This document shows, piece after piece, positions 1 to 64,000 of a stretch of 64,000 bases of DNA. The stretch's first letter is position 1, and each line of letters starts with the position of its first letter. The notes beneath the pieces were generated by a model. That model searched no databases, was not told the origin of the DNA, and saw only the letters and a list, made by a program, of their open reading frames with translations. Origin of the DNA: a virus (taxonomy: Duplodnaviria; Caudoviricetes); IMG/VR virus record IMGVR_UViG_2939319381_000001, positions 27,309 to 91,308 of that record; one strand, given 5' to 3'. Position numbers and translations under genes: made by a program.

Positions 1-119
1 TTGTCAGGGTGGATGATCGCCGCCCACGCTTCGGGGTCCCTTGTCGGCGGGTGGATGTTGGAGACGATGAGTTGTTCGTACTCGTTGTCGGGTAGCTGGG
101 CGATCTCTTCAGCGTCCAC
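1..119 (-). CDS. 5' part of hypothetical protein running off the window edge (MDAEEIAQLPDNEYEQLIVSNIHPP...)
   Basis: Read manually: GTG at 119 preceded by GGAGG on the minus strand; open to the window edge. Confidence 0.6.
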   Translation of the reverse strand, partial: MDAEEIAQLPDNEYEQLIVSNIHPPTRDPEAWAAIIHPD

Positions 120-157
120 TACTGGCCTCCAAGCCGGTGTTGGGCGGTCCTGAGTTC

Positions 158-180
158 ATAGTGGCGCACGGGTCTGACAA
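158..180 (-). promoter_or_regulatory. Candidate RecA-NDp-like (LexA-independent DNA-damage) promoter
   Basis: Minus strand TTGTCAGAC-N8-CACTAT resembles the actinobacterial tTGTCRgtg-N8-TAnnnT motif; lies upstream of the gene starting at 119. Confidence 0.35.
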
Positions 181-248
181 GCACTCTGATACGCCGAAAT
201 AGGTCAGACCGATGCGCTACGGCTCTCGCCGGATGGGGCGGGCCTCGT

Positions 249-431
249 TCAGGTCCGTCGGCCGAGCGTGGCCGCCATGGGCCAGACGCCGCCGAGAACG
301 GTGACGGCCCCGCCGAGGTGCTGGAGCTGTTCTCCGGTGAGGGTGAGCAGTCCGCAGAGGGCGATGGTCATGGCGGCGGCCGCGATGTGTGCGGGGGTCG
401 GGTTCTGGCCGGGCAGGTGGTTATCGGTCAT
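249..431 (-). CDS. Small membrane protein
   Basis: MTDNHLPGQ... with two hydrophobic segments; start trimmed from ORF 249..569. Confidence 0.5.
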   Translation of the reverse strand: MTDNHLPGQNPTPAHIAAAAMTIALCGLLTLTGEQLQHLGGAVTVLGGVWPMAATLGRRT

Positions 432-585
432 CGTGGGGGCCTTCCGGGGCGTGGTGGGTGGTGCTGGTGGACGATGGGGCCACCACGCCGGAGGGCCTCC
501 TGGGGGAGGACCGGTTGGGAGACGCACCGCGGGCCTTAGGCCTCGGAACCGGTGGCCCGGGGTGCGCACCCAACATACCCACTCT

Positions 586-604
586 CGTATTGCTAAGCAA
601 TACG
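586..604. promoter_or_regulatory. Palindromic operator CGTATTGC-N3-GCAATACG
   Basis: AT-rich inverted repeat; near-identical copy at 50508-50526. Confidence 0.55.
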
Positions 605-623
605 GTTCGAGGTTCCGGGTAAT

Positions 624-2039
624 TCAGAACGGCGCCGGGCTGCACTCCTCGGCATCGGCCGGCTGGTAGCGAGCGGCTTCAACCTCCCACCACGCAAGGC
701 CCTCCGTCTCGGCGGAGTCCTCCACAAACGGCTCGCCGGGCTGTGCGGCCCTCTGCGGCGGCAGGGCAGCCTCGGCGGAACCGGTGCCCGCCCGGGCGGA
801 GTTCGCGCCCTGGCGAGGCGGCTGGGCGCGCAGCCGGGCCCGTTCCGCCCGCCAGTCCGCCAACCGCTCCACACACAGCCGGCACACCTCCTTGGTGTCG
901 ACGTCCGCCCCGTTCTCGCACCGCAGATCCGGACACGCGAACCGGTCCCCACGCCGCAACGGCCGCACCAACGCGACCGCGACCCCCACCGGGCTGTCGA
1001 ATGCCTTCTCCTGGGCCCAGATGTCCGCGAACCCGTGATTCGCCCACCGGAACCAGATCCGGTCCCGCATCTGCTCCACCGTTCGCCCCTCCGCCATCGC
1101 GCCCAGGATCGCGTCCGACAGCACCGGCAGATCCGGCAGGTCGCTCTCGAGGAGCTCCGGCGGGAAGAACGCCCGCACCCGGCGAACCAGGTCCAGCTGG
1201 TCCCGGGAGTGGGCCGCCTTCTTGCTGCCGCTTTTCGCCGTTCCGGCCGCCGTGCCGCGGGTGTCGGTCTTCGGGGTGGGGGAGGGGCTGGTCTTGCGGG
1301 ACGCGGCGGAGCCGCCTTCACGCGCACGCCCGCTACTACCTGCAGAGGGCCTACGGCCGTCACCAGGGCTACGCCCTGAAAGGGCATCTCCACCGGTAGC
1401 CGTACCAAAAGAAGGAACCAGAGGGCCGTCACGTTCAGGCTGCTCAGGTGCCGGATCCGGGTCGGAATTTGAACCCCGTGGGTCGGAATTCAAACCCGCC
1501 GGGTCGGAATTCCGACCCGTACCCTCCTCCGGGGCATCGCCATCGCCCTCCGGGTCGGAATTCCGACCCGCCTCCCGCGCGGCCGTCATCTCAGCGATGT
1601 GGCCCAGCTTGACCTCGGCGTTTCGCCATCCGGCGTACCCCTCGGGAGGCATGTCGTTGATCCGGAGCCGCATGGTGCGCTGTGCCGCCCCGGCGCGAGA
1701 CGACGTCTTCACCGGGCCGCCCTCCGGTGTGGAGATCAGGCCGACGCTGGACAGGCCGGCCAGCATCCCGCGCACGCGCGTCAGGCTGCTCGGCTTCCCG
1801 TTCGGCCCGGGGATCAGGTCGCACAGGACAGCCAGAGTCAGCTTGCGGACCGGGTTCTTGTACTTCTCGACCACCAGCGCCCGTAGGACGAGGTAAGCCC
1901 GCACGTCCGGGTCCCGCAGGAAGGGACACAGGGCGATCCAGTCGTGCACGCGCGTCGTGAACCAGCCCCCGTCCTCGGGGCCGTACAGCTCGACCGTGGT
2001 GTCCTCGGGCAGGCCGAACTGGAACTCATCGGCACTCAT
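624..2039 (-). CDS. Putative replication initiator (lambda O-like organisation, N-terminal wHTH, C-terminal Cys cluster)
   Basis: N-terminal 'DVRAYLVLRAL...KLTLAVLCDLI...TRVRGMLAGLSSVGLI' wHTH-like segment, a low-complexity linker containing iterons, and CPDLRC...CRLC. Confidence 0.6.
   Translation of the reverse strand: MSADEFQFGLPEDTTVELYGPEDGGWFTTRVHDWIALCPFLRDPDVRAYLVLRALVVEKYKNPVRKLTLAVLCDLIPGPNGKPSSLTRVRGMLAGLSSVGLISTPEGGPVKTSSRAGAAQRTMRLRINDMPPEGYAGWRNAEVKLGHIAEMTAAREAGRNSDPEGDGDAPEEGTGRNSDPAGLNSDPRGSNSDPDPAPEQPERDGPLVPSFGTATGGDALSGRSPGDGRRPSAGSSGRAREGGSAASRKTSPSPTPKTDTRGTAAGTAKSGSKKAAHSRDQLDLVRRVRAFFPPELLESDLPDLPVLSDAILGAMAEGRTVEQMRDRIWFRWANHGFADIWAQEKAFDSPVGVAVALVRPLRRGDRFACPDLRCENGADVDTKEVCRLCVERLADWRAERARLRAQPPRQGANSARAGTGSAEAALPPQRAAQPGEPFVEDSAETEGLAWWEVEAARYQPADAEECSPAPF
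1459..1569. repeat. Four 18-bp palindromic iterons (GGGTCGGAATTCCGACCC and variants); putative origin
   Basis: Copies start at 1459, 1480, 1501 (21-bp period) and 1552; the last two are perfect palindromes. Confidence 0.8.
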
Positions 2040-2271
2040 CCGCTCACCCCCGCCATACGGACGACCACGGAGCGTGCACTTGCGGGGGTGCGGGGCACTA
2101 CCGGTACTCTCGGGCGCATGAGCGACCTCGTTCTTTGAGCAGAGTGGACGTTCTGTGGGCAGCGGGCTGGAACCCGCTGTTGTGCTTGGAGGCCCGGTGG
2201 TGCTGCGATCCACCGGGCTTTCGCATGTCCAGGACTACCGCGTACTGCGGCTATGGCCGGGCGTAAGCGGT

Positions 2272-2805
2272 TCACGACTCGCCGCCCGCCGCGTGGCGCA
2301 CGCGAAATCGACCGTTGTTCTGGAGAAGCCCGTCCGACCGCAGTAGTTCCAAGGCGGAGCGCGTCATGGCCCGTGAGGTGGCATATTGCTCGCTGAGGAC
2401 GCCCACAGCTGGGAGGCAACTACCTGGTGGGTACTTGCCAGCGTGTACAGCGCTTCGGATCTGCTCCGCCAGCACTCGGGTTTCCGTCGTCAAGGCAGGG
2501 TCACTCTTCCGGTTGCTGGTACGCCAACCGGCGCCAAGTCGGTGGGTGTCTCCGAATCTCGGTCTCTCCAACCGCTCGATCTCTTCCTCCGCGAGGAGCG
2601 CGGCCTTCCTGTTTTCGCGCCAAGTGATGTCCGCTTGGGCAACCCAGTGCCACCAGAGCTTTCGGTTGGCGTGATCCTTGAGGCGGGTTTCGGGGGCCAC
2701 TGAGATGCCGACGTACAGGAGTTCGCCACTTCCGTTCAGTAGCCGGTACACCGCAGTGCGGCCTGTGTACTCCGCGTTCCACGGAGACTCCATGCTGCTT
2801 GTCAC
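2272..2805 (-). CDS. GIY-YIG nuclease domain fused to GntR-type wHTH
   Basis: 'TAVYRL...LLYVGIS...RLKDH' plus 'LAEQIRSAVHAGKYPPGSCLP...LSEQYATSRAMTRSALELL'. Confidence 0.75.
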   Translation of the reverse strand: MTSSMESPWNAEYTGRTAVYRLLNGSGELLYVGISVAPETRLKDHANRKLWWHWVAQADITWRENRKAALLAEEEIERLERPRFGDTHRLGAGWRTSNRKSDPALTTETRVLAEQIRSAVHAGKYPPGSCLPAVGVLSEQYATSRAMTRSALELLRSDGLLQNNGRFRVRHAAGGES

Positions 2806-3104
2806 GGCTGGCTCCCTTCGTCTCCTCCGGCGTGCCCTGGGCGCCGGTAGTTCTGGCGGAAGAACTTGAGGAACGGCTCTGTCTCCATGAGGAGCGCATT
2901 ACCGGCCTCTCCGTACGGGTACGGCCTATCAACGCCGAAGGGCCACACGTCGGCGTAGAGCTTCGACGTGGCGATGTGGCGGACGCCTTCGCGGGTGATG
3001 CTGTCGACGATCTTGAGCTTCACGAGGAGCTGGGCCCCGGATGTGAAGGTGACGGCCGGCGGCAGCCGTGTTTCTTCCTGATCTTGCTTCTTGCGGGCGC
3101 TCAT
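2802..3104 (-). CDS. Hypothetical, possibly DNA-binding protein
   Basis: MSARKKQDQEE...; GGAG RBS; coupled to the downstream gene. Confidence 0.6.
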   Translation of the reverse strand: MSARKKQDQEETRLPPAVTFTSGAQLLVKLKIVDSITREGVRHIATSKLYADVWPFGVDRPYPYGEAGNALLMETEPFLKFFRQNYRRPGHAGGDEGSQP

Positions 3105-3292
3105 CGGCGTCTCCGCACGTCGCGACCACTTGGCGGATTGCCAAGTGAAGGCGATACGCTCATGACGAATCTCCCTAGCTGGGGGTTCACGCAGCCACTT
3201 GTCTTCGCAGGTCGGTGGCTGTAAGGGGCGGTCGGCCGGGTGATGACCGGTCGGCCGTCCGCGCGTCCGGCTGGATGCCGGGGCGGACAAGA

Positions 3293-4039
3293 TCAGGCGT
3301 TATCAGCCCCTTCCTGCGGGCGTAGCGACGTGGTCCAGCGGAGGATCGTCGACCCCTCTGCAACCTTCACGGCCACCTCGACGACACGGCCATCTTCGAG
3401 CGTCACCGTGCGGACGACCTGAGTGACGACCACGTCAGTGGCAGTCAGGCCCAAGGTCTCCTTCTCGGCCGCCGTGGCGAGCCGGCTGGTGACCTCCTCG
3501 AGGACCTGGTCCTGAGCAACGCCCAGCCGGGACGCGGCGAGCTCCCTCGAGGCGCCGGTCGAAACCGGCTCCTGAAGCTCGGGGGTCACCGCGATCACGT
3601 AGGCCGGGTAATAGCTGCTGCTCAGATGAACCGGCATCCCGCCCCTGCTCACCACGCGCCGCCGCACCTGCACCGGCGTGCCCGGGGGCACCTCGAGTCG
3701 GGGCGCGACCAGCGCATCAGCGCCGACAGTGCCCACCTCGAGGATTCGCGACGACTCACCGCGCTCCAGGGCGCTACCCGTAGCCGCATGCATTGCGACA
3801 CGGGTGCCGATACCAGTGCTGGCCGGCGCGGCCACGATCGTCCCGACGCCCGGCTTGGTGAGGGTCAGCCCTTCCATCTTGAGGACCCGGTATGCGCGGT
3901 TCACGGTCGTGTGAGCAACGCCGAAGCGCGCGCCGGACTCCTTGAGGCTCGGCATCGTGTCGCCGGGCCGGAGCGTTCCGTCCTGGATCTGCTGGCGAAA
4001 GTGCGCAGCGATCTCCGCGTACCCGGGTGTCTTGGACAT
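3293..4039 (-). CDS. GntR/HutC-family repressor (KorA/TraR-like transfer regulator)
   Basis: GntR wHTH 'YAEIAAHFRQQIQDGTLRPGDTMPS' plus UTRA domain; divergent from the transfer operon. Confidence 0.9.
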   Translation of the reverse strand: MSKTPGYAEIAAHFRQQIQDGTLRPGDTMPSLKESGARFGVAHTTVNRAYRVLKMEGLTLTKPGVGTIVAAPASTGIGTRVAMHAATGSALERGESSRILEVGTVGADALVAPRLEVPPGTPVQVRRRVVSRGGMPVHLSSSYYPAYVIAVTPELQEPVSTGASRELAASRLGVAQDQVLEEVTSRLATAAEKETLGLTATDVVVTQVVRTVTLEDGRVVEVAVKVAEGSTILRWTTSLRPQEGADNA

Positions 4040-4123
4040 GTCCTGCCTCCCTTCTCTGTCGTGGACTGCCCACTTCGTTGTGTGCAGCTGTGTCCCTATG
4101 AGAGTAGTCGACGAAAACTTCCC

Positions 4124-4139
4124 GCGCTACTAGTAGCGC
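4124..4139. promoter_or_regulatory. Palindrome GCGCTACTAGTAGCGC, candidate GntR operator
   Basis: Perfect 16-bp palindrome in the divergent intergenic region. Confidence 0.5.
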
Positions 4140-4293
4140 CGGGGGTCGCGATGGGTCTACATTGAGGTTGTCGGGAACGACGGCGGTCCGAAAACGCCGA
4201 AGGGCCCAGGTGTGTCATCACCTGGGCCCGGAGGGGGCCGCCGAAACAGCCCGGCGGACCGTGTCCCACCTGCTCAACCAGGAGGAGATCCGC

Positions 4294-4647
4294 GTGAATC
4301 AGCGTAGCCGCATCACCGGACAGACCGCACCCACCACCACCCCCACCGAGCGCGTCTCCCGCGCCGACCAGATCATCGCCTTCCGCATCATGCGCGAGAC
4401 CGAGATCGCCCCCAGCTGGTGGGCACGCCCCATCGAGATCGGCGAGACCGTCTCCGGCTTCGTGGCCGACCAGTTCTGCACCGAGCAGAACGCCGAGACG
4501 ATGGACCGGAACCGGCTCAAGAGGCACCGCTACTACGCCGAGCCGATCTACGCCCCCACCGCCAACTCCGACGCCGACGAGGCCCTCCGCCGCGTCCAGG
4601 GCCGACCCGCCCCCACCACCACGCCGCGCACCCCGGCGGTGGCCTGA
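4294..4647 (+). CDS. Hypothetical protein, first gene of transfer/spread operon
   Basis: AGGAGG RBS before GTG; coding-like codon bias. Confidence 0.7.
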   Translation: MNQRSRITGQTAPTTTPTERVSRADQIIAFRIMRETEIAPSWWARPIEIGETVSGFVADQFCTEQNAETMDRNRLKRHRYYAEPIYAPTANSDADEALRRVQGRPAPTTTPRTPAVA

Positions 4648-4880
4648 TGGAAGACACCCTGCTCCGCCTCGCGATCGCCGGCATCATCGGCTCGCTGACC
4701 ATCCTGTTCTTCCTCCGCACCCACCGGATCCCCGCCTGGGCGCTCCTCGCCATCTCGTCCGCACTGGCCGCGGTCGTGGCGAGCAACTGGGCGTACCGGG
4801 CCTTCCACATGGCCTGCACCATCACCTCGGTCTACGCCCTCGTGTCCGAGACGCGCCAGAACCGGGAGGCGCAGCGATGA
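4647..4880 (+). CDS. Small membrane protein (Spd-like)
   Basis: MEDTLLRLAIAGIIG... hydrophobic; TGATG coupling. Confidence 0.65.
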   Translation: MEDTLLRLAIAGIIGSLTILFFLRTHRIPAWALLAISSALAAVVASNWAYRAFHMACTITSVYALVSETRQNREAQR

Positions 4881-5317
4881 GCACCGCCGACGACCGCGCC
4901 CGCGCGCAGGCCCTCCTCGACGAGCTGTACCGGCTGAACGGCGCCGACACCCTCGGCAACCCCAACCAGGCCGCGGCCACCCGCATCCAGGTCCGCACCG
5001 CCGACGGCCAGCTGGTCGACGAAGCGCTCCTCTCCGCCCGGTCCACCGACGAGACCACCCTCGCCATCAGCGCCGTCGCCGAGTACGCCCTCGTGATGCC
5101 CGCCGACTACCAGGCCGGCCGCGGCACCCCCACCCCCAAGGTCGACGACCTCCTCATGGCCGACATCGAGGACCACTTCGCCGACGTCGACCTCGACGAC
5201 CTCACCCGGACCGCCCTCAACGGCGCAGCCCCGGCTGACCGCATGGCCGTCACCCGCGCCATCGACGACATGTTCGGCCACATCCCGCACTGGGACGCCG
5301 AGGACGGCGACCTGTGA
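4877..5317 (+). CDS. Hypothetical protein
   Basis: RBS; ATGA coupling. Confidence 0.7.
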   Translation: MSTADDRARAQALLDELYRLNGADTLGNPNQAAATRIQVRTADGQLVDEALLSARSTDETTLAISAVAEYALVMPADYQAGRGTPTPKVDDLLMADIEDHFADVDLDDLTRTALNGAAPADRMAVTRAIDDMFGHIPHWDAEDGDL

Positions 5318-5721
5318 TGGCCACCGCCGACCCCTACGGACCCGTCCACACCACCGGCAACGCCGTGCCGCCCCTGGACACCGACCTCTCCGGGGCCCTG
5401 GAGGACCTCGCCGGCATCCACCCCGGCATTGACCTCATCCGCGACGGCATCCGCCTCCTCGCCCTCGACCGCCACACGGTCGACGGCACCCAGACGCTCC
5501 TCGCGACCCTCGCCGGATCCGCCGGCGCCGACGTCATCACCGCAGTCGGCCACCTTGTCGCCCGGCTCGCCAACTCGGACCTCAACCCGGCGCTCCGCAA
5601 CCTCCCCTTCGACGCACAGAAGACCGCCCAGCGGCACGGCGAACAGGCCGCCTTCCACCTGTCCGACCCCGACCTCGCCGACCACGCGAGCGAAGCATCC
5701 GCAGCGATCACCGGCACCTGA
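5314..5721 (+). CDS. Hypothetical protein
   Basis: Coupled ORF with coding-like codon bias. Confidence 0.7.
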   Translation: MMATADPYGPVHTTGNAVPPLDTDLSGALEDLAGIHPGIDLIRDGIRLLALDRHTVDGTQTLLATLAGSAGADVITAVGHLVARLANSDLNPALRNLPFDAQKTAQRHGEQAAFHLSDPDLADHASEASAAITGT

Positions 5722-5782
5722 CCACCACTGACCGCGGTGCCCGGACCCCCAGCCGGGCACCGCCCCACCGAAAGGACCCACC

Positions 5783-6001
5783 GTGACCGCCACCGAATTC
5801 CGCCAGCAGCACGGAGACCCCGCCGGCTGGACCACCGCCGACATCGAAGCCCAGCAGAACCTCGCCGCCTGCGACGCCCTTCACCACCTCCCCGGCGGCA
5901 CCCCCGGCCGAGGCAAAGGCAACCCGCTCTCGAACCTCGCCCCCACCGACATCAAGGCCGCCGCCGACCGCCTCCGCCAGCTCCTCGCCCCCGCCGCCTG
6001 A
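5783..6001 (+). CDS. Hypothetical protein
   Basis: AAGGA RBS; codon bias. Confidence 0.65.
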   Translation: MTATEFRQQHGDPAGWTTADIEAQQNLAACDALHHLPGGTPGRGKGNPLSNLAPTDIKAAADRLRQLLAPAA

Positions 6002-6153
6002 TGGCCCGCCGCCTACGCCGCTTACGCCGCACCAGCCCCCTCGCCCGCTACGGCTTCCTCACCCTCACCCTCCTCGCCCTCGCCACCAACCAACCCATCC
6101 CCGCCCTCATCTGCGCCGCCGCCACCACATACGCCTGGAAAGGACACCGATGA
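6001..6153 (+). CDS. Small membrane protein
   Basis: MARRLRRLRR...FLTLTLLALA; coupled on both sides. Confidence 0.55.
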   Translation: MARRLRRLRRTSPLARYGFLTLTLLALATNQPIPALICAAATTYAWKGHR

Positions 6154-6431
6154 CTTCGCTCTCCCTCGCCCTCCGCCACCACCGCGAAACCACCACCCGC
6201 GACCTTGCCCAGCACATCACCACCAACCCCGACACCCACCCCGAGCTCCTCGAGAACCTCAACCAGCTGTGGCAGAAGCAGCCCGCCGACCACACCAGTG
6301 ACGACCTGGCCTGGATCGCAGCCGTAACCGCCCTCTCGCCGGAACTCCGCACGCATCTTCGGGACCAGGCCTACGCCGCCAGGCAGCACGCCGCCGCCCG
6401 ATGCCTTACCTACACCAACGCCACCGCCTAA
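6150..6431 (+). CDS. Hypothetical protein
   Basis: RBS; coupled ORF. Confidence 0.6.
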   Translation: MTSLSLALRHHRETTTRDLAQHITTNPDTHPELLENLNQLWQKQPADHTSDDLAWIAAVTALSPELRTHLRDQAYAARQHAAARCLTYTNATA

Positions 6432-6467
6432 CCCGCCCCCACACGCACCCGAAAGGAAACCCGGCCC

Positions 6468-7664
6468 ATGCTGTCCCAGCTGCGCAACACGGTCGAGCAG
6501 GTGCCCGTCCAGGCATGGGTCACCCTCCTCGCCCTCACCACCCTCGCCTTCGGCTACCGCATCGCCCTGAAGTCCCGCCCCCGCACCACCAAGCCCAAGC
6601 CGGCCCGCGACCCCAAGAAGCGCCGCACCATCACCGGCTTCCTCGGCATGGGCCTCGTCGTACTCCTCGGCTTCGGCCTCTCCGCCGACACCAGCATCGT
6701 CTTCGCCGAAGCCCGACTCCACATGGAGTCCCCCTGGACCCTCACCGTCGGCCTCGCCCTCGAAGGCATCGTCCTCGGCCTCACCCTCTACTCCTGGGCC
6801 TTCGAGGACAAAGGCACCGCACGCGCCGCGTACCTCCTCGTCCTCGCCCAGGCCATCGGCGCCATCGAAGTCGTCCGCTTCCAGAACGAAGACCTCGGCA
6901 CCGCAGCCGTACGCATCGTCGGCCCCGTCATGCTCGCCTACGGACTCCACAAGCTCCTCGGACTCGAGACCAAGCTCAAGAAGATCGAAATCACGTCCGA
7001 CGGCATCCTCGCCCGAGCCTGGCGCGACCGCCTCAAGCGCATCGAATCCAAACTCGGCATCGGATCCCGCGGCGCCGACGCCGAAGCGATCTCCCGCAGC
7101 AACGCCGCCGACAAGTTCGTCGACCTCAACTCCGTCGGCAAGCCCCGGACCATGACCACCCGCCAGTACCGGCGCGCCCTCGTCCGCGCCGGCCGGGCCG
7201 CCCTCCACGGACTCGACGGACTGGAACGGCAGATGGCCGAAGCTCGCCTCGTCGACCGCATCGCCTTCGAGAAGGGCATGCAGATGGGTGGCGAGCACTT
7301 CGAGACCGCCCTCATGCGCGGAGTGCGTTCGAACACCGGACCGCTCAATCTGGATGCGGCCCCTCCGGTTGGCGGCGACCTCCTGACCAGCGCGGCTACC
7401 GAAGCCGCACCCTCCGGCCAGACCGAAACCACACCCGAGCCGCACGCCTCCAAGCCGCAGCCGCGTTCGAGCCCCGCCGCAACCGACGCCGAGCGGAAGT
7501 CGCGCGCCTTCGAGGTCTACGCCGACCTCGGCCAGCCCTCCCAGCGCGCCTTCATCAAGCAGTGGCGAGCCCTCGGCTACGGGGAGACCGACCAGACCCT
7601 CCGCGACCTCTACGACGAAATGCACGCCGCCTTCGAGAAGGCCCGCAAGGGGAGCACCGACTGA
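6468..7664 (+). CDS. Multi-pass membrane protein with C-terminal helical/HTH-like end (SpdB2-like spread protein)
   Basis: About five hydrophobic segments followed by a soluble tail; position in a Streptomyces-type transfer operon. Confidence 0.6.
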   Translation: MLSQLRNTVEQVPVQAWVTLLALTTLAFGYRIALKSRPRTTKPKPARDPKKRRTITGFLGMGLVVLLGFGLSADTSIVFAEARLHMESPWTLTVGLALEGIVLGLTLYSWAFEDKGTARAAYLLVLAQAIGAIEVVRFQNEDLGTAAVRIVGPVMLAYGLHKLLGLETKLKKIEITSDGILARAWRDRLKRIESKLGIGSRGADAEAISRSNAADKFVDLNSVGKPRTMTTRQYRRALVRAGRAALHGLDGLERQMAEARLVDRIAFEKGMQMGGEHFETALMRGVRSNTGPLNLDAAPPVGGDLLTSAATEAAPSGQTETTPEPHASKPQPRSSPAATDAERKSRAFEVYADLGQPSQRAFIKQWRALGYGETDQTLRDLYDEMHAAFEKARKGSTD

Positions 7665-7921
7665 TGACCAGCCAAGGAGCCGACATGAAAGCCCAGTGGA
7701 ACGCCGAAACGGCGCAGGCCGCCTTGAACCTTCTAGCGGCCGCGCAGGAGCGGATTGAGTCCGCGCTCAAGGTCGCCTCCCCCGGCGATGCCATGGAACG
7801 GCACCGGGCAGCCGCGACGGCGCCCGTCCGCCTGTCCATCAGCCTCGACGTCTCCGACCTGGACCAGATCGGCAACGACCTGCACGCCTTCAACGTGCAG
7901 GTCAGCAAGGAGAACACCTGA
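7664..7921 (+). CDS. Hypothetical protein
   Basis: MTSQGADMKAQW...; coupled on both sides. Confidence 0.55.
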   Translation: MTSQGADMKAQWNAETAQAALNLLAAAQERIESALKVASPGDAMERHRAAATAPVRLSISLDVSDLDQIGNDLHAFNVQVSKENT

Positions 7922-8469
7922 TGGACAGCGAGCGCGATTACATCGAGGCGAGGTTCCAGAACCTGACCTCCGGCCAGTGGGAGCAGCCCGCTGCAGCCCC
8001 CTACGGGCCGGCCGCCAGGGTGCCGATGACGGCGCAGACCAAGGCCGCTTTGGCCATGGTCGGGCTGGTCATCGCCGGGGGCACCGCGGTGGGCGTCAGC
8101 GCCTTCAGCGCCTCGTCCGGCCAGGCCGAGGTGCGGGCGCAGGAACTCGCTCTCCAGGCGCAGCAGCTGGAGGTGGAGAGGGCCAAGGTGAATGCCCCGG
8201 ACGCGAAAGCGGAGGAGCGTCGGGTGGCCGGTTTCCAGGCGTGCATCGAGAAGGCCGAGTACGACAAGGATGTCTGCGCGCAGGCGTTCCCGGCACCCAA
8301 CGTGGGGCTGTCCGGACGGGCCTTCGGTGCCGCCAATGCCTCTTCCGTTTCTGACAGCGACCAGGGCGGAGGGATCAACGTCACCAGTGGTCTCGTGATC
8401 GCCGGGGTGGTTGTTGGCGGGGTCGCTTTCCTGGTCCGCAAGGCTGGCCGGACACATAACGCCGAGTAG
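7921..8469 (+). CDS. Membrane protein with coiled coil (Spd-like)
   Basis: N- and C-terminal hydrophobic segments with a central coiled coil. Confidence 0.65.
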   Translation: MDSERDYIEARFQNLTSGQWEQPAAAPYGPAARVPMTAQTKAALAMVGLVIAGGTAVGVSAFSASSGQAEVRAQELALQAQQLEVERAKVNAPDAKAEERRVAGFQACIEKAEYDKDVCAQAFPAPNVGLSGRAFGAANASSVSDSDQGGGINVTSGLVIAGVVVGGVAFLVRKAGRTHNAE

Positions 8470-8470
8470 T

Positions 8471-8567
8471 TTCCTTCCCTCCTTCCTTCCCGCCCGGAAA
8501 GCCTGCCACCCGCCCTCGTGGGGCCTCTGAAAAGGGTCTTTCGGGCGGGAAGGAAGGAGGGAAGGAA
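8471..8567. repeat. Long inverted repeat of CCTTCC-rich arms (candidate cis-acting transfer locus or terminator)
   Basis: Arms 8471-8501 and 8538-8567 are complementary except for one indel. Confidence 0.7.
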
Positions 8568-8590
8568 GTCACACATAGTGAGGATTTCTT

Positions 8591-10462
8591 GTGACGACGC
8601 CGCCCCCGATGCCCGCCCAGCCGCCCACCGCCGGCACTCCGAACTTCACGCTGGCTCCGGCCCCGGCCACACCCCCAGCGCCCGCGCCGGCACCCCCGAC
8701 CGGAGGTGGAATTCTCGCTCCGGTTACGCTCGCTCGCCCCACCCGTGACCCCTCCGGAGGATCCGCCGCCCACACCTCGCAGGACGAGAACAGCAGCACG
8801 CCCGGGAAGCCCGGCAAGGGCGAGAAGAACACCGCCAACCCCGGCATGTGGAAGGGCATCGCCGCCCTCATCGCGAACCGGCCGCAGCGGAAAATGACGG
8901 TGCAGCACACCATCAGCGAGATCCGCGGAACATCCACCGACCGCAAGATCAACCACGGGGTCACGGAGAAGCGCGGGTCCACGTCCGACACCAAGTCGAA
9001 CCGCTCCGCGACCACCGCCCACGCCAGCAAGAGCGACAAGTCCGCCAAGACCGCCGCCACCCGGGACGCGAAGACGTCGGCGGCCAGCACGAAGGCCGAC
9101 AAGACCTCCCGGGACGCGAAGACCGCGGATACCCGCAGTGCGGCGAAGAAGGACAACCGCGACGCGAAGACGGCCGACACACGCAGTTCCGCGGACAAGA
9201 CGTCCCGCGACGCGAAGACCGCCGACACCCGGGCATCGGCGGACAAGACCTCCCGCGACACCAAGGACGCTTCGGACCGCAAGGACCACAGCACCCGCCA
9301 GCAGGCGGACAAGACGTCGGCCGACAAGCAGAACCGTGCGGCCCGCGACGACAAGACCCTCCGCAAGACGGACACCGCCGAACGGCAGCCGCCGGCAGGC
9401 AAGCACGTCTCCGCGGATCCATCGAAAACGGCACCGAACACACCGAAGACACTCGGCCCCGTGCCGGCGAGGAAGGACTCCGCCACCCAGCCGAAGGACC
9501 AGCCCGCAACGACCGAACCGCCAGCCCCCTCAGGCGCACAGGACAAGGCCAAGCCCAAGAAGGGCCCGTACACCGCGCAGCCCGCCCGCGAGGACGGCTT
9601 CAAGGCCGGGGCACAGGAGGCCGCCACTGAGGCGGACAAGGGTGCGTGGAGGGACGGCTACGAGGACGGCCAGCAGGCCATCCGCGACAAGGCCGCCCGC
9701 GACCGGGCACAGATGGACGCCGCCCGGGACCACGCCCGAGGAGTTCAGCCGGTCAAGCCCTCCATCCCTCCCAAGCCGTCCAGCCCACCGGCCAAGCCCC
9801 CCGTCCCCCCGAAGCCGGCCACCCCGCCGAACGCGCCAGTTCCTACGCCGTCCGCGCCCGCAACCCCCACAGCCACGAAGCCGACTGCCGCACCCGCGGT
9901 GTCAGACCGTCAGCAGGCCATCCGCGCCGTCCGCGCCCGCATGCAAGGAACTCCGCCCGTGCCTGCCAACCCTGCCCCGAACAAGCCGTTCACCCCCGCA
10001 CCCACGATGGGAGCACAGCCCCTGGGGGCTGCGCTGTCCCGCTTCGGCGATGTTGAGCTGTCCAACGGCCGAGGGCTGACCACCGGCGAAGTCCGCACCC
10101 TCCGCAAACTCACCCAATTCCTGACCGGCAAGGAACAAGAAACCCACCAGATCGCCGACGAGTGCAAGCAGGCCAAAGAGGTCTCCGCAGGACGCGTCAA
10201 CGAGATCCAAAAGCTGATCGAGGACTGCCAGAACCCGAAGATCAAAGGCGGCAAGCAGCTGACCGCCGCCCTACAGAAACTCCTCGAAGCGACCACCATC
10301 CAGGCGAGGGAGGCCGAGAAGATGCACGGCAACGCCGTACGAGGCATCGACGCCCTCAAAACCCTCAACCAGAACGCCCAGATCCGCCACGGCGGCGTGT
10401 ACAAGGCCGTAGCCGACTCTCCCGAGACCGCCCCCGCCGAACGCCCCTTCTACAACCGATAG
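8591..10462 (+). CDS. Transfer-associated protein (TraA-like) with 16-aa repeats, Pro-rich linkers and C-terminal helical domain
   Basis: Repeats such as 'RDAKTADTRSSADKTS'; directly upstream of the FtsK-like gene. Confidence 0.7.
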   Translation: MTTPPPMPAQPPTAGTPNFTLAPAPATPPAPAPAPPTGGGILAPVTLARPTRDPSGGSAAHTSQDENSSTPGKPGKGEKNTANPGMWKGIAALIANRPQRKMTVQHTISEIRGTSTDRKINHGVTEKRGSTSDTKSNRSATTAHASKSDKSAKTAATRDAKTSAASTKADKTSRDAKTADTRSAAKKDNRDAKTADTRSSADKTSRDAKTADTRASADKTSRDTKDASDRKDHSTRQQADKTSADKQNRAARDDKTLRKTDTAERQPPAGKHVSADPSKTAPNTPKTLGPVPARKDSATQPKDQPATTEPPAPSGAQDKAKPKKGPYTAQPAREDGFKAGAQEAATEADKGAWRDGYEDGQQAIRDKAARDRAQMDAARDHARGVQPVKPSIPPKPSSPPAKPPVPPKPATPPNAPVPTPSAPATPTATKPTAAPAVSDRQQAIRAVRARMQGTPPVPANPAPNKPFTPAPTMGAQPLGAALSRFGDVELSNGRGLTTGEVRTLRKLTQFLTGKEQETHQIADECKQAKEVSAGRVNEIQKLIEDCQNPKIKGGKQLTAALQKLLEATTIQAREAEKMHGNAVRGIDALKTLNQNAQIRHGGVYKAVADSPETAPAERPFYNR

Positions 10463-10474
10463 ACAGGACCCCCC

Positions 10475-10843
10475 ATGGACACCACCTACCGCAAGCTCCG
10501 CGAAAAGGTACAAGTACTGGCCCGCCACGTCGCCGCCGACGGCGAGACGATCCGCCAGATCGGGCAACGCGCCGACCAGAACGCCCAGAGCGTCGCCCGC
10601 GTCGCCGACGGCCTCGCGAACCTCGAAGTCGACACCCACACGACCGGCGAAGCCAAGGACACCGCGCGCATCATGCTCGGCCTTTCCCAGGCCGCCCTCG
10701 CCACCGCATCAGCCGCAGACAACGTCGCCGCCGCAGCCCGGGCCGCCGACACCCAAGCCCGCCAATCACACGAAGGCATCGACGAGCAGGTCAACGCCAT
10801 GACCGTCCCCATGGCCCAAGCCGCCTTCTACACCCAGGAGTAA
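10475..10843 (+). CDS. Small helical transfer-associated protein
   Basis: All-helical; C-terminus resembles that of the preceding gene. Confidence 0.7.
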   Translation: MDTTYRKLREKVQVLARHVAADGETIRQIGQRADQNAQSVARVADGLANLEVDTHTTGEAKDTARIMLGLSQAALATASAADNVAAAARAADTQARQSHEGIDEQVNAMTVPMAQAAFYTQE

Positions 10844-10852
10844 CCGACCACC

Positions 10853-13063
10853 ATGTCCCAGATCACCGTGACCCGCCGCCCCCACATCGCCGACCAGGTC
10901 CCCGCACTCGCCTCGGTGATCGCCCCACCCGCCCTCGGCGCCCTCACCCCGCTCCTGGAGCCCGGGCTCGCCACCCTCACCGCGGCCGCCACCGTCTGCG
11001 GCAGCGCCGCGTTCGCCACCCACTACATCGGCAAGATCCCCGAGAGCGCCCTCAACGCCACCGGCATCCGCGACGTCCTGAACAGTCAGCGCTCCACCCT
11101 CCTCGGCTCCAGCCTCCTCACCACCATGGCCGCCGCCCCCGCAGCGTTCCTCGGACCCGCCTACACCGACGCCCTCCTCGTCGGCGCCCTGGACCCCGCC
11201 TCAGTGTCCGGACTCGTCTCCGCCGCCTGGTGGTCGGCATGGGCCGCACTCACCTACAAGCTCCGCCCCGCCCTCGCCGCCCGCAAAATCCGCATCCCAG
11301 CACCCGCCCAAGCGGCCGGCCCCGACACCAGCACCCTTGGCCCCCAGGGCCTCTACAAGGTCTGGGCCGACCACATCTCCGGCGAGAACGGCGCCCACCC
11401 CGGGCAGCACCTCGTCGGCATCACCAACAGCGAAGAAGCCTGGCAGGGCATCGTCGAAGCCCCCCAAGGCAAAGCCGTCAACGTCACCGCCGAAGCCATC
11501 GGGTCCGCCTACCGCGTCCCCGCCGCCTGCGTCACCTTCACCCACGGAGACCACCCCGGCGAGCAGTACGTCACCGTACGCCGCACCCCGCCGCCCGAAC
11601 TCGACCCCACCACCATGGAAGGACTGTGGGCCCGCCTGGTCCGCCCGAAGGTCATGCCCGGCACCCACCTCAAGGACGCCCAGGTAGACCCCGCCACCGG
11701 CGGATGGGTCGCATGGGTCGTCGCCGACGATGACGTCCCCTCCGTCCCCGTCCCCGACCGCAAGAACCTCGTCGGCGCCCTCCACTCCTCCATGACCCTG
11801 GTCGACTACCAGCCCCACGCCTCAGACCCGCGCCGCGGCAAGATCCGCATCATGGAGAAGAACCCCCTCGAGGACGGGGTGCCCTTCCCCGGCCCGCAGG
11901 CACTGGAGCCCTCCAAGGGCGGCTACATCGCCATCGGCCGCGGCGTCTCCGGCCGTGCCGCCCGCCTCCAGCTCTTCGACCCCAAGCTCGGCGCCCAGCA
12001 CATTTTTATTGCCGGCGTCACCGGATCCGGCAAGGGAGGCGTCGTCCAGATCGTCGCCCTCGCCGCACACCTCGCCGCCATGGCGATCATCTACGCCGAC
12101 CCGAAGGGCAGCTCCAACCCGGACATCGAGCAGATGGCCGCCTACTCCGCCACCGGCGACAGCACAATCAAGTCGCTGCGTGTCGCTTACGCCCTGCTCC
12201 AGCACCGCATCAGGGAGTCCGCCCGCCTCGGCCGCAAGAACTTCAAGGCCACCACCAAATGCCCGTGGGTCATGGTGATCGTGGACGAAACCCACATGGT
12301 CACCGACGCCTCCACCGAAGAAGGCAAAGAGGCCGTCTTCATCCTCGACAAGATCGCAGCCCTGGGCCGCAGCATGGGCATGACGCTGCTCATCGTCAAC
12401 CAGGCCGTCAACGCCGACAAGCTCGGCGGCAGCACCGCCCTGCGCACCAACGTCATCCAAGGCGGCGCGATGGTCATGCTCCGCACCGACTCCGCCCAGT
12501 CCAACCTCGTCACCGTAGACGGCTTCGAAGGCATCGACCCCGGCGCCATCCCCGCCGCCTGGTCCGCCGAAGACGAACCCCTCGTATGGTCCGACGACAT
12601 CCCGCTCAACGACCCAGCCCGCACCTTCGGCCTCGGCTACGTCGGCTCACCCGGCGAACCCGTCCAGATGATGCGCACCTGGATCCTCGAGTCCGCAGCC
12701 CCCCACATCCGCCACGACGCCATCATTTGGCCCGCGGACTGGCCCGCCTGGGAAGACCGCCACGACATCGCCGAGATCCCCGTCATCGGCGAGAGCGGCT
12801 ACGTCCCCAGCGGCAGCCCCAGCCCGGGCGGCGACGACTTCATGCCCCCGCTCAGCAGCGGATTCACCAAAGCACCACCAGCGCCCACCGCCGACGCCGC
12901 AGTCCTCGCCTGCCTCGACGACGGGAGCCTTGAAGCCACCAAGGAAGACATCCGTATCCTCACCGGCCTCAACGACAAAACCCTCTCCAACACCCTCACC
13001 GCCCTGGTGAAGACCGGCGCCATCGACCGGATCAAGCCCGGCCTCTACCGCAAGACCCCATAG
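10853..13063 (+). CDS. traB: FtsK/SpoIIIE-family conjugative DNA translocase (Streptomyces TraB-like)
   Basis: N-terminal TM region, Walker A GVTGSGKG, Walker B VIVDE, C-terminal wHTH. Confidence 0.85.
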   Translation: MSQITVTRRPHIADQVPALASVIAPPALGALTPLLEPGLATLTAAATVCGSAAFATHYIGKIPESALNATGIRDVLNSQRSTLLGSSLLTTMAAAPAAFLGPAYTDALLVGALDPASVSGLVSAAWWSAWAALTYKLRPALAARKIRIPAPAQAAGPDTSTLGPQGLYKVWADHISGENGAHPGQHLVGITNSEEAWQGIVEAPQGKAVNVTAEAIGSAYRVPAACVTFTHGDHPGEQYVTVRRTPPPELDPTTMEGLWARLVRPKVMPGTHLKDAQVDPATGGWVAWVVADDDVPSVPVPDRKNLVGALHSSMTLVDYQPHASDPRRGKIRIMEKNPLEDGVPFPGPQALEPSKGGYIAIGRGVSGRAARLQLFDPKLGAQHIFIAGVTGSGKGGVVQIVALAAHLAAMAIIYADPKGSSNPDIEQMAAYSATGDSTIKSLRVAYALLQHRIRESARLGRKNFKATTKCPWVMVIVDETHMVTDASTEEGKEAVFILDKIAALGRSMGMTLLIVNQAVNADKLGGSTALRTNVIQGGAMVMLRTDSAQSNLVTVDGFEGIDPGAIPAAWSAEDEPLVWSDDIPLNDPARTFGLGYVGSPGEPVQMMRTWILESAAPHIRHDAIIWPADWPAWEDRHDIAEIPVIGESGYVPSGSPSPGGDDFMPPLSSGFTKAPPAPTADAAVLACLDDGSLEATKEDIRILTGLNDKTLSNTLTALVKTGAIDRIKPGLYRKTP

Positions 13064-13076
13064 AAGGGAGACCTCC

Positions 13077-13487
13077 ATGCTTACCGACCTGAAGACCCAA
13101 GCGCACCGCGCGACCGCCCAGCCCCGCCCAGACGCACGAGCCGTACAAGCCCTGACCCAGCAAGTCGAAGCGGTCTACGCCGCCGGCCCGACCGGCTACC
13201 CGGAACCCAACGTCCGCCACACCCTGCGCAACGCCCGCGAACTGATCATTCGCTACGGCTGGACCCGCGGAACCCTCTGCGACCACCGAGGACTCTGCCT
13301 CCTCGGATCGATCCAGGCCGCCGCCCTCACCTACGACCCCGCCCTCTGGGCAAGGGAGGTCCAGGCCGCCGAGCTGCAGCTCATGAACACCCTCAACACC
13401 CGCGACCCCCACGACCTCGCCCGCTACAACAACGCCCAGCACTGGGCCGGCCCCGTCCTCGACCTCCTGCTCCGAGCTGCCCGCTGA
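13077..13487 (+). CDS. Hypothetical protein (DUF6197-like)
   Basis: 'LIIRYGWTRG...LCLLGSI...YNN' pattern. Confidence 0.6.
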   Translation: MLTDLKTQAHRATAQPRPDARAVQALTQQVEAVYAAGPTGYPEPNVRHTLRNARELIIRYGWTRGTLCDHRGLCLLGSIQAAALTYDPALWAREVQAAELQLMNTLNTRDPHDLARYNNAQHWAGPVLDLLLRAAR

Positions 13488-13489
13488 AC

Positions 13490-13530
13490 CAGTCGAGCCC
13501 CGCAACCCGTGCGCGTACGGGGCTCGACTG
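13490..13530 (+). terminator. Stem-loop after transfer operon
   Basis: CAGTCGAGCCCCG...CGGGGCTCGACTG. Confidence 0.6.
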
Positions 13531-13544
13531 CGCGACCATGAAGC

Positions 13545-13997
13545 ATGGACTCGACCGACATTCAGGCGCCCTGCAACTGCGGCGCCTTGGCCGCCCACCC
13601 ACGCAACCCGAACTGCGCCCACAGGTCGACGGTCGAGTTCGAAGTTGCCGGCCAGCGCTCGGCCTGCCTTGAGGTCATCGGCTTCCTCCGTACCGGCTAC
13701 GACGTGGACATCACCCACGACTGGCAGGACCCGGCCACCGAGCAGTGGGCATTCAAGCTCGACGCCTCCCGGAAACTCATGGCCCCCCTCCCCGCGGTTA
13801 CCGTCCCCGAGCCCCCCACCCCAGAGACCGCCGTACTCGCCTGCCTCGCCGACCCTCTCGGCGTGGAGATGAGCGACAGCGACCTGCACATCCTCACCGG
13901 CCTCGACCAGGCAACCCTGGCCAACACCCTGACCACCCTGGTCGGCAGCGGCGAAGTCGAACGGGTCGGGCCTGGCCTCTACCGCAAGAACGCCTAA
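13545..13997 (+). CDS. Protein whose C-terminal wHTH is paralogous to the TraB C-terminus
   Basis: AVLACL...ILTGL...TL.NTLT.LV..G...R..PGLYRK shared with 10853..13063. Confidence 0.7.
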   Translation: MDSTDIQAPCNCGALAAHPRNPNCAHRSTVEFEVAGQRSACLEVIGFLRTGYDVDITHDWQDPATEQWAFKLDASRKLMAPLPAVTVPEPPTPETAVLACLADPLGVEMSDSDLHILTGLDQATLANTLTTLVGSGEVERVGPGLYRKNA

Positions 13998-14094
13998 CCG
14001 CAGCGACTCAAGCGACCGGGGCAGCCAGATAGCTAACGGCCCGGACACTGCAAGAGAGTGACCCGCCCGGTACGCCACCAGCAACAGGAGAGCC

Positions 14095-14487
14095 ATGGAA
14101 CCCGCCCAGACCACCCCGACCGACTGCATCTTCTGCTCCATCGTCGCTGGCGACGCCCCCGCGACCATCCTGCGCGAGTGGGACGACACCATCGCCATCA
14201 AGCCCCGCGGCGGCGTCAACGACGGCCACACCCTCGTCATCCCGCGTACCCACGTAGCCGACGCGGTCGAAGACCCCGGCGTGAGCGCAGCCACCATGCG
14301 CCGCGCCTGCCAGTACGCCCGCGAACTCGGCAACCTCAACGTCATCACCAGCGTCGGCCCGGACGCTACACAGACCGTCTACCACCTGCACCTGCACATC
14401 GTCCCGCGCACCGCAGGCGATGGCCTGCCACTGCCGTGGACCCCGCAGCAGGAAGCCCTCGCCGCCGCGAAGGGCACACGGGCGTGA
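14095..14487 (+). CDS. HIT-family nucleotide hydrolase
   Basis: 'DCIFCSIV', 'GHTLVIPRTH', histidine triad 'HLHLH'. Confidence 0.9.
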   Translation: MEPAQTTPTDCIFCSIVAGDAPATILREWDDTIAIKPRGGVNDGHTLVIPRTHVADAVEDPGVSAATMRRACQYARELGNLNVITSVGPDATQTVYHLHLHIVPRTAGDGLPLPWTPQQEALAAAKGTRA

Positions 14488-14978
14488 CCGCCAACCTCGT
14501 CATGGCACGCGAGACCCTGCCTCTCGGACCGTCCGTGTTCCTCGCCGGCCCCACCCCAGACCCCAGCAACCCGGTCCCATCGTGGCGCCCCGCCGCCCTG
14601 AAGATCCTGACCGATCTCTGGGCCGGACCACAGACCCTGACCGTTCTGAGCCCCGAGTCCCGCAACGGCACACGCGCCGCCCGGTACGAAGACCAGGTCG
14701 ACTGGGAGACCGCCGCCCGGGCCAGCGCCGACGCGATCCTCTTCTGGATCCCCAGAGACCTCAAGACGATGCCCGGCATGACCACCAACGTCGAATTCGG
14801 CCTGGACGTCACCAGCGGCAAGGCCGTCCTCGGATGCCCGCCGAACTGCCCCAACCCCGAGCGGAACAGATACCTCATCTACGTCGCCCGCCGACACAAC
14901 GTCCCCGTCACCGAGACCCTGCAGGACGCAGCCGCCGCAGCGCTGAAACTCATGGGCGCCTCCCGTACGACCAGGTGA
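14484..14978 (+). CDS. Nucleoside 2-deoxyribosyltransferase-like protein
   Basis: 'SVFLAGP...WR...QVDWE...ADAILFWIP...TTNVEFG'. Confidence 0.8.
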   Translation: MTANLVMARETLPLGPSVFLAGPTPDPSNPVPSWRPAALKILTDLWAGPQTLTVLSPESRNGTRAARYEDQVDWETAARASADAILFWIPRDLKTMPGMTTNVEFGLDVTSGKAVLGCPPNCPNPERNRYLIYVARRHNVPVTETLQDAAAAALKLMGASRTTR

Positions 14979-15207
14979 ACCGAGGTGAGGGGGGATCCGG
15001 GGGAAGGGCAGCCCGGACAAAACCCGATTCGTACGCCACGCTTGAACTGCACGGCCGGTCAGGGAGCCCCGGTGTCCCCGCGCCCACTCCCCGACCGGCC
15101 GAGCCCCCGAACCGCGCCGCCCGGCCCCCAGCCACCAGCGGCGCACAACGGCCCCCTCCAGAACCCGAGGCCTGGAGGGGGCCGCCGCATGTTCGGGACG
15201 TCGCCGA

Positions 15208-15654
15208 CTACGCCACGTCAGGGCGAGCCCGGAACCACGCCACCATCTGCTGCAACGGCTCCGACACCGCGAACCCGTTCCCCTTCGCCCCCAGGTTGTC
15301 CAGCCCGTAGTACTCCGCCCGCTGACGGGCCGTCTCCACAAACCCGATCGGCTCCGCGAACAACTCCCGGTCCTGCGCGCGCATCGCCGCCATCACCTCC
15401 CCAGCGGCCGCCAGCTTCGCCGACACCAACTCCTGGCACTCCTCAGCCGTCTCGCAGCCCGGCGCCGCAGCCTCGTGGTACAGGTCCAGGGCCTCCCGCA
15501 CCCCCATCACCCGCGCAGCCTCCGTCACGGACGGGCTCGCCGAACTCCCCGCTACACCACCACCGCCACCGCCACCGGCATCCGACCCGCACCCAGCCGC
15601 ACCCAACGCCACCACCACGGCGACAACCAACCCCACCCCACGCATCAGCCTCAT
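15208..15654 (-). CDS. Lipoprotein (possible superinfection-exclusion factor)
   Basis: Signal peptide with lipobox-like 'LGAAGC'; antisense to the flanking operons. Confidence 0.65.
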   Translation of the reverse strand: MRLMRGVGLVVAVVVALGAAGCGSDAGGGGGGGVAGSSASPSVTEAARVMGVREALDLYHEAAAPGCETAEECQELVSAKLAAAGEVMAAMRAQDRELFAEPIGFVETARQRAEYYGLDNLGAKGNGFAVSEPLQQMVAWFRARPDVA

Positions 15655-15680
15655 GCCGCGCAGGATGGCACCTCCGACCG

Positions 15681-15736
15681 GGCAGGGGGAAGGAAAAGCC
15701 GGACATCGGGGATCATCAGTAACAGGCGCGGGGCCT
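15681..15736 (+). promoter_or_regulatory. Putative late promoter, copy 1
   Basis: GGGGGAA element and GGCGCGGGGCCT at the same spacing as copies at 17830 and 19757. Confidence 0.55.
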
Positions 15737-15774
15737 AACGATGACCAACCACACACAGCGGGAGCCCCACCGCC

Positions 15775-16311
15775 ATGACACAAGGACGACTCGTCGAAGC
15801 CGAGACCGCCGCCCGCCGCGCCAAGCTCCTCAAGCTGCGCCGGCAAGGCATCCCGTACGACGACCCCCGCATCATGGACCTCGGCTACGCCACCTCCGGC
15901 GCCGCACGCAAGGACCTCACCCGCGCCCTCCAGCACCACCACGAAGAAGAAGCCGCCGAGGCCAGCGTCTACCGCCAGCAGGAAAACGAACGCCTCGACG
16001 CACTCCTCACAGCCGTCTGGGACAAGGCCACCACCCCCAGCCCCGTCTTCGACAAGGACCACGAGATCGTCGACCACGTCATCGACCTCAAGGCCGTCGA
16101 CACCGTCCTCAAGCTCATGGACCGCCGCGCCAAGCTCAACGGCCTGGACATGCCCGTCAGGGCCGAACTGTCGGGACCGGACGGCGGACCGATGCAACTC
16201 GGACCCGTGAGCGAGGCGGAGCTGGAGGTCCTCATGAGTCTTGGCCGAAGCGCCGCCCAGCGCCAGGGCGACGCGGAGGAGGAAGCAGACGGCGATACCG
16301 ATGAAGGGTGA
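15775..16311 (+). CDS. terS: Terminase small subunit
   Basis: N-terminal HTH, 'ERLDALL..VWDKA', 'DRRAKLNGLD', 'ELSGPDGGP'; precedes terL. Confidence 0.8.
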   Translation: MTQGRLVEAETAARRAKLLKLRRQGIPYDDPRIMDLGYATSGAARKDLTRALQHHHEEEAAEASVYRQQENERLDALLTAVWDKATTPSPVFDKDHEIVDHVIDLKAVDTVLKLMDRRAKLNGLDMPVRAELSGPDGGPMQLGPVSEAELEVLMSLGRSAAQRQGDAEEEADGDTDEG

Positions 16312-17830
16312 AACCCTTCTCCGCACCTACGGCACCCTCCCAGACCAGCAGCGCCTCGAGATAGCGCGGTCCGCATCGCCGGAGCTCCGGATCCAGCTGG
16401 TCGCCATCGAGCGCAGCATGGCCATGGACCGGTCGCCCGGCGCCCTGTCCAGCGTGCTCACCGGCGGCCGCGAAATGCAGGCACCCCACCTCGACATCAT
16501 CGACCGCATCTACCAGCGGATCGCGGCCGGCGAGCGCCTCAAGGTCATGGTCACCATGCCTCCGCGCGCGGGAAAGTCCCGGCGCACATCCCGCTGGGGC
16601 CCCGTCTGGTACCTGCGCAAGCAGCCCGACCACCGGTTCATGCTCGCCTCGTACGCCGCGCACCTCGCCGACGACCACGGCCGCTGGGTCCGCAACACCA
16701 TCACCGAGCACGCCTCCACCCTCGGCATCAGCCTGAAGTACGGATCGCAGGCGGCGAACCGGTTCGACATCGACCGCCACGAGGGCGGCATGGTCACCGC
16801 CGGTGTTGGAGGGGCGCTGACAGGCCGCGGCGCCCACGTAGCAGCCGTGGACGACCCCTTCAAGGGTTCCGAGGACGCCGGGTCGCCCACCATGCGCGAC
16901 CGCGTGTGGGACTGGTGGCAGGCCGTCCTCCTCACCCGCCTCGAACCCCAAGGCTCCGTCCTCCTCGTGAACACGCGGTGGGACGACGACGACCTCTCCG
17001 GTCGGCTTCTCAAGGAGGAGCCCGACGACTGGATCGTCATCGACCTCCCCGCCATTGCCCTCACCGCCGACGACCCCCTCGGCCGGCAGCCTGGCGAAGC
17101 GCTCTGGCCGACCCGGTTCTCCGCAGAGGACTACGCCCGCATCCGTAAGAGCGTCGGCGAACGAGTCTGGTGGTCCCTGTACCAGCAGCAGCCCCGCCCC
17201 CTGGAAGGCGGTGTCTGGCAGTGGTCCTGGATCACAGGCAACCGCGTCAGTTCCGTCGCGTTCCGCGGCGTCGACCTCGCCCGCATCGTGGTGGCCATCG
17301 ACCCGTCCGGCGGATCCGGCCGGACCAACGACGAGACCGGCATCGTCGCCGCCGCCCGGGACACCGACAGCGACCTGTACGTCCTGGCCGACAAGTCCGG
17401 CCGCCACGGCGCCAACGCCTGGGGGCGAGAGGCCTGCCTCCTCGCCATCGAACTGGGCGCGGACGCGTTCGTTGTCGAGACGAACTTCGGCGGCGACATG
17501 ACCCGCCAGGTCCTCCTCCAAGCCTGGGCCGAACTCCAACGCGAGAGCCGGACCGGGGGCATGGCGATGCCGCGCATCGTCGAAGTCAACGCCAAACAGG
17601 GCAAAAGGCTCCGCGCCGAACCGATCGCCCAGCTCTACGAACAGGGAGCCGTCCACCACATCGGTGAGTTCCCCGAGCTTGAGCGGCAGATGGTCACCTG
17701 GATCCCCGGCATGGACTCCCCGGACCGCATGGACGCCGGAGTGCACGCCCTCACCGAGCTCGCCAACCCGGGCGCCGGCTCCACCGGGAGCAGCCCGTAC
17801 AGCGACCAGCGTCTCGCTGGCCGCCGCTGA
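16301..17830 (+). CDS. terL: Terminase large subunit
   Basis: 'MPPRAGKS' Walker A, 'VDDP', 'TRW..DDL.G', nuclease 'VAIDP...DETG...SPDRMDA'. Confidence 0.95.
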   Translation: MKGETLLRTYGTLPDQQRLEIARSASPELRIQLVAIERSMAMDRSPGALSSVLTGGREMQAPHLDIIDRIYQRIAAGERLKVMVTMPPRAGKSRRTSRWGPVWYLRKQPDHRFMLASYAAHLADDHGRWVRNTITEHASTLGISLKYGSQAANRFDIDRHEGGMVTAGVGGALTGRGAHVAAVDDPFKGSEDAGSPTMRDRVWDWWQAVLLTRLEPQGSVLLVNTRWDDDDLSGRLLKEEPDDWIVIDLPAIALTADDPLGRQPGEALWPTRFSAEDYARIRKSVGERVWWSLYQQQPRPLEGGVWQWSWITGNRVSSVAFRGVDLARIVVAIDPSGGSGRTNDETGIVAAARDTDSDLYVLADKSGRHGANAWGREACLLAIELGADAFVVETNFGGDMTRQVLLQAWAELQRESRTGGMAMPRIVEVNAKQGKRLRAEPIAQLYEQGAVHHIGEFPELERQMVTWIPGMDSPDRMDAGVHALTELANPGAGSTGSSPYSDQRLAGRR

Positions 17831-17888
17831 GCGGGGGGAACGGCCCGGCCTCGCGCCCGTACGCTGAGATCATGGCGCGGGGCCTGGT
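17830..17888 (+). promoter_or_regulatory. Putative late promoter, copy 2
   Basis: AGCGGGGGGAACG...TACGCT...GGCGCGGGGCCTGGT. Confidence 0.55.
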
Positions 17889-17896
17889 GTGAAGAG

Positions 17897-19774
17897 GTGC
17901 GCCCCGTGGGCCTGAAGAACGTAGTCATCGACGCCTGGTCGTGGCTGAACTACAAGCCGATCTTCAGCGACCCCACCCTCGGCATGCCGCACCGCCGCGC
18001 GTTCCCCGAAGCGCACGCCACCTGGGTACCCGCCGAGGACGAACGCCGCCTGTCCGCGTACAAGCTCCTCGGCGCGTACGACAACAACCAGGCCGCCGAA
18101 CTCGCCGAACTCCGCGACGGCCCGTCAGCCCGGGAGCGCCGCGAGTACGGCGACCCGTCCATGTTCATCGACACGCTCGTCGCGCACGTCATGGGCCGCG
18201 AGCAGCACATCGTCGTCCCCGGCGCCGAGCAGACCGACGCGGACAACGAGACCGCGGCCGCCGCAGCCGAACGCGTCCAAGACCTCCTCCGCGAGTGGGC
18301 CGAGGACGAACTCCTCCCCATGCGGATACTCCAGTGCGAACGCAAGGCCGTCGGCCTCGGCGACGGGGTTTACCTCCTCGCCTGGGACCCCGACAAGCAG
18401 CGCCCCCGCCTCAAGACCTACGACCCGGGCTTCTACTTCCCCGTCATCCCCGAGGACGGTGACGGGGCCGACTTCCCCGAGCGCATCCACCTCGCCTGGG
18501 AACTCCCCGAGGACAAGGCCCGCGGGCTCAAGCCCCGCCTGCGCCGCATCACGTACGAGATGGACTGGATCGGCCCCGCCACCGCATCCGGCGTCGACCG
18601 CGAAGGCCGCCCTGTACGCGCCCCCGTCATGGCCGACCCCACGGACGACAGCCCTGCGGTGCCGCTCATCGGCCGCGGCGACCAGGTCGACAGCAGCGGC
18701 GGGATCAGCCGCCTGTACCCGTGGAACGACCGGCCGACGTACCGCACCTGCTACCTCACCGACGCCACCTGGGACCTCGGCGACCTCAAGGCCCACCACG
18801 ACGTCGACAACCTCCCAGCCGAACACGCCCGCTACGCCACCAGCAGCTTCGGCGAGGTCCTCGACCGCCTGGACCTGTACGTGGACTTCATTCCCGTCGT
18901 CCACACCCCGAACACCGTGCCCCCCGCCGAGGAGCACTGGGGGCAGAGCAGCCTCGCCAAGCCGCTGCAGGTCTTCGACGAGCTCGTCTCCACCGACACC
19001 GACGCCGCCCGGGCCTCCGCCACCACCGGCCTCCCCATGATTGGCATCTCCGGCGTCACCGACCCCAAGCAGCAGTACGGTGTCGGCCCAGGCACCGTCT
19101 TCAAGCTCGGGGAGACCGGCAAGCTCACCACCATCGACACCTCCCCGGCCCTCAAGGAACTCCGAGCCCGCAGCCAGGAGCTGTCCGACCGGGCCGCCAA
19201 CGTCGCCCGGCTTCCCGCCGTGTCCCTCGGCACCATGGACCCCTCCAAGGTGCCCTCCGGATACGCCCTCGAACTGTCCCTCGGCCCGCTCGACTCCCTC
19301 ATCTCCGGGATGCGCCTCGCCCGCGCCCACAAGGACATGCTCCTGCTGCGCTTCGTCCAGCGCCTGTTCCTCGCCGGGCAGCACCCCGACTGGGCCGGAA
19401 TCACCCCGCTCCCCGCGAAGCTCGTCCGCGGCCCCTACACCCCGACCGACAAGGGCGCGGTGCTCGAGCAGGTCACCACCGCCTACCAGGCGAAGGTCAT
19501 CAGCCTCGAGACCGCGCTCCGGATGCTCACCGAGGCCGGGTGGCCGATCGACGACGCGGAGAAGGAGATCGAGCAGATCCAGGCCCGATCCTTCGAGGAC
19601 GCCCGCCTCCTGGCCGACGCCCTCGGCAACGCCGAAGAGGTCGCGAACTTCCTCGGCCGGAAGGCCCCCGAAACCAGGCAGGCACCCGCCCCGAACCTGC
19701 CGCCCGTCACCGGCGAGGACGACGAGGAGAACCCGTTGGCCGAGCAGCCCGAGGGAAGCGGGGGGAACGAATGA
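17897..19774 (+). CDS. Portal protein
   Basis: Position after terL, size, 'GLGDGVYLLAWD', 'SGYALEL'. Confidence 0.8.
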   Translation: MRPVGLKNVVIDAWSWLNYKPIFSDPTLGMPHRRAFPEAHATWVPAEDERRLSAYKLLGAYDNNQAAELAELRDGPSARERREYGDPSMFIDTLVAHVMGREQHIVVPGAEQTDADNETAAAAAERVQDLLREWAEDELLPMRILQCERKAVGLGDGVYLLAWDPDKQRPRLKTYDPGFYFPVIPEDGDGADFPERIHLAWELPEDKARGLKPRLRRITYEMDWIGPATASGVDREGRPVRAPVMADPTDDSPAVPLIGRGDQVDSSGGISRLYPWNDRPTYRTCYLTDATWDLGDLKAHHDVDNLPAEHARYATSSFGEVLDRLDLYVDFIPVVHTPNTVPPAEEHWGQSSLAKPLQVFDELVSTDTDAARASATTGLPMIGISGVTDPKQQYGVGPGTVFKLGETGKLTTIDTSPALKELRARSQELSDRAANVARLPAVSLGTMDPSKVPSGYALELSLGPLDSLISGMRLARAHKDMLLLRFVQRLFLAGQHPDWAGITPLPAKLVRGPYTPTDKGAVLEQVTTAYQAKVISLETALRMLTEAGWPIDDAEKEIEQIQARSFEDARLLADALGNAEEVANFLGRKAPETRQAPAPNLPPVTGEDDEENPLAEQPEGSGGNE

Positions 19775-19815
19775 CCGCAGGCGTGCTTTCCTTGGATCAA
19801 GGCGCGGGGCCTGGT
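19757..19815 (+). promoter_or_regulatory. Putative late promoter, copy 3
   Basis: AGCGGGGGGAACG...GGCGCGGGGCCTGGT with identical spacing to copy 2. Confidence 0.55.
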
Positions 19816-19839
19816 ACGAGTCTGGGAGGACTTGCGCTC

Positions 19840-20658
19840 ATGCGTCGCCCCACGCAGCACCACAACATCCCCGCCATCCACTCGGCGTGGGCACACCCGT
19901 ACACCGGTGTCCCCGCCCTCGGGATGTTCTACAACGACGGCGGCAACCCCCCGGCACCCACCCCGGTGCCCACGCCCGCCGAGCTCGCCGCGCGCATCAC
20001 ACCTCCCGCCGCGCCCCAGGCCCCACAGACCCCGGTCGACCCGGACGACGAGAAGGTCACCTTCACCCAGCGCCGCCTCAACGTCATCATGCGAGACCAG
20101 AAGGAGGAGGGCCGCCGCGCTGCCCTCCGCGCCCTCGCCGAGACTGCCGGCCTCGACCCCGACCAGGTAGACCTCGACCAGGTCGGCCAGCTCGTCAAGG
20201 AAGCCGGCGAAGCGAACCGGCAGCGCATGAGCGAGGTCGAGCGCCAGCAGGCCGACGCGCAGGCCGCGACCGAGCGCGCAGCCCAGCAGGTCGCCGACGC
20301 CGAGAAGAAGGCCACCGCCGCCCAAGCCCTCGCCTTCCAGGTCCAGCAGCAGATGGCCCTCATCCGCCTCGGCGCCAACCCCGACGACCTCGCCGACGTC
20401 ACCGCACTCCTCCGCAACGACCTCCAGGGCATCGACCAGCCCACCGAGGAGCAGATCCGAACGGCGGCCGAGGCCCTCAAGGCCCGCCGCCCCGCAGACT
20501 TCGGCGGCACCGCCCCGCAGACCCTGCCCCCGGCGCCCGGCGGTGGCCCTGCCGGCGGCCCCCCGCCGCGCACCCCCACAGGCGGCAAGGACGCCGTGAA
20601 CGCGAAGGCCCGCGAGCGCGCCGAGCGCATGGGCCTCCGCAAGCCCGAAGCCGCATAA
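19840..20658 (+). CDS. Capsid scaffolding protein
   Basis: 'TFTQRRLN' motif, coiled coil, position before head genes; GGAGGA RBS. Confidence 0.75.
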   Translation: MRRPTQHHNIPAIHSAWAHPYTGVPALGMFYNDGGNPPAPTPVPTPAELAARITPPAAPQAPQTPVDPDDEKVTFTQRRLNVIMRDQKEEGRRAALRALAETAGLDPDQVDLDQVGQLVKEAGEANRQRMSEVERQQADAQAATERAAQQVADAEKKATAAQALAFQVQQQMALIRLGANPDDLADVTALLRNDLQGIDQPTEEQIRTAAEALKARRPADFGGTAPQTLPPAPGGGPAGGPPPRTPTGGKDAVNAKARERAERMGLRKPEAA

Positions 20659-20762
20659 CCAGCACCACTCCGAAGACCAGGGACCACGCCCTCACCCCCC
20701 GTGGACGGCACCACGCAGGTGCCCTCTCACACATTCCGCGATCATCGCGAAAGGGGTTCGGC

Positions 20763-21497
20763 GTGGACATCCAGCCGTACACCATCACCGAGTCGTACGC
20801 AGTCGGCCGACCGTGGCTGATGAGCATGCTCGGCATCGAAGCAAACCAGACGATCACCCTCGACCTCAGCGCGTTCGACGAGACCCTCCACTGGACCGAG
20901 GCGTCGAAGTACCAGCCCGAGCGGAAGCTCAAGTCCGGCATCCCCCTCGGCAAGAACACCACGACGGGCCTGTTCGAGCCGTACGCCGCCGTCACCAACG
21001 AGGTCCAGACCCTCACCGTCACCGGCGGCCCGACCGGCGGAACGTTCACCATCACCTGGTCCGGGCAGACCACCGCGGCGATCGCCTACAACGCCACCGC
21101 CGCCGTCGTCCAGACCGCCCTCGAAGCCCTGTCCAACGTGGCCCCCGGCGACGTCGTCGTCACCGGCGCAGCGGGCGGACCCTGGACCCTCACCTGGGGT
21201 GGAGCCCAGCTCGGCGAGAACGTCGCCGCGCCGACGACCACCGAGACGTTCACCGGCGGCACCAGCCCCGACATCACCATCGCCACCACCACGGCCGGAG
21301 GAACCGCAGCCACCGCAAACGGCACGGACGTTTTCGCCGGGTTCCTCTTCACCGAGGTGTCGTTCTACCCCACCACCACGAAGGTCGCCGCGCCGCTGAT
21401 GGTCCACGGCCAGGTCGACGTGGCCAAGCTCCCCGTCGCCTTCGACCCGACCGACGCCCCGGCCGGATCCAACACCCAGTTCGTCTACAAGGTCTGA
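20763..21497 (+). CDS. Head decoration protein with inserted beta-rich domain
   Basis: 'LKSGIPLGK', 'GFLFT'; directly before the major capsid gene. Confidence 0.7.
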   Translation: MDIQPYTITESYAVGRPWLMSMLGIEANQTITLDLSAFDETLHWTEASKYQPERKLKSGIPLGKNTTTGLFEPYAAVTNEVQTLTVTGGPTGGTFTITWSGQTTAAIAYNATAAVVQTALEALSNVAPGDVVVTGAAGGPWTLTWGGAQLGENVAAPTTTETFTGGTSPDITIATTTAGGTAATANGTDVFAGFLFTEVSFYPTTTKVAAPLMVHGQVDVAKLPVAFDPTDAPAGSNTQFVYKV

Positions 21498-21507
21498 GGA
21501 GAACCCC

Positions 21508-22575
21508 ATGCCGAACGACATGCTTGAGGTCCTCCTGCGGGACATCAACCCCACCGAGATCAACGCGTTCGTCCGCCAGATCCAGACCCCCGCCGACTAC
21601 TACCTCACCCAGTCCGTGATCCCCGAGCGGACCGTGAACTCGGTGAAGTGGCAGGCTCGCGGAACGAAGCGACGCGTCGCCGCCGCCTCCTACCGCGCGT
21701 GGGACGCCCAGACGAAGGTCGCAACCCGCGAGATCTCCCGCTGGGTCACCGAAGGCAAGCTCCTGCCCCTGGGGCAGAAGTACATCGTCGGCGAGCTGGA
21801 GACCATCCTCCAGAACGTGCAGCGCGGCATGGACGGCGACGACCTCGTCCAGTCCATCTACGAGGACGCCGCCGCCCACGTCCTGTCGATCAAGTCCCGC
21901 ATGGAGCTCGCCGCCGGCGACATCCTCGCCGACGGCAAGTTCACCCTGGAAGGGGAGAACGGGCTGACGATCGAGGCCGACCACAACGTCCCGGCCGGGA
22001 ACATGCCGATCGCCCCCGTCGCCTGGACCAACCCGGCCGCGGACATGCTCGCTGACGAGCTCCGCTGGATCGAGTACCTCCGCTCCAAGGGCGCCCCGCG
22101 CCCCGCGAGCGCCCTGACGTCCTACAAGGGCATGACGCTGGCAATGGCCAACGACTCCTACCGGGCCGCCTACCACCGATCGGTCAGCCCCAGCGCCACA
22201 CCGACCGCCGTCCTGTCCCCGTCCGACGTCAACGTCGTCCGCGCGCAGTACAACCTGCCGCCGATCGTCGACTACGACGTCATGATCGACCTGGACGACG
22301 GCACCAACACCCGCGCCCTGCCCGAGAACATGTTCTTCCTCCTCCCGCCGGACACCCGGCAGATGGCGGAAACCCAGTACGGGCTCACCGCCGAAGGCAT
22401 CGTCCTCTCCTCGGGCGGCAACCCGTCCATCGACAGCGAAGAGGCCCCCGGCATCATCGTCACCTCCGGCTACCAGGACGACCCGGTCCAGGTCTGGTCG
22501 AAGGGCGCCGCGGCCGCGCTCCCGGTCATGTACACCTCGGACATCCACATCGCCGCGACGATCTGGGACGAGTGA
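21508..22575 (+). CDS. Major capsid protein (gpE-like)
   Basis: 355 aa; 'RMELAAGDIL.DGK', 'DPVQVWSKGAA..LPV'. Confidence 0.85.
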   Translation: MPNDMLEVLLRDINPTEINAFVRQIQTPADYYLTQSVIPERTVNSVKWQARGTKRRVAAASYRAWDAQTKVATREISRWVTEGKLLPLGQKYIVGELETILQNVQRGMDGDDLVQSIYEDAAAHVLSIKSRMELAAGDILADGKFTLEGENGLTIEADHNVPAGNMPIAPVAWTNPAADMLADELRWIEYLRSKGAPRPASALTSYKGMTLAMANDSYRAAYHRSVSPSATPTAVLSPSDVNVVRAQYNLPPIVDYDVMIDLDDGTNTRALPENMFFLLPPDTRQMAETQYGLTAEGIVLSSGGNPSIDSEEAPGIIVTSGYQDDPVQVWSKGAAAALPVMYTSDIHIAATIWDE

Positions 22576-22578
22576 CCG

Positions 22579-22953
22579 ATGGGCGCCCAGCTGACGGGGA
22601 CCGTGCACGTCACGGACCCGGACACCCACCAGATGGTGGAGCTCGCCCCGGGGACGTGCCCGGAGCCGCGCCTGGCCGTCCTGGTGACGAACCCGGCCGC
22701 CTGGGTCGACGGGAAGCTCCCACGCCTCCCGAAGACCAAGACGGAGGGCGACAGCGGCCCTTCCGGAAGCGACCCGGACGGCGCCTCTGGCGACGCCTCG
22801 GGAGACACCGGCAGCACTGACCCCCAGTCCGACGAGACGGAGCCCACCGAGGGCGGCACCTCCGACGACACCAAGCCGGCCGCGCGCAAGACCGCGGCCA
22901 AGAAGCCGGCCCGGGGCCGGACGGCCGCCGCTGAGGGCACCGGCGGCCAGTAA
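22579..22953 (+). CDS. Hypothetical head-associated protein
   Basis: Follows the capsid gene; low-complexity tail. Confidence 0.65.
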   Translation: MGAQLTGTVHVTDPDTHQMVELAPGTCPEPRLAVLVTNPAAWVDGKLPRLPKTKTEGDSGPSGSDPDGASGDASGDTGSTDPQSDETEPTEGGTSDDTKPAARKTAAKKPARGRTAAAEGTGGQ

Positions 22954-23044
22954 GCGGTAGTGGGCCCGGCACCCGGTGGGGCGCCGGAGGCCGGGCCCGC
23001 ACCTGCACCCCCTTCCCAGCCCACCCCCAGACCTGGAGGACCCG

Positions 23045-23377
23045 GTGGACACAGACGTACGCGCCTGGCTTCTCTCCGAGCTCGGCCCGACCACCGACCT
23101 GCCCGACCTGGAGCAGCGCTACACCCGCCTCCAGTCCGGGCGAGCAGTGGCCATCGAGGTAACCCGCGAGCGCCTTGCTGCGCTGCGCGGCCAGCCGTCC
23201 ACGGTGAACGTCTCCGGGGTTGTGTCCGTGTCGTACACGGAGACCATCAAGGCGTACGAACGCCAGCTCGCGCTTCTCGTCGCGGGTGAGCCCCCAGCGC
23301 CCGACGACCCCGCCGGCCAAGACACCAGCGGAGATGGATTCGGTCTCATTCGGCTCGTCGAACGGCCCCGCCGATGA
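23045..23377 (+). CDS. Putative head-tail adaptor
   Basis: GGAGG RBS; position and size. Confidence 0.55.
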   Translation: MDTDVRAWLLSELGPTTDLPDLEQRYTRLQSGRAVAIEVTRERLAALRGQPSTVNVSGVVSVSYTETIKAYERQLALLVAGEPPAPDDPAGQDTSGDGFGLIRLVERPRR

Positions 23378-24225
23378 GCACCCCCACCCAGATCCGGCCG
23401 GACCGGCAGCGCACGGAACTCCTCACCCTCATCGCCGCGTCCGCAGCGCAGCTCTCCCGACCGTGGGACCGCCTCGCCACCGCGCAGCAGGACCTCCTCG
23501 CGACCCTGGAGCTCATCCAGCCCGGAGTGGGGGCCACCCGGCAGGCCCGGGCTGCGGTCAACGAGTTCAACCAGCAGGTCGCCCAGTTCGACCGGGACGC
23601 CCGCGCGTTCACCACACGGTGGGCAGCCACCGACCTCCCCACCGCATACCGCGACGGGGCCCTCCAAGCCCTGCGCCGGGCGAACCGCAGCATCACGAGG
23701 TTCCGGTGGACCGTCGACCACCAGGCCACCGTCACCCCACTGACCGCCGTGTTCTACGCCGACCTGATCCGCCGCATCCAGGAGACCGTACGCCGAGCGC
23801 AGGCCTTCGCCCGGGCAGCGCAGGACGCAGTCCGGGACGTGGTCGTCGGCCGCCACCACGACGGCATCGACCGAACCAAGCTGGCCTCCGACCATCCCCT
23901 CGACAAGGTGATTTACGCCGATCAGTCCCGGCACCCCGTGGCCTCCTGGGCGCGATCCGCCTTGTCGTGGCAGGGAGTGGTGTCCGCGAACGCGGGTGCG
24001 GTCAACACCGCGCGCTGGGAACTGGGCGCCGAGTGGATGCAGTGCGTGGACGGCCCCGAGTGCGGGTTCGTCTCGCACGAGGACACCGACCACGCGAGCG
24101 GCACGATCCGCAGCCTCGACGACGCCGCCATGTACCCCGCCGCCCACCACGGGTGCATCCGCGAGTGGATACCGCGCCCGGACCTCAACGGGCGAACCGA
24201 CATCGAATCCGGAGACTCGATATGA
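23374..24225 (+). CDS. Minor capsid / head morphogenesis protein (gpF-like)
   Basis: C-terminal 'D..C...HHGCIR' motif. Confidence 0.65.
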   Translation: MSTPTQIRPDRQRTELLTLIAASAAQLSRPWDRLATAQQDLLATLELIQPGVGATRQARAAVNEFNQQVAQFDRDARAFTTRWAATDLPTAYRDGALQALRRANRSITRFRWTVDHQATVTPLTAVFYADLIRRIQETVRRAQAFARAAQDAVRDVVVGRHHDGIDRTKLASDHPLDKVIYADQSRHPVASWARSALSWQGVVSANAGAVNTARWELGAEWMQCVDGPECGFVSHEDTDHASGTIRSLDDAAMYPAAHHGCIREWIPRPDLNGRTDIESGDSI

Positions 24226-24461
24226 GCGAGCAGCGGATAGGCCCGATCCTTGATGGGCTCGGGGCAAGCATCGAGCTCGACGATGGTGACCTTGTGGCGT
24301 CCGCGCTCGTCATCGCAAAGGTTGTCGACTCGAACGGCGAGGTCTCCCTCGCGCTGAGCACCAGCAAAGGGCTTTCGTGGATTGATCAAAACGGTCTGGT
24401 CATGTCCGCCCGCCAAATTCTCGACCAACGCCACATTGGGCTCAAGGAGGACGGCGAATGA
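24222..24461 (+). CDS. Hypothetical protein
   Basis: MSEQRIGPILDG...; coupled on both sides; lower GC. Confidence 0.6.
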   Translation: MSEQRIGPILDGLGASIELDDGDLVASALVIAKVVDSNGEVSLALSTSKGLSWIDQNGLVMSARQILDQRHIGLKEDGE

Positions 24462-24841
24462 CCACCCCCGCCGAGCCGTCCGCTTACGGCGTGCAGATTG
24501 ACGCCCAGCCAGGCCAAGCCAGGATCCGCCTGAACGGTGATGCGCTCCCCGCGAACCAGGTCACCGGGTACGTCCTGGAACACGACGTCGCGGCCGCGCT
24601 ACCCACCCTGGTGCTCCACACCCGTCAGCCCGACCACGTCCAGTGGCAGGGGCTCGCTCGCGTCGCTGTCGCCGACCCCGCTCAGGACGACGGGCAGGTG
24701 GTGGCCGCGTTCCTGCAGAACGTCGACCCCGGCGCCCTGGCGCGGGCCGCGCTGGAGCGTGACGACCTCGACGGCAGCCCCAACGAGCTGACCGTGGCGA
24801 TGCTCAAGCAGCTCGCCGACTGGGCGCAGGGGAGGGCCTGA
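24458..24841 (+). CDS. Hypothetical protein
   Basis: GGAGG RBS; coupled ORF. Confidence 0.65.
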   Translation: MTTPAEPSAYGVQIDAQPGQARIRLNGDALPANQVTGYVLEHDVAAALPTLVLHTRQPDHVQWQGLARVAVADPAQDDGQVVAAFLQNVDPGALARAALERDDLDGSPNELTVAMLKQLADWAQGRA

Positions 24842-25287
24842 TGCAGGGCCTCGACGACGCGCTCCGAGGGGTGGTTGGGTGGATCGGGGAGAACCTCCTC
24901 ATCGATACCGTCCGCATCACCCTGCCTCCCACCGGCGAGCCCGTCTTCAACGAGGACACCGGGGAGCTGGAGTACCCCGACGGCGACGTCCTCTACGAAG
25001 GGCCTGGGGGCGTGCAGGGCTCCTCGGCGCAGGCGGAGATCGTCGCCACCCCCGACCGGAACTTGCCCTGGACGTCCGAGACCACCTCCCGGTACCGGCT
25101 TTTCACCCCCCTATCCGCACCCATCGCGCAGAAGGACGCCGTCGTCACCGTCGTCGGTGTCCACGACACCACCCGCACCGGGCTCATCGGCCGGTCGTGG
25201 ATCGTCACCGACCCCGGCCGGGCAGGCACCGTCGAAGTTGTCCGTATCACCCCCCTCGATCAGCTACGGACCGAGGTGACTCCATGA
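24841..25287 (+). CDS. Head-tail stopper-like protein (DUF6093-like)
   Basis: 'DTVRI...N..TG...VLYEG' pattern; position. Confidence 0.6.
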   Translation: MQGLDDALRGVVGWIGENLLIDTVRITLPPTGEPVFNEDTGELEYPDGDVLYEGPGGVQGSSAQAEIVATPDRNLPWTSETTSRYRLFTPLSAPIAQKDAVVTVVGVHDTTRTGLIGRSWIVTDPGRAGTVEVVRITPLDQLRTEVTP

Positions 25288-25673
25288 CCCCCGACGAGCT
25301 CGCCGACCGCCTCGACCGCGCCGCGACCCGCGTCGGGCCCGCCATCCAGCGCGCCGTACGCCACACCGGGGAACTCGGCCGTGCCCGCATCCGGGGAAAC
25401 GCATCCGGCAGGCCCGGGCCGAACGTCATCACCGGGGCGTACCGCAACAGTTGGGAGACGCACAACCGGCGCCTGCCGTACGGGGCGATGTGCACCATCG
25501 GCACCAACGCACCCCAGGGCCGACGCCTCGAGTTCGGGTTCATGGGCATGACCGACAGCCTCGGCCGCACCTACCACCAGCCACCGTTCCCGCACGTTGG
25601 CCCCGCCATCGACTTCATCGGGGCGACGCTGATGATGGAGATGCGGTTCGCGGTCGCGGAGGTGCTCCGGTGA
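25284..25673 (+). CDS. HK97 gp10-like tail completion protein
   Basis: 'TGAYRNSW...GTNAP...LEFG...PPFPHVGPA'. Confidence 0.8.
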   Translation: MTPDELADRLDRAATRVGPAIQRAVRHTGELGRARIRGNASGRPGPNVITGAYRNSWETHNRRLPYGAMCTIGTNAPQGRRLEFGFMGMTDSLGRTYHQPPFPHVGPAIDFIGATLMMEMRFAVAEVLR

Positions 25674-26119
25674 TCGCCCGCCGCCCCGTCACCATCGCCC
25701 TGGCCGCGCTTCTCACCTCGGCAAGCAACAGGCCCGTCGGGCGCGGGAAGAAACCCCCGGGGAACTCGCAGCACTACTACCTGCTGTACTCCCTCGACGC
25801 CGCCGTCGCTGGCCCGCCGCTTGCCGATGAGAACGAGGACCTGTCTCCGGTCTATCAGGTCACCTCCGTGTCCGGGCCCGACCCGGCCCGGCCTAACAGC
25901 AGCGGTGACCCGGACCAGGTGGAGTGGATGGCTGACAAGGCCCGCGAAGTCTTCCTCGGCCGCCACCCGGGCACCGGCCTGTGGCTCCACCCCATCATCG
26001 TCACCGGCGTGAAGGTCATGGGTCGGTCCCTCGACGTCGAACCGGGGGGAACGAATGACCCCGCAGATGGGATCATCAGTTACGTACAGAGGTTCAGGTT
26101 CGACCTGACCCCCGCCTGA
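25670..26119 (+). CDS. Tail terminator-like protein
   Basis: Position between the gp10-like and major tail genes. Confidence 0.6.
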   Translation: MIARRPVTIALAALLTSASNRPVGRGKKPPGNSQHYYLLYSLDAAVAGPPLADENEDLSPVYQVTSVSGPDPARPNSSGDPDQVEWMADKAREVFLGRHPGTGLWLHPIIVTGVKVMGRSLDVEPGGTNDPADGIISYVQRFRFDLTPA

Positions 26120-26221
26120 CCCAGTCAGGCCGCACAACCGCACCGCGGCGGGACCCCACGCGGACGCCACCACGCAGGTGGCCGCACCCACACCACATGT
26201 GAGGACAAGGGGTCCACCATC

Positions 26222-26695
26222 ATGGCCAGGTTCCAGCGCAAGGGCATCTCGAAGATCCTCTTCGCCGAGACGATTGCCAACGCCGGCTACATGCCCACCA
26301 GTGCCGAGGTCACCGGCGCGACCGACTACTCCCGGCAGATTGCCGCCGTCGACGGCTTCACCCTCGAGAACCAGATGATCGAGACGCCCGACATGGCGTC
26401 CACGTTCGTCTCCAAGATCGGCGGCGACGACTCGGCCGCCGACTCCAGCATCACGTTCTACGAGGACGACGACCTCGACGACATCGAGACCGATCTCGCC
26501 AAGGGCACCACCGGCTTCATCATCATCTGCCGCAAGGGCAAGGCCGCTACCACGCCCGGCATGGATGTCTTCCCGGTGACGGTCTCCTCCAACAGTGCGG
26601 CGATCACCCTCGACAACGAGGCCGCGAAGATCGTCGTCAGCTTCGCGATCACCGACCGGCCGCTCCTCAACGCGACCGTTCCCTCCGGCCCCTGA
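26222..26695 (+). CDS. Major tail (tube) protein
   Basis: Position before the chaperone pair; 'IETPDMASTFVSKIGG'. Confidence 0.75.
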   Translation: MARFQRKGISKILFAETIANAGYMPTSAEVTGATDYSRQIAAVDGFTLENQMIETPDMASTFVSKIGGDDSAADSSITFYEDDDLDDIETDLAKGTTGFIIICRKGKAATTPGMDVFPVTVSSNSAAITLDNEAAKIVVSFAITDRPLLNATVPSGP

Positions 26696-26796
26696 CCGGC
26701 CCCTCTCAGCTCCCGGCCGGGCCCGACGCGTGTTCGGGAAGGGGCGCCGTCGGCGCCTGGCCGGGTCCCCTTCCCCTCTGATGGAGGACCACCCTC

Positions 26797-27351
26797 ATGC
26801 CCACCAAGACCACCACACCCGCCCCGCCGCCCGCCGCCGTTGCGGCCGACGCGCACTGGGCAGCCAAGCGGGAGAAGCTCGCCAACCGGATTCGCCCGAC
26901 GGTCTCCCTGACGATCTGCGACGACCTCGACCTCCGAGTCGCCCTGGACACGGCCAGGAGCAACCTGCGCCGTATCAAGGCGGCAGCAGAGGACCGGCAG
27001 GACGACGCCACCGGACCTGAGGCGGTCGCCCTTGCCGAGGAGGACCTGGCGGCCGCTCAGGCCGCGTTCGATGAGGCAGCCATCGTGCTCCGGTTCCGGG
27101 CCCTGCCCCGCCTCGAGTTCGAGGCGCTGAAGAAGGCGCATCCGGCGACGGAGGAGCAGGCCGAGGACGGTCACGACCTGAACGTCGAATCTCTCGGCCC
27201 CGAGCTGGTCGCCAAGTCCTCGGTGGACGGCATGACCGTGGACGACGCCCGCGAATTCCTCGACACATGGTCTCCCGGTGAGGCCACGGCCCTGTTCAAC
27301 GCCGCGTGGAACATCCAGGAAGCGGCGCGCATGGACCTGGGAAAAGGCTGA
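26797..27351 (+). CDS. Tail assembly chaperone (gpG-like)
   Basis: Ends in slippery CTG GGA AAA GGC TGA. Confidence 0.8.
   Translation: MPTKTTTPAPPPAAVAADAHWAAKREKLANRIRPTVSLTICDDLDLRVALDTARSNLRRIKAAAEDRQDDATGPEAVALAEEDLAAAQAAFDEAAIVLRFRALPRLEFEALKKAHPATEEQAEDGHDLNVESLGPELVAKSSVDGMTVDDAREFLDTWSPGEATALFNAAWNIQEAARMDLGKG
27339..27345 (+). other. -1 programmed ribosomal frameshift site GGGAAAA
   Basis: Downstream ORF 27306..27743 is in the -1 frame and spans the site. Confidence 0.8.
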
Positions 27352-27743
27352 TCCGGGATGAACGCCTGCGAGAAGAACTCGCCCTCTGCGACCGGTGGGG
27401 CATCCCGCACTCCCTGTTCCGGGGCATCGGTGACGGCACCTGGACGGCCCGCGACCGGGCCAAGGCCCGCGCCTACCTGGAGTACCAGCGCACCGTGTGC
27501 CCGCAGTGCAACACCCGCCCCGACGACTGGGACCACGGCGGCCCCGACGAAGAGGACGCCTACGCAGTCACCGTCCAGCGGTGCGTCGGCTGCCAGGTCC
27601 TCGCCGACCGGCAGGACCAGCTGGGCCGCGACGGCATCGACACGAACGGCGTCAAGGTCGGCCTGATCCCCGCCGCGGCGGCGGCCGCCATCAAGGCGCA
27701 ACGCGAACTCGCCGGACACCGGCACACCGGCCACGACGACTGA
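27345..27743 (+). CDS. Frameshift extension of tail assembly chaperone (gpT-like)
   Basis: -1 frame ORF between the chaperone and tape measure genes. Confidence 0.75.
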   Translation, partial: RLIRDERLREELALCDRWGIPHSLFRGIGDGTWTARDRAKARAYLEYQRTVCPQCNTRPDDWDHGGPDEEDAYAVTVQRCVGCQVLADRQDQLGRDGIDTNGVKVGLIPAAAAAAIKAQRELAGHRHTGHDD

Positions 27744-27770
27744 ACAGCACGGAGAGGGGAGGGCGGCACG

Positions 27771-30700
27771 GTGGCGAACTGGAACCTGAGCGTGGACCTG
27801 CGCGGCCACGGCAACGACCTGGCCCAGTCCCTCAAGTCCGCTTCCAAGCACGCCCGGACCCTCGGCACCCACGCCCGGGCAGCCAGGTCGGATGTGCGGG
27901 AGCTGGGGCGGGCGTCCCAGACCGCGTCCCGGCACATCCGGACCCTCGGCAACGAAGCCCGTACCGCCGGACGCCACGTCAGCACCTTCGGCAACCACGC
28001 CCGTACTGCCGGCCGGAACCTCGGCCGGTACGGGGACGCCGCCCGTACGGCGAACCGGCACCTCAACTCCCTCGGCGGGAACAGCCGCACCGCCGGCCGG
28101 GACCTGGCCCGCATGTCGAACCAGATCGACAGTGCGGTCCGGGACCTGAACCGCCTGGCGCAAGCCGCTCAGCGGGCGTCCACCGGCATGCGTGGCGTCG
28201 GGTCCGGCGGCACGCGCAGCCTCCGTCAGATGCGGGCCGAGACCGGGCGTCTCCGCCACCAGCTCACCGGCCTGGCCGCCCTCATGTCCGGCGGCGCCCT
28301 CGTCATGGGCTTCGGCGGGATGATCAAGCACGGCAACGAATACCAGCAGTCGATGAACACCTTCGGTGCCGTGACCTCGGCGACCGCGATCCAGATGCAG
28401 CGCGCGGCCGCCACCGCGAACCAGCTCGGCGGCGACCTCACCCTCCCCGCCGCCACCGCCGCCGGCGCCGCCGAGTCCATGGTCGAACTCGCCAAGGCCG
28501 GCTTCCGCACCGACCAGGCCATCTCCGCGACCCGCGCGTCCCTCACCCTGGCCTCCGCCGCCAACGTCTCCGCCGCCGACTCCGCCAGGTACCTCGGCGA
28601 CATGATGGACCAGTTCGGCATGGGCGCCGACCAGGCCTCTCGCGCCGCCGACACCCTCGCCGCGACCGCGAACAACGCCTCCGGCGACATCATCGACATC
28701 TACTACGCCATGAAGTACGCGGGCCCCGTCGCCCACGGCCTCGGCGTCAGCATGGAAGAAGCCGCGTCTGCGGTCGGCATGCTCGGCAAGGCAGGCATCC
28801 TCGGCCAGACCGCTGGCACGACCCTGCGCGGCATGATGGCCAACCTCGCCGCCCCCACCAAGCAGATGAAGCAGGGCCTCACCGACATGGGGATCGAGGC
28901 GTGGGACGCGACCGGAAAGTTCAAGGGGCTTCGGTACGTCATCGAGGGCCTGTCCAAGGCCCAGCACTCCATGACCCAGCAGGACTTCACCGCCGCGGTG
29001 AAGAAGTCCATGGGCAAGCCGGCCATGTCCGGTGCGATCGCCCTCGCCCACCAGGGCACCGACAGCTTCGACGGGCTGATGGCCGCCGTGACCCGCACCG
29101 GTGCCGCATCCGACATCGCCGCGGCGAAGGGCCTAGGCCTCGCTGGTTCCATGGTCCAGCTCAAGGCCAAGTCCGAGCAGGCCGGCCTCGCCATCTACAC
29201 CGGCATCGCCCCCGGCCTGGAGTACATGATCCGCGGACTCACCACCGGGATCTCCAACGCCACCCCGAGGATCGAAGCGTTCTTCAAGTACCTCAACGAC
29301 GCCGCGACCCTCTTCGGCCCCGACGTCTCCTCCGCCGCCCGCTCCACGTTCAACGGCATCGGTGACGCAGCGAAGGGCATGCTCGAGCCGTTCAAGGAGA
29401 TCGGCGGCGACGCCGTCGCATCCGCCCTCCATGTCCTGCTGTCCGTCGGCCAGATGGTCGTCACCGTCTTGGAGAACCTGACCAAGGGGGCAGAACCCGT
29501 CGCGGAAGCGCTCGGCGAAGTCGCCGGCAAGGGCGAAGGGGTCGCTACCGCCCTGGACGTCGTCGTCTTTGTCCTGGACGCCGCGACCAGCGCTGTATCG
29601 GCTCTCTCGGCAGTCCTTGGGCCGATCGGCGCACTGGTCGGCGTCCTCGTATCCGGTTTCGCGTCCCTGCCGGGACCCGTGCAGGCAGCTGTCCTGTCGA
29701 TGCTCCTCATGCGGCGCGTCGGCCCCATAGCCCAGACCCTCGCCGGGAACATCGGTGGCCGCCTCACCGGCGCCTACCAGTCCCTGAACCAACAGATGGC
29801 CGTGCAGCGCTCCCTCGCGGCTACCTCCGGGCAGTCCCTCACCCGCTACGGGGCCGCCATGGCGGTCCTCCAGACACGCGTCCCCGTGATCGGCGCGGTG
29901 GGGTCCGCCTTCCGAACCGCAGCCGTGCAAGGGAACCGGTTCACCGGCACCCTCCGCGGAGTAAGCGCTGCGGCCGGTGCTGGCATGCGCGGAGCGATGA
30001 GCGGCCTATCCGGTGCCCTTGGCGGCCCATGGGGTCTGGCCATGGTCGGCGCGACGATGCTCCTCGGTACCTACCTGAGCGCCCAGCAGGATGCCGCAGC
30101 CGCCGCCGCCCAGCACAAGGCGTCCGTGGACGGCCTCACGTCCGCCCTGCGGGAATCCAACGGAGCCATCACCGAGAACGTCCGCACCCAGGCGGCACAG
30201 ACTCTCGCCGACACGAAGATCACGCAGAAGAACATCGGCGTCAACACCTCCCTCATGAAGGTCCTGGAGAACAAGGGGCACACCCTCCAGGACGTCACCG
30301 ACGCATATCTCGGCCAGCGCGGCAGCATCAAGGACCTCGCCGCCGAGATGGAATCTCTCGCCAAGAAGGAACTGGAGAAGGGGGGAGACGGATCGGCTAA
30401 GCGCGTCACCGAGTACGGGCTCGCCGCCAAGGCGCTGCGCGGCATGTCCGGGGACGCGGAGACGGCCGCGAAGAACGCCAAGGACCTCGACAACGCAGTA
30501 TCCGGGCGTGGCGTCACCGCCTACAGCCGGCTCAAGGACGCGGTTGGCGCGCTCGCGGACAAGACTGCGGATGCCGACTCCCGCACCAGGGCCCTCCGCG
30601 ACGCCCTCGACCTGCTGTCCGGCGGATCTGTCTCCCTCCAGGCCGCCCAGGCCCGCGTGAACGAGGCGATCACCCAGGCCAACGAATCCCTCGCCGCCGG

Positions 30701-33191
30701 AGTCGACGAAGCGGACGGGTGGGGCAAAGCCCTGATCGGCCTGAACGGGGCGGTCGACACCACCACGAAGAACGGGCAGCAGCTTTTCTCCACCCTGGAC
30801 TCGATCGCTGACAGCTCCGCGTCCGCAGCCGTCGCCGCGTACGACTTCGCACAGTCGCAGGGCAAGTCCGTACCCCAGTCGATCGCCGCAGCCACGAAGG
30901 AGATGCAGAAGGGGAGGGACGCTGCCACCAAGCTGATTGGCAGCTACGACGTCGGGGCCGATGAAGCCGCCAAGATGGCGGACGCCATGGGCCTGATCCC
31001 GGGCCGAGTGTCGATCCTCCTGCAGACCAAGGGCGTCGACACCGCCCTCGCGGAGCTGCTCGGTGTGCAGGCCGAGTTCGAGCGGTTCCCCACCAAGAAG
31101 ACCATCAAGGTCGACGCACTCGGCGAGGAAGCGAAGAAGGAACTCGAGGACATCGGGTACCAGATCAAGCTGATCCCGGGCACCCGCGAATACAAGATCA
31201 CCGCGCCTACGGCAGCCGCCCGCACCGAACTCAATCTTCTCATTGCGAAACTCGGTGAGACGAACGGCAAGACCGTCGAGATCGACGCCAAAACCCAGGG
31301 CGCGATCACCGACCTGGAAACCCTCCAGGCGAAGGTGAAGGGCACCAAGGGCACGACTGTCACGATGAAGGTGCCCACCGAGGAGGGGCGCCGACAGCTC
31401 GAACAGCTCGGCTTCAAAATCAAGTCCACCAAGGGCAAGACGGTCACCATCGCGGTCCCCACTGGCGGCCAGAAGGCGGCCGTGCAGTCCCTCGCCGCCG
31501 CCATCGCCGGCCTGAAGGACCGCACCGTCACCATCCGCACCATCGAGGTGACCGACCGGCGGATCACGAACACCGTCACCGGCGAGACCCGCTCCCGCAC
31601 CAAGCTCCGCGCCGGCGCCCAAGCCGACGGCAGCGTCCTCAGCTTCTATGCCGGTGGCGGCATGAACACCCCCGGCGCCTTCCCCCGAGGGGAGAACCAC
31701 ACCGCACAGATCGCCCCCGCCGGCGCATGGCGCGTGTGGGCCGAGGACGAGACCGGCGGCGAGGCGTACATCCCCCTCGCCCCGTCGAAGCGCGGCCGCT
31801 CCCGGGCCATCACTGAGGAGACGATCCGCCGCCTCGGCGGTGACCCGAAGACCGTGCAGTGGAAAGCAGACGGCGGGGTCGTCTCGTTCGCGGACGGCGG
31901 GTTCTCCTACACCCCGACCGGGATGCGCCGCGACACCTCCTCCGTGCAGTCCTCGTACGCCGAATCCCACCAGCCGATCGACAAGGACGCCTACCTCAAG
32001 AAGGTCCGCGCCCGGAAGAACGCAGTCGACAACCTGCGCGCGGCCGAGGCGAGGCTGAACCAGGTGCGCCGGGGCAAGCACACGCACGCCCAGCTTGTAG
32101 CCGCTGAGACCCGGGTGGCGAAGGCGCGCCGCAGTGTCGCCACCGCCACGGACGCCGCCCAGAAGGCCGAGGCCCGGTACAAGAAGAAGTTCAGCCTGGG
32201 CGACTGGCAGAAGACCCTCAAGTCTGCGGTGTCGGCGAACGCCTCGTACGAGTCGAACCTGCGGGCGATCACGAACCGCGGTGGCGGCGACGTGGTCGAC
32301 CAGCTCCGTGACCTCGGGGAAGAGGGCGCCGCGATGGTGTCGGCCCTCGCCCGCGCGTCGAAGAAGCAGTTCGCGGACATCGTCGCGAACCTGCGGAAGC
32401 TCGGCCCGCTAGCGAAGGCATCCCTGGCCGACTACACCAAGCAGCTCACCGCTTCCACCAAGACGTCCAGCGCGTTCCAGGCCAACCTTGCGAAGCTCGC
32501 CTCCATGGGGTACGGCGACCTCGCCACCCAACTCGCCGGTCAGGGCGATGAGGCGTCCCAGAAGCTCGCTGCGGAGGCCGTGAAGAACAAGGCTGCGGCC
32601 GGCTCGGCAGACAAGGCGGCGAAGGCGTCGGCGAAGACCCTGTCGGACGACGATCTGCAGCAGCTCCTCGCCATTATCGCCGCGGTGAAAACGTCCAAGA
32701 CCGGCCTGCACGCGGTCGCGGACACCACTGGGATCGGTGAGGACGAGGTCATCACCGTCGCCAACAAGGCCAGCACGCAGATCAAGGCGTCCCTCGGCTC
32801 CCGCGCCACCCAGTTCCTGGCCGACCTCGCCCGCGCCAACAAGGGCTTGTCCTACGCCGACGGGGGGATCCGGGAGGGTATCTACGCCACCCGCGGCGGC
32901 GCCGTGACCTTTGCCGAGCCCTCCACCGGCGGGGAGGCGTACATCCCTCTCGGGGCGAGCAAGCGTGGCCCGGCCACGAATGTCCTCCGGGACGTGGCGT
33001 CCCGGTTCGGCGTCGGCCTCACCGACGTCGCTACCAGTCGCCCGATGGTCATCGTCCGGGAGGGTGGCGACACCTACGTCACCGTCCCCGCTGTCCGCAC
33101 CGGGGCCTCCGGGTCCGACATCGGCGCCCAGGTCGGACGCAGCGTCCGCAGGGCTCGCAGGGGAGGGGTGAACGCCCGTGCCGCCGCTTGA
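27771..33191 (+). CDS. Tape measure protein
   Basis: 1806 aa, Ala-rich; TP901-like core 'AESMVELAKAG...GTTLRGMM'; GGEAYIPL motifs. Confidence 0.95.
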   Translation: MANWNLSVDLRGHGNDLAQSLKSASKHARTLGTHARAARSDVRELGRASQTASRHIRTLGNEARTAGRHVSTFGNHARTAGRNLGRYGDAARTANRHLNSLGGNSRTAGRDLARMSNQIDSAVRDLNRLAQAAQRASTGMRGVGSGGTRSLRQMRAETGRLRHQLTGLAALMSGGALVMGFGGMIKHGNEYQQSMNTFGAVTSATAIQMQRAAATANQLGGDLTLPAATAAGAAESMVELAKAGFRTDQAISATRASLTLASAANVSAADSARYLGDMMDQFGMGADQASRAADTLAATANNASGDIIDIYYAMKYAGPVAHGLGVSMEEAASAVGMLGKAGILGQTAGTTLRGMMANLAAPTKQMKQGLTDMGIEAWDATGKFKGLRYVIEGLSKAQHSMTQQDFTAAVKKSMGKPAMSGAIALAHQGTDSFDGLMAAVTRTGAASDIAAAKGLGLAGSMVQLKAKSEQAGLAIYTGIAPGLEYMIRGLTTGISNATPRIEAFFKYLNDAATLFGPDVSSAARSTFNGIGDAAKGMLEPFKEIGGDAVASALHVLLSVGQMVVTVLENLTKGAEPVAEALGEVAGKGEGVATALDVVVFVLDAATSAVSALSAVLGPIGALVGVLVSGFASLPGPVQAAVLSMLLMRRVGPIAQTLAGNIGGRLTGAYQSLNQQMAVQRSLAATSGQSLTRYGAAMAVLQTRVPVIGAVGSAFRTAAVQGNRFTGTLRGVSAAAGAGMRGAMSGLSGALGGPWGLAMVGATMLLGTYLSAQQDAAAAAAQHKASVDGLTSALRESNGAITENVRTQAAQTLADTKITQKNIGVNTSLMKVLENKGHTLQDVTDAYLGQRGSIKDLAAEMESLAKKELEKGGDGSAKRVTEYGLAAKALRGMSGDAETAAKNAKDLDNAVSGRGVTAYSRLKDAVGALADKTADADSRTRALRDALDLLSGGSVSLQAAQARVNEAITQANESLAAGVDEADGWGKALIGLNGAVDTTTKNGQQLFSTLDSIADSSASAAVAAYDFAQSQGKSVPQSIAAATKEMQKGRDAATKLIGSYDVGADEAAKMADAMGLIPGRVSILLQTKGVDTALAELLGVQAEFERFPTKKTIKVDALGEEAKKELEDIGYQIKLIPGTREYKITAPTAAARTELNLLIAKLGETNGKTVEIDAKTQGAITDLETLQAKVKGTKGTTVTMKVPTEEGRRQLEQLGFKIKSTKGKTVTIAVPTGGQKAAVQSLAAAIAGLKDRTVTIRTIEVTDRRITNTVTGETRSRTKLRAGAQADGSVLSFYAGGGMNTPGAFPRGENHTAQIAPAGAWRVWAEDETGGEAYIPLAPSKRGRSRAITEETIRRLGGDPKTVQWKADGGVVSFADGGFSYTPTGMRRDTSSVQSSYAESHQPIDKDAYLKKVRARKNAVDNLRAAEARLNQVRRGKHTHAQLVAAETRVAKARRSVATATDAAQKAEARYKKKFSLGDWQKTLKSAVSANASYESNLRAITNRGGGDVVDQLRDLGEEGAAMVSALARASKKQFADIVANLRKLGPLAKASLADYTKQLTASTKTSSAFQANLAKLASMGYGDLATQLAGQGDEASQKLAAEAVKNKAAAGSADKAAKASAKTLSDDDLQQLLAIIAAVKTSKTGLHAVADTTGIGEDEVITVANKASTQIKASLGSRATQFLADLARANKGLSYADGGIREGIYATRGGAVTFAEPSTGGEAYIPLGASKRGPATNVLRDVASRFGVGLTDVATSRPMVIVREGGDTYVTVPAVRTGASGSDIGAQVGRSVRRARRGGVNARAAA

Positions 33192-34080
33192 GCTGACGGA
33201 CTGGCAGTACGACCTGGGCGGTGTCCTCATGGGCGCCGGTACGTCCATCCAGGTCATCGAGACGTCCGGGCTAGGGCGGCCCCCGGTCCGGGACTCCGAT
33301 GTCGACCAGCCGTCCATGGACGGGGTCTTCGCCGGCAGGGACTACTACGGCGCCCGCCAGGTCCAGATCGACGCCGCGATCAATGTCCCCGGGAACCCGG
33401 CCGCGTGCCACGACATCATCGCCGCGCTCCAGGCCGACGCCGACGACGAGGGCGTTCGTCTGGCCGGCGGGGTCACGATGCCGCTGCGGATCCTCCGCCC
33501 GGGCCGCCCCGTCAAGCGCCTCGACGGGCGCCTGCGCCGCGTGGACCCCGAGTTCCGGCGGGTCATCCACGGCTACGTCCCCCTCGACCTGGAGTTCATC
33601 GCCACCGACCCCAGGTTCTACGCCGACGAGGAGACCACCACCGAGATCCCTCTCGGCTGGCTCACCGGCGGCGGATTCGCGGCCCCCGTCGTCGCCCCGA
33701 TCTACGTCCAGTCCGGCACCGTCGCAGCCGACCGCCCGGGCTGGGCCCACAACCTCGGCACCGGCGCCGCGTGGCCCGTCATCCGGATCACCGGGCCCGT
33801 CGCCAACGTGAGCGTCATCCACTCCACCAGCGGCCGACGCCTCGACCTCCCCACCCTCACCCTCACGGCCGGCCAGTGGGTGGAGATCGACACCCGGCCC
33901 GGCCACCGCACCGTGACCAGGGAGAACGGCGGCAACGCGTCCGCACTGCTCACCCCGTCATCCCGTATTGACCTGTTCTCCCTGCCGCCCGGGCCGTCCG
34001 AGATCCGATGGACCGGCTTCGACGCCACGAACACGGCCCGCCTCCGCCTGACCTGGCGCGACGCCTACACAGCCCTCTGA
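33178..34080 (+). CDS. Distal tail protein (Dit-like)
   Basis: Follows the tape measure gene; 'FIATDPRFY', 'L.PGPSEI'. Confidence 0.8.
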   Translation: MPPLELTDWQYDLGGVLMGAGTSIQVIETSGLGRPPVRDSDVDQPSMDGVFAGRDYYGARQVQIDAAINVPGNPAACHDIIAALQADADDEGVRLAGGVTMPLRILRPGRPVKRLDGRLRRVDPEFRRVIHGYVPLDLEFIATDPRFYADEETTTEIPLGWLTGGGFAAPVVAPIYVQSGTVAADRPGWAHNLGTGAAWPVIRITGPVANVSVIHSTSGRRLDLPTLTLTAGQWVEIDTRPGHRTVTRENGGNASALLTPSSRIDLFSLPPGPSEIRWTGFDATNTARLRLTWRDAYTAL

Positions 34081-34090
34081 GGAGCACGGC

Positions 34091-35032
34091 ATGACCCTCG
34101 AACCCCGGCCGATCCTCACCGACGGCGCCACTCACCCCGCCCAGCAGTTCCGCAATCTTGTCTCCGACCTCGCCCGGGACAACGAAGGCGTGACCCGAGG
34201 AACTGACCTGAAAGTGACCCAGCTCGGCACTCCTGGCGGCTCCGTTCAGGTGTCGTCGGGAACAGGGCTGGTCCGTGGCCGGTACCAGGCCTACCAGGGG
34301 ACCTACGCGGTCATGAACGTCGGCTCCGCCAATGTGGACATTGCGCCCACCGGCGGTAGCCCGCGCTCCGACATGCTCATCATCCGCGTCGAGGACAGGG
34401 AGTACGAAGGGAACATCGACCCAGCAACGGGGCAGGTCAACTACTTCCAGATCATCTCGAACGTCAGCTCGTCCGCCACCACGATCCCCGACGGGCGCAC
34501 CGGGATCCCCCTGGCCCGGATCGACATCCCCGCATCCACGTCCACGATCACCGACGCGTACATCAAGGACATACGGCAGGTCGCAAACCCCCGCCGCGAC
34601 CGGCAAATGTTCCCCCACTCCCCGGCTTCCGCCTCCACCGAAATCACCGGCAGCGCCAGTTCCTGGGGGTACTTCACCACCGAGGCCGGCTGGAGCCTGG
34701 CCGTCCCGGCATGGGCCAGCCGGGCCCTGATCCGCATCGACATGTACAGCGTTCGTCTCTCCACCGCCAACTTCTACGGGGCGGTCCGCGCCGTGTTCGG
34801 GTCCTCCCTCCTCGTTGTCCAGGCGGTCTCCGTCGATGACAACCAGGGGACCGCCGTACGCCGCATCAACGTGGGCGTCGCCGACACCATCACCATCCCC
34901 GACTCCTACCGGGGAACCACCCAGCTCCTGCGCCCCCAGGCCGCCGGCTACTCCGGGAACGCCGGCCGGATCAGCGTCGATGGGTCCTCGACCTTCGTGT
35001 ACGAGGTCGAGTTCTACGAGGGCCCCCGATGA
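34091..35032 (+). CDS. Minor tail protein
   Basis: 'PRSDMLIIRVED', 'IPLARI'; position. Confidence 0.7.
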   Translation: MTLEPRPILTDGATHPAQQFRNLVSDLARDNEGVTRGTDLKVTQLGTPGGSVQVSSGTGLVRGRYQAYQGTYAVMNVGSANVDIAPTGGSPRSDMLIIRVEDREYEGNIDPATGQVNYFQIISNVSSSATTIPDGRTGIPLARIDIPASTSTITDAYIKDIRQVANPRRDRQMFPHSPASASTEITGSASSWGYFTTEAGWSLAVPAWASRALIRIDMYSVRLSTANFYGAVRAVFGSSLLVVQAVSVDDNQGTAVRRINVGVADTITIPDSYRGTTQLLRPQAAGYSGNAGRISVDGSSTFVYEVEFYEGPR

Positions 35033-36135
35033 CCACGACTCCGGGCCGGGTCCTCACGCAGCACGCCCTGACGGGGGAGTGGCTGTCGACCGCCCTGCCG
35101 CTGGGCGACCTGGAGTACGGGCCCGAGCTCAACGGCCCCGGCAGCCTGTCCGGGACCCTGTCGCCGCGTCTCCTGTCCCAGCACCCCGCCCTCATCGACC
35201 CGGGCACCACCCTCATCTACGTCGAGGCCGACGGGGAACTCCGCTGGGGGGGCCTGGTGTGGCACCTGGAGATGGAAGGCGACCAGCTCCGCCTGGAAGC
35301 GGCGGGCTGGTCGTCGTACCTGCAGAAGCGCCGCGACCTTGACGGGAACTACGGCGGCCGCGGCCCGTACGTGAACGCCGACCCGTGCAACGTGATTCGG
35401 GACATCTGGGCGTACGCGCAGAGCATCGCCGACGGAAACCTGGGTGTCGTCGTCGACTCGACTACGTCGACCGCGAAGGTCGGCACCCCGGCGGAGCCAC
35501 TCGCCTCACCATTCTGGGAGAAACCCGTCCTGGGCGACGCAGCCGACAACCTCGTTTCCGGTGAGGCCACCCCCGACTACACCTGCTCGGTCGCCTGGAA
35601 TCCGGGCAAGACCGCCCCGGTGCGCCGGATCCGCCTCGGCTGGCCACGGCTCGGCGCCCGCCGCACCGACATCACCTTCAGCTCAGGCGTGAACATCCTC
35701 GAGGACCCACCGGTAACGATGGCCGCCGACGACTACGCCCAGGTCGTCATCGCCACCGGCGAAGGCGACGGCTCCGCGAAACCGTCCGAAATCTCCGCCG
35801 TACGCAACGGTCGCCTCCGCCTGGAACACCTCATCGACATCCCGGACGTGAAGGGCCGCGACATCCTCGCCTCCCGCGCGGCCGCCGAACGCGCCCGCCG
35901 CCAGAACCTCGGCAGCGTCGACCAGATCGTCCTCCGCGACACCAGCGCCGCACCCTTCGGCAGCTGGCAGGTCGGCGACGACGTGTACACCCGCGTCAAC
36001 AACGCCTGGACCACCTACGTCGGCTGGCGGCGCATCACCGGATGGCGCACCCAGCCCCACGCACAAGGCGGCCCCCGCGCCGTCATCGACCTCCAGCCCG
36101 CCGACTCCTACCAGTACGGAGGGGTCACCTCATGA
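35029..36135 (+). CDS. Minor tail / baseplate hub protein
   Basis: 'LNGPGSLSG', 'WGG.VW', 'WQVGD.V'. Confidence 0.7.
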   Translation: MTTTPGRVLTQHALTGEWLSTALPLGDLEYGPELNGPGSLSGTLSPRLLSQHPALIDPGTTLIYVEADGELRWGGLVWHLEMEGDQLRLEAAGWSSYLQKRRDLDGNYGGRGPYVNADPCNVIRDIWAYAQSIADGNLGVVVDSTTSTAKVGTPAEPLASPFWEKPVLGDAADNLVSGEATPDYTCSVAWNPGKTAPVRRIRLGWPRLGARRTDITFSSGVNILEDPPVTMAADDYAQVVIATGEGDGSAKPSEISAVRNGRLRLEHLIDIPDVKGRDILASRAAAERARRQNLGSVDQIVLRDTSAAPFGSWQVGDDVYTRVNNAWTTYVGWRRITGWRTQPHAQGGPRAVIDLQPADSYQYGGVTS

Positions 36136-37958
36136 GCACCGACATCGGCCAGATGATTGTCGACCTGCAACGCCGCATGCAGAAAGTCGAGGCCCAGTCC
36201 CGGCTCAAGTCCGCGTCCCTGGACGACGCCGCGCTCGTAGTCCGCGACGGCGCCGGGTCTTTGCGTGCGGTCGTGGGTCAGCAGGGCGACGGCACCACCG
36301 CGGTGAACGTCGTCAACGGGGCACCCCCGCCGACCCCGTCCACCCCGACCGCGGCCCCGGCGCTCGGCGGTGTCTCCGCGGGGTGGGACGGGATGTTCGC
36401 TGACGGTGCGGTCATCCCCCTGGACTGGGCCCGTGTCGAGGTCCACGCCTCCCCGGACACCGGGTTCACCCCCACCGCAGACACGCTCGTCGCGACGATC
36501 GAAACAGCCCAGGGCGGCATCGTCTACGTTCCCGCCACCGTGCCCCAGTACGTACGGCTCCTGGCCCGCAACACCTCCGGGGCCGCCTCGGACCCGACGG
36601 TGCAGGTCGGCCCGTACGCGCCGAAGCCGGTAGCAGGGGAGATCGGCATCGGGGAGATCACCGAGACTCTCATCGCCGACGGGGCGGTGACCACCCCGAA
36701 GGTCTTCGCCAACGCGATCACGACAGCGCTTCTGGCCGCCGGATCAGTCGATGCCACCGCCCTGAAGGCCGACGCCATAACCGGCAAGACCATCACCGGC
36801 GGCGTCATCAATGGCGCCGAGTTCCACTCCGACGACGGCGCGGGCGGCCTCGTCGACATCGAGACCGGCACCGTCGTCACCACCGCAGCCACCGGCTGGC
36901 AGATCCTCATCGACCCCAGCCAACCCCTCCCCGTCGTCGACTTCCTCGCCCCGGGAGGCGCCACCGCAGGATCCATCAACGGCACCGGGGACCCCTCCCA
37001 ACCCGGCCTCAACATCTCCAGCGGCCCCTTCACCGACGGGGCCATCACCGACTGGCGATGGATCACCAGGTCCGGCGCCGACGGCCCAGGAGTCAACGGG
37101 TGGCGTACCGTGCGCGTCCGGGCATCCGACACGTCCGTAGCCAGCGGCGGGACCATCCAACTCGAACCGGCCGCCGCGATCCTCGCCGTCGTCGACAGCT
37201 CCAGCCCGACTCCCAGCACCATCCTGCAAGTCGAGCCCGGCCAATTCGTACTCGATGAAGGCCGGCTCCTCATCGACCCCCCGGTTTCCTCCTCCTCGGC
37301 GATCTACCTCATCGCGAAAGCTGGGCAGACCGGCTACCTGATGAGGTTGCAGCTTGGTGGAGCCGACCGGTTCACCGTGTCGCCCACCGGTGCGGTAGTT
37401 GCCGCAGGGGCGGTGAGCGCGGCCAGCGTGGCCGCTACCGGTGCGGTCACAGCGGCCACCGTCACGACCACAGGAACCGTCGCCGCAGCCAGCGTCACCG
37501 CCACAGGGGCCATCGCCGCCACCGGCGCCCTCACCGGCGACAGCCTCACCGTCGACACCACCACATTCACCACCTACACCCCCACCGTTGCCGGAGGCGG
37601 ATCCGCGACCTTCACCACCCGCACCGGCTGGTACTACAAGCTCGGCAAAATGGTGTACTTCTGCGCCGATATCACCGTCAACGCCGCCGGATCCGGAACC
37701 GGCAAGGTCACCGTCACCGCCCCCAGCGGCATCCACCGGACGACCCGCCAGCACGTGTCCGCCGCACTCCGGTCCGTCGTCGTGAACACCATGGGATCGA
37801 ACGGCAACGCCGTCTCGCTCACCAGCATCTCGGGCTCCACATGGGACGAGATCGTCGTCTCCACCGACTCCGCCACGAACCGCGACCTGATCCTGACCGG
37901 CGCCATGCTCCTCGCCGGAGCGACGATCACCCTCGAAGGGTGGTACCGCGAAGCCTGA
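36132..37958 (+). CDS. Tail fibre / receptor-binding protein
   Basis: FN3-like N-terminus, 'ADGAVTTPK' repeats, C-terminal 'WYYKLGKMV' tip domain. Confidence 0.75.
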   Translation: MSTDIGQMIVDLQRRMQKVEAQSRLKSASLDDAALVVRDGAGSLRAVVGQQGDGTTAVNVVNGAPPPTPSTPTAAPALGGVSAGWDGMFADGAVIPLDWARVEVHASPDTGFTPTADTLVATIETAQGGIVYVPATVPQYVRLLARNTSGAASDPTVQVGPYAPKPVAGEIGIGEITETLIADGAVTTPKVFANAITTALLAAGSVDATALKADAITGKTITGGVINGAEFHSDDGAGGLVDIETGTVVTTAATGWQILIDPSQPLPVVDFLAPGGATAGSINGTGDPSQPGLNISSGPFTDGAITDWRWITRSGADGPGVNGWRTVRVRASDTSVASGGTIQLEPAAAILAVVDSSSPTPSTILQVEPGQFVLDEGRLLIDPPVSSSSAIYLIAKAGQTGYLMRLQLGGADRFTVSPTGAVVAAGAVSAASVAATGAVTAATVTTTGTVAAASVTATGAIAATGALTGDSLTVDTTTFTTYTPTVAGGGSATFTTRTGWYYKLGKMVYFCADITVNAAGSGTGKVTVTAPSGIHRTTRQHVSAALRSVVVNTMGSNGNAVSLTSISGSTWDEIVVSTDSATNRDLILTGAMLLAGATITLEGWYREA

Positions 37959-38006
37959 CCAGGGGGAGCACCCGAGCCCCGCACCCGTACGCTGATCTGT
38001 AGGGCG
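37958..38006 (+). promoter_or_regulatory. Putative late promoter, copy 4 (before lysis genes)
   Basis: GGGGGAG element with CCCGTACGCTGA at the same offset as copy 2. Confidence 0.45.
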
Positions 38007-38110
38007 ACCCTCCGCCCCGCACCACCCCCGAGGGACTGCCACCCGGCCCCGGCCGGCGCAGCACGCCAACCATTTGCTCTGGGCGCGGGGAGTGCAGGAG
38101 CACGGGCACG

Positions 38111-38938
38111 GTGCCCACCGATCTCACGATCCGTACGTACGACCCCACGGGGCACCTCGGCCGACACCATGCCCTGGACCCGCGGAGTCTCGCCTACCGG
38201 CGCCCGTACGACGGGCAACCCCTACGCCCCACCGCGTGGGAACCGCGCATCCCGGTCCTTGACCAGCGCAACCTGATCGCCCAGGGCATCCTCACCTCGG
38301 CCTCGTACGGACTCGAGTCGGACGTCGATGCCCTCGCCTCGTGCACGGGTCAGGCCGCGACGGCACTCCTGTCGATCCTCCTCACCCCCGAACAGGCCAC
38401 CGGCGCCGGGCTCCACACCGGCAGCGCCGTCGCGGCCCAGCATTTCGCGATCGGCTTGTACGCCGACGCCACAGCCGCCGACCGGTGGCTGGAGCACACC
38501 TGGCCCACCCACGACACCGGATCCTCCGGCCTCGGCGTCGCCAAGGCCATGCACGCCCGCGGCCTGATCGACCAGTACGGGCACGCCACCACCGCCGAGG
38601 AACTCTGCACCCTCCTGCAGACCGGTCCGGTTCTCCTCGGCCTGCCCTGGTGCGCAGCTTTCACCGACACCACCGACCGGCACGGGTTCGTTGACGCCGA
38701 CCCCGGCTGGGCCACCTCCCCCCTGGAAGGCGGCCACGAGGTGTGCGTCACCGCCCTCGAGGACGTCGCCCAGGTCGACGGCCAGCTCGACCCTGACCAC
38801 ACCGTCCTCCGCTTCAGGAACTCCTATGGCCCGTCATGGGGGGACCACGGGGACGGGCGGCTCCGCCTGTCTACCTACCTCGCTATCCGGGCGCAAGCAG
38901 ACGTCATCCAACCTCGCCGAGACGGAGTCCTCCTGTGA
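38111..38938 (+). CDS. Papain-like (C1) cysteine peptidase
   Basis: 'LDQ...SCTG', 'GGHEV', 'RNSYGPSWG..G'. Confidence 0.8.
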   Translation: MPTDLTIRTYDPTGHLGRHHALDPRSLAYRRPYDGQPLRPTAWEPRIPVLDQRNLIAQGILTSASYGLESDVDALASCTGQAATALLSILLTPEQATGAGLHTGSAVAAQHFAIGLYADATAADRWLEHTWPTHDTGSSGLGVAKAMHARGLIDQYGHATTAEELCTLLQTGPVLLGLPWCAAFTDTTDRHGFVDADPGWATSPLEGGHEVCVTALEDVAQVDGQLDPDHTVLRFRNSYGPSWGDHGDGRLRLSTYLAIRAQADVIQPRRDGVLL

Positions 38939-40344
38939 CCTCCTTCCACGTCGCGGTCGACCACATCGACCCCGGCGCCGACAACCCCACCCCGACCACC
39001 ACCTACCTCGGCACCGTCGACCAAGCGCACGTCAACCAGGTCCGCGCGATCGCCGCACTCCCCGACTCGGAGCGCTGGGTCAAGGACCACCCACGCCTCG
39101 ACGGGGCGTTCTGCGTACTGCGGGACGACGGCGACCTCGACGTGTACGTCCCGACGGACGCCGCCGACTACCGGGTCTACGAGCCCGACCCGCTGCCCCT
39201 CACCCGGAACAAGGGCGGCGACCTCGCCCCGGAGAACGCACAGTTCGTCCAGACGAAGTCCACCGCCAGCTACACCGAGGCTGACCTGCCGCGCGGCGCG
39301 TCGGGCCCCGCCAACATTTCCGGCGCCATCCGGATGGGCGGACAGTCCATCGGCGGCGCCATGGACACCCCCGGCAACCCGCCCCGTTTCACCTGGCACA
39401 GCACCGAGTCCCCGGCCGGTGGCTCGTACCTGACGTCGATCTCCGCCTACCTCATCCGGGTCGGCGCCGAGTCCCAGGTCGTGTACGACCCGATCACGGA
39501 CGGCCTCGTCCAGCTGGGCCCGCTGACCAAGTCCGGGCGCGCCCTGCGCAACGACGGCGCGCGCCGCACGAACCGCGAGGGCAAGGTCAACATCCAGGTC
39601 GAGGTCCTCGGCCGTGCAGCGAACCCGTGGACGAAGGGCTTCGACCCGGCGAAGAAGCCGAACTTCCGCAAGCTCCTCGCGGCTGGGCGCGCGCACGGCA
39701 TCCCTGACGTCTGGCCAGCCGGTAAGCCCCCGGCCACGTCGGCGGCCGCAGTCAAGGCCGGGCGGAACCGCAACACCTGGCAGTCCAAGGGCGGGCACTT
39801 CGCCCACTCGCAGGTCCCCGGCAACGACCACTGGGACCCGGGTGCCATCGACACCAGCATCGTCCCCGGCAAGCCCCCGGCCAGCGGCGGCAACAACGGC
39901 CCGGGCGCTGGCGGAGGAACGTCGACCGGCACGTACATCGTACGCAAGGACGACAACCTCTCCAAGATCGCCGACGCGCACGACACCACGGTGGCCGCCC
40001 TGGTGAAGCTGAACGGGATCAAGGACCCGAACAAGCTCGCCATCGGCCAGACGCTGAAGGTCACGGGCGCCCCCGCCCCGAAGCCGGCCGCCCCTCAGTA
40101 CGAGCCGTTCCCCGGCGCCGCGTACTTCCACGGCGGCCGCCACAGCCCGATGATCACCGCAATGGGGCGCCGCCTCGTCGCTGAGGGCTGCGGCAAGTAC
40201 AAGTCGGGCCCGGGACCGAACTGGACCAACGCCGATCGGCAGTCCTACGCAGCCTGGCAGCGCGAGCTCGGCTACACAGGCGCCGACGCCAACGGCATCC
40301 CCGGCAAGACGTCCTGGGACAAGCTCCGCGTCCCCAAGTCCTGA
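38935..40344 (+). CDS. Endolysin (amidase-2-like + LysM + peptidoglycan-binding domain)
   Basis: 'WHSTE...QVE...HSQVPGNDHWDPG'; LysM 'YIVRKDDNLSKIA'; 'ADANGIPGKTSW'. Confidence 0.9.
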   Translation: MTSFHVAVDHIDPGADNPTPTTTYLGTVDQAHVNQVRAIAALPDSERWVKDHPRLDGAFCVLRDDGDLDVYVPTDAADYRVYEPDPLPLTRNKGGDLAPENAQFVQTKSTASYTEADLPRGASGPANISGAIRMGGQSIGGAMDTPGNPPRFTWHSTESPAGGSYLTSISAYLIRVGAESQVVYDPITDGLVQLGPLTKSGRALRNDGARRTNREGKVNIQVEVLGRAANPWTKGFDPAKKPNFRKLLAAGRAHGIPDVWPAGKPPATSAAAVKAGRNRNTWQSKGGHFAHSQVPGNDHWDPGAIDTSIVPGKPPASGGNNGPGAGGGTSTGTYIVRKDDNLSKIADAHDTTVAALVKLNGIKDPNKLAIGQTLKVTGAPAPKPAAPQYEPFPGAAYFHGGRHSPMITAMGRRLVAEGCGKYKSGPGPNWTNADRQSYAAWQRELGYTGADANGIPGKTSWDKLRVPKS

Positions 40345-40368
40345 CCACCCAACCCCGAAGGAAGCATC

Positions 40369-40689
40369 ATGCAGCCCACCCTCGACACTGCGTACTGGCT
40401 CGGCCTCGCCATCGGCGTCGTCCTCCCGGTCCTCGTCGGCCTCGTCACCACCCGCGTCACCCGCTCCGGCACCAAGGCCGTCCTCCTCCTCGCCCTGACC
40501 GCCCTGAACGGGTTCCTCGTCGAGCTCGCCAACCCCGGCGACGGCTACCAGGTCGGCTCCGCCGTCGTGCTGTGGGCCGTCAGCTTCGGCACCGGCGTCC
40601 TCGCTCACTTCGGCCTGTGGAAGCCCACCGGTGTCTCCGCCCGGGCGCAGGATGTCGGGGCCAAGCACGGCACGGCGGTCGGCGCCTGA
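40369..40689 (+). CDS. Holin
   Basis: 106 aa with three TM segments, after the endolysin; 'LWKPTG'. Confidence 0.75.
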   Translation: MQPTLDTAYWLGLAIGVVLPVLVGLVTTRVTRSGTKAVLLLALTALNGFLVELANPGDGYQVGSAVVLWAVSFGTGVLAHFGLWKPTGVSARAQDVGAKHGTAVGA

Positions 40690-41156
40690 TGCGCGCGGCG
40701 GCCCTGATGCAGACTCCGCACCGCGTACTCCGGAGTCTGCGCAAGCGTGTGGGCCGCCGCGGCGTCTTCCTGCTCATCCTCGGCATCGGCAAGACGTGCT
40801 GGGGGATCAGCTTCATCGTCGACCCCCCGGCCGCCGATGGTCTGCAACTGCTGACGTCCCTGTGTTCGCTGCGGCACTGGGCTTGGCTGTGGATCGTCGT
40901 AGGGCTGGTCACCGCCGGGTCTGCGTTCCTGCGAATCGGCCGCGACTGGGCCGGATTCGTCGCGGCGCTCATTCCCCCCACGGTGTGGGCTATCGCCTAC
41001 CTCGCCGCTGCCGTCAGCGGCGAGTACTCACGGGGCGCCTTCGTGGCGCTCTGGTACCTCACCTCGCACGTCGGGGTCATCATGTGGGCGGCCACGGTTC
41101 CCGAGCATTCGGTCCCCCCAGTGCCCCGCCGCCCTGGGAAAGGCAACGCAGCATGA
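40689..41156 (+). CDS. Membrane protein (lysis cassette)
   Basis: Four hydrophobic segments; coupled ORF. Confidence 0.7.
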   Translation: MRAAALMQTPHRVLRSLRKRVGRRGVFLLILGIGKTCWGISFIVDPPAADGLQLLTSLCSLRHWAWLWIVVGLVTAGSAFLRIGRDWAGFVAALIPPTVWAIAYLAAAVSGEYSRGAFVALWYLTSHVGVIMWAATVPEHSVPPVPRRPGKGNAA

Positions 41157-41533
41157 GTGTCTGGTCTGGATTGGTCGCCGCGTTCGGCGCGGTTGGCATG
41201 GTGGTGGCGGGCCTGTTCACGGCCCGCGCGACGACGCGGGCCGCGCAGGCTACTGCCGCTGCGAATCAGGCGGCTGCGGCCGCACAGGCAGCCCCCGCTC
41301 TACGTACGGCAGACCTGGCTGTTCTGCAGGCGACCGTCGAGCGGGTGGACAAGGAGAACGGGCTGCTGCGTACGGAGAACGAGCAGATCAGGGCCAAGCA
41401 GTCTCGTATGGAGCGGTTCCTGCAGGCGTTCTCGTGGTCGATGGATGACCTCTACCGGTGGGCCCGGAGCCCGATCGGCCCACCTCCGGACCCGCACCCG
41501 CTGGTCGATGAGTACAACCGAACTGGAGTTTGA
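41153..41533 (+). CDS. Membrane-anchored coiled-coil protein (lysis cassette)
   Basis: N-terminal TM followed by a coiled coil. Confidence 0.7.
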   Translation: MSVWSGLVAAFGAVGMVVAGLFTARATTRAAQATAAANQAAAAAQAAPALRTADLAVLQATVERVDKENGLLRTENEQIRAKQSRMERFLQAFSWSMDDLYRWARSPIGPPPDPHPLVDEYNRTGV

Positions 41534-41535
41534 CG

Positions 41536-43887
41536 ATGGTCACCGTCAAGGGCACGCAGATCGGCGGCACTCCGCAGCGCACCGAGGTGACCATCACCCT
41601 GGTTGACGTGACCGGTGCCCTCGCTGTCGGCTACGTAGGCGGCGACGAGGCGCAGATCGTACGGCCCGTCACCGTGAAGCCCGACGAGAACGGTGACTGG
41701 GAAGCCGCCCTGGTCCCGAACGCGGAGATCGAGGCGGACGCCGGGGACACGGTGTGGCAGGTCCAGGAGGGGCGGGCCCTCGACGGCACCCCGGTACGCA
41801 CGTACATCCTCGTCCCGGACACGGTCGGCCCGCACTGGATCGGTGACCTGCGCGTCGACCTCGGGGACGCGCCCACCGGCGGCAGCACCATCGTGTACGT
41901 ACCGGGCCCGGCCGGCGATGACGGTACGGACGGTGTGGACGGCCTGTCGGCGTACGAGGTGTGGCGGTCGGTGGAGGGCAACGACGGCACTGTGGACGAC
42001 TACCTGGCGTCCCTCGTCGGCCCATCCGGCGCGGCGGAAGCCCAGGAGTACACCGACACCGCAGTCGCGGCCGAAGCGGAGCGCGCCGACGACGCGTACG
42101 ACCCGGCCGGGGCCGCCGAGACAGCCCGGGTGGCAGCAGTCGATGCCGCAGCGGCCGACGCCGCGTCGAAAGCGACTGCGGCCCGCACCGCGGCGATCGC
42201 GGCCGCCGCCGACGACGCCACTGCCAAGGCCTCCGCAGCCCAGTCCGCCGCTATCAGCACGGCGGCCGCCGACGCCACGGCGAAGGCGGACGCGGCCCGT
42301 ACGGCGGCGGTGAGCACTGCCTCGGCAGACGCCACCAGCAAGGCCGCAGCCGCACAGGCTGCCGCCATCGCCGCAGCGAGCAGCGACGCCACCACGAAGG
42401 CCAACGCCGCGCGGGACACCGCGACCGCGTCCGCGGCGGCCGACGCGACGACGAAGGCTGGAAGCGCGCAGACCGCCGCCGTGTCTGCTGCGGCATCGGC
42501 GGCCGCCGGCTTGTACCTCCCCAAGGCCGTCCTCACCGTCGATCAGCTCATGGCTCAGCCCGGCACAAAAATCTTTGGGCACCGCGGGGCCGGGATGGTG
42601 TGCCCAGAGCACACGGAAGCCGCCTACGACTATGCAGTTGCCCACGACATCCAGTTCGTGGAGATGAGCTGCAACGTCGACTCGGAGCAGCAATTGTGGT
42701 GCCACCATGACCTGACGCTGGACCGGACGACACACGCCACCGGGGCGCTCAACACCTATCCGTCGACCGGGATCACCAACCGGGTCCTGACGAACGGGAA
42801 GCCGTTGCTGGGTCCGGGATGGACGGACCAGCCGATGGTGCCGCTGCGGAAGATGCTGGACAAGTACCTCGGGCGCGGCGTGGTCATCTTCTTGGAGCCC
42901 AAGGGGAATGATGCCGTCGTCCCGCTCCAGAACCTGCTGGCCACCTCGTACCCACATGCCAATCAGTCGGTGATCTGGAAGGCGCACGTCGGTACGAGCT
43001 TCACCTGGCCCAAGACCAACGGGTTCCGGACCTGGTGCTACGTCGATGACGCCTCCTCCGACGCAGTGCTCGACGGCAAGGACGCCCAGGTGGACTACTG
43101 GGGGGTGTCCACCACGATGTCGTCCGCCCGGCGGCAGCAGATCGTCCAGAGGCCCGGAGGCAAGCCGGTCTTCGCGTGGCCCGTGTACAGGAGGTCGCAG
43201 CGCACCGCCCTGGAGGCCGACGGAGTGGTGGGCATGATGTCGTCCGACCCGGTGTACGTACGCGGCACCACACCCTCGGCCACCGTGTCCCGGTGGGATC
43301 AGCAGGTCAAGGAGTCCGGCGGCACCCCGTGGACGGACTACAACGAGGCCGACGCGCTGAAGTTCCATGACGGCGGCTGGGTGTCGATCAACAAGGCGAA
43401 GGGCACGTACGGGCTCGGCCGGTACACGATCAGCCCGTCCCTGACCTCGTACCGCATCCAGATCGAGATGAAGTACGACCAGCTCAACACAGCCGACCTC
43501 GCCGTCCATGGAGGCCTGTACTTCGGCAAGGCATCGGACGACAAGTACGAGTTCAGCACCATCAACGCGAGCAACGGCTACCACCTGATCCTCCGCCACA
43601 ACGGGGTCCTGCGCCTGTACCGGCACGTGACCACCCAGACAGGCGGCATCCTGCTCGGTGCGGGCGACATCGGCACCGACGCCGCGGTGGCCGGCCAGTC
43701 CATGACGATCCAGATCGACGTGACACCGACGACGATCGAAGCGCGCCGACTCGGCAACGCACTGTGGACGACGGGCCCGATCGCGGACGCCTCGTACCGC
43801 GGCGGGAACTTCGGGCTGAGCAACGGGTCAATCCTGGATGCGGCGGCCCGCCCGTTCTTCCGGAACCTGGCGATCACGCCGCTGTAG
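41536..43887 (+). CDS. Virion-associated glycerophosphodiester phosphodiesterase (GDPD) protein
   Basis: Fibre-like N-terminus, 'AAADATxKA' repeats, GDPD 'GHRGAG...PEHT..AY...HHDLTLDRTT', C-terminal beta-sandwich. Confidence 0.85.
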   Translation: MVTVKGTQIGGTPQRTEVTITLVDVTGALAVGYVGGDEAQIVRPVTVKPDENGDWEAALVPNAEIEADAGDTVWQVQEGRALDGTPVRTYILVPDTVGPHWIGDLRVDLGDAPTGGSTIVYVPGPAGDDGTDGVDGLSAYEVWRSVEGNDGTVDDYLASLVGPSGAAEAQEYTDTAVAAEAERADDAYDPAGAAETARVAAVDAAAADAASKATAARTAAIAAAADDATAKASAAQSAAISTAAADATAKADAARTAAVSTASADATSKAAAAQAAAIAAASSDATTKANAARDTATASAAADATTKAGSAQTAAVSAAASAAAGLYLPKAVLTVDQLMAQPGTKIFGHRGAGMVCPEHTEAAYDYAVAHDIQFVEMSCNVDSEQQLWCHHDLTLDRTTHATGALNTYPSTGITNRVLTNGKPLLGPGWTDQPMVPLRKMLDKYLGRGVVIFLEPKGNDAVVPLQNLLATSYPHANQSVIWKAHVGTSFTWPKTNGFRTWCYVDDASSDAVLDGKDAQVDYWGVSTTMSSARRQQIVQRPGGKPVFAWPVYRRSQRTALEADGVVGMMSSDPVYVRGTTPSATVSRWDQQVKESGGTPWTDYNEADALKFHDGGWVSINKAKGTYGLGRYTISPSLTSYRIQIEMKYDQLNTADLAVHGGLYFGKASDDKYEFSTINASNGYHLILRHNGVLRLYRHVTTQTGGILLGAGDIGTDAAVAGQSMTIQIDVTPTTIEARRLGNALWTTGPIADASYRGGNFGLSNGSILDAAARPFFRNLAITPL

Positions 43888-43909
43888 GAGAGGGGCGGTC
43901 CCGGTCTCT

Positions 43910-43963
43910 GGACCTGCGCTCTTGTCCTATACTTTTGCGACTCTAATAACGTGATCATGCTCA
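43910..43963 (+). repeat. Left arm of 54-bp inverted repeat (candidate recombination site)
   Basis: Reverse complement matches 56607-56660 with 3 mismatches. Confidence 0.9.
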
Positions 43964-44006
43964 GCTCTCTGGCTACGCCGCGCCCCCCAAGTCGGTCAAC
44001 CTCGCG

Positions 44007-44324
44007 TCACCGCTCCATCTTCCAGCCGACGGGGCAAGCTGCGTGAACCAGATCGACCACCCAGTCCGGGGCCCAGTGGGCGTCAAGACGGAACTCGACG
44101 TCTTCGAGGCGGTCGGTGAGGTCTCCGCCCGGGTTCCGCCACTTCCCGAAGACTCTCGCCTTCCCTGTGCAGAGCCCGGTGTGGGCCTGCCAGTTCAGCT
44201 TGATTCGGATGTGGGAGGGGGCAAGGTGGCCGCCGCCGTACGGCATGGGTACTTCGGGGGCGCCGTCGGGGAGGCTGTAGACCACGGTCCGGAACTCGGA
44301 CTCTTGCTCAGCTCGCACAGTCAT
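44007..44324 (-). CDS. Hypothetical protein
   Basis: GAGG RBS; plausible protein sequence. Confidence 0.55.
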   Translation of the reverse strand: MTVRAEQESEFRTVVYSLPDGAPEVPMPYGGGHLAPSHIRIKLNWQAHTGLCTGKARVFGKWRNPGGDLTDRLEDVEFRLDAHWAPDWVVDLVHAACPVGWKMER

Positions 44325-44739
44325 GGTGCCCCCTCAGGTTCCGCGGTGCGGCTGAGTCTCAGCTGCACCAGCGCGAACGCTACACAGCGAATCCGGGGGA
44401 GCGAAGCTCTTGCCCGGGCGCACCCTTGAACCATGAGCACCGACCTGACTCCCCGCGAGGTTGAGGCGCCCAGCCCCGACACGGACACCGCCCACCCCGG
44501 CGAACCACCCGACCCCGCACCGCCGGATCGCCCGCACGAACTGGGCGCCCGGCCGGCCCCGCTGTCCCGGCTGCTGTACCCGTGACGCGGATGCTGGGCT
44601 CCTGGTCGTCGCCGTGGTGCCCGTACTGCCGTGGCCCGGCGGGGGTGGACTGCCCGGACCGGTCGTGGTCGAAGAAGCAGCAGCGGGCACGGGAGAAGCG
44701 GGCCTGGCGGCAGGAGGTTCGCGCGACGCCGCCGAGCGC

Positions 44740-44910
44740 CTAGGACTTCTCGCGCTTCTTCTTCCTGACCCAGTCGTGAACCGCCTCCACCAGGGCGTCT
44801 GATGTCTTCCGTCCCTCCGATGCCGCCAGTTCCTCCAGCTCGGCCCACAGCGCGGGTGGCGGGCGGAAGCTCTTGACGGGTGTCTGTCCTGTGGCTGGCC
44901 TGCCTGCCAT
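44740..44910 (-). CDS. Ribbon-helix-helix (CopG/Arc-like) regulator
   Basis: 'GRPATGQTPVKSFR...LWAELEELAASEGRKTSDALVEAV'; GGAGGAG RBS. Confidence 0.8.
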   Translation of the reverse strand: MAGRPATGQTPVKSFRPPPALWAELEELAASEGRKTSDALVEAVHDWVRKKKREKS

Positions 44911-44928
44911 GACTCCTCCTCGGGTTCC

Positions 44929-45007
44929 TGTCTTACAGAAATTAGCATCCACCTGCCCTGACGGCTTGACAAGGGGTACGGATGGGCGCATTCTTGTAAT
45001 ACAGAAA
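44929..45007. promoter_or_regulatory. Divergent promoter with TGTnnTACAGAAA repeats
   Basis: Repeats at 44929 and 44995 flank TTGACA(44966)-N17-CATTCT. Confidence 0.55.
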
Positions 45008-45032
45008 CAAGCGGCGAGCAGGGGAGACGGAA

Positions 45033-45296
45033 ATGAACGCCACGATTCGCGAGCAGGCAGAAGTCAAGGTTCAGAGCATGGCCGCCAAGCTCAACGACGA
45101 CGCCCTGTGCCTCGCCTGGATGGCCACCGAGGGCAAGCCCGGCACCCAGGAACTCGCCCTTGTGCGCGGCTGGATCATGACCGAGCTCAACAACCGCCTC
45201 GGCGACGACCTGTTCGACGAGTGGCTGATGGACGTCGACGACAACGGCGACGGCGTCAACCCGCTCGCCTACTTCGCGGTTCAGGCTTCCGCCTGA
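45033..45296 (+). CDS. Small acidic hypothetical protein
   Basis: RBS; followed by hairpin 45305-45326. Confidence 0.7.
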   Translation: MNATIREQAEVKVQSMAAKLNDDALCLAWMATEGKPGTQELALVRGWIMTELNNRLGDDLFDEWLMDVDDNGDGVNPLAYFAVQASA

Positions 45297-45367
45297 TCTA
45301 CCCCAGCCCCGCCACACGGCGGGGCTTCGCTCTGCCCGCAGGCCGAAGACCGAGATGGAGAACGTAC

Positions 45368-45958
45368 GTGCAAGAGGCTCTGACACCCGAACTGAACAAT
45401 AGGTGCGGCAACCCAGAGTGCAGGACCGACCTGAGCGCTATCGATTGGTCTCAACGGACCCGAGACTACTGCTCGATCAAGTGCCGGAGCCGGGCCAGTC
45501 GACTTCGAGTCATCGCCCGCAACGAGGGCCTGGCCAGCAAGGTGTGCTCCGTCTGTGGCGTCGACAAGCCCATGGATGCGTACTACCACATATGGCTACC
45601 TCATTGCCGTGACTGTTCCCGCGCGAAGTCGCGCGAGCGCTACCGAGTCAACGGAGGCAAGGAAGCCGTCTACGCCCAGAACTTGCTGAACAACTACGGC
45701 ATGACCGTGGCGGAGTACGAGACGCGCGTGAGCCAACAGGGTGGGCGGTGCGCCATCTGTGGGACCACCCCAGACCACCGGTTGCACGTTGACCACAATC
45801 ACCGGAGCGGTGCCGTGCGGGACTTGCTCTGCCGTCCGTGCAACTACGCACTCGGCAACGCGCAGGACAGCCTGCGGGTAGTACGCGCTATGGTCGCCTA
45901 CCTTGAGCGCCACGCAGACGCAGATTCCATGAGTACCAGCGAGGCAGGCTTCGCTTAG
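45368..45958 (+). CDS. Endonuclease VII-family (HNH-like) nuclease with N-terminal Zn ribbons
   Basis: 'YGMT..EY....QGGRCAIC...LHVDHNH..G.VR.LLC..CN..LG'. Confidence 0.85.
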   Translation: MQEALTPELNNRCGNPECRTDLSAIDWSQRTRDYCSIKCRSRASRLRVIARNEGLASKVCSVCGVDKPMDAYYHIWLPHCRDCSRAKSRERYRVNGGKEAVYAQNLLNNYGMTVAEYETRVSQQGGRCAICGTTPDHRLHVDHNHRSGAVRDLLCRPCNYALGNAQDSLRVVRAMVAYLERHADADSMSTSEAGFA

Positions 45959-46057
45959 GATCGCGCTCACAGCAGATTCGCACTGTTCGACTGATGCCCC
46001 CTCCGGATGGTCGCGGCGGGGGCATCTGCGCGCTTCACTCCAGATAATGTTCCTTCT

Positions 46058-46450
46058 ATGGAGCCACAGATCAGAGCAGGGGAACACGTCGTCAACGAGG
46101 CTACGATGCTGGCGTTCTGGCGAGCCCGCCTCGACGAAGACGAGCGGGCAGCGCGCCGAGCTGGCGACACCTTCAGGCAAATCGGGGAAACCGGCGTCAT
46201 CGTTGCCACGGAAGGCGACCGCGCAGAAGAGTGCGCCTCCGCCAACTGGGCCGGTATCGCCGAGCACATCGTTCGTCATGACCCCGCGCGTGTGCTCCAC
46301 GGCGTGGAGGCAGCCCGCAAGCGTCTCACCACACTGTCCGACGCCATCGAGGCAGGACACGACTCCTACGACCTCGCATCCACCTTGCTGCCGTACGAGC
46401 TTCTGCCCTACACCGACCACCCGGACTACAACGAGAGCTGGCGTCCATGA
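46058..46450 (+). CDS. Hypothetical protein (DUF6221-like)
   Basis: 'RARLDEDE...HIVRHDPARVL...PYTDHPDY..SW'. Confidence 0.7.
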   Translation: MEPQIRAGEHVVNEATMLAFWRARLDEDERAARRAGDTFRQIGETGVIVATEGDRAEECASANWAGIAEHIVRHDPARVLHGVEAARKRLTTLSDAIEAGHDSYDLASTLLPYELLPYTDHPDYNESWRP

Positions 46451-46698
46451 GCCCGGATGACGAGGCGACCGCGCACCTCCTGGTGACGGCTGCCTTCCAT
46501 GACGCAGCGGCCAGCGCCGACGAGCGGGGCGACTCCAGCATCGGAGACTTCTCCAGGGCTGTTCTCCGGCAGTTCGAGGAGCGCAGACATCTCGAAGGGG
46601 CGCTGTACACGGTCGTCATGAGGTACGCCCAGGAGCACGCCTCCCCGGACGAGGTGGCTGCTCTGCAACGCTGGATGGCTGAGGTGACCGGGCCGTGA
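46447..46698 (+). CDS. Hypothetical protein
   Basis: Coupled on both sides. Confidence 0.55.
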   Translation: MSPDDEATAHLLVTAAFHDAAASADERGDSSIGDFSRAVLRQFEERRHLEGALYTVVMRYAQEHASPDEVAALQRWMAEVTGP

Positions 46699-47843
46699 GC
46701 GAAGACGACGACGTAGTGGACGGGGAGTTGGTCGAGGGCGGCCTGCTCCCCGCCATCCCGGAGGACCGAGCCCCGGCCGTGCCATTGGCCGAGGAGGACC
46801 CCGACGCGTGGCTGCCGCCCGAGGCGGAGGCGGACGTTCGGGCGGGTATCCCGAAGGACACCACCCGGGCGTACAAGGGCGACATGGACCAGTTCGCCGA
46901 GTGGTGCGACAAGGTCGGCCGACGCGTTCTGCCAGCCGCTCCGCAGACCGTGACCGCGTACCTGTCGTACCTGAAGCGCACCCCTCGGGAGCGGACTGGG
47001 CGGCCGTACGGTCCGGCGTCGATGGACCGGATCATTGCGTCGATCCGCTCCTCCCACCGGGGTGCCGGGTTCGAGCCGCCGGACACCATGGGGGCCCGTA
47101 AGGTCGTTGCCGGGTACCAGCGGGAGCTGTCCGAGGCCCAGGACCCGGCGGCGACCCCGCGCAAGGCGTCGGCCGCCGACCGCGCCGTCCTCGCCGAAGC
47201 CCTCTCGCACCTCGACCGGACCACCCTCGTCGGGAAACGCGACGCCGCCCTCATGCTCCTCGGGCACGCCATCGCCTCCCGAGGCAGCGAACTCGCCCCG
47301 CTGAACTGGCCAGGCAGCTTCACCGACCTGCCCGGCGGCGGGTTCACCGTGCGGGTGTACCGGAAGAAGCGGAAGAAGTGGCAGAACGTCGAAGTGCAAC
47401 CCGACCCTGACCCGGTTCTGTGTACCGTCACCGCTGTACGGGACCTGGTGGACGCCCTCGCTCACGAGGGGCACACCACTGGGCCTCTGTTCATGCGGAT
47501 CGACCAGTGGGGATACATGGGTGCCGAGATGACCCGCAAAGGTGAGCCGATCGGGGACCCGGACGGCCGGATGAGCATCAACGGGGCCTCCGACGTCGTC
47601 AGCCGATCCATCCACCGCACCGGCCTGCCAGGGAAGTGGACGTCGCACTCGCTGCGCCGGGGCCTGGTCAAGAGCGCCCGGGACGCTGGGGTGGACATCG
47701 TCGACATCGGCCGGCATGGCGGGTGGGACGACCGGTCGAAGGCCCTGATCGGGTACATCGACGAGGAGGACAGCACTGGGGACCGCAACCCGCTGTCCCA
47801 GATCGCGAAGAAGGCCGCCGCTCGGAGCGAGGAGCCCACGTGA
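46695..47843 (+). CDS. Tyrosine recombinase (Cre-like)
   Basis: 'TRAY..D...F.EWC', 'RDAALMLLG...RGSEL', 'HSLRRG', 'GGW', 'GY'. Confidence 0.9.
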   Translation: MSEDDDVVDGELVEGGLLPAIPEDRAPAVPLAEEDPDAWLPPEAEADVRAGIPKDTTRAYKGDMDQFAEWCDKVGRRVLPAAPQTVTAYLSYLKRTPRERTGRPYGPASMDRIIASIRSSHRGAGFEPPDTMGARKVVAGYQRELSEAQDPAATPRKASAADRAVLAEALSHLDRTTLVGKRDAALMLLGHAIASRGSELAPLNWPGSFTDLPGGGFTVRVYRKKRKKWQNVEVQPDPDPVLCTVTAVRDLVDALAHEGHTTGPLFMRIDQWGYMGAEMTRKGEPIGDPDGRMSINGASDVVSRSIHRTGLPGKWTSHSLRRGLVKSARDAGVDIVDIGRHGGWDDRSKALIGYIDEEDSTGDRNPLSQIAKKAAARSEEPT

Positions 47844-48928
47844 CCCCGAAGGCGTACAAGGCGGCGTCGGTGCGGCAGCTCGCTGCGGTGGTCGACGGCA
47901 TGGCCGGCACTGTGTCGGAGGGCCGGGTCCGGCAGTTGCGGATGGTCGTCGACATGTTCGGCCGTGCGGTGGGCCGGGACGAGATGCCGGTTCGGTCGGC
48001 CCGGTCGGCGGAGCAGTTGTTCACGTGGGCGGCGCTGCGTCCGTTCTGGGAGTTGGCGGCGGCCGGTGAGCTGCGGCACTGGGAGAAGGACATCGGGAAG
48101 CCGCTGCCGGTGACCACCTTGCGGGTGGTGCGGAACTGCTTGGAGATCCTGGCTGCCCGGGTGTTGCCGGCGGGGCGGCGGGTGCGGTTGCCGGAGCTGG
48201 AGGTGCCGGAGCTGAAGCCGACGGTGGACGGCCGGTCGTTGGCGGCCCTGTACCGGGGAATGGTGGATCTGGCCGGGCGGGGGCCGTTGGTACGGGATGG
48301 GACGGCGTTGTCGGTGGAGGACCGGGCGCGGACGTTGGCGATGGTCGCGGTGCTGTTGGACGCAGGGCCGCGGTCGGGTGAGATGGCTGCGCAGACGCTC
48401 GCGGATCTGGCGGCGGGTGAGGCGGCGGTGGGGGTCCGGCGGCGGTCGCAGCGCCGGGATGAGGCCCGGGTGGGCGAGGTCGCGGCGGTGACGGGGTTGC
48501 ATCCATCGACGGTGGCGAAGGTGTTGTCGGGGTTGGGTCATGACCGGTCGTTGGCGACGGAGGCCCGGGTGCTGGAGGCGGCGGCCGCGCTGGGGCCGGT
48601 GCCGGAGGTGGAGTGGTTCGAGCTGCGGGAGGGGTCCCGGGTCGCTGTGCGGCGGTGGCTGGAGGTGCGGGAGCGCCTGGTGTCGGAGGACGTGCCGTTG
48701 ACGGGGCAGCGGACCGCGTTGTGGGTGACGCTGTGGCCGTCGAAGGCGGGGCCGATCGGGATTCCGCTCAGCGCGCAGGGGTTGCGGCAGGGGTATGCGC
48801 GGGGGATCACGGCGCTCAACTGGGTGATGGCCGGCCAGTACGAGTGGGAGCCGTTGCCGACGACGATGGAGCAGGTCCGCCGGTCGGTGGACGTGGTGCC
48901 GCTGCTGGAGCCGCCGGGGGGCGTGTGA
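47840..48928 (+). CDS. Divergent tyrosine-recombinase-like protein with inserted LacI-type HTH
   Basis: 'LAMVAVLLDAGPRSGEM' box I; 'EVAAVTGLHPSTVAKVLSG...TEARVLEAAAALG'; no clear HxxR or C-terminal Tyr. Confidence 0.65.
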   Translation: MTPKAYKAASVRQLAAVVDGMAGTVSEGRVRQLRMVVDMFGRAVGRDEMPVRSARSAEQLFTWAALRPFWELAAAGELRHWEKDIGKPLPVTTLRVVRNCLEILAARVLPAGRRVRLPELEVPELKPTVDGRSLAALYRGMVDLAGRGPLVRDGTALSVEDRARTLAMVAVLLDAGPRSGEMAAQTLADLAAGEAAVGVRRRSQRRDEARVGEVAAVTGLHPSTVAKVLSGLGHDRSLATEARVLEAAAALGPVPEVEWFELREGSRVAVRRWLEVRERLVSEDVPLTGQRTALWVTLWPSKAGPIGIPLSAQGLRQGYARGITALNWVMAGQYEWEPLPTTMEQVRRSVDVVPLLEPPGGV

Positions 48929-48937
48929 GGGCGCGCT

Positions 48938-49282
48938 CTAGAGGCAGGCTCCGCCGTCATCTTCCCAGGTGCGGATAGGGAGTTCCTGGGCGCGCTTATG
49001 GCGCAGCCGCTTGTCAGATCGGGTTTCGCGCTTGCTCTGCTCTCGGTTTTCCAGCTTGCGGCGTCTCCTGCGGGCGTTCCGCGGTTCGCGTGCTTCGGCC
49101 TTGCGGCGGGCCTTGGCCCGGTCGCGTACGTGCCACCAGCCGCACATGCAGTGGTAGGCCTGGAAGGTCCCGCCGAACTCTTCTGTCATCGCCTGTGCTG
49201 CGATCTCGGCCCAGGCTTCGTTGAAGTGCTTCTGCTTTGTGCGGGTGGGGCACCATCGTGGCTTTCCGGGCCGTATCCGCAT
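48938..49282 (-). CDS. Basic hypothetical protein with Cys/His motif
   Basis: 'YHCMCGWWHV'. Confidence 0.6.
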   Translation of the reverse strand: MRIRPGKPRWCPTRTKQKHFNEAWAEIAAQAMTEEFGGTFQAYHCMCGWWHVRDRAKARRKAEAREPRNARRRRRKLENREQSKRETRSDKRLRHKRAQELPIRTWEDDGGACL

Positions 49283-49345
49283 GGCTGTTCTAAGACTCCG
49301 TGAGTGAGTTGATCGACATCGTAGCCGGAGGGGCGCACTTCGATG

Positions 49346-49552
49346 TCAGGTGCCGGGGAGGGTGTCCTGCTCCACCTCATGGGGTGCGGCGGCTTGTGGT
49401 CGGCGTGCGGCGTCGCAGTCCGGTCCGAGGCCGACGAGGCGTGAGGTGGGGGCGGTGAGTTCGCGGCCGCAGCGTCGGCAGTACCGGTGCCGGTACCCGG
49501 TGTTGGGGTCGTCGATGAGGGTGGGCTGCTGCTTCCGGTCGGTGCGGGCCAT
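49346..49552 (-). CDS. Small Zn-finger protein (DUF6011-like)
   Basis: 'CRRCGRELT...S...GLGPDC'. Confidence 0.7.
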   Translation of the reverse strand: MARTDRKQQPTLIDDPNTGYRHRYCRRCGRELTAPTSRLVGLGPDCDAARRPQAAAPHEVEQDTLPGT

Positions 49553-49681
49553 GGGTTCAGTGTCCAGTGTGGTGGCGGCTGGTGCGAGGGGCGGTCTACA
49601 ATCGCCGTGATCTCACGGTTGTGCCCGTGAGCGAGGCCACCGCCCCGTCCGGGTGGTGGCCTTCGGTGTCTCTGGCTGAGG

Positions 49682-50020
49682 CTAGAAGAACTTGGCCTTG
49701 CTGAAGGGGCACCCGCGCTGGTCTCGCCAGTGGACGCTGGACCTCGTCCGGGCACGCATCTGGTACAGCCCCGCCTGTGCGGGGCGGAGAGTGGCGTGCC
49801 GCCAGAAGTCCTCCATCGGCACTTCGACTCCCGCCTCCGTGAAGATTGTGACGCCGGGCGCATCCAGGAGCTTCCGCCAGGTATCCGTGCAGATGACCCC
49901 GGGCTCGTCGTGGGCCCGCCACAGGAACTCCCAGCCTCCGACGTGCTGGCCGATGTGGAGCCCTTCGCCGTCAGGGTCGCCGCCCGGGAAGGGTCCGAAG
50001 GCGTAGTAGTTGGTGGACAT
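49682..50020 (-). CDS. Hypothetical phage protein
   Basis: MSTNYY...'LHIGQ..GGWEF'; AGGAGG RBS. Confidence 0.7.
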   Translation of the reverse strand: MSTNYYAFGPFPGGDPDGEGLHIGQHVGGWEFLWRAHDEPGVICTDTWRKLLDAPGVTIFTEAGVEVPMEDFWRHATLRPAQAGLYQMRARTRSSVHWRDQRGCPFSKAKFF

Positions 50021-50033
50021 GGTTCCTCCTGTG

Positions 50034-50462
50034 TCAGGCGGCGAGGCTGGTGTGAGTCTGGTCGATGCGACGCGTCGGCAGGTAGTCGCGGCCGAGTTCG
50101 CGGGCGATGAGCTGTGCGGGGCTACGCACCACGATGACGGCACCAGCCGGGGTCGTTGCCTCCGGCCGGTCCAGGACGAATCCGATCCGGTGGACCGTAT
50201 ACGTGCGAACTCGGTCGACCCGGACGGTGCGGGCTTCGCCGGTGGCCCGGTCCATGCCCTTGATGACGATGCGCCCGTCGCGGGTGGTGCGGATGTCGTA
50301 GACCTCCAGCGAGCGGACGTCTTCGACGAGCTGGCCAGTCTTCTTCCCGGTGTCGTCCTTCTCCTCCTTGAGGAAGGAGAGCGTCACCACACGCTGCTTG
50401 TCGAGGGCCTTGTAGAGGTCGGTGAGGGTCTGGGTGAGCGTCTGCCGGTTGGTGTGTCGCAT
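50034..50462 (-). CDS. Stand-alone WYL-domain protein
   Basis: 'VTLSF...R.LEVY...GMDRATGEARTVRVDRV'. Confidence 0.7.
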   Translation of the reverse strand: MRHTNRQTLTQTLTDLYKALDKQRVVTLSFLKEEKDDTGKKTGQLVEDVRSLEVYDIRTTRDGRIVIKGMDRATGEARTVRVDRVRTYTVHRIGFVLDRPEATTPAGAVIVVRSPAQLIARELGRDYLPTRRIDQTHTSLAA

Positions 50463-50507
50463 CTGGTGCCCCCGCGTGTTGTGGTGTGCGACCACCATGA
50501 CACGAAA

Positions 50508-50526
50508 CATATTGCGATGCAATACG
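50508..50526. promoter_or_regulatory. Operator CATATTGC-N3-GCAATACG in divergent region
   Basis: Matches the palindrome at 586-604. Confidence 0.55.
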
Positions 50527-50617
50527 AATGCGGGTACTGTTGTCGTTGTCGGGACAGCCCCGACGGCAGACACCCCCATACCGTCTACCGTCTGCCAGAT
50601 GATTGGAGGAAACTGGC

Positions 50618-51445
50618 GTGGCCAACGCCCCCAAGAAGCGCCCGCCGACCAACACCAGCGGGCGTCCCCCGAGAGGACCCCGCCCCGTGACCACCGACCG
50701 CAACCTCCGCGCCGGCCTCACCGCAGCATCCGCCCGCCTCAAGGAAGTCAACTCCCCCGAGCTGGCCACCTACGTCGACACCGCCCTCGCCCTCGGCGCG
50801 TTCCGCATCCGCGAATCCGGCACCGGCGACAGCCTCTCCATCCGGCTCCCCGAGTCCGCACGCGACGCCATCGAGGACGCAGCCGACGACATGGGCGTCA
50901 CCAGCCTGAGCACCGTGGTCGACGAGGGGTTCCGCCGGTTCCTGGCCGGCGAGTTCACCGTCGGAGGCCGCACGTACGAGCGGCGCGGCACCGCGGAGAA
51001 GAAGGTCAACCTCAACGTCCGGCCGGCCGCCCTGCTCCGCGAGCAGGTCCTGGCAACCGGGACGTCGCCGATGCATGTGGCGGCGGACTACCTGATGCGG
51101 GTCTTCGAGACCGGCCCGTACAGGGTCGGTGACCGCGCCCAGGCCCTGGAGCCGGGCAGTGACCGCAACCCCACGGTCCCGCTCCCGGTCCGGGAGCGGA
51201 TCCGCGCCGCGTCGGCCGGCCTGGCGTCGGTGCACATCGAGGAGGGCTTCCAGAAGTTCCTCGACGGCGAGTTCACCCCGGCCGCCCCGGTGTGGCCGGC
51301 GGGCGCCGAGCTGGTGCCGTTGCGGGTCCGCCCGAACAACGCCCTCTTCGACCAGGTGGCCGCGGCGACTGATCTGCGGCCGATGCAGGTCGGGATCGCG
51401 TACCTGCTGCACAAGTACGGCATCGACCCCACGGCTACCTCGTAG
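50618..51445 (+). CDS. Putative DNA-binding protein with duplicated RHH-like modules
   Basis: Internal duplication 'DEGFRRFLAGEFT' / 'EEGFQKFLDGEFT'. Confidence 0.6.
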   Translation: MANAPKKRPPTNTSGRPPRGPRPVTTDRNLRAGLTAASARLKEVNSPELATYVDTALALGAFRIRESGTGDSLSIRLPESARDAIEDAADDMGVTSLSTVVDEGFRRFLAGEFTVGGRTYERRGTAEKKVNLNVRPAALLREQVLATGTSPMHVAADYLMRVFETGPYRVGDRAQALEPGSDRNPTVPLPVRERIRAASAGLASVHIEEGFQKFLDGEFTPAAPVWPAGAELVPLRVRPNNALFDQVAAATDLRPMQVGIAYLLHKYGIDPTATS

Positions 51446-51523
51446 CCGAACCCGTGACGGGGTGGGTTCGGGCGCCGACAACCGGACCTGCCCCCGCACA
51501 GCGATAACCCCATAGGAGACCTC

Positions 51524-52519
51524 ATGGCCCCGGCCACCGAGGCCCCCGCCAGCGTCACGGCGGAGGGCCCCACCTCGCACACCCAAAACCAGGCTGTTCC
51601 CACCATCTACCAGCTCATGGCCCTGGTCATGCGCGACGTCCGAGACGTCGGCAAGAACGGCTTCAACGACCACCAGAAGTACAAGTTCCGTGGTGTCGAC
51701 GACTTCATCGGCGCCCTCGCCCAGCCGCTCCGCGACCACGGCGTGTTCATGATGACGGAGATCCTCGACTTCCAGACCTCGGTGCGCGGGAAGATGAACG
51801 CCGTCCACATGCGGGTCGCGTTCCACTTCCACGGCCCGGCTGGCGACAAGGTCACCACCAGCACGCTGGGCGAGGCGTCCGACACTGCGGACAAGGCGTC
51901 GAACAAGGCGATGTCCGCGGCGCTGAAGTACGCCCTGATGCAGACGTTCATGATCCCGGTCGATTCGGGCTCGCTGGACGACGGGGACCGGGACCACCCG
52001 GTGGGGCAGCGGTCACCGGCCGACGTGTACATGGAGCGGTTGCGGAAGCCTGCGGTGTGGAACAACGTGACGGCACTGACCGCGATGCACGCGGAAGCGA
52101 AGGGTGACGGCCTTCTGGGTTCGGCGGTGCAGGGTGCAAACGGGGAGACAACGCTGGGAGAGCTCATCGTGTCCCGCGGGAAGCAGCTGAAGGATGAGCT
52201 GGCGGCCCGGGAGGAACGCCGGGCGGAGGAGGCTCCTACGGCGGCCGCGCAGGTCGCTGCCGAGCACGCCAGCGGGTTGGGGCCGGTCGACCAGTTGATG
52301 GTGCAGATCCAGCGGAACTGGAACGACACCGACGGGCTGACGCGAGACATGGCCGAGGCCAAACGCCGGAATCTGCTGCATCAGCAGGTCGACGGCCCGC
52401 ACAACAACATCGTCCAGCTCGAAGCCATGCTGAGCACCCGCATCAAGGAGCTGAAGGAGCTGGCCGCCAAGGCCGAGCAGGCCGCCCACGCCGACACCCG
52501 CGAGAGGAGCGTCGCCTGA
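51524..52519 (+). CDS. ERF-family single-strand annealing protein
   Basis: '[17 protein letters not shown]...HGV', '[16 protein letters not shown]'. Confidence 0.85.
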
Positions 52520-53664
52520 TGGCTTTCGCGACCGCGTGGGCCCCGCAGCAGAAGGGCATTGTTCTGGACGGGTGCGCGGGCCCCGGCGGCTGGTCGGACG
52601 GCATCAGCCGGTTCCTCGGGATCCGGGACCTGGGCCTGGAGTGGGACACCGCGGCGTGCGGCACGCGGAGGGCAGCCGGGCACTCCACAGTGCAGGTCGA
52701 CGTGTCCCAGTTCGTTCTCCGCCCGCTGGTCGGGATGGTGTGGGGGCTGCTGATGTCGCCGCCCTGCACTCTGTTCTCCGACGCCGGCACCAGGGTGGGC
52801 CGCCTGGTCCTCGGTGTGCTGGCTGAGGGGGTTCGGCGTCTCATGGCTGGCGAGGACTGCCGGGCGGAGATCCGTGGCCGGGTGTATCCGGTGGCGCTGG
52901 CCGAGCAGGAGGCCCGGAACGCGAAGCGCCCGGAGGACAAGCGGTGGACACCGGAACGGGTTGAGGCCGCGGCCCGGGAAGATGCGTTCGTTGCGTGCCT
53001 GATTCTGGAGCCTGCCCGGTACCTGCACGCCCTGCTCTCCGCTTCTGACCCGGCGGTTCCTTTCGAGTGGGCGGCGTTTGAGCAGGTCCCGGCGGCGTTG
53101 CCGGTGTGGGAGGTGTACGCGCAGGAACTTCGTGCCCGCGGCTGGTCGGTGTGGGCCGGGGTGCTGAACGCGGCGGACTACGGGGTGGGGCAGTCCCGCC
53201 GCCGCGCGGTCCTGATCGCATCGGGGGTGCGGCAGGTGTTCCCGCCGGAGCCGACGCACACGGAGCACGGTGGCGGGGAGGACCTGTTCGGCGGGAACAC
53301 GCCGCGGTGGCGGTCGATGGCCGAGGCGATCGGCCGCGGGGTTACGGACCGGCCGGCGCCGACGGTGACGTCGGGCGGGGCGAAGACCGGGGGCGCGGAA
53401 CCGTTCCCGACGAACGCCCGGAAGATCCTGACCGACGCCCAGGCCCGCGGGGCGTGGGCGGGCCCGCCCAGCACCCGTATCAGTGTCGCCGAGGCCGGAC
53501 TCCTCCAGTCGTTCCCCGCGGACTACCCGTGGCAGGGCGGCAAGAACAAGGGCCACGAGCAGGCGGGGAACGCTGTACCGCCTCTGCTGGCTGCGCACGT
53601 GGTGTCCGCGGCCACCAAGATCCCCGTCCGGGTTCCGGACCGGGCGCCCGCGATCGCCGCCTGA
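52519..53664 (+). CDS. DNA (cytosine-5) methyltransferase
   Basis: 'AGPGG', 'SPPC', 'EQV', 'YGVGQSRRR', 'QAGNAVPP'. Confidence 0.9.
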
Positions 53665-53742
53665 TCCACCTACCCGCAGACCACCGGCCGGTCCCGCCAC
53701 GGGGCCGGCCGTTCCATTCCCCATGCCTTGAGGAGGCCCACT

Positions 53743-53982
53743 GTGGTCATCGTCGTGTCGTACACCGTCGTGTTCCTGGTCGTGGCCTCTCCGATCGGTG
53801 TGGCCCTGTGGCGGTGCTTGACGGGCCGGATGCCTGAGCAGCCGGAGCCGTACGTACGCCACCGGCGCCCGGACGGGCGTGAGGAGGAGGTCGTGGTGGC
53901 GGAGTCCATCGTCCGTACCGCGTACACCGGCCTGGCCCCGCTGTACGACACCCCCACCCCGCCCGGGCCCGGCCCGCGGTGA
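53743..53982 (+). CDS. Small membrane protein
   Basis: GAGGAGG RBS; N-terminal TM. Confidence 0.55.
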   Translation: MVIVVSYTVVFLVVASPIGVALWRCLTGRMPEQPEPYVRHRRPDGREEEVVVAESIVRTAYTGLAPLYDTPTPPGPGPR

Positions 53983-54032
53983 CCCGAGCAAGACCCATGA
54001 CCGAGCTGTTCCGGCGCCCCGGAGAGGAGGCG

Positions 54033-54359
54033 ATGACTGTGACCGATACCGAACGCACCCTCGCCGTGGCTGCGGGGGCGGCTGTGGTCCTGGCGGTGTG
54101 TGCCGGCCGGGTGTGGTGGCGACTGCGTGCGGTGGAGCGGGTGCTGCGCCGGGAGCGGGCGGCGGTGCTCCTGACGGACGCCGTCCAACACCGCGACATG
54201 GAGGCGCTCAGGCGGCGTCTAGCCCGAGCGGTCGCCGACCAGGCCGCCGCGGACCAGCTGATGCGCGAGCTCGCCGTCGTCGAGGCCGCCGACGCGATCG
54301 TCACCGCGGCGCTTGCCCGGACCACCCGTTACAACCCGCAGGAAGGGGACACCCCGTGA
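54033..54359 (+). CDS. Membrane-anchored coiled-coil protein
   Basis: GGAGG RBS; TM followed by helix. Confidence 0.6.
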   Translation: MTVTDTERTLAVAAGAAVVLAVCAGRVWWRLRAVERVLRRERAAVLLTDAVQHRDMEALRRRLARAVADQAAADQLMRELAVVEAADAIVTAALARTTRYNPQEGDTP

Positions 54360-55333
54360 CCACAGCAATCGATGCGATCGCCGCCCGGCAGCACATGGTG
54401 GACGACCGGCACTACAAATACCGCGGGTGCGCCCCCGACCCCGACATGCCGGGCATGAGCGCGGGGGACCCGGATGTGCCGCTGGACGCGTGGGGTCCGT
54501 ACACGGATGACGGTGCGGAGGCACAGAAGACCCGGCTGGACCGGGAGCGTTCGGCGTTGGCGATCTGCGGCCGGTGTCCGGTCCTCGCCCTGTGCCGCAC
54601 CTACGCCAACACCACCACCGTGGAGATCGACGCGTCCGGCCGGCAGATCGAGCGGCTCGTCGAACCCGAGAGCATCCTCGGCGGGGAGCTGGCCCTCACC
54701 CGGCACCGGGCACTGATCGCCCGCCGCCACGACACCACCACCGCGGCCCCCGTCCCGGCACCGGTCGCCGACGACATGGCGAAAGCCCGCACCCCGCAGC
54801 GCCGCGCCCTCCTCCTCGCCCTCGCACGGGAGACGGACCCGGAGCGCGTCGCCGCCCTCGCGGGCATGGACCTGCGGACCGCGAACTGGCACCGCTCCGC
54901 CCTGGTGGGGATGTTGGGGCTGGACCCGGCCCGGGCGACCCGCGACCAGCTCCTCGCCGCCGCAGTGGAGAACCGGCTGATCCCCCGCTCGACGCGCCTG
55001 CGCCCGGACGGGCCGTGGCCGTACGCCGCGGCGCCGACGGCGGACGGGGTAAGGCAACGGCGGATCGCCCCCCGCCGGCCGGTGCAGCTGATGCTGCCCG
55101 CCCTGGAGGACATGCCCCGCCACCCCCGCCCCGCACCGCAGTCGGGCCCCACGGTCCGGGTGGTACCCGCCGGCCCCCGCGGGGCTGCTGGGGCGCGGTC
55201 GGGCGCGGTGCAGCTGCGCTTCGTGTTCCTCACCCCGACCACCAGCCCCATGGCGGCCGCCGTACTACCCCCGGCCCCGCGCGGCCGCCGCCGCACCACC
55301 GCCCCGTCGACCGCCCTGGAGCCCGCCGCATGA
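54356..55333 (+). CDS. WhiB-like protein with additional HTH
   Basis: C...'AICGRCPVLALC'...'ILGGE...R' followed by an HTH-like segment. Confidence 0.65.
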   Translation: MTTAIDAIAARQHMVDDRHYKYRGCAPDPDMPGMSAGDPDVPLDAWGPYTDDGAEAQKTRLDRERSALAICGRCPVLALCRTYANTTTVEIDASGRQIERLVEPESILGGELALTRHRALIARRHDTTTAAPVPAPVADDMAKARTPQRRALLLALARETDPERVAALAGMDLRTANWHRSALVGMLGLDPARATRDQLLAAAVENRLIPRSTRLRPDGPWPYAAAPTADGVRQRRIAPRRPVQLMLPALEDMPRHPRPAPQSGPTVRVVPAGPRGAAGARSGAVQLRFVFLTPTTSPMAAAVLPPAPRGRRRTTAPSTALEPAA

Positions 55334-55737
55334 ACCAGCCCACCCCTCCCACAGCCACCGCGAAGGACGAGGACATCCTCGCGTGGCTGGACCGCACCAT
55401 CAGCGAACGGGAAGCTGTTGCCGTCGCCGCCCTCAATCACGGGCGTGGGTCAGCATGGCGTGCCAACGGCGCAACTGTGGAGATCGCGACCGCCCAAGCC
55501 GTCTATATGGACGTGTTCGAGGAGACGGTCGTCTTCAACGAGGGCTCGCCCACTGAAGAGCAGGCCGCCCACATCGCCGCCAACGACCCGCAGTCGGTCC
55601 TGCGTCGCTGCGCCGCCGACCGGAGGATGATCGGCCTGATGGCCACGGAGACCAGCGAGACCGGCGGGAAACCCCTCGCCAGTCGCCTGCTGCGCCACCT
55701 CGCGGAGGGCTACGGCTGGACGGAGGCCCCCCGATGA
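55330..55737 (+). CDS. Hypothetical protein (second DUF6221-like)
   Basis: 'HIAANDPQSVLR...LRHLAEGYGW'. Confidence 0.65.
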   Translation: MNQPTPPTATAKDEDILAWLDRTISEREAVAVAALNHGRGSAWRANGATVEIATAQAVYMDVFEETVVFNEGSPTEEQAAHIAANDPQSVLRRCAADRRMIGLMATETSETGGKPLASRLLRHLAEGYGWTEAPR

Positions 55738-56159
55738 CCACGCCCAGCGCCACGCCCACCCCGGCGGCGCCCGACGCCCCGTCACCGGCCCACGTCGACC
55801 GCGCCCTCGCCGACCGGTGCCAGTCCTCCGGGGACTACATCGCCGGACTCCTCGCCGCCGGACACCTCGAAGCCGCTGGCACCGTACGGAAGCTCCCCGC
55901 CGCCCTGTTCCCGGACTGGGACCCCGACATGGTCCAGGCCGTGTGGGACGCGGCCCTCCCGGTGGGGTTCCAGGCAGGGAAACTCTCCGTACGCCCAACG
56001 TGGACCCCCGACGCCCTGCACCGGCTCCAGGACCTCATGACCGAAGCGGGGTTCGTGGCGATGGGGCGCCTGGCCGCACGGTCCGCCGCCCTCCACCCAC
56101 CCCGACACCCCGCCGACACCGAGGGCCTCACCGCGGTGCGGGACGGGGGCCACCCGTGA
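55734..56159 (+). CDS. Hypothetical protein
   Basis: Coupled ORF. Confidence 0.6.
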   Translation: MTTPSATPTPAAPDAPSPAHVDRALADRCQSSGDYIAGLLAAGHLEAAGTVRKLPAALFPDWDPDMVQAVWDAALPVGFQAGKLSVRPTWTPDALHRLQDLMTEAGFVAMGRLAARSAALHPPRHPADTEGLTAVRDGGHP

Positions 56160-56590
56160 CCGCCCCCCGCCGCGGCCGCGGCCGGCCCACCGTGTTCGAC
56201 ACCCCCACCCAAGCCGCCTACCTCCAAGCAGTCCGCAGCGGGATGCGCCTCGGGGACGCCGCCACCCACATCGGCGTCAACCGGGTTGTGCCCGCCCGGT
56301 ACGCCCGTGCCGACCGGGAGTTCGGTGTGCTGCTGGATGAGGCGAAGGCGCTGGGGGCGAAGGTGCGGGTGGAGAACCTGCCGCACGACGAGTACCGGTA
56401 CAACGTGCTGAAGTGCCGGTGTGAGGTGTGCACCCGGGCCGCACGGGTCGGCCGCGCCGGGCGACGCACGGACACGACCGCCGACGAACCACCGGGCGCC
56501 GAGGTCGCGGGGGCTGTTCACCCGATCCGGGCGGAAGCGGCTGGAGTTGGCGAGTCTTCTACTTCCTTTTTGCTGGCCAGGGCGTCTTGA
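56156..56590 (+). CDS. HTH + Zn-binding hypothetical protein
   Basis: 'RGRPT..', 'DAATHIGVNR', 'H..Y...KCRCEVC'. Confidence 0.6.
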   Translation: MTAPRRGRGRPTVFDTPTQAAYLQAVRSGMRLGDAATHIGVNRVVPARYARADREFGVLLDEAKALGAKVRVENLPHDEYRYNVLKCRCEVCTRAARVGRAGRRTDTTADEPPGAEVAGAVHPIRAEAAGVGESSTSFLLARAS

Positions 56591-56606
56591 GGGGTGCCAG
56601 GCCAAG

Positions 56607-56660
56607 TGAGCATGATCACGTTATTAAAGTCGCAAAAGTATAGGACAAGCCCGCAGGTCC
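56607..56660 (-). repeat. Right arm of 54-bp inverted repeat
   Basis: Complementary to 43910-43963. Confidence 0.9.
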
Positions 56661-57032
56661 GTACGGCTGTGCGATGAGCTGCATATCTGACGACAAGTCC
56701 GATGAGCGAACACGATCAGCGAGGAGGCAGACAGTGACGGGACGAACCGGTAAGCTGCGCTTGACGCCAGACGACCACTCAGAAACGAGCCAGGTCCGAC
56801 GGGGTCCCCAGAACGTCAGAAGGCCCCGCTTGCTGCAGTGCAGCAGTCCGGATGCGGCAAACATCCAGACGCGGGGCCTGACGACACCAACCCGATACGA
56901 AGCGATTGAAGGTGCCGACATGGCGAAGCGTACCCGGGGACCCGACCCCGCAGACAGTAGGCCCCGCAGTTCCGGCGTGAAGATCACACCGCCGACGCAC
57001 GCGGGCCCTGTCACCACTACCTGCACCACACG

Positions 57033-57851
57033 ATGAGCCCCGACGACCGGGACGGCATGCTCCGCTACGACGAGCTGACGTCCCGAGTCTTCAGCGAGCG
57101 CCGGATGCCGTCCGGCACCCGCGATCTCCTCCTCGCTCTCGGCTGGGTCACCCTTCGCGATCCCCGCCGACACGACCCCACTCTCGGCGTCTGGGTCCGC
57201 ACGCGGGACGTCCTCAACGCCGACAACAAGCGCATGTGGCAGCTCATCACCGAGGACGTTCCGCGCTACGACTCCAACCTCCACGACGACTCGCCCATGG
57301 GCTGCCAGGCCCCGATGATCCGGGCGAAGCGCCTGTGCGGCCGGTCGACCATGCACGGGTTCTCCGAGTGCGACCCGGCCACCGGCTGGTCCCGGTACTG
57401 GGGGTTCTGCAACCGACCGCGCTGCCGCGAGTACATGGCCCCGATCTGGGAGCGCTCGCGCGGCAGCCACAAGCGGGCACCCGAGCCCATCCCGAACGCC
57501 GGGGGCCTCCTGCCGCTGTTCTTCTCCTGGAACTGGGAGTCGAAGTACCGCAAGGCCATGGAGCTGATCAAGTACCACTCCTCGTGGGAACCGCCGGGCT
57601 ACGGCCTGTCCGCCGACGAATGGCCCACCGTCCCCGGCACGGAACCCGTCGAAGCATTCCCCAAGCTCCGGCTGGCCACCTCCGGCGGTGACGTGGTCAC
57701 CAAGGCCGACGCCCCAACTCAGGTCGCTCCGGCCATGGTGACGGCCAAGGCGAACCTTCTTGCCGAGTTCCGGCGCAACCAGTTTTCCGTGGTGGACCTT
57801 CCACGGCAGACATCACCCAGCAAGGCGAGCCGGACGGAGGACGAGCGATGA
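57033..57851 (+). CDS. Hypothetical protein
   Basis: Coding-like codon bias; ends in the junction repeat (KASRTEDER). Confidence 0.7.
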   Translation: MSPDDRDGMLRYDELTSRVFSERRMPSGTRDLLLALGWVTLRDPRRHDPTLGVWVRTRDVLNADNKRMWQLITEDVPRYDSNLHDDSPMGCQAPMIRAKRLCGRSTMHGFSECDPATGWSRYWGFCNRPRCREYMAPIWERSRGSHKRAPEPIPNAGGLLPLFFSWNWESKYRKAMELIKYHSSWEPPGYGLSADEWPTVPGTEPVEAFPKLRLATSGGDVVTKADAPTQVAPAMVTAKANLLAEFRRNQFSVVDLPRQTSPSKASRTEDER

Positions 57852-58162
57852 GCGACAACCTTCTCCTCCTCCACCAGCCCGCACCGGCCACGGCGCTGCA
57901 CACCGTCGCTGACGCCGTCGACTACTGCCGGTGCGACCGAGGCCCCGTCATCGGCGTCGTCACCTACACCGAGAGCCGCATGTGGTTCTTCCCCGTCGGC
58001 ACCCGGAACGGCGACAACCCCGAGGGCTCCCCCGAACTCTGCTGCGTCGACTGCCTGGCTGACACGGCGCAGCGGATCGCCTCCGGCGCCGTCCTGGCCG
58101 AGAGGCAGGCGGAGGTCAAGGTCGTCGCGGAAGGCCACGGCCGGACGGAGGGCGAGCGATGA
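57848..58162 (+). CDS. Hypothetical protein
   Basis: Bounded by junction repeats. Confidence 0.65.
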   Translation: MSDNLLLLHQPAPATALHTVADAVDYCRCDRGPVIGVVTYTESRMWFFPVGTRNGDNPEGSPELCCVDCLADTAQRIASGAVLAERQAEVKVVAEGHGRTEGER

Positions 58163-58566
58163 GCGAGATCACCGCCACCGAGTACGTCTACGGCATCGAC
58201 ACCAGCGTCGCTGACGACTCCCGGTTCGACCGGCCTCCCCATGCCGTGGCATTCCCCATCACCAAGAAGACGCCCAAGCGCGTCTACTACGACATCAACG
58301 GCCGGACCCGGTTCGTTGACCGTCAGCAGCTTGAGACTGACGGCAAGGTCCGGCGGACGGGCGGCTGGTGGGAGCACGACCTCACTGTCTACCTCTCCGA
58401 ACCCACCGTTGAGCAGCCGACAGGGCCGTCCCTGTCGGAGCTGAAGCAGGCCATGGCGGACGCCCACCCCGATCGGGCGAGCGGTAGCCACGAGGCGTTC
58501 ATCGCCGCCCGTGCCCGGTACGAGCGTGCGCGGGACAAGGCGAGCCGGACGGAGGGCGAGCGATGA
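58159..58566 (+). CDS. Hypothetical protein with C-terminal J-domain-like HPD motif
   Basis: 'LKQAMADAHPDRASGSHEAFIAARARYE'. Confidence 0.65.
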   Translation: MSEITATEYVYGIDTSVADDSRFDRPPHAVAFPITKKTPKRVYYDINGRTRFVDRQQLETDGKVRRTGGWWEHDLTVYLSEPTVEQPTGPSLSELKQAMADAHPDRASGSHEAFIAARARYERARDKASRTEGER

Positions 58567-59030
58567 GCGACAACCTCTACGGCGATGTCCTCGCGGCCGC
58601 ACCGCCTGTCCTCGCTGAAGCGGCGATCCGTCGGGTTCATGAACTCCTCGAAGCCGGGGCCGAGTCAGCCGACGTTCACGAGGTGGTCACCACGTCGGTC
58701 GCGCTGCTGAACATGCACCAGCGGAACCGGCCTGGCCGGAAGCGCGCCTGGCTGGCGAAGGTCACCAGCTTCGCGTTCCCCCGCACCTTCGCTACCGCCT
58801 GGGGCGACACGGGAGAGCACTACGTGTGCTTCACCGGCTCGATCACGAAGGGCGGCAAGCAGGCCGTCGGCCGCGAGATCGAGGTGCAGCTGCCCGTCGA
58901 TGACGCGGAACGGCTCGGGCAGCAGATGCTCCGCATGGTCGCGTTCCAGCGGGGCCAGACCACTCAGACTTCCCGAGCCGCCCAGGCGCAGGGACAGACC
59001 GAACCCAGCAAGGGGGATCAGGTGACGTAG
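58563..59030 (+). CDS. Hypothetical protein
   Basis: Starts within the junction repeat. Confidence 0.65.
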   Translation: MSDNLYGDVLAAAPPVLAEAAIRRVHELLEAGAESADVHEVVTTSVALLNMHQRNRPGRKRAWLAKVTSFAFPRTFATAWGDTGEHYVCFTGSITKGGKQAVGREIEVQLPVDDAERLGQQMLRMVAFQRGQTTQTSRAAQAQGQTEPSKGDQVT

Positions 59031-59220
59031 CGACTTCCTAAGCGGGAGGTCCTGGGCCCCTTGGCGGGGGCACTTCCTCTACCGCTGGCCGCTGATGTTG
59101 GCGCATCGTGCGCGGCCACTTCCTACGGCTCGGTTTGGCGACCGAGCTAAGGCCCGACTTCCGGATCCGGTTTGGCGACCGGGGCCGAGCAGGTCGAGCG
59201 ACTTCAGGTTCTGGCGAACC
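59031..59220. ncRNA. Candidate structured RNA: five hairpins with (U/C)UGGCG loops, upstream of rep-like gene
   Basis: Loops at 59061, 59098, 59135, 59172, 59211; stems differ in sequence but all pair. Confidence 0.6.
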
Positions 59221-59274
59221 CCACACCCACCGAAGCGGGCTTTCACATATCCGCAGAACGGAACGAGGTCCATA

Positions 59275-60648
59275 GTGCCGTACCCGAACAGTGCTTGTCA
59301 GCTTCCGCACGCCCGCATGGGCGATTCGCGGCAAAAGTCCGCCCCCGAACAGGGCACCCAGTGCCCCCCAATCGCCCCGTGGGCGCCCGTCAGTGCCACC
59401 GCCATGGAGATCGACACCACCACCTCCCGGCACACCGGACCCCGCAACTGGCTCCGCTCCGTCGAGTGGCTCATCGCCGCTGGCCTCCACCCCAAGGCCA
59501 ACCAGACGACCCTCCTCGTCGCCCAGGACCTCGCCAAGCGCATGGACTACAGCACCGGGCACGTCCGCTACGGACTCGAGGACATGGCTGTACGGCTCGA
59601 CCTTGACCGGTCCAGCGTCGCCCGCCACGTGAAGTACCTCCGGCAGCTGGGCTCTCTCGCCTGGGCCGCCCGTGGCACCCGCAGCAACGTCCGCCGCGCT
59701 CTCGGTCTCTCCGGGTACGCCGCCACCGCCACCGTGTACGCCGCCGTCATTCCGGCCGCCTACGACCACGCCATGGGCCACCGGATCATCGGCGAGGGGT
59801 ACGGGGCGAGGGTCGTCGTGGACCACCGTGCGACCCATACGAATGCGCCCGAATCGGCTGTGGATAACTCCCCTTCGGGCCTTGTGGATAACCCGGCTAA
59901 ACGATCTCTTGCGACCCCTTCCCTTACCCCAGCCACCTATGAAGGGCAGGTTCAGATGGCGGAGGGTGTAACTACTACCGCGACGCGGCAGCAAACCACC
60001 CCCAGCTCCCCCTCCCAGACGGCCAAGACCAACAGCGGCAGCAAGAAGCGGGCCACGATCCTCGGCAACACCGTGACCGCCCCCGGCATGCGCCTCGGAG
60101 ACCGCCTCGCCCGCGCCATCCGCCGCGCCGTCCCGTGGACCCGCCGCGCCACCCACGACCAGCTCCGGTGGATCTGCGCCGACATGGGCGAGCAGCAGTG
60201 GACCGAGGACCAGGCCGTACGGTTCGCCGTCGAGACCGGCCACAAGCACGCCGCCGGATACGCCTGGAACCCCCACCAGCCCCACCGGGTCCTCGCTGCC
60301 GCCCTCCGCACCGAAGACGCCAGCCAGGCCAAGGACATTCCCTTCGACCCGACGCACTCCGTCGCGTACGAGGACTCCACCGTCGCCCGCGACCGTGCCT
60401 CCCTCGAAGCGCTCTTCGCCCTCGGCCAGCCGTCCGACTCCGCCACGCACCCGGACGACATCCCTGCCGACCGGTACACCGACGACGACCGGCTCCGTGC
60501 CCGCCTCGACTGGAACACCTGGCCCGAGGTCGCCCGCCACTACGCCGACGACCCCGACGACGCCCTCGACCTCTACGGCACCGACCTCTGCTGCTACGCC
60601 AACCGCAAGGACGCCGAGACCTACCACCGCCAGGAGGCGTGGGCATGA
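59275..60648 (+). CDS. HTH-containing putative plasmid replication initiator (alternative start 59404)
   Basis: wHTH 'LEDMAVRLDLDRSSVARHVKYLRQLG'; internal DnaA boxes; adjacent to dciA-like gene and parAB. Confidence 0.6.
   Translation: MPYPNSACQLPHARMGDSRQKSAPEQGTQCPPIAPWAPVSATAMEIDTTTSRHTGPRNWLRSVEWLIAAGLHPKANQTTLLVAQDLAKRMDYSTGHVRYGLEDMAVRLDLDRSSVARHVKYLRQLGSLAWAARGTRSNVRRALGLSGYAATATVYAAVIPAAYDHAMGHRIIGEGYGARVVVDHRATHTNAPESAVDNSPSGLVDNPAKRSLATPSLTPATYEGQVQMAEGVTTTATRQQTTPSSPSQTAKTNSGSKKRATILGNTVTAPGMRLGDRLARAIRRAVPWTRRATHDQLRWICADMGEQQWTEDQAVRFAVETGHKHAAGYAWNPHQPHRVLAAALRTEDASQAKDIPFDPTHSVAYEDSTVARDRASLEALFALGQPSDSATHPDDIPADRYTDDDRLRARLDWNTWPEVARHYADDPDDALDLYGTDLCCYANRKDAETYHRQEAWA
59859..59891 (-). 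promoter_or_regulatory. Two DnaA boxes (TTATCCACA)
   Basis: TGTGGATAA at 59859-59867 and 59883-59891. Confidence 0.7.
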
Positions 60649-61049
60649 CCGACCAGCCTGTCGCCATCCGTGTGCTCATCACCGGATCCCGCACCTGGGA
60701 CCAGGTAGACGTGCTGCACGAGGCTCTGCTCGACACGTGGCACGACGCCATCCAGATCCACGGCGCCAACGCCAAGCTCGTCGTCGTTCACGGAGCCTGC
60801 CCCAAGGGAGCCGACTGCCAAGCCGCCGCCTGGGCCGCAGCGCAGGACACCATGGCGATCACCACGGAGTCGCACCCCGCCGACTGGGACGCCCACGGTC
60901 GCGCCGCCGGGTTCCGACGCAACGCCGACATGATCCACCTCGGCGCCGACGTCTGCCTCGCCTTCATCAAGAGCAGCAGCCGAGGAGCCACCCACACCGC
61001 TGACCTTGCCGAGAAGTCAGGCATCCCCGTACGGAGGTTCACCGCATGA
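60645..61049 (+). CDS. SLOG-family (YspA/DUF2493-like) protein
   Basis: 'VLITGSRTW', 'VVHGACPKGAD', 'ADW...GRAAGFRRNADM', 'SRGAT'. Confidence 0.85.
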   Translation: MTDQPVAIRVLITGSRTWDQVDVLHEALLDTWHDAIQIHGANAKLVVVHGACPKGADCQAAAWAAAQDTMAITTESHPADWDAHGRAAGFRRNADMIHLGADVCLAFIKSSSRGATHTADLAEKSGIPVRRFTA

Positions 61050-61810
61050 CCGAGCCGAAGACGGCCGCCGGGGCGGACCTCGCCCGCCAGGCCCTCGCCG
61101 CCTACAAAGCCACCGCACCCAAGCACGGCGCCCCCAAGCCCCGCCACCGCGCCCGCCGTGCAGACCGAGGCGCCGGCCGCGACCCCGTCGGCATCAGCGG
61201 ACTCCTCGGCCGCCTCAACACCGAGCAGGGCTGGGAACTCCAGCTCTCCGCAGGCAGCATCACCGACCGGTGGGCCGAACTGTGCCCCGAACTCGTTGGC
61301 CACGTCGAACCCGTCGCGTACGACGCGGAGCGCGGCCGCCTCGATCTCCGGCCTGCCACCCACGCCTACGCCGCTCACCTCCGCTTCCTGGGCGGGCAGA
61401 TCGCCAAGCGCATCAACGACCACCTCGGCCGTGAGGTCGTCCGGACGATCCGGCCCCTGCCCGTCGGCCTCATCAGCGCGAAGCCTGCGGCGGCCGCCAC
61501 CGCGCCTGCCGCGGTGCAGCAGCCGGTCCGTACCCGGGACAACGCCTGCGACGGCTACAGGGAGGCCCTCGCCGCGATCCGCCGGGCCGAGCGCCCCACC
61601 GTCAACCCCAAGGCCGCAGCGGCGATCGAGAGGCAGAACCAGGCCATGGCCCGCGAACCCGAGACCGCGTTCACCGACGCCGTCGTCGCCGCGGAGGAAG
61701 CGGCCGGCCCGCAGCTGTCCGATTCCGAACGCGCCCGTCGAGCCGCCCTCGCGCACAAGCGCAGCGGCGGCCACACCGCGCCCGTACGCCGCGTCTTCGA
61801 CGTCGCGTGA
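61046..61810 (+). CDS. DciA (DUF721)-like helicase loader
   Basis: 'GADLARQAL..', 'RDP..I...L', 'RWAEL...L.GHVEP...L......AYAAHLR....I.KRIN..LG..VVRTI'. Confidence 0.75.
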   Translation: MTEPKTAAGADLARQALAAYKATAPKHGAPKPRHRARRADRGAGRDPVGISGLLGRLNTEQGWELQLSAGSITDRWAELCPELVGHVEPVAYDAERGRLDLRPATHAYAAHLRFLGGQIAKRINDHLGREVVRTIRPLPVGLISAKPAAAATAPAAVQQPVRTRDNACDGYREALAAIRRAERPTVNPKAAAAIERQNQAMAREPETAFTDAVVAAEEAAGPQLSDSERARRAALAHKRSGGHTAPVRRVFDVA

Positions 61811-61812
61811 GT

Positions 61813-61828
61813 TTTTACGGCCGTAAAA
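61813..61828. promoter_or_regulatory. Candidate parS (TTTTACGGCCGTAAAA), copy 1
   Basis: 16-bp palindrome upstream of parA; identical copy inside parB. Confidence 0.75.
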
Positions 61829-61930
61829 CCGGTGCCGCCTGCAAGCCCTCTCCGAACCAGCCCCGCCCGTCTGAAAGACTGCTCCCAGTCCCCGGAGTAC
61901 CGGAACATCGGGAAGTATTCGGAGAAGAAC

Positions 61931-62659
61931 ATGCCCTACATCACTGTGCTCTTGAACAGGAAGGGCGGGGTGGGCAAATCGCTCATCACCGTCAACCTGG
62001 CCGCCGTCCTCGCCGAGATCGTCGGCGAAGACCAGTCCGTCGCTGTCGTCTCGATAGACCCCCAGGCCACCAGCGTTGAGCACGCCGAAGAAGTCCGGAA
62101 GCACGGCCGCGAAGTCCCCTTCCGTGTCGTCAACGCCAGCCGCAACGTCGAGCAACTCCGCAAGCTCCGACGCGCCAAGGCCGACTTCGTCATCGTCGAC
62201 ACCCCCGGCTTCATGCCCCTCAATGAGGAGGAAGACGACGACGAGTCGATCGACCCCCTCGGCGACGGCACCGTCGGAGACGCCCTCCGCGCCGTCCTCG
62301 ACGTAGCCGACGACGTCATCGTCCCCCTCGAGGCCGAAGGGTCCGCGTTCCGGCCCACCCGCACCACCATCGAACGCGTCCTCATGCCCCGACAGATCCC
62401 CTACGGCGTCGTCGTCAACAACTGGGACCCCCGCGATGGCGAGATCGACCGCGACCGCACCATCAGCATGGTCAAAAAGCGCGGGTGGAATCTCTACAAC
62501 ACGACGCTCCGCCACTACAAGCCTCACACCCGCGGTATCACCAACGGGCGCTTCTGCACCCAGTACGAGTCCAACCACACCGCCACCAAGGCCAAGCAGG
62601 ACTTCGTAGCCCTCGCCCTCGAGCACCAGATCCGCCGCCAGAAGCAGGCGGCACTCTGA
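61931..62659 (+). CDS. parA: ParA partition ATPase
   Basis: 'KGGVGKS', 'IDPQ', 'IVDTPG'. Confidence 0.92.
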   Translation: MPYITVLLNRKGGVGKSLITVNLAAVLAEIVGEDQSVAVVSIDPQATSVEHAEEVRKHGREVPFRVVNASRNVEQLRKLRRAKADFVIVDTPGFMPLNEEEDDDESIDPLGDGTVGDALRAVLDVADDVIVPLEAEGSAFRPTRTTIERVLMPRQIPYGVVVNNWDPRDGEIDRDRTISMVKKRGWNLYNTTLRHYKPHTRGITNGRFCTQYESNHTATKAKQDFVALALEHQIRRQKQAAL

Positions 62660-63804
62660 TGGCGATGGACCCGAACGAGTTCGACGACTTCCTCGCGGAC
62701 GACGACGCCCCCGACCAAGTCGTCGACACCCGGGCTGACGGCCGGCTGCTCCGCGTCCCCCTCGGCCGCATCGCCCCCAACCTCGTCAACCCGCGGACCG
62801 ACTTCGGCACCGAGGACCAGCTCGAGGACTTCGGCCGCAGCCTCAAGCGCCGCCAGATCCAAGCCGTCCCCGTCGTCACCCGCAGGGCCTACCTAGACCT
62901 GTGGCCCGACCACAAGGACCAGATCGGCAACGTCGACTTCGTCATCGTCAGCGGTGAACGCCGCTACCGCGCAGCCAACGCCGTCGAACTTCCGGCGCTC
63001 GAATGCGTCATCAACGACGGCTACGCCGAATCCCGCAAGACGTTCCTCGACGCAGTCGTCTCCGAGAACATCGACCGGCAGAACTTCGACGCCATCGAAG
63101 AAGCGAACGCCGTCGAAGTCCTCGTCGAAGCGTTCGGCAGCGCCCGATCCGTCGCCGAGCACTACGAACGAGTCGACGGATGGGTGTCCCAACGGCGCGT
63201 CCTGCTCCGCCTGGCCCCCGAGGTCCAAGAGCTCGTACGGCGCCAGCACATGCCGCTCGAGCCGGCCCGGAAGCTCGGCAAGCTCGTCAAAGACCACCAG
63301 TGGGATGCTGCCGCCCAGCTGCAGTGGTGGGAACAGGAGCAGCGAGACCGCGCGGCGAAGGTCGCAGCCAAGAAGGCCGCGAGGGCGGCAGCCCGTCAAG
63401 CGCCGCCGCCCCAGGCTGTACCGGCGGCGCCAGTTTTTACGGCCGTAAAACCGGCCCCGGAGACAGCGGTGGCTGAGGCAGCGGTGCGCGAGGTGGCTCC
63501 CGCCCAGCCTCGCGAGTTGCCTGACACTGCGGCAGCTCCCACCGAGACTCGCCCTGTGTTGCCCGAGCCGCGCGACCAGGACCAGGTGCCCAAGCCGACG
63601 CCCTGGGTCTACTCCGGGGATCCCGCGAAGCCCCTGCCGTCCGACGTAGAGCAGCCGGCGAGGGTGCGGCAGCTGCCGACGCACGACTGGGAGCAGCTCG
63701 CGGACATCGTCATCGCCGAGCTGCCCGAGGACGCACTGCACAGCCTGACGGAGAAGCTCCTCGAGGCCGTGGGCGCCAACAGCCCGCGCGAGCAGTCCGC
63801 CTGA
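62659..63804 (+). CDS. parB: ParB partition protein
   Basis: 'NPRT.F', 'IVSGERRYRA', 'ENIDRQ...IEEA', HTH. Confidence 0.92.
   Translation: MAMDPNEFDDFLADDDAPDQVVDTRADGRLLRVPLGRIAPNLVNPRTDFGTEDQLEDFGRSLKRRQIQAVPVVTRRAYLDLWPDHKDQIGNVDFVIVSGERRYRAANAVELPALECVINDGYAESRKTFLDAVVSENIDRQNFDAIEEANAVEVLVEAFGSARSVAEHYERVDGWVSQRRVLLRLAPEVQELVRRQHMPLEPARKLGKLVKDHQWDAAAQLQWWEQEQRDRAAKVAAKKAARAAARQAPPPQAVPAAPVFTAVKPAPETAVAEAAVREVAPAQPRELPDTAAAPTETRPVLPEPRDQDQVPKPTPWVYSGDPAKPLPSDVEQPARVRQLPTHDWEQLADIVIAELPEDALHSLTEKLLEAVGANSPREQSA
63435..63450. promoter_or_regulatory. Candidate parS, copy 2 (within parB)
   Basis: TTTTACGGCCGTAAAA. Confidence 0.7.
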
Positions 63805-63811
63805 CCGGACA

Positions 63812-63857
63812 GAACTGGCCCCGCCCTCACCGTGCTGGTGGGGGCGGGGCCAGTTTC
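63812..63857 (+). terminator. Intrinsic terminator after parB
   Basis: AACTGGCCCCGCCCTCACC-loop-GGTGGGGGCGGGGCCAGTT. Confidence 0.75.
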
Positions 63858-64000
63858 GTATGCGGTCGCTTTCGGTCGGATTCACGCACGATGCCGGGGT
63901 TTTTCGGTCACACGTACGAGTGACCTTCCGCCCCACCCCTTCCCACCAGGCAGACCCCGCACTTGGCTGGAAACGCCGTACGCCCCGCTCGGGGCACGGC

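What the first reader, a model, noticed from the sequence alone, without database searches (positions are those of the whole stretch)
59031..59220. Five tandem hairpins with conserved UUGGCG loops and freely varying stems, upstream of a rep-like gene
Seen: GCCCC-TTGGCG-GGGGC (59056-71), GATG-TTGGCG-CATC (59094-107, extended by GGCCGC/GCGGCC), GCTCGGT-TTGGCG-ACCGAGC (59128-47), CCGGT-TTGGCG-ACCGG (59167-82) and GGTT-CTGGCG-AACC (59207-20). Loops are spaced 37, 37, 37 and 39 nt. An ACTTC(C) motif recurs at 59033, 59072, 59118, 59157 and 59201. Stems differ in sequence yet all pair, which is the signature of selection on RNA or ssDNA structure rather than of a dsDNA iteron. Known: a 5'-UUGGCG-3' U-turn loop is the antisense-target/pseudoknot loop in rep leaders of IncI/IncB-type plasmids such as ColIb-P9, where it occurs once. 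Inference: this is a multimerised kissing-loop device for copy-number, incompatibility or lysis-lysogeny control, or a multivalent protein-binding RNA. A complementary CGCCA overlaps the alternative start ATG at 59400-59404, but such 5-mers are common at this GC content.
Basis: partly seen in the sequence, partly recalled or inferred. Interest (0 to 1): 0.85.

Follow-up and report, generated by a model that had tools for sequence, protein, structure and literature searches.

The report
Repeated-loop hairpin cassette before rep
In front of the replication gene of this Streptomyces phage-plasmid lies a conserved set of hairpins that all show the same six-letter loop; the loops change together between related plasmids, so the set probably controls copy number and which plasmids can share a cell.

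Summary
The hairpins are real and not chance. Four of them (59056-59182) carry TTGGCG loops. The fifth (59207-59220) is a different kind: its stem is conserved and its loop varies.

The window is part of a 91-kb pZL12-like Streptomyces phage-plasmid. The same cassette stands before rep in 31 fetched relatives, and its DNA is found in 56 PLSDB plasmids.

- Stems covary (93-100% Watson-Crick; 0 of 2000 re-deals reach this).
- Loops are uniform within an array but differ between arrays: TTGGCG, TTGACG, TTGCCG/TGCCAC, TTGCAG, or the reverse complement CGCCAA. None of 31 arrays mixes orientations.
- Near-identical cassettes precede Rep proteins only 27-33% identical, and ParB types do not track loops. 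So these are not Rep iterons, and a parS role is unlikely.
- No reading frame is conserved, and Rfam has no match.
- In 6 of 6 strains with two such plasmids, the two loop sets differ.

My best reading (0.45) is a counter-transcript, kissing-loop copy-number and incompatibility cassette. Transcription is unproven and the strand is unresolved. The ColIb-P9-type pseudoknot and the ACTTCC motif are not supported. This scan noted the same element before on other genomes.

The parts
59010..59030 (+). Conserved left boundary: purine-rich SD-like run, then GTG-ACG-TAG (start, Thr, stop). It is also the end of ORF 58563-59030.
   Evidence: In relatives the first codon is ATG, GTG or TTG, the second is ACN and the third is TAG or TAA. 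The frame relative to the GGAGAT run shifts in L125 and L013. The junction resembles those between the upstream cassette genes.
59042..59085 (.). Base stem S1 (GCGGGAGG 59042-49 with CCTC-TA-CCGC 59076-85) carrying hairpin HP1 (59056-71, loop TTGGCG 59061-66).
   Evidence: Flipped-loop relatives lack the apical hairpin but keep the base stem.
59087..59117 (.). Outer stem S2 (GGCCGC / GCGGCC) carrying hairpin HP2 (59094-59107, loop TTGGCG 59098-59103).
   Evidence: HP2 has 9 distinct stems, all 43 pairs Watson-Crick.
59128..59147 (.). Hairpin HP3, 7-bp stem, loop TTGGCG 59135-40.
   Evidence: 14 distinct stems in 31 sequences; 100 of 108 pairs Watson-Crick; 0 of 2000 re-deals reach this.
59148..59155 (.). 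Linker TAAGGCCC, with the core AAGGC unchanged in the 25-sequence alignment and T148 nearly so.
   Evidence: Invariant columns A108-C112 of alignment A1; T107 is nearly invariant (L004 has C). The linker is also present in flipped arrays.
59167..59182 (.). Hairpin HP4, loop TTGGCG 59172-77.
   Evidence: It is replaced by an unrelated small hairpin in L005, L021 and L029.
59207..59220 (.). Hairpin HP5, GGTTC-TGGC-GAACC: conserved or covarying stem, variable loop.
   Evidence: Stem variants are GCTTC/GAAGC, ACTGC/GCAGT and TGGGT/ACCCA. Loops differ in nearly every relative.
59226..59254 (.). Two overlapping alternative hairpins. T is CCCAC-CGAA-GCGGG (59226-39), followed by CTTTC. HP6 is GCGG (59235-38) ... 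CCGC (59251-54) with a T-rich loop.
   Evidence: listing. Both covary among relatives and share the G-rich arm. Read by eye from that listing. The simple scan calls no terminator here.
59272..59327 (.). Three invariant boxes: ATAGTG (59272-77), 17 nt, TTGTCAGC (59295-302), 17 nt, GGCGATTC (59320-27).
   Evidence: The spacing is 17 in 33 of 33 sequences and in 32 of 33. The spacers between the boxes vary.
59404..60648 (+). rep, an HTH initiator-like gene (type I), homologue of pZL12.20c.
   Evidence: PHROG 'replication initiation O-like', E 9.7e-5. No Pfam family. 88% identical to the pZL12 protein. Followed by SLOG-like, DciA and ParB genes.
59859..59891 (-). Two perfect DnaA boxes (TTATCCACA on the minus strand) 24 bp apart inside rep; probable origin.
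   Evidence: One or two such boxes occur at the same place in 18 of 18 type-I rep relatives and in 0 of 8 type-II.

Best explanation
This is a non-coding, structured control cassette at the head of the replication-partition module of pZL12-like Streptomyces phage-plasmids and of some larger Streptomyces plasmids. Three or four stem-loops display one and the same six-base loop.

I propose that it works as RNA. The rightward transcript that runs into rep and a counter-transcript from the opposite strand would fold into mirror-image multi-hairpin RNAs with complementary loops. UUGGCG is a YUNR-type loop, carried by one RNA or the other. Loop-loop kissing would then decide how much transcription or translation passes the hairpin-plus-T-run just downstream and reaches rep. 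That would set copy number.

A base change in the DNA alters both RNAs at once. A concerted loop change, or a flip of the hairpins, would therefore create a new incompatibility type without any protein having to co-evolve.

Shown here: the hairpins, their covariation, uniform loops within arrays, discrete loop classes and flips between arrays, independence from the Rep type with no tracking by ParB type, and different loop sets on co-resident plasmids.

Inferred: transcription of either strand, the counter-transcript and its promoter, kissing, and any effect on rep.
For: 1. Pairing is selected. The Watson-Crick fraction is 0.93-1.00 over 9-14 distinct stems per hairpin, against 0.49-0.73 when the 3' arms are re-dealt (0 of 2000 re-deals reach it). 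Asymmetric bulges and internal loops in S1 and S2 are kept across relatives. That fits a folded single strand better than a cruciform.
2. Loops are uniform within an array and fall into discrete classes between arrays. Intermediates exist (L006, L125 and L138 each keep one TTGGCG-type loop among three TTGACG loops).
3. Orientation: 21 arrays are plus-only, 10 minus-only and 0 of 31 mixed. A flip leaves a sense/antisense pair intact but would destroy strand-specific protein reading.
4. The cassette is modular. Window versus L131: cassette 93.8% identical, Rep 33%. L031 versus L108: cassette 98.5%, different Rep types. TTGACG arrays occur with both Rep types. ParB types do not track loop class.
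5. In 6 of 6 strains holding two cassette-bearing plasmids, the two loop sets differ.
6. Non-Watson-Crick pairs in the core stems are A.C or C.A on the plus strand in 9 of 12 cases and never G.T. These are G.U on the minus strand. HP3 pair 3 runs U-A, U.G, C-G on the minus strand.
7. A single loop base decides compatibility in IncK RNAI (abstract of PMC10724649).
Against: - No transcript evidence: no RNA run was listed for this DNA.
- No convincing promoter on either strand. The scan finds none. The best minus-strand candidate, cTGACA-18-CACTAT within the invariant boxes, matches only 8 of 12 consensus positions.
- No counter-transcript terminator is recognisable.
- A sense/antisense pair does not by itself require all loops to be identical or co-oriented.
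- The strand evidence is mixed. With identical columns, RNAalifold favours minus for 25 sequences (-30.0 vs -26.1) but plus for 21 (-42.2 vs -40.0). Single-sequence energies simply follow whichever strand carries UUGGCG. Hairpin HP6 has G.T on the plus strand.
- Several TTGCCG/TGCCAC-class loops lack a YUNR motif on either strand.
- The co-resident pairs are not independent: four share one TTGACG lineage, and two partner plasmids recur. In 3 of the 4 pairs whose Rep I compared, the Rep types also differ. Chance discordance is roughly 0.04-0.1 by my rough estimate.
Confidence: 0.45

Rival explanations
1. The hairpins are multiple binding sites, in RNA or in single-stranded DNA, for one unidentified loop-specific protein. 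One candidate is an N-like antiterminator acting at nut-like hairpins just before a terminator that guards the replication genes, as in lambda (nutR, tR1, then O and P).
For: Identical, co-oriented loops within an array are what several sites for one protein would look like. The array lies just upstream of a hairpin-plus-T-run and of an O-like initiator and a helicase-loader gene. Loop classes could be specificity types.
Against: pZL12 and the window share an 88% identical Rep and collinear flanks, yet all loops are reverse-complemented. A strand-specific reader would have had to change completely. Plus-strand stems carry A.C mismatches, never G.U. No candidate protein was identified, and the two obvious ones, Rep and ParB, do not track the loops.
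Confidence: 0.22
2. The repeats are the iterons or origin of the plasmid, read by the Rep protein encoded just downstream. Rep-plus-iteron loci are reported for other Streptomyces theta plasmids.
For: The position is directly upstream of rep. Streptomyces rep/iteron loci with inverted repeats are known, and RepA of pWTY27 binds a long inverted repeat (PMC3583192, passages read). The pZL12 paper reports a repA replication locus, but I could not read it.
Against: Near-identical arrays precede Rep types only 27-33% identical, with different HTH regions. The arms vary while the centre is constant, which is the reverse of a dimer-bound inverted repeat. Type-I rep genes carry their own conserved DnaA boxes inside the gene (18 of 18). 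A more distant Rep relative, L010, has plain direct repeats instead.
Confidence: 0.05
3. The array is the centromere (parS) of the downstream ParAB system, and the loop hexamers are specificity boxes.
For: A par operon lies about 3 kb downstream. Partition sites can determine incompatibility. As I recall, P1 parS uses a hexamer box as a species determinant; I did not check this.
Against: ParB types do not track loop class. L088 (TTGGCG) has a pZL12-type ParA/ParB (80% and 68% identical), whereas pZL12 itself has flipped loops. L081 and L131 have the window's ParB type. The arms are not conserved as in known parS palindromes. Rep and other genes lie between the array and par.
Confidence: 0.05
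4. The hairpins are a cluster of structural palindromes without a specific reader: stabilisers at the 3' end of the upstream operon, or REP-like elements. Gene conversion and template switching would keep the loops uniform.
For: The array ends the upstream co-directional gene set and is followed by a terminator-like hairpin. Loop flips and block-wise arm changes are the signature of template switching at palindromes. HP3 and HP4 of the window share 14 identical bases.
Against: The loop hexamer is held over cassettes whose flanks have diverged to 60-80% identity. Discrete loop classes occur, and co-resident plasmids differ 6 of 6. The element is single-copy, unlike REP elements.
Confidence: 0.12
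5. The hairpins are a single-strand initiation (priming) signal, used when the minus strand is exposed as lagging-strand template by a fork leaving the origin inside rep.
For: Several adjacent hairpins near an origin. The mismatch pattern favours the minus strand, which would be the lagging-strand template of a leftward fork from the DnaA boxes.
Against: Flips put a different loop on that fixed strand. The cassette is also kept before type-II rep genes that lack the DnaA boxes. This reading gives no reason for different loops on co-resident plasmids.
Confidence: 0.05

Closest known systems
Inc RNA / repZ leader of IncI-alpha plasmid ColIb-P9, and I-complex RNAI / stem-loop I
   Same: The loop sequence is the same, 5'-UUGGCG-3', in a hairpin upstream of a rep gene (paper title seen in reference lists). 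In that family loop bases decide incompatibility, and one base suffices in IncK (abstract of PMC10724649).
   Different: There, a single target hairpin lies about 100 nt before rep. A CGCC next to the rep SD forms a pseudoknot with the loop, and a leader peptide is needed (PMC4705826, passages read). Here there are 3-4 hairpins, 230-345 nt upstream, and the loops may be reverse-complemented. No co-varying CGCC was found and no conserved leader ORF. The host phylum and the Rep family are unrelated.
Multi-stem-loop counter-transcripts: ColE1 RNA I / RNA II, and pIP501 RNAIII or pT181 attenuation (details recalled, not checked)
   Same: Three or four consecutive stem-loops over about 150 nt upstream of the replication function. 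A terminator-like hairpin follows. The control module is independent of initiator specificity.
   Different: In those systems the loops differ from one another, and the promoters, terminators and RNAs are mapped. Here all loops are identical and co-oriented, and no transcript is known.
Lambda nutR - tR1 - O - P arrangement (recalled)
   Same: A small hairpin with a specific loop stands before a terminator that guards an O-like initiator and a helicase-loader gene. The origin lies inside the initiator gene (DnaA boxes).
   Different: Lambda has one boxB per nut site plus a linear boxA and an N protein. Here no N-like protein is identified, and the flips argue against a strand-specific protein reader.
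Streptomyces rep-plus-iteron replication loci (pWTY27, pFP1, pFP11, SCP2)
   Same: A non-coding repeat region directly upstream of rep in a Streptomyces theta replicon. pWTY27 RepA was proposed to recognise a folded inverted repeat (PMC3583192).
   Different: Those repeats are direct and inverted copies of one 7-8 bp sequence bound by their own Rep. Here the arms vary, the centre is constant, and the array does not follow the Rep type.

Membership tests
IncI/IncB-type Inc RNA control (ColIb-P9) | A hairpin with a UUGGCG loop in the rep leader | tested here: inconclusive
   The loop sequence is present four times. It is unknown whether the array is part of the rep mRNA. In 10 of 31 arrays the loops are of the reverse-complement type.
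IncI/IncB-type Inc RNA control (ColIb-P9) | A CGCC next to the rep SD or start that pairs with the GGCG of the loop (pseudoknot) | tested here: not met
   CGCCA at 59400-04 is absent in L003. It is unchanged in pZL12, where the loops are CGCCAA. No position-conserved co-varying complement lies within 1.5 kb either side in 28 relatives.
IncI/IncB-type Inc RNA control (ColIb-P9) | A leader peptide ORF running through the target hairpin | tested here: not met
   The frames from the upstream stop and from the HP1 TTG to the conserved TAA are not conserved, and in-frame stops occur. No minus-strand ORF is conserved either.
Antisense-RNA (counter-transcript) copy control in general | A constitutive antisense promoter and a short antisense RNA | not testable with these tools
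   The promoter scan found nothing at its thresholds. No RNA run was listed.
Antisense-RNA (counter-transcript) copy control in general | Loop bases determine incompatibility, so related compatible replicons differ in their loops | tested here: met
   In 6 of 6 same-strain plasmid pairs the loop sets differ: four are TTGACG vs TTGGCG, one is GCCA-type vs TTGGCG, and one is TTGCCG/TGCCAC vs TTGCAG with one loop shared. The pairs are not fully independent.
Iteron origin read by Rep | The repeats co-vary with the cognate Rep | tested here: not met
   Cassettes 93.8% and 98.5% identical stand before Rep proteins of different types, 27-33% identical.
Iteron origin read by Rep | Repeat units of conserved double-stranded sequence (about 17-22 bp) | tested here: not met
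   Only the central 6 bases are shared. The arms differ between units and covary. Tandem Repeats Finder reports no array here.
ParB centromere (parS) | The sites co-vary with the ParB type | tested here: not met
   TTGGCG arrays occur with both ParB types, and the flipped pZL12 shares its ParB type with L088. Only about 9 loci reached parB.
Any Rfam family | A covariance-model match | tested here: not met
   cmscan of 58000-60500, both strands, E up to 10. The only match is Guanidine-II at 58421-58457 (16.7 bits against a gathering score of 32), outside the array. ARAGORN found no tRNA or tmRNA.

The most novel reading that the evidence does not exclude
This would be a previously undescribed family of replication-control cassettes in Streptomyces phage-plasmids and large plasmids. 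Three or four hairpins present identical U-turn loops, the same UUGGCG used by enterobacterial IncI plasmids and reached independently. New incompatibility types would arise by concerted one-base loop changes or by flipping every hairpin. The cassette is exchanged freely between unrelated Rep and Par modules.
Probability: 0.4. Interest if true: 0.8.

Novelty: new variant of a known kind. Interest (0 to 1): 0.66.

Why it matters
Copy-number and incompatibility control is essentially uncharted for large Streptomyces plasmids and for actinobacterial phage-plasmids. If this reading holds, it gives four things.

- A sequence-readable incompatibility marker, the loop class, for at least 56 sequenced Streptomyces plasmids.
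- A second, independent use of the UUGGCG loop, which bears on why that loop is favoured for fast RNA recognition.
- A natural example of specificity switching by concerted change or inversion of several identical loops.
- A compact, swappable control module that could be used to build compatible Streptomyces vectors.

If instead a protein reads the loops, the cassette points to an unknown hairpin-loop-specific binding protein.

Tried and rejected
**Coding.** The frame from the upstream TAG to the conserved TAA is a multiple of three in only 18 of 29 relatives and contains stops. The frame from the HP1 TTG is not kept. The minus-strand ORF 59273-59079 is not conserved. Rejected.

**Cis partner.** The reverse complement of each array's loop was sought within 1.5 kb either side in 28 relatives. 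No position-conserved site was found; pZL12 has none at all.

**Trans partner.** No hairpin with the complementary hexaloop occurs elsewhere in the 91,308-bp element. The two weak 4-bp cases look like chance. The array is single-copy.

**Database and scan searches.**
- Rfam: nothing.
- tRNA/tmRNA: none.
- Tandem Repeats Finder: no array.
- Promoter/terminator scan: 0 sites.
- PDB sequence search with Rep: 0 hits.
- Pfam on Rep: no family.
- Protein atlas: only an HTH_36 lead on 11% of one cluster.

**Folding energy versus shuffles.** No signal.

**RNA evidence.** No RNA holder was listed.

**The count of structure pairs.** I aligned 24-nt HP3 windows (A3), but MAFFT did not keep the arms in register. 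The tool was not used; the counts come from my own script.

**Strand.** RNAalifold and MFE comparisons gave mixed answers.

**NBC_00826.** The two copies lie symmetrically about 78 kb from each end of a linear 892-kb record. They are terminal inverted repeats and so uninformative.

**Rows dropped.**
- L092 was left out of the per-hairpin table because it has no TAAGG anchor.
- L044 duplicates L041.
- L136 (pCQ3) did not match the box pattern and was not analysed.
- HP4 of L005, L021 and L029 and HP1 of L088 carry other loops.
- Same-species PLSDB records without strain names (S. anulatus, S. europaeiscabiei, S. albidoflavus, S. tubercidicus) were not tested as pairs.

**Literature.** Searches found no description of these hairpins. 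Zhong et al. 2010 on pZL12 (PMC2897331) and PMC1170848 are not held. Supplements were not consulted. The pZL12 paper may already describe this non-coding region, so the novelty claim is limited to what I could search.

**Not run.** Structure prediction, complex prediction, the large protein searches and a covariance model.
Full report
**What is in the window.**
Between the stop of ORF 58563-59030 and the rep-like gene (ATG 59404) lie four short perfect hairpins. Each closes the loop TTGGCG, and the loop starts (59061, 59098, 59135, 59172) are exactly 37 nt apart. A fifth hairpin follows at 59207-59220.

Two of the hairpins sit on longer imperfect stems. GCGGGAGG (59042-49) pairs with CCTC-TA-CCGC (59076-85) around HP1. 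GGCCGC (59087-92) pairs with GCGGCC (59112-17) around HP2.

Of the 69 TTGGCG/CGCCAA sites in the window, only these four are flanked by a stem of 4 or more perfect pairs. The background for a random hexamer is about 0.006. No other such hairpin exists in the whole 91,308-bp element, and the array is single-copy.

Folding energy does not stand out from shuffles in this 65-70% G+C DNA. Energy is therefore not the argument.

**Context.**
The window is bases 27309-91308 of a 91,308-bp virus record with terminal repeats. Its nearest named relatives are the Streptomyces plasmid-phage pZL12 (86.7% identity over rep-dciA) and Streptomyces plasmids of about 85-95 kb.

The gene after the array has no Pfam family and matches PHROG 'replication initiation O-like' only weakly (E 9.7e-5). 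It is followed by a SLOG-like gene, a DciA gene and a ParB gene. It contains two perfect DnaA boxes 24 bp apart.

I could not read the 2010 pZL12 paper. That this gene is its 'repA' is therefore my inference.

**Comparative set.**
I collected 11 loci with the Rep protein from genome contigs. I also scanned IMG/VR with two invariant 8-mers of the leader. I kept only those that also had ATAGTG within 60 nt upstream, which left 21.

With pZL12, L004 and the window this gives 33 sequences, 32 after removing one duplicate.

Separately, the 326-nt region matches 56 PLSDB plasmids, all Streptomyces, 40 of them over at least 80% of its length. I fetched 15 of these regions.

**Structure is conserved.**
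The hairpins keep their places between collinear conserved segments, including the invariant linker core AAGGC, while their stems change.

| Hairpin | Sequences | Distinct stems | Watson-Crick pairs |
|---|---|---|---|
| HP1 | 25 | 9 | 55 of 57 |
| HP2 | 31 | 9 | 43 of 43 |
| HP3 | 31 | 14 | 100 of 108 |
| HP4 | 28 | 9 | 47 of 49 |

Re-dealing the 3' arms among variants gives mean Watson-Crick fractions of 0.49-0.73. It never reaches the observed values (0 of 2000 for each hairpin).

RNAalifold on a plain MAFFT alignment recovers HP1-HP3 and S2 on both strands. The bulge in S1 and the asymmetric internal loop in S2 are kept across relatives.

The fifth hairpin also covaries (GGTTC/GAACC, GCTTC/GAAGC, ACTGC/GCAGT, TGGGT/ACCCA), but its loop differs in almost every relative. 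Its CTGGCG in the window is therefore a coincidence.

**Loops behave as a unit.**
Within an array all loops are the same or nearly so. Between arrays they fall into classes:
- TTGGCG, the majority
- TTGACG (L006, L125 and four PLSDB phage-plasmids)
- TTGCCG/TGCCAC-type (L004, L008, L100, L127, L147, L148)
- TTGCAG (L149)
- TTACCAG (L092)
- CGCCAA (pZL12, L022, L027, L031, L034, L108)

CGCCAA is the exact reverse complement of TTGGCG. In those arrays each hairpin is inverted in place, while the flanking segments keep their order and orientation.

Scoring each loop by which strand carries the TGGC or TGACG core, 21 arrays are plus-only, 10 are minus-only and none of 31 is mixed. Partial conversions exist: three TTGACG loops plus one remaining TTGGCG-type loop, at different positions in L006 and in L125/L138.

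The 37-nt period and the ACTTCC motif are features of the window's own lineage, not of the family.

**What it is not.**

*Not coding.* No frame is conserved on either strand.

*Not a known RNA.* No Rfam family matches, and there is no tRNA or tmRNA.

*Not Rep iterons.* Two Rep types, only 27-33% identical and with different HTH regions, stand behind near-identical cassettes. The window and L131 are 93.8% identical from S1 to the last box. L031 and L108 are 98.5% identical. TTGACG arrays occur with both Rep types. Type-I rep genes carry their own DnaA boxes at a fixed place (18 of 18), while type-II genes have none (0 of 8). The origin function therefore appears to travel with rep, not with the cassette.

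*Probably not parS.* ParB types do not follow loop class in the roughly nine loci that reach parB.

*Not the ColIb-P9 arrangement.* The CGCCA at the rep start is missing in L003 and is unchanged in pZL12 despite the flipped loops. No co-varying complement is found nearby.

**Co-resident plasmids.**
An earlier report of this scan on another genome (e1-6232310) said that the loops differ between plasmids sharing a cell. I tested this on every pair of records with the same strain name among the 56 PLSDB matches.

| Strain | One plasmid | Other plasmid |
|---|---|---|
| NBC_00873 | TTGACG array | TTGGCG array |
| NBC_00842 | TTGACG array | TTGGCG array |
| NBC_01240 | TTGACG array | TTGGCG array |
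| NBC_01369 | TTGACG array | TTGGCG array |
| NBC_01238 | GCCA-type array | TTGGCG array |
| NBC_01525 | TTGCCG/TGCCAC array | mainly TTGCAG array (one loop shared) |

That is 6 of 6 discordant and 0 concordant.

Caveats:
- The four TTGACG plasmids are one lineage.
- Two partner plasmids recur.
- In 3 of the 4 pairs compared, the Rep types differ as well.
- By my rough estimate chance would give this result with a probability of about 0.04-0.1.

**Strand, and RNA versus DNA.**
Among the 12 non-Watson-Crick positions in distinct core stems, 9 are A.C or C.A on the plus strand and none is G.T. On the minus strand these are G.U wobbles. One HP3 pair runs U-A, U.G, C-G on the minus strand.

The minus-strand alignment folds better when re-aligned (-35.3 vs -26.1 kcal/mol).

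Against this:
- With identical columns the advantage is small (-30.0 vs -26.1) and reverses in the 21-sequence subset.
- Single-sequence energies simply follow the strand that carries UUGGCG.
- The hairpin after HP5 has G.T on the plus strand.

I therefore leave the strand open.

A cruciform is unlikely. Stems are as short as 4 bp and the conserved bulges are asymmetric.

A strand-specific protein reader is hard to reconcile with the flips between close relatives. A sense/antisense RNA pair is symmetric to a flip, needs no co-evolving protein, and changes specificity by a DNA change alone.

**Mechanism proposed.**
Rightward transcription from the co-directional upstream genes enters the cassette. 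A counter-transcript covering the same hairpins kisses it through three or four identical loops. The outcome is set at the hairpin-plus-T-run that follows HP5 in many relatives (seen in the listing, not counted; the scan tool calls none), or further on in the rep leader.

The three invariant boxes ATAGTG-17-TTGTCAGC-17-GGCGATTC keep their spacing in 33 of 33 and 32 of 33 sequences. They are the obvious candidates for promoter or operator elements. Read on the minus strand, two of them resemble a weak -35/-10 pair pointing into the array, but this is not convincing.

Everything from 'is transcribed' onward is inference.

**Known systems.**
The UUGGCG loop is that of the Inc RNA target in ColIb-P9 (title seen). 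Single loop bases set compatibility in IncK (abstract).

The multi-loop architecture resembles ColE1 RNA I/II and the pIP501/pT181 attenuation systems. The position before a terminator and an O-like/loader pair resembles lambda nutR-tR1-O-P. These last comparisons are recalled, not checked.

The defining features of ColIb-P9 control other than the loop were tested and not met.

**Novelty.**
I found no paper describing these hairpins. The key pZL12 paper was not available to me.

Several first-stage notes and one follow-up of this scan describe the same cassette in other genomes. My conclusions agree with that follow-up. They add the Rep-type and ParB-type tests, the flip census, and the pair test on six strains.

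Noticed in passing
window 59859-59867 and 59883-59891: Two perfect DnaA boxes lie inside the linker of rep. One or two boxes (TGTGGAYAA on the plus strand) occur at the same relative place in 18 of 18 type-I rep relatives and in 0 of 8 type-II. This suggests an origin inside the gene, as in lambda O.
   Followed up: partly
window 59272-59327: Three invariant boxes, ATAGTG, TTGTCAGC and GGCGATTC, are separated by variable spacers of exactly 17 nt (33 of 33 and 32 of 33 sequences). Their function is unknown; they could be a promoter/operator or a leader RNA motif. In L143/L146 two of the boxes are altered.
   Followed up: partly
window 59010-59030: An SD-like run followed by start-Thr-stop is conserved as nucleotides at the left edge of the cassette, whatever gene lies upstream. 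The first codon varies among ATG, GTG and TTG. It looks like a relic or a working copy of the coupling junctions between the upstream cassette genes (57848, 58159, 58563).
   Followed up: partly
window 59226-59254: Two mutually exclusive hairpins share the arm GCGGG. One is followed by a T-run. The other encloses the T-run in its loop. Both covary among relatives. On the minus strand the first often has a UUCG, CUCG or CUUG loop.
   Followed up: partly
L131, L125, L045, L081, L021, L088, L127, L092, L108 (downstream of the cassette): A second Rep type, 27-33% identical to the window's and without DnaA boxes, replaces the first behind the same cassette. The exchange point lies just after the GGCGATTC box.
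   Followed up: partly
L151 and L152 (NZ_CP108874.1, 78251-78586 and 813694-814029): An 892-kb linear Streptomyces plasmid carries the cassette twice, symmetrically about 78 kb from each end. The copies therefore lie in its terminal inverted repeats.
   Followed up: no
L010 2300-2500: A more distant Rep relative (40% identical) has no hairpin cassette. It has two direct copies of a 13-base repeat upstream of rep instead.
   Followed up: no
window 58968-58973: A further GACTTCC copy lies inside the 3' end of the upstream ORF. In pZL12 the homologous 28-codon stretch stands alone after a methyltransferase gene.
   Followed up: no
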